A stretch of DNA of 14,078 nt from Promethearchaeota archaeon (GTDB lineage Archaea; Asgardarchaeota; Lokiarchaeia; Sigyniarchaeales; SOKP01): positions 1-14,078 of the forward strand of contig JAHLWH010000182.1 in assembly GCA_019058015.1 (NCBI GenBank). Reading direction: 5' to 3'. Positions 1 through 14,078 of the stretch are shown in pieces; the first letter of the stretch is position 1; every line of letters begins with the position of its first letter. The notes under the pieces were generated by a model that was not told the DNA's origin, ran no database searches, and saw only the letters and a list, made by a program, of their open reading frames with translations. Both the position numbers and the translations under genes were made by a program.

Positions 1-168
1 AATTATGAGACAAATCATCGGGGTTCCAATATCCTGAATAGTTCTTTTTTTGTAATTATGACGCATTATGTCTTCTCCTTCACAAATAGGAAACTTCTCT
101 GGAAAAATTTCTCCGTCTGTATGCTCCCGAATTTCTAATTCTATCCCATCTTGAGAAATTTTCTCCAT
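1..168 (-). mobile_element. N-terminus of a putative ISL3-like transposase (zinc-finger region), truncated by the window edge, possibly degenerate
   Basis: Manual translation from ATG at 168: MEKISQDGIELEIREHTDGEIFPEKFPICEGEDIMRHNYKKRTIQDIGTPMICLII, open to position 1. 'FPICEG...MRHNYKKRTIQDIG.P' resembles the zf-ISL3 pattern CPxCG...H.Y..R.I.D..., with the first Cys replaced by Phe. Not in the ORF track. Confidence 0.5.
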
Positions 169-457
169 AAAATATGTTTATTTTTTGAAGATTTAAACTT
201 TTAGGTTGTAGAAATTGTATTAATTTGAAGAAAGATGAAATCTATTAAGAGAAGATGTTAGAACCCGCTAAAAAACGAGGAAATTTAAAAAAAGTTATAA
301 ATAAACGAAGAAAATCACGAAATTTGTCGTAGGATGATGAATTTAAATAAGTTATTTACTAATTAAAAACTATCATACTCTTTTTAAGAAGAGAAAAAAA
401 AAATTCATAAGAGGTTTATTATCTAGAAAAATAGTACATTACAAATTTAAAATTAAA

Positions 458-1648
458 TTGTTGAAAATTTTTATTTTTAAAAATATGAAATTGGTAATAA
501 AAACAATAAATTCTCAAAAATTTTTTAACATATTATTGAATTTTCTGTTTATAGTTATAGTTTTAGCAATTATAAATACTGTAATCTCAATAATATTATT
601 TTTTATGAGAATGTTAAATCAATTCATACAAAATTTAAATTGGACTATCATTTTTGTTGGTTTTATTATTTTTGTTTTTCTTTTATTTTTTTTCCCGAAA
701 TTTTATAGGAATCCGAAAAATGTTAAATTTAAATTTATATCGAGATTTCACTTAAAAATGACAGAATTAACTAAAAAACAAATCACAAAAGATTTTCTAC
801 TCGGAAGTCTCTTTATTTTTATTGAAATATTATTATCTTTATTCATTATTTTTAGGTGGATTCGACCAGAAGACTTTGAATTATTGAGTTTTATTATTTA
901 TTCTTACACATTAAGTGTAGTTATTTTTGATATTACAGTAATTGGGATTATATATAATAAAAATATTATTAAATTTTTTAGTTTTCACGTTATTTATAGT
1001 TCAGTTCTCGTTGGAGTGCTTTTTCCTATGCTTTTTATTTCAGGGATATTTTTTATTTTATTTTACTTTTATTTTATTTCATGGATTTTCGCTGATCCTA
1101 CATTTCTCTTGAAAAGTTTTACTTCTTCTTGGTTAAATACTTCTTTATCAATTCGTTTCAATTATGACCTATTTTTTATTATCAAAATGATAATTTTTCT
1201 CTTTGGGTTGATATTATTTCTCATTTCCTTAGGTCAATTAGTTCATGGTTTGAAAAAAAAGAAGGGTTTAGTACAAACTGGAATCTATAAATATTTCAGG
1301 CATCCACAAAATTTAGCAATGATTATTATGGCGTTCCCATTATTCATACCCCATGGAATAAGAATGGGTGATTTGATTTCATGGGTTCAATTCGCGTGTA
1401 TAATTATTATCTCTTCTGATATTGGAGATATTAAATTGAAAAAGAAATATCCTGAACAGTTTCAACAACATTATGAGAAAACAGGATTTATGTTTCCGAA
1501 ATTGTTTTCACACAAATTATTATGGAATATTTCTGTTTTTGAAAATAAGAAAGCACGTTATGGATTATTCTTTCTCCTATATATTGTAATTATTATATTT
1601 TTTTACTTAATTCATCTTATTTTACCTTTCGAACGTTTATGGATATAA
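458..1648 (+). CDS. Polytopic membrane protein with a C-terminal isoprenylcysteine carboxyl methyltransferase / phospholipid methyltransferase (ICMT/PEMT) family domain
   Basis: Family motif LVQTGIYKYFRHPQNL and tail KKYPEQFQQHYEKTGFMFP, plus a long hydrophobic N-terminal extension. The real start may be ATG 485 rather than TTG 458. Confidence 0.8.
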   Translation: MLKIFIFKNMKLVIKTINSQKFFNILLNFLFIVIVLAIINTVISIILFFMRMLNQFIQNLNWTIIFVGFIIFVFLLFFFPKFYRNPKNVKFKFISRFHLKMTELTKKQITKDFLLGSLFIFIEILLSLFIIFRWIRPEDFELLSFIIYSYTLSVVIFDITVIGIIYNKNIIKFFSFHVIYSSVLVGVLFPMLFISGIFFILFYFYFISWIFADPTFLLKSFTSSWLNTSLSIRFNYDLFFIIKMIIFLFGLILFLISLGQLVHGLKKKKGLVQTGIYKYFRHPQNLAMIIMAFPLFIPHGIRMGDLISWVQFACIIIISSDIGDIKLKKKYPEQFQQHYEKTGFMFPKLFSHKLLWNISVFENKKARYGLFFLLYIVIIIFFYLIHLILPFERLWI

Positions 1649-1749
1649 TGAATGAATATCTAATTGAATAGATAAATTTAAGTTCATTAATTTCAATTGG
1701 TATATTATTTTCCAGTTTATTTTTCAAAATTCCAATTTATTTTACAAAG

Positions 1750-2154
1750 TTACATTACCTCTTTTTTGATTGCTAACGCTAAACTATAAGCAAATTTTGG
1801 TGGTACAGCATTTCCGATCATTCGGTATTGATTTGTAAGGCTTCCATAAAATATAAAATCATCAGGGAATGATTGAATTCTAGCGCATTCACGAACTGTT
1901 AGTTTTTTATATATTAATTTTCTTTTCTGGTAATCTGAGATGGCTATATATAGTTCTAAAATACCATGTTTTGTAGTAATAGTAAATGCTGGTAAATGTA
2001 ATTTTAGTGGAGAACGTTTTATAAGCGAGATTTTTTCCTTAAGATTTTGATTAGGTTCTAGGAGTAGTATATCTTTTATAGATTCGTAGATATTAACCCA
2101 TCTTTTTATTTTTTTACCAAAAATATTAATTAATTTTTTAATGAAAAAACTTTG
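1750..2154 (-). pseudogene. C-terminal half of a DNA (cytosine-5) methyltransferase (variable/target-recognition region plus motifs IX and X), with no canonical start
   Basis: Manual translation: ...[14 protein letters not shown]...[11 protein letters not shown]...[68 protein letters not shown] is motif IX and [11 protein letters not shown] is motif X. Catalytic motifs I-VIII are absent. The 134 open codons start directly after the in-frame TAA at 2157-2155. Confidence 0.9.
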
Positions 2155-2868
2155 TTATTTCCTTTTAATTGATGAAAATATTACTTTAAATGGTAACATC
2201 AGCGACTTTATTGACTCGCTTATAAGTGGAGTTTTAGATTCACCCATATCTCTTTTTTTAAATAGGATTGGAATATCAGTAATTTTTGCTCCATTTTTAT
2301 GTGCATAATAAACACTCTCAATTAAAAATACATTTTTACTTGAATATCTATAATTTCTAATCTTTTGCCATATTTCCATTTTTATTGCTCGATAACCAGT
2401 TGAAAAGTCTTTTATTTTGATTCCAAACATAAGTGAAAGATAAATACCCCCCAATTTACTTATAATTCTGTTAATAAAACTTGTTTCTGTTGATCCACCT
2501 TTCATGTATCGTGAACTTACCACAACATCGTATCCAATTTTGATTTTTGCGATAAATTCTGGTATTTTTTCGGGGGGATGTTGCAAATCTGCATCCATTG
2601 AAATTATCAAATCGCCTGTTGCTTGATTATAACCATCTATATGAGCAGTTCCGATGCCTAATAGTTTATCTCTTACAATTAATTTTATATTATTTTGAGT
2701 CTTTTGTAGGTTTCTCACATCGTCAATTGTACCATCGGTACTATTATCATCTACTATTATTATCTCATTAGTTAAGTTATGCTCTTTAGTGATTGAATTA
2801 ATTTTTTTAATTAGCCTATCAATATTCCCATGTTCATTATAAGTTGGTATAACAAAACTGATTTTCAT
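2155..2868 (-). CDS. GT2 glycosyltransferase, polyprenol/dolichol-phosphate mannose synthase (DPM1-like)
   Basis: ISFVIPTYNE, IIVDDNSTDGT, DxD motif MDADLQHPP, VVSSRYMKGG, IKDFSTGYRA and terminal FKKRDMGESK. Length 237 aa fits a soluble DPM1-type enzyme. Confidence 0.88.
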   Translation of the reverse strand: MKISFVIPTYNEHGNIDRLIKKINSITKEHNLTNEIIIVDDNSTDGTIDDVRNLQKTQNNIKLIVRDKLLGIGTAHIDGYNQATGDLIISMDADLQHPPEKIPEFIAKIKIGYDVVVSSRYMKGGSTETSFINRIISKLGGIYLSLMFGIKIKDFSTGYRAIKMEIWQKIRNYRYSSKNVFLIESVYYAHKNGAKITDIPILFKKRDMGESKTPLISESIKSLMLPFKVIFSSIKRK

Positions 2869-3011
2869 ATAGTACCTAACGTGAATTTGATCATATTAAT
2901 ATAATATTTTATTCAATTCTAAATAGATTAAAACTTTTTCTTATTCTGTATAACAATTTAAATTTCAAAAAGAATTATATCATAAATATAATTACGTATA
3001 GAAAGATATCC

Positions 3012-3731
3012 ATGTTTAAGAAAAAAACTCAAAAAATCTTATTTCCTATTTCTTTGTTTATTCTTTGCCTTATTTTAACTATTTATTCTATTTATTGGGA
3101 GTCAATAGAACCTGCAGTAATTATTTTTTGGGATTATATCGTATATTATTCTCCTGCAATTCAAAAATTCTGGAATAGCGAAGTTTTTTATGGACTCAAT
3201 TATTTTCCAAGCTTTTTCTTTTTAACACCATTTTATATTAATTTAGAAATATACATAGTATTTCTAACATGTTGTTGGATAGGTTCAATATATTTATTAT
3301 TTAAATTAGAGAAAAATTATTTTGTTGTATTGATATTTTCTTTTTTTACATATATATACATTTTAATTGGAAATATTGAACCATTTAGTATTTTCATTCT
3401 TTTAATTGCCTTTTTATACAAAGAAGATAAATATATACTCCCTATTTTATTAGCCTTTATCTGTTTTAAAATAACAATGTTTTTAATAATACCATATTTT
3501 CTATTTAAAGCGAATAATAGAATTTTATTTATTATTCTATTTATTAGCGCTTTTTTACTATTAAATATTCAATTTCTATTCCATATAGATTATATCTTTC
3601 AATTTTTATCGCTTGGAATTGAGGATGAAGATCTTTTTTCGAAATTCATACGTGTTTCGTTATTCTATCCACTATATTACATTATTAAAGAGTGTCGTTT
3701 GGCTCAATTATCTAAAAAATTAGAGTCTTAA
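3012..3731 (+). CDS. Membrane protein, probable compact GT-C glycosyltransferase (GT87/DUF2029-like)
   Basis: After the first TM helix come WDYIVYY...LNYFPSFF (D-x-x-x-Y-Y and Y-x-P pattern), then IGNIEPF and a Lys in CFKIT, matching the GT87 GN/GQ...K layout. Highly hydrophobic throughout. Confidence 0.55.
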   Translation: MFKKKTQKILFPISLFILCLILTIYSIYWESIEPAVIIFWDYIVYYSPAIQKFWNSEVFYGLNYFPSFFFLTPFYINLEIYIVFLTCCWIGSIYLLFKLEKNYFVVLIFSFFTYIYILIGNIEPFSIFILLIAFLYKEDKYILPILLAFICFKITMFLIIPYFLFKANNRILFIILFISAFLLLNIQFLFHIDYIFQFLSLGIEDEDLFSKFIRVSLFYPLYYIIKECRLAQLSKKLES

Positions 3732-3939
3732 AATAACTGAAAGAAAAGAAAAAGATTGTGTTTCTTAACGCAATTTTACTTATTTAAATTATTCTTTAAG
3801 TATATGAATATTTTAATGTAAATCAATAATAATAATATTTTATATTTATATTTTAGATTATTGTTAAAATTTTATTTAAACTTTAAAACATCTTATTGGA
3901 GGATTTATTTCTACATATTTAGGAACAATTAATATTAAT

Positions 3940-5182
3940 TTAGGGTTGTATTTCTTCGGTTTCTAATAAAGAATATTTTAATAGACTAATATAAATAATT
4001 GATAGAAATATAGAAGCCCATAGATTAAAAGGGAATATTTGATAAGTTAAAAAGAAAACCCCAGACAATGGAACAACAATTGATGCTAAAAGAAAATATC
4101 CAATTTTGAAATTTTTAATTATCTGATTACGGGAGCTTTTTTTGTTAAACTCATTTGTTATTAAAAAAATTGATAAGAATGGCGCTAAGCTTACAAGATG
4201 ATGATCCCAAGAATCAAAATAAACTAATAACATGATAATCATTCCATAAATTAAGCCCTCATTAATACCAACATTAGAATTTTTTTTAAAAATGTAAATT
4301 AAGAAACCAGGAATATCAACGATTAACACAATAATGATGAAAATAATAAATTTACTACTCTGGATTCCCATAATATAGAAAAGATTTAAAATGGCTCTTG
4401 TAATGCTAATGAAATTATTAATTTCTTCCTCCGTATATTCGCCAGAGAAATTAATATCTACAAATCCTTGCCATAAAGTAGGATATAAAATAAAAAATAA
4501 CACTGAAACTAATATTGGAATAATTACACCAAATAAGCGGAAACTCGATCGTTTGAAATCAATTTTTAATTTCTTATTCTTCCTATTCCAATTGATGATA
4601 ATTATAAAGGGAATAATGAAAATTGCTAAAGGCTTAATTGAAATACTTATTCCAATTAAAATTCCACCTAAAAAATCAGAAATTGATGAATTTTTTAGAA
4701 AGAAATATACCGCCAGTAATAAGAAGACTGTGATAAGATTATTAATTTGACCCAATGCATAGTTCATAAAATGCGGAAAACAGAGTAAATAAATTGCAAT
4801 ATATTTTATCGAACGGGATTTAAATCATTTTTTTTGAATTTAATCGATTTAATTGTATTTTTGCTGCATTAATATAGATTAAATAACAACATGCAAAATT
4901 TAAAAACAAACTAAAAATCTGAAATACAAAATAACCAATCTCTAAACCCATCATCGAAAATGATGTAAAAAAATAGGCAGAAATTGGAAAATATCTATAC
5001 GGAAAGAGATAATTAGATTAATTATATAAATCATTAATATCTTCAATAATTATTTTACCTGCATTAAAATAGGTTAGAAAATCACACGTTTCAGAATATC
5101 CAGCAAAATAGAATAACATAAGAGAAATTATCAAATAAACACAATGAGTTCCTATACCTATAAATAAAAACCTTTTATCCAT
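3940..5182 (-). pseudogene. GT87/DUF2029-like GT-C glycosyltransferase, disrupted by an in-frame TAA and a frameshift
   Basis: ATG at 5182 gives MDKRFLFIGIG...CDFLTYFNAGKIIIEDINDLYN*SNYLFPYRYFPISAYFF, with TAA at 5020-5018. This frame ends at TAA 4822-4820 just after an A8 run. A different frame continues ...CFPHFMNYALGQINNL...SIKPL...SWDHHLV (the ORF track entry 3940..4767). DF.Y..AG, Y.P, GQ, IKP and W.HH are GT87 hallmarks. Confidence 0.82.
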
Positions 5183-5335
5183 TTTAATATATTATTAACC
5201 CTAACCTTAATTTATTTTGTTTTTATTTTTATTAGAAATCTATGGATTTTTAAAAGTTCATAAAATTAAATATTGTTTTTTAATAGAATTATTAAAAAGA
5301 TTAAGTAATTAAAAAAAAAAGAGAATTTAATATTT

Positions 5336-6349
5336 TTATTCTACACTTTCAGTTTTTTTGACTTTTTCAACTTTTTCTCTCTTGCCGAGTTTTTCTTGAA
5401 TTATAATCAAAAGCCATGGTATCAGTAAGATAGCTATTAATGCAACTATTAATAATTGGAAAAACTCCCAAATTTGATTACCTAAAGGACCTAAATCCAA
5501 GGGAATTAAATCTAAAGCCAAATACACTACTAATACAATTACTATTCCTATAGCTAAATTAATAATTCTCTGTTTAATTTCAAGCTCACTTGGATTGTAT
5601 TTTATTTTTTCATTTTCAATTAAATAACCAATTGAAAGGCCAATTAAGGCACCAATATATCCATAATGGTTATCAGTATTGGGAAAAATTCCAATCCCAA
5701 TAATAAATAATATTATTGGAATGGCTATAGCAAGAATTATTTTTAAATTTAAATTAAGTCTATTTACTTTTTCAGAAATTATTGGTTCTATGTGAATAAA
5801 TATTAACGATAGACTTATTCCAAATAATAATCCGCCAACCACATCGTCTACATCATGTTCCCCTATTATTATTCTCGAAATTGAAATCAGATATATGATA
5901 ATTAAAAAAATCCAAGGAAATATTTTATTTTCTTTTTTATCTGCTTCGTATGCCATAAATCCCCATGTAGCTACAGCATTTTGTGCATGTCCAGATGGAA
6001 AACCAAACCCTCTTTGGTCCAATCTTGTCCAAGGTAAAGGATCTTGAAAAATATCTTTCAAAATAGAATTAGAATAGAACGAAGCTATTAAAGAAAATAT
6101 TAAATTCTTCCCAAATTTTTTATCATAAACTAAATAAACAGTAACTACTAGTAAAATCAGTCCAATTTCCCATCCTAAATAGGAAATTGCAGAAAAAATT
6201 ATATATGTAACGTCATTGCCATAAAAATATTCACAAAATGTCATATTAAATCCAAGTACTATAAGGATTAATCCAAGCAAAGAGATGATAATTACAATCG
6301 TGAGTATAAAGAGACTTTTCTTTTTTGATAATATTTCTTCTTCACTCAA
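5336..6349 (-). CDS. PAP2-family integral membrane phosphatase (lipid phosphate / polyprenyl pyrophosphate phosphatase-like)
   Basis: C2 motif FPSGH, C3 motif SRIIIGEHDVDD, and C1 motif KDIFQDPLP (K-x6-RP with R replaced by L). TTG start preceded by SD-like GGTGA (6360-6356). Confidence 0.88.
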   Translation of the reverse strand: MSEEEILSKKKSLFILTIVIIISLLGLILIVLGFNMTFCEYFYGNDVTYIIFSAISYLGWEIGLILLVVTVYLVYDKKFGKNLIFSLIASFYSNSILKDIFQDPLPWTRLDQRGFGFPSGHAQNAVATWGFMAYEADKKENKIFPWIFLIIIYLISISRIIIGEHDVDDVVGGLLFGISLSLIFIHIEPIISEKVNRLNLNLKIILAIAIPIILFIIGIGIFPNTDNHYGYIGALIGLSIGYLIENEKIKYNPSELEIKQRIINLAIGIVIVLVVYLALDLIPLDLGPLGNQIWEFFQLLIVALIAILLIPWLLIIIQEKLGKREKVEKVKKTESVE

Positions 6350-6568
6350 AGGTTTTCACCAAATTTTTTTTTAGATAATAAAAAATATTGAAAATCAATA
6401 GTAATATTATTTTCATTTCATTATAATATTAATGTCAATTTAATTGATTACCTACTAATAATCAAATGAAAAGTATATTGATATTTTTTGAATTTTTAAA
6501 AATTATAGTAATAGAATTTTAAATGATAATCATGTTCAATATATGTTATCGGATATTAGACGAAGATT

Positions 6569-6574
6569 GGAGGT
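6569..6574 (+). promoter_or_regulatory. Shine-Dalgarno-like ribosome binding site for the ICMT gene
   Basis: GGAGGT lies 5 nt upstream of the in-frame ATG at 6580, which suggests 6580 rather than 6523 is the true start. Confidence 0.55.
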
Positions 6575-6579
6575 TAAAA

Positions 6580-7140
6580 ATGATCAATTATCCTTTGATT
6601 TGGATTATATTTCCAATTATATTAACTGTCATTCTTATTAGTTCGTGGCTATTAGCGAGAATGAATAATTTGGAAAACAAGGTTTTGCGAACTGGATTCA
6701 TAACAGCAGGTGCCATTATCGGATTCATTGCGTTTATTTTACCTTTTTTTGAACAACTGAGTTTTCAAGATATAATTTTAAATTTTGTTATTGGATTACT
6801 CTTAACAGTGTTTGGTTTGATCGCACGTGTGTATCCAATGATTTATCTCCGGAGGAAAGGCACTACTACAGCATTGAGCAAGGTGACAGAAATAATCGAC
6901 ACTGGGCCTTTTAGAATAATTAGACATCCTCAATATACAGGAGGAATCCTCTTAATAATTGGATGGTATCTTATCTGGGGATCAATTTTTTGTCTGTGTT
7001 TAGTTCCATTAATTGCTTTATTGACTGTAATAAAAGCATTAATTGAAGAAAAGTATATTTTAGAATAAAAATTTGGCAATACATATAGTGAATACAGAAA
7101 GAGAGTAGGTATGTTTATTCCGAAAAGAAGAAAACAATAG
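6580..7140 (+). pseudogene. Isoprenylcysteine carboxyl methyltransferase (ICMT/PEMT) family protein with a premature in-frame TAA
   Basis: Motif IIDTGPFRIIRHPQYTG. After EEKYILE the TAA at 7066-7068 is followed in frame by KFGNTYSEYRKRVGMFIPKRRKQ* (TAG 7138-7140), which completes the conserved EE..L...FG..Y..Y...V..FIP tail. Confidence 0.85.
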
Positions 7141-7293
7141 GAATTAAATTATTTCCAATTTAAAAGCACCTATTCTTTTCATAAATTTAATTTTGAATTA
7201 ATCTAATCTCAAAAAATGAAAATATATTTTATATTGTTGCCTAAAATTAATGAAATCCTCATAGATTAGAATTAATAGGATAAAAAGAAAACC

Positions 7294-7421
7294 GAAGGAA
7301 TTCGGTATCTCTTTAAATTAAGTATAAGGAGGAGATCCCGTGCAATGATTTCACGAGAAGAGGGCGAAATCCAATGTTTTAAAGTTGCGGGAAAAACCCG
7401 CGAAAGATATTAAATTCCTTC
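7294..7421 (+). ncRNA. Candidate structured non-coding RNA or cis-element (three-way junction), family unknown
   Basis: Pairings read by eye: P1 7294-7310/7405-7421 (17 positions, 1 mismatch, 2 G-U); P2 CTTTAAA 7311-7317/TTTAAAG 7378-7384; P3 TTGCGGG-AAAAA-CCCGCGA 7385-7403; inner hairpin TCCCGTG 7336-7342/CACGAGA 7352-7358. Locally GC-enriched. The G-U pairs favour the + strand. Confidence 0.45.
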
Positions 7422-7464
7422 AATATGAGATTATTTTTTAGAATAATAAAAGTTAATAGATCAT

Positions 7465-7496
7465 ATTATTGTTCGTATCAATCGTAAGACAATAAT
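7465..7496. terminator. Inverted repeat, possible terminator hairpin between convergent transcription units
   Basis: ATTATTGT (7465-7472) and ACAATAAT (7489-7496) form a perfect 8-bp inverted repeat 25 nt downstream of the N6-MTase stop. It is AT-rich, so support is weak. Confidence 0.3.
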
Positions 7497-7521
7497 TTTA
7501 CAATAAAATTTCATTGCTTAA

Positions 7522-9804
7522 TTAATTTAAATTCTCATTAATTGCGTCTGATTTATGAAACATCTTATTTATGAGATTATCTGTTTTGTCAAATAAGGGT
7601 TTTAGAATTTGATGTAATTGTTTTTGAATTTCCCATTTCGAAATCGAATTATTCACATTAGAGGTAAATTTTTTGCAAACTTCTTTTGATTTAAGAGTAG
7701 CAATTTTTCCGATTTCGCTTAGATTTTTATGAATTTTATTATTTTCATTGTATTTTTCTATTGAAAACTCTAATGCTTTTTTGAAAATATGGCGTGAGCT
7801 TTTTCTAATTTTGATTTGCTCGGAAAATATTGGAGAATTTAAAATTGCTGTTAAGTAATAAGCTTCATTAATATTAGTTGTATCAAGAAAGCTCAAATCG
7901 CCTGTAATAATATAGTCCCCAGTAATAACTGCTGCGTTTAACATTGAACCTGAATTGTTATACACTACTTTAATATCTGAGAATTGCCTTTTATTTAGCA
8001 ATTTACCCCATCGATTTAAGTTTTCCATTAAGGATTTATGTTTAGTAGTATTTTTTTTATATTTCAAATATTTTTCATTCATTAACTTGTAAAATGATGA
8101 ACCATATTTTGATAAAGACCCTGGGTTCCATGTTAAATTATTTTTCTCAATGGGTAAGAAAACGCTATAGGTATGAAAGATATTAAATTTTACCAATTCA
8201 GTACTTTTTGCACATTTAAAGATATATTTTTTTTCAATAATTTGATTTTGGTATTCTATCTTATTCCAAGGAGATTTTGCTTTTTTGAGAATTCTTTTAT
8301 CCACGTTAATAAGAGCCAATGTATTGGATTTCTTTTTGAACTTTATGAATATAAGATTTCGGGGGTTTAAATCGGCTCCTTTATGAAATAAGTCAAAATA
8401 ATGAGATTTGGCATATGGATACATTTTATTTTTAATTTCTTTTGAAATGAGTTTTTTCACATAAAATTTTCTGCTTTTTTCGACAACTGTATAAGGTACA
8501 TAGATATCTTCCTTCATTTTCACAATTTTAAAACTAGTATTTGATTTTTTAAAATCAAAATGTTCGACGGGTATTTCTCTTTGCTCAAGTTCTTCCCTAC
8601 TTTTATTGTTATTTAGTTTATCTTTAATTGCAAATAAACAAATAAAATCTACATTAAAGATTTTTTTAGTAAATTTCCAGATTTTAATACTTTTAAACCC
8701 ACGGAATGTTCTAAATCGGTCATTATGACTTCCTGTAATAATTCCGGATGTTATTACAAAAAATATTTTACCCTTATTTTTCAAGTAGAGATTACTGCAT
8801 TGATAAAAGAAGATAGCAGATAAATCTAAATTCAGAATATTCTTAGGGGATGGTTTGATTTGTAAATTTTCAACTAGAACCTTTAATTTATTTTGATCTT
8901 CTAAAGATTCTAACGAGCTATATGTTAGCCAAGGTGGATTTCCGATTGTTAAATCGAATTTATTTTTAATATTTTCCCCTGAAAATAGCGAGTCACGTAA
9001 TTCTATATTTATTTTACAATTTGGAATTAAATCTCTGATTAATAAAAACATATTTATTTTGGAGATAAATACTGCAAATGGATTCAAATCGTATCCATAA
9101 ATATTATTAATTGCTGAAATTTGATTCTTTAAGGGGGTATCTTTTGATGTAATATGTTTAATTAGCTCAATAATGAAAGTACCAGAACCACAAGCTGGAT
9201 CTAATACCTTTTCCCCAAAATCATAGGATTTGATAATCATTTTTCTGGCAAGAAAAGAAGGAGTGTAGAACTCTCCTATTAAATGCCTTAAAGAAGCAGA
9301 AACCAATTCTTGATAAATATTATGGAATAAATCCTCTCTGAGAATTTTAATCTTGAGAATTGAATTATAAATAAAATGGAGATTTAAGACCAATTGCTTT
9401 ATCATATCATTTATTTCTTTTGGGTTATTTTCTACATTTGAAAATATCCAATTGCCAAAATTCCGTTCAAAATCACTGAAATCGTTAGAAAAATTATTCA
9501 ATAAACCAAAAATATTTTTTAAATCAATAAGTTCAAATTCAATTTTGCTCAAAACAACTCGGATTAAAATTATTTTTATTAATAAGGTTAAATAAGTGTG
9601 TGTAAGAAATAATTCTTTATTACAGTTCTTCTCACTATAAATTTTGATGAATATATTTTTCCATTCATTAAATTCTTCATTGTTTTGAAGATTATATAAT
9701 CCAAATAGAGAATCTAAGATTTGGTATGTATTTTTAAAAATATCTGAATGTGTTCCAAATAAATGAGCGATTAATTCTCCAGAGAGAGCTCCTATTTCAA
9801 TCAA
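7522..9804 (-). CDS. N6-adenine DNA methyltransferase (gamma class, Type IIG/Eco57I-like MTase plus C-terminal target recognition domain), no recognisable nuclease domain
   Basis: Motif X IGEFYTP, motif I VLDPACGSGTF, motif II IYGYDLNP, motif IV IGNPPW, and C-terminal TRD-like EAYYLTAILNS. TTG start. Confidence 0.9.
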   Translation of the reverse strand: MIEIGALSGELIAHLFGTHSDIFKNTYQILDSLFGLYNLQNNEEFNEWKNIFIKIYSEKNCNKELFLTHTYLTLLIKIILIRVVLSKIEFELIDLKNIFGLLNNFSNDFSDFERNFGNWIFSNVENNPKEINDMIKQLVLNLHFIYNSILKIKILREDLFHNIYQELVSASLRHLIGEFYTPSFLARKMIIKSYDFGEKVLDPACGSGTFIIELIKHITSKDTPLKNQISAINNIYGYDLNPFAVFISKINMFLLIRDLIPNCKINIELRDSLFSGENIKNKFDLTIGNPPWLTYSSLESLEDQNKLKVLVENLQIKPSPKNILNLDLSAIFFYQCSNLYLKNKGKIFFVITSGIITGSHNDRFRTFRGFKSIKIWKFTKKIFNVDFICLFAIKDKLNNNKSREELEQREIPVEHFDFKKSNTSFKIVKMKEDIYVPYTVVEKSRKFYVKKLISKEIKNKMYPYAKSHYFDLFHKGADLNPRNLIFIKFKKKSNTLALINVDKRILKKAKSPWNKIEYQNQIIEKKYIFKCAKSTELVKFNIFHTYSVFLPIEKNNLTWNPGSLSKYGSSFYKLMNEKYLKYKKNTTKHKSLMENLNRWGKLLNKRQFSDIKVVYNNSGSMLNAAVITGDYIITGDLSFLDTTNINEAYYLTAILNSPIFSEQIKIRKSSRHIFKKALEFSIEKYNENNKIHKNLSEIGKIATLKSKEVCKKFTSNVNNSISKWEIQKQLHQILKPLFDKTDNLINKMFHKSDAINENLN

Positions 9805-9894
9805 TAAAAAATCCTTTGACTTTTAGTTTTTATATTAATTATTACTTTTTATTAAGATTTTTATTATTTTTTATTTTATTAATATATAATAACA

Positions 9895-10479
9895 ATGCAA
9901 TTCAAACTCTGCGAATCGGTAATAAATGGATTTAAATTTGGTTGTCAGATATGCGGAAATTGTTGCAAAGGTAAAAAAGAAGGTTATATTTTTATTTACA
10001 AACCTGACTTAGAGAAACTATTTGAATATTTTAAATGTACTACTGAGGCGAAAAAACATGAATTCGCAAAAAAGCATTTAGAGATTATTTCGCAAAATTT
10101 TGTTTATAAAGATAATAATACAGATGTAAAAAAGAACTATTATTATGATACTCTTGTATTTAAGTTAGTTGGAGATAATGAAGAGTGTTGTTTTCTTGGA
10201 GAAAAAAATATGTGTAAAATTTATTCAGGTCGGCCTTTTCAATGCATTTCATATCCAGTTTGGCGGATAATCCTTACTATTAAGAAGAATTGGGATGAAA
10301 ATTTAAAAAAATGTAAAGGAATTAATCACACTAATGGAGAATTTTTCTCTAAAAAAAGGATTTTAGATATTTTAAAGAAAGAATTTCAATTAGAAAAGGA
10401 CTTTTTCTTAGAGATGAAAGCTCATAATTTCAAAATAAAGGAAGTTTATCCATTTTTAGAATATATCAATATAGATTAG
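9895..10479 (+). CDS. YkgJ/UPF0153 family cysteine-cluster protein (CxxCxxCC, putative Zn/Fe-chelating)
   Basis: FGCQICGNCC at the N-terminus and ECCFL...MCKIYSGRPFQCISYP in the second half. Confidence 0.88.
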   Translation: MQFKLCESVINGFKFGCQICGNCCKGKKEGYIFIYKPDLEKLFEYFKCTTEAKKHEFAKKHLEIISQNFVYKDNNTDVKKNYYYDTLVFKLVGDNEECCFLGEKNMCKIYSGRPFQCISYPVWRIILTIKKNWDENLKKCKGINHTNGEFFSKKRILDILKKEFQLEKDFFLEMKAHNFKIKEVYPFLEYINID

Positions 10480-10492
10480 ATTTAGATATTAT

Positions 10493-11191
10493 TTACCATG
10501 GAACTTTCTTTAAATCGAGATAATATGCAACAACATTTGAAAAAATTGCAACTAATGGTGTGGAGATAAAAATAAAAATTATAAAATACCATGGTATGGG
10601 AAAAATCGGATACACAATAATAACTGAGAAAGCAATAAAATCTAATTGATCTATCAAAAAAATTTGTCCGCTTCTTTCTTTTCCCATTCGTCTTTTTATA
10701 AAACTACCAATTAAATCTCCAATTGGTGCCCCTATACTCATAAGGAGGATTCTTAAGAGAAAATTATTAAATTTATCTCTAATTTCTACAAAAAAGAGTA
10801 TATCCTCTTGACTAAAAAGCTTTAAAACAGTTGAGCTAAGTTCAAATCGATATTTTGTAATGTCAGCAAGAGGAAAGTATATAAAAAAGGTAATCAAACA
10901 GATTAAGAAACTAAAAGATATTCCAATAATAATGCCATTCCAAGTTTTTCCATCACCAAGAATTCTCTTGTTAGTGTTTTTCCACATTCTACCTCCATCA
11001 ATAGGATAAAGTTTTACTGGAAATTTTCCAGCAAATGTCATACATGCATTACTGAGAAAAGCTGGTAATAAGCAGAAATATGTCAAACCCAGAAGAACTA
11101 ACCAATCGTAAATTGAAAAAATAAATATAACTAAGCAGAAATGGATAATAAAGAGAATTCCAAAAATAATTATATATCTTTTAAGCCACAT
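10493..11191 (-). CDS. carS: CDP-archaeol synthase (CDP-2,3-bis-O-geranylgeranyl-sn-glycerol synthase)
   Basis: LPAFLSNA, PIDGGR...RILGDGKTWNG, GDLIGSFIKRRMG.ER...LIDQLDF and terminal LKKVPW are characteristic CarS motifs. Confidence 0.93.
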   Translation of the reverse strand: MWLKRYIIIFGILFIIHFCLVIFIFSIYDWLVLLGLTYFCLLPAFLSNACMTFAGKFPVKLYPIDGGRMWKNTNKRILGDGKTWNGIIIGISFSFLICLITFFIYFPLADITKYRFELSSTVLKLFSQEDILFFVEIRDKFNNFLLRILLMSIGAPIGDLIGSFIKRRMGKERSGQIFLIDQLDFIAFSVIIVYPIFPIPWYFIIFIFISTPLVAIFSNVVAYYLDLKKVPW

Positions 11192-11409
11192 AAGATCTTC
11201 TTGCTTTAGATTCGGATCACTAAATATTTTTTCTAAAATAGAATCAAATCCTTTAAGTTATTTGAAGTTATATAAATTTTAATTAAGAATACAATCTAAA
11301 AATTTTATTAATTATTTTTAAAATTAAGTTAATAATATTTAACTATTATAGAAAATAAATTAAATGTTTTATTATTCAAATTATTGTTTATAATTAGAAG
11401 GGGAAAAAT

Positions 11410-13764
11410 TTGAAAATCGGGTTATTCGTCTGCGACTGTGGGTCGAACATCGCTGGAGTATTAGATATTAAGGCTATGTTGGAGCATTTTAAAACATACC
11501 CAGATATCTATGTTTTTGAAGATAAATATTTATGCGCTGAATTGGGATTAAATTTGATTGCGGATGAAATAAAGGAAAATAAAATAGATAGAGTAGTAAT
11601 TGCTGCTTGTTCTTTCAAATTACATGGAGAGATATTTCGGAATTCAATTGAAAAGAGTGGAATCAATAGATATTTGATATCTTTTGCAAATATTCGGGAA
11701 CAAAATTCATGGGTCCATGCAAATGAACCCAAAAGAGCTACACAAAAGGCTATAGACCAAATTGATATGTCGATTGAACGAGTAAAATTATTGGAACCTT
11801 TAACACGAAAAAAGGCAAAAATTACACCTTCGGTATTGATTATTGGGGGAGGTATTGCTGGAATTAAAGCGTCATTACAAATTGCTGATGCGGGATATAA
11901 AGTGTATCTTGTTGAAAAAGAGCCTACGATTGGAGGAAAAATGGCTTTATTTGATAAAACCTTCCCAACTCTAGATTGTAGCATTTGTATTTTAGGACCT
12001 ATAATGGTTGAAGTAAAAGATCATCCAAATATTGAATTATTAACTTATGCAGAAGTAAAAAACGTATCAGGTTATATTGGAAATTTTAAAATAACTATTG
12101 AAAAAAAACCTCGATTTATTTTTGAAGACAAATGTGTTGGGTGCTTTGAGATATGTAGAGAAGTTTGCCCAATTGATGTTGAAGATACTTTTTTCCCAAG
12201 AAAAGCAATAGATGTTTCATATCCACAGGCTATACCATTATTTCCAAATATATTAGAAGAATATTGTATAGGATGTAAAGCATGCGAAATAGCATGTGGA
12301 GAACGGGAAGCAATTAATTTTTCTCAGACTAACGAAACAAAAAAATTTAAAGTTGGTGCAATTATTGTTGCAACGGGATATAAAACATTCGATCCATCAA
12401 TTTTGGGAGAATATAATTATACAAGATATCCTGATATAATTACAGGATTGGAGATGGAAAGATTACTTAATACAGATGGGCCGACTAAGGGAGTGATTTT
12501 AAAACCTTCTGATAGTAGTATTCCAAAACGTATTTCTTTTATATTGTGTGTTGGCTCAAGAAATAAGAAACTAGGTCATGAATATTGTAGCCAAGTTTGT
12601 TGCAATTATTCTGTAAAACAAGCAATTTTAGCTAAAAAACAAATTAAAAATTTAGATATAGTAATATATTATACAGATATTAGAGCCATAGGAAAATTTT
12701 GTGAAGAGTTTTATAATAGGGCGAGAGAAGAATTTCAGGTTAGGTTTATTAAAAGTAATATTTCAACCATTATTAAAAGTGATACAACCAATGAATTATT
12801 AATAAGAGGAGAGAATATTTTAGATGATCATTTATTTGAAAATCCTACAGATTTAGTAGTCTTAGCTGTTGGAATCGAACCAGCTGAAGGAACGGAGGAA
12901 TTGGCACAAACCTTAAATATTTCAACAGATACTTACGGATTTTTATTAGAAAGTCATCTCAAAGTTAGACCTTCAGATTCATCAGTTAAAGGGATTTATA
13001 TTGCAGGAGCAATTCAGTTTCCAAAGGATATTCCGAATAGTATTAGTCAAGCGGAATCTACTGCTTCCAAAACAATTGCTCTTTTAACTAAGGGTGAAAT
13101 AGAAATAGATCCATTAGTTGTGCGATATAACCGTGATTTATGCGATTTATGTCGCTTATGTGAAAATGTCTGTGGATTTAATGCCATTGAGATTAAGGGA
13201 GATAAACTCACTATTATTAACGCTAATTGCGTAGGTTGTGGAGCATGCACAGCTATGTGCCCAAAAAATGCGTTGACTGTTCCAGGATTTACTAAAGAAG
13301 AAATCATAAAACAATTAAAAGTCATAACCGATAAAAAAAAAGAGTCACCTTTAATTGTGACATTTCTTTGTAATTGGTGTTCTTATCTTGGTGCAGACTT
13401 AGCAGGGACAAGTAAAATTCAATATCCAACCAATACTAGGCCAATTCATGTGATGTGTACGGCTATGATTGACCCCGCTTTAGTTTTTGAAGCTTTATTC
13501 AATGGTGCAGATGGCGTTTTAATAGCCGGTTGCCATCCTCAAGATTGCCATTATAAAACAGGATTCATTAGAGCAGAAAATAGATATGAAAGTATAATTT
13601 CAATGCTCGAAGAATTAAAAATAAATAATAATAGGGTTAAAATAATAAGTATTTCTGCAGGAGAAAGCCAAAAATATGCTGATACGATTAAAGAATTTTC
13701 TGAAACCCTTAAAAACTTAGGTCCAATATCTAAAGATCTTAAAAATGTTAAAAAATATGAATAA
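11410..13764 (+). CDS. hdrA: Heterodisulfide reductase subunit A (flavin-based electron bifurcation) fused to a C-terminal MvhD/FlpD [2Fe-2S] domain
   Basis: IGLFVCDCGSNIAG, RVVIAACS, ANIREQNSWVH, FAD-binding IGGGIAG, FDKTFPTLDCSICILGP, CVGSR...YCSQVCC and two ferredoxin-type Cys pairs. The MvhD domain starts near 13350 with FLCNWCSY.GAD.AG...GADGVLIAGCHPQDCHY. TTG start with purine-rich GAAGGGG upstream. Confidence 0.95.
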   Translation: MKIGLFVCDCGSNIAGVLDIKAMLEHFKTYPDIYVFEDKYLCAELGLNLIADEIKENKIDRVVIAACSFKLHGEIFRNSIEKSGINRYLISFANIREQNSWVHANEPKRATQKAIDQIDMSIERVKLLEPLTRKKAKITPSVLIIGGGIAGIKASLQIADAGYKVYLVEKEPTIGGKMALFDKTFPTLDCSICILGPIMVEVKDHPNIELLTYAEVKNVSGYIGNFKITIEKKPRFIFEDKCVGCFEICREVCPIDVEDTFFPRKAIDVSYPQAIPLFPNILEEYCIGCKACEIACGEREAINFSQTNETKKFKVGAIIVATGYKTFDPSILGEYNYTRYPDIITGLEMERLLNTDGPTKGVILKPSDSSIPKRISFILCVGSRNKKLGHEYCSQVCCNYSVKQAILAKKQIKNLDIVIYYTDIRAIGKFCEEFYNRAREEFQVRFIKSNISTIIKSDTTNELLIRGENILDDHLFENPTDLVVLAVGIEPAEGTEELAQTLNISTDTYGFLLESHLKVRPSDSSVKGIYIAGAIQFPKDIPNSISQAESTASKTIALLTKGEIEIDPLVVRYNRDLCDLCRLCENVCGFNAIEIKGDKLTIINANCVGCGACTAMCPKNALTVPGFTKEEIIKQLKVITDKKKESPLIVTFLCNWCSYLGADLAGTSKIQYPTNTRPIHVMCTAMIDPALVFEALFNGADGVLIAGCHPQDCHYKTGFIRAENRYESIISMLEELKINNNRVKIISISAGESQKYADTIKEFSETLKNLGPISKDLKNVKKYE

Positions 13765-13769
13765 AAATT

Positions 13770-13934
13770 ATGCAAAACAAATCTATTTCTTATACAATAA
13801 TAGCAAACCTTCTGTGGAGTTTCATCCCCATTGTTGTTTTAGATTTATTTAATGAAATTTCCGTTCTTATGGTTGTTTTTTTAAGATTTTTTGTGTCTGG
13901 AATTATTTTTGTTAATTATTGCAATAATGCTTAG
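13770..13934 (+). pseudogene. N-terminal fragment of an EamA/DMT family transporter
   Basis: Manual translation MQNKSISYTIIANLLWSFIPIVVLDLFNEISVLMVVFLRFFVSGII matches the EamA TM1 'LLWS' and TM2 'xxLRF' pattern. The hydrophobic helix continues in the +1 frame (LLIIAIML) after the T5 run at 13906-13910, while the original frame stops at TAG 13932-13934. Confidence 0.62.
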
Positions 13935-14078
13935 ATATGTTCATGAAAAAACTAGTAAGATAAATGCTTATTTATTATTAAGCAGAAATAAGGTATCCTC
14001 AAAGAAATTAGTTATTAAATTATTAAAAATTAATGGAATTTATGGTGTTGATTCATTAATTGGAACATATGATCTAAT
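13927..14078 (+). CDS. Lrp/AsnC ligand-binding (RAM) domain-like protein, partial (runs off the window)
   Basis: MLRYVHEKTSKINAYLLLSRNKVSSKKLVIKLLKINGIYGVDSLIGTYDL resembles the pattern AY.L.....L..I.GV..V..V.G.YDL of Lrp/AsnC C-terminal domains. Open to the window end. Confidence 0.55.
   Translation, partial: MLRYVHEKTSKINAYLLLSRNKVSSKKLVIKLLKINGIYGVDSLIGTYDL

Follow-up and report, generated by a model that had tools for sequence, protein, structure and literature searches.

A candidate family of conserved structured RNAs outside Rfam in one family of Promethearchaeota

An element of about 130 nt, found in a 14,078-nt stretch of Promethearchaeota DNA (the window), very probably belongs to a real, conserved and structured RNA family that lies outside Rfam. 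The RNA family is new, and its general kind, a small structured RNA with a gene of its own, is a familiar one. The reading that we favour as a whole, and hold with moderate confidence, is that of a stand-alone, constitutively folded RNA of ~130 nt, transcribed from the minus strand, acting in trans and representing an undescribed family within one family of these archaea (f1). Asgard archaea are the closest known prokaryotic relatives of eukaryotes, and the case is a clean one, with an invariant core, many compensatory changes, a recognizable gene architecture and a sharp family boundary.

The element and its conserved structure

The element lies in the gap between two ORFs that converge on it. 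An initial annotation of this DNA had proposed a novel structured RNA in such a gap and was right about the convergent arrangement, but the size of 380 nt that it gave does not hold: the gap measures 453 nt (7069–7521). The GC enrichment that it described is readily seen, with a value of 0.40 at 7300–7399 against 0.17–0.24 in the flanks. The folding energy of the segment, which the annotation had proposed to compare with dinucleotide shuffles, is better than chance on both strands, with z-scores of −3.94 on the plus strand and −4.58 on the minus strand, and none of 200 shuffles was as good on either strand. Each of the nested helices that had been proposed can be read in the window sequence, and according to the shuffles they are not a product of chance. 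The longest of them was recovered independently as an inverted repeat, in which arms of 17 nt (7294–7310 and 7405–7421, read on the plus strand) form the 14 Watson–Crick pairs, two G-T (G-U) pairs and one mismatch originally counted, the mismatch being C-A. The TCCCGTG/CACGAGA hairpin (7336–7342/7352–7358) is present as well, although the earlier description had passed over its internal C-A mismatch on the plus strand, which turns into a G-U pair on the minus strand.

Copies at the same site are found in three of the four other species of the genus, namely G001 (99% identity), G002 (94%) and G004, which carries an insertion. The features of the locus are given below in window coordinates, with the minus strand entered as the probable strand of the RNA (see below) and R2 denoting the broader of two covariance models.

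6523–7068, plus strand: ORF for a PEMT/ICMT-type methyltransferase, the left flank
7278–7293, minus strand: T/C-rich tail after P1, a candidate oligo-T terminator, seen as an A-rich left flank on the plus strand
7292–7423, minus strand (inferred): body of the putative RNA gene, ~130 nt, a full-length match to R2
7294–7302 with 7413–7421, minus strand: arms of the closing stem P1, part of the inverted repeat, with a two-sided change in G002 and double changes in 7 of 7 pairs family-wide
7306–7310 with 7405–7409, minus strand: arms of P1b, kept in G001, G002 and G004, with covarying P1b pairs at the family level
7311–7317 with 7378–7384, minus strand: arms of P2, with an equivalent pair in most copies and double changes in 10 of 10 pairs
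7336–7358, minus strand: hairpin P3 (arms 7336–7342/7352–7358, 7 positions), with double changes in 9 of 9 pairs and 95% of cells paired family-wide
7360–7378, minus strand: invariant 19-nt core, comprising the junction strands and the tiny P4, seen as invariant alignment columns
7362–7372, minus strand: mini-hairpin P4 inside the core, 3 bp on the plus strand and 2 bp plus a mismatch on the minus strand
7387–7401, minus strand: extra hairpin GCGGG-A5-CCCGC in the bulge between P2 and P1b, genus-specific
7444–7451, minus strand: TATA-like box, ~20–22 nt upstream of the start of P1 on this strand
7465–7496, strand unset: palindromic upstream element, ~45–75 nt upstream of the RNA on the minus strand, with 100% complementary arms (7465–7472/7489–7496)
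7522–9804, minus strand: ORF for an N6-adenine DNA methylase of the Eco57I/MmeI type, the right flank

The pairings shared across copies are P1, P1b after a one-sided bulge, P2 at 2–9 nt past the core, and P3 just before the core. An alignment made with MAFFT only and passed to RNAalifold missed these helices and returned only a 5-bp core-to-tail pairing without covariation, and the MAFFT alignment was replaced by a covariance-model alignment. Among its 88 distinct rows, 90.2% of cells are paired, compared with 71.2% after column shuffles and 34–49% when the partners are slid by 1–3 columns, and the covariation score is 0.453 versus 0.161 for the shuffled and at most 0.092 for the slid controls. 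Two-sided changes occur in all 30 pairs (451 cells), counts that overstate the number of independent events because the rows were aligned to the model itself and come from related copies. The homologues and the covariation that the annotation had named as checks on its proposal were thus both found across f1.

In an alignment-free comparison we also took the longest Watson–Crick helix that can form between fixed zones. For P2 the mean was 6.59 bp, against 4.64 bp in shuffled zones and 4.99 bp when zones of different copies were cross-paired. For P1 the corresponding values of 6.74, 6.22 and 6.67 do not separate the stem from its controls, because its arms are of low complexity and alike in most copies. 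The case for P1 as a predicted helix rests on clear individual compensations, such as that in G002, where the stem is preserved via a change on both sides.

Sequence divergence with retained pairing recurs elsewhere in the element. In the genus of the window the sequence of P3 is unrelated to that of P3 in other genera, and the helix is nonetheless kept. The extra hairpin at 7387–7401 is missing from other genera; in G004 this region has a wholly different sequence and can still form a hairpin. The same copy carries a 32-nt insertion within the loop of P4, in the middle of the core, and the insertion forms a hairpin when folded by eye. P4 itself is without covariation because its columns never vary. 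The second arm of P2 begins within the last bases of the invariant core.

Distribution and known RNA classes

The first covariance model, R1, was built from ten clean copies and gave 102 matches in 100 loci, and R2 was built from 102 homologues. In the window R2 matches 7292–7423 over its full model length with 43.8 bits (E 2.2e-7), well ahead of the 17.1 bits of the second-ranking match there, and across this genome the window copy is its sole match. R1 had missed this copy at an E of 0.01 with default filters. The window copy is a divergent member of the RNA family, with an unrelated P3 sequence and one extra hairpin.

In the genomes covered by the search, the RNA occurs in f1 alone, a family of the Lokiarchaeia type. 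R2 matches 90 of 101 f1 genomes with 1–9 copies each, some in tandem pairs, and brings over 200 copies within reach. The 19-nt core, allowing up to two mismatches, occurs in 90 of 121 genomes of the family and in 13 of its 13 genera, against one match overall for a reversed-pattern control, and the stretch at 7360–7378 is found identical at many sites in other genera of f1. In three other families of the order R2 matched 0 of 14, 0 of 1 and 0 of 4 genomes, searched with stricter filters and many of them incomplete. The best score in three complete sister-family genomes was 29.9 bits, in apparent coding sequence and unconvincing as a homologue. Scanning 185,579 species genomes for an exact 18-mer returned at least 120 stretches, and among the 80 listed, 73 are archaeal MAGs, mostly Promethearchaeota/Promethearchaeia, and the remaining seven are high-GC or unrelated bacterial matches that lack the flanking helices. 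Three 18-mer matches under Hod-, Hermod- or Odinarchaeota names come from genomes of f1. No match to the core was found in viral contigs. The element is also present on DNA contigs from other studies, and among the differences listed for them few fall within 7292–7423. RNA runs covering window 6500–8100 were sought and none was listed, and one metatranscriptome run, from a study whose DNA data include the region, yielded no contig, a result that bears on expression in neither direction.

Some copies lie beside the same gene in different genera, such as queC or a metallo-beta-lactamase-fold gene, and in general neighbouring genes vary between copies. Paralogues in one genome differ in their helix sequences.

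At gathering thresholds, the 4227 models of Rfam 15 gave no match in the window and none in seven homologous loci, and at E values of up to 1 they gave none in five typical copies. Around the window copy the best Rfam score was 18.6 bits against a threshold of 39, far sub-threshold noise. ARAGORN found no tRNA or tmRNA gene in the whole window. The segment is therefore absent from Rfam, and the novelty that had been claimed for it stands. Literature searches on Asgard and Loki RNAs brought up no RNA family specific to Asgard archaea and no description of this RNA, and a search on permuted 5S rRNA likewise brought up none of this RNA.

An identity with 5S rRNA was considered because the 5S model RF00001 scores above its cut-off nowhere in five f1 genomes, although 5S-like loci exist there. 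The element resembles 5S rRNA in its length (~120–130 nt), its ends paired as a closing stem, its apparent promoter of its own, its T-rich end and its multiple copies. It differs in that its junction is not at the closing stem and the loop C signature is absent. RF00001 has no match at 7050–7560 at E values of up to 10, and the same genome has, elsewhere, a 5S-like locus that does carry the loop C signature (G000:C243:19558–19679). The 5S identity was accordingly rejected.

Guide RNAs are recognized by conserved C and D boxes, or by an ACA box that follows the closing stem on its 3′ side. Inspection of the family alignments by eye revealed neither kind of box on either strand, and this candidate was rejected too. 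Archaeal C/D and H/ACA guide RNAs are similarly small and have several paralogues per genome, but the variable parts of the present RNA are helices rather than single-stranded guides, and no ACA follows its closing stem. A closer general likeness is with orphan structured ncRNA motifs (Rfam Gene; sRNA), which also combine an invariant core with covarying helices, a lineage-restricted range and multiple copies. The present motif differs from them in coming from Asgard archaea and in matching no Rfam 15 model.

Transcribed strand and gene signals

The RNA is probably transcribed from the minus strand. Read on the plus strand, the helix cells of the alignment hold 122 A-C or C-A combinations and 64 G-U or U-G combinations, and in P2 and P3 alone the numbers are 69 and 16. 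This excess of A-C favours the minus strand, where the A-C cells become G-U. The consensus structure has an energy of −19.0 kcal/mol on the minus strand and −15.2 kcal/mol on the plus strand, and in 69 of 88 copies the minus value is the lower one. The minus strand has the lower minimum free energy (MFE) in 57 copies, the plus strand in 30. Four copies folded alone gave z-scores of −3.94, −3.91, −4.80 and −3.94 on the minus strand and of −2.21, −2.41, −3.99 and −1.09 on the plus strand, and the minus-strand MFE structures of singly folded copies reproduce the consensus helices.

Of 84 copies, 62 have a TATA-like hexamer that starts 20–29 nt to the right, while the other bins on the right hold 4–24 of 84. 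To the left, no 10-nt bin has such a hexamer in more than 21 of 84 copies, and the bin at 21–30 nt has it in 13. The fixed spacing on the right is what a promoter of a minus-strand transcript starting at P1 would need, and a TATA-like box at a fixed distance upstream of the 5′ end is a mark of an independently transcribed archaeal sRNA gene. Only on the right do the neighbouring genes leave consistent space for a promoter: 38 of 39 loci have no ORF closer than 74 nt on that side, whereas the left ORF is closer than 60 nt in 7 of 37, down to overlap (distances taken from crude ORF calls of at least 90 codons). Further out on the right, 52 of 82 copies have a 22-nt semi-palindromic motif at +45 to +54, and the motif is nearly invariant in four species of the genus. 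In the window the palindromic element at 7465–7496 is a possible transcription-factor site upstream of the TATA-like box.

In the 12 nt just left of the element A makes up 65% on the plus strand, corresponding to T on the minus strand, and in the 12 nt on the right T makes up 44%. Minus-strand T-runs of at least five occur within the element in 49 of 85 copies and in the tail in 40 of 85, and since internal runs are as frequent as those in the tail, the argument from a terminator is blurred. As a strand reference we profiled the promoters of tRNA genes, of which ARAGORN found 16 in the genome, and the profile has no sharp peak.

The same conserved RNA could instead be read from the plus strand, with a promoter that is weak or variable, or be derived from the 3′ UTR of an upstream plus-strand gene, which we consider unlikely. 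On that strand the purine-rich junction strands, the A-rich linker and the GAAA-type loop are typical of folded RNAs, and the letters of the GAAA-type loop recur at the tip of the G004 insertion. P4 pairs better there, with its 3 bp, and P1 of the window contains two G-T pairs that become A-C on the minus strand. In 6 of 37 loci, moreover, a plus-strand ORF ends no more than 50 nt to the left of the element, making co-transcription conceivable. Against this stand the predominance of A-C over G-U cells (122 to 64), the worse energies and z-scores, and the position of both the TATA-like box and the space that is always free on the right, while a TATA-like signal at a set distance is missing from the left (13 of 84 in the 21–30 nt bin). 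The annotation had assumed the plus strand, and most of the indirect evidence points to the other one.

Function and alternative readings

In the minus-strand reading that we prefer, the two ends of the RNA would pair in a long, interrupted closing stem made of P1, P1b and P2, and this stem would hold a junction with P3, the tiny P4 and the invariant 19-nt core. The gene's own TATA-like box ~22 nt before P1 would drive minus-strand transcription, with the palindromic element ~20 nt further upstream, and transcription would stop in the T-rich tail directly past P1. Neither strand of the window places the RNA upstream of a co-directional gene. Together with the variable neighbours, the lack of a co-directional gene downstream argues for a stand-alone RNA acting in trans. 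That it does act in trans, whether as a regulator or as the RNA component of a ribonucleoprotein, is a proposal to which we assign roughly even chances. Closed by its paired ends, such an RNA would offer its invariant junction, along with P3, to a conserved partner. Since the hairpin insertion of G004 splits the 19-nt core, a continuous antisense duplex is unlikely, and the junction more likely docks a protein or a tertiary contact that reads both flanks than an uninterrupted antisense target. Read as the minus strand, the junction has pyrimidine-rich strands and is joined to P2 by a U-rich linker, features that would suit Sm-like proteins or purine-rich (Shine–Dalgarno-like) RNA partners.

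A more specific version of this idea, which by analogy we can entertain only as improbable, is that an Asgard-specific ribonucleoprotein has this RNA at its core, with an architecture like that of a eukaryotic Sm-class snRNA. The single-stranded U-rich tract between two helices on the minus strand would then bind archaeal Sm-like proteins, and the gene would be driven by a TATA-like box and a conserved proximal upstream element, as in snRNA genes. We presume that a U-rich single-stranded tract between helices is what the element has in common with Sm-class snRNAs and Lsm/SmAP-bound RNAs, and that a TATA-like box with a conserved element further upstream is what the genes have in common. The length and sequence of the U-tract vary between copies, however, and no similarity to any Rfam snRNA model was found, so that the comparison is an analogy only. 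If true, it would make the RNA a candidate for kinship with the eukaryotic snRNP world, or else a convergent counterpart of it, within the archaeal lineage nearest to eukaryotes.

Whatever its partner, the RNA provides a covariance model target for annotating Promethearchaeota genomes, a concrete RNA to seek in sediment metatranscriptomes and enrichment cultures, and a bait for its protein partner. Should that partner be an Sm-like protein or another RNA-binding protein of eukaryotic type, the RNA would be relevant to how eukaryotic RNPs arose, and otherwise it is still a well-supported new orphan RNA class.

The annotation's proposal of an undescribed ncRNA survives these comparisons, whereas its suggestion of a riboregulator with switch-like behaviour does not. 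A cis-acting riboswitch or attenuator would toggle between two alternative pairings that do exist in the window sequence, and the GAGGG of the core is able to pair with the 3′ arm of P1. Both alternatives are lost in sister species: the competing hairpin at 7291–7306 is broken in G002, where P1 is kept, and the pairing of 7336–7342 with 7386–7392 is gone in G004, whose hairpin there has a different sequence. Three copies do lie upstream of queC on the plus strand, but the neighbours of the copies are otherwise unrelated, the convergent ORFs of the window leave a 5′ leader on neither strand, and no Rfam riboswitch matched. As far as the sequences tell, the structure is constitutive, with no switch, and a riboswitch is highly improbable. 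An undescribed self-cleaving ribozyme, which we regard as very unlikely, could likewise combine an invariant core with freely covarying helices and occur in 1–9 dispersed copies per genome, some in tandem. Yet the copies bear a positioned promoter-like signal of their own, they are not associated with repeats or retroelements, no cleavage site is marked, and the Rfam ribozyme families are without a match.

The annotation had also raised the folded end or remnant of a non-autonomous mobile element, to which a structure acting at the DNA level, such as a cruciform or a single-strand origin, may be added. The terminal inverted arms of P1, the several copies in some genomes and the restriction-modification-type methylase adjoining the element in the window would all fit such an origin. 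This genome, however, holds one copy, where many near-identical ones at variable sites would be expected of a MITE; neighbours are kept across genera, no transposase is consistently near, viral contigs gave no match, and the helices of copies within one genome differ in sequence, unlike the products of recent transposition. The mobile-element reading thus fares poorly, and we put its probability, with that of the DNA-level structures, at close to nil. The tie to the adjoining DNA methyltransferase dissolves in the same comparison, as the neighbours of other copies are unrelated to it. Least probable of all, to a degree that makes it negligible, is a 22-residue peptide encoded by an ORF at 7345–7413 behind a strong Shine–Dalgarno-like AAGGAGG, both of which are present in the window. 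The 32-nt insertion of G004 falls inside this ORF and is not a multiple of three, and at a locus of another genus (L013) the same frame, read by eye, has a stop and lacks a start. The changes within the helices are compensatory rather than synonymous.

Possible alternative pairing and variation around the core

The folded small RNA (window 7292-7423, minus strand inferred) includes the P3 hairpin (7336-7358) and the 19-nt core (7360-7378). In the window's genus, where P3 has a replaced sequence, most of its loop (7343-7352) can base-pair with the invariant core at 7366-7376, giving about 6 base pairs and a further 4 flanking a bulge and a mismatch, and in the minimum-energy fold of the minus strand this loop/core pairing forms in place of P3. 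The complementarity may represent an alternative fold specific to the window's genus, or it may have arisen by chance.

Within the otherwise invariant core, one locus from another species of the window's genus (L011, G004:C12) carries a 32-nt insertion at 7368/7369, and the insertion is present in this one species of the genus. When folded by eye, the inserted stretch would form a hairpin, whose apical loop has letters identical to those of the loop that it interrupts. In a marine-sediment run, a single DNA contig passes directly from 7368 to 7410 and so lacks 41 nt of the RNA; this contig probably comes from a relative whose element differs in its 3′ half.

A 22-codon ORF lying over the RNA on the plus strand (7345-7413), with AAGGAGG upstream at a 10-nt spacing, was considered and set aside; it is not conserved among the homologues.

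Tandem copies and surroundings of the RNA gene

In several genera the RNA occurs as tandem pairs of copies, ∼300 nt apart.

Tandem pairs of RNA copies (G, genome; C, contig; L, extracted locus)
G007:C80:32548-32967, tandem pair
G019:C12:48510-48923, tandem pair
G026:C168 (L028:1023-1436), tandem pair
L040 and L063, tandem pairs

Since the upstream copy in the G007, G019 and G026 pairs carries a core variant with two letters changed, these three are conserved paralogue pairs. For three loci (L066, L074 and L094) the public records are titled Odinarchaeota or Hodarchaeota; because their contig coordinates are those of genomes classified in f1, the window's own family of Promethearchaeota, titles and classification disagree.

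A 22-nt semi-palindromic motif lies at window 7465-7496 and at the equivalent position in 52 of the 82 other copies, at a fixed spacing from both the RNA and the TATA-like box (7444-7451), and it is a candidate binding site for a transcription factor. The product of the neighboring gene (7522-9804, minus strand) is 760 residues long, contains N6_Mtase, Eco57I and MmeI-methylase domains, and is probably a single-chain restriction-modification enzyme.

Order of parts in the 5S rRNA gene of f1

In the source genome a 5S rRNA gene lies on C243 at 19558-19770 (L197:1501-1715, minus strand), and L194, L196, L198 and L199 hold further genes of this kind. Judged from sequence, the gene looks circularly permuted in f1: the 3′ two-thirds, which begins at the 3′ side of loop C and includes the 3′ end, is immediately upstream of the 5′ part, helix I is the join between the two, and the whole unit is bordered by short complementary ends. 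Permutation is on record for organelle 5S and archaeal 23S, and a literature search on permuted 5S rRNA yielded no permuted archaeal 5S gene. Against RF00001, the Rfam 5S rRNA model, five f1 genomes score 25-29 bits (cut-off 38), whereas the sister family, of the same order, scores 54-67 bits.
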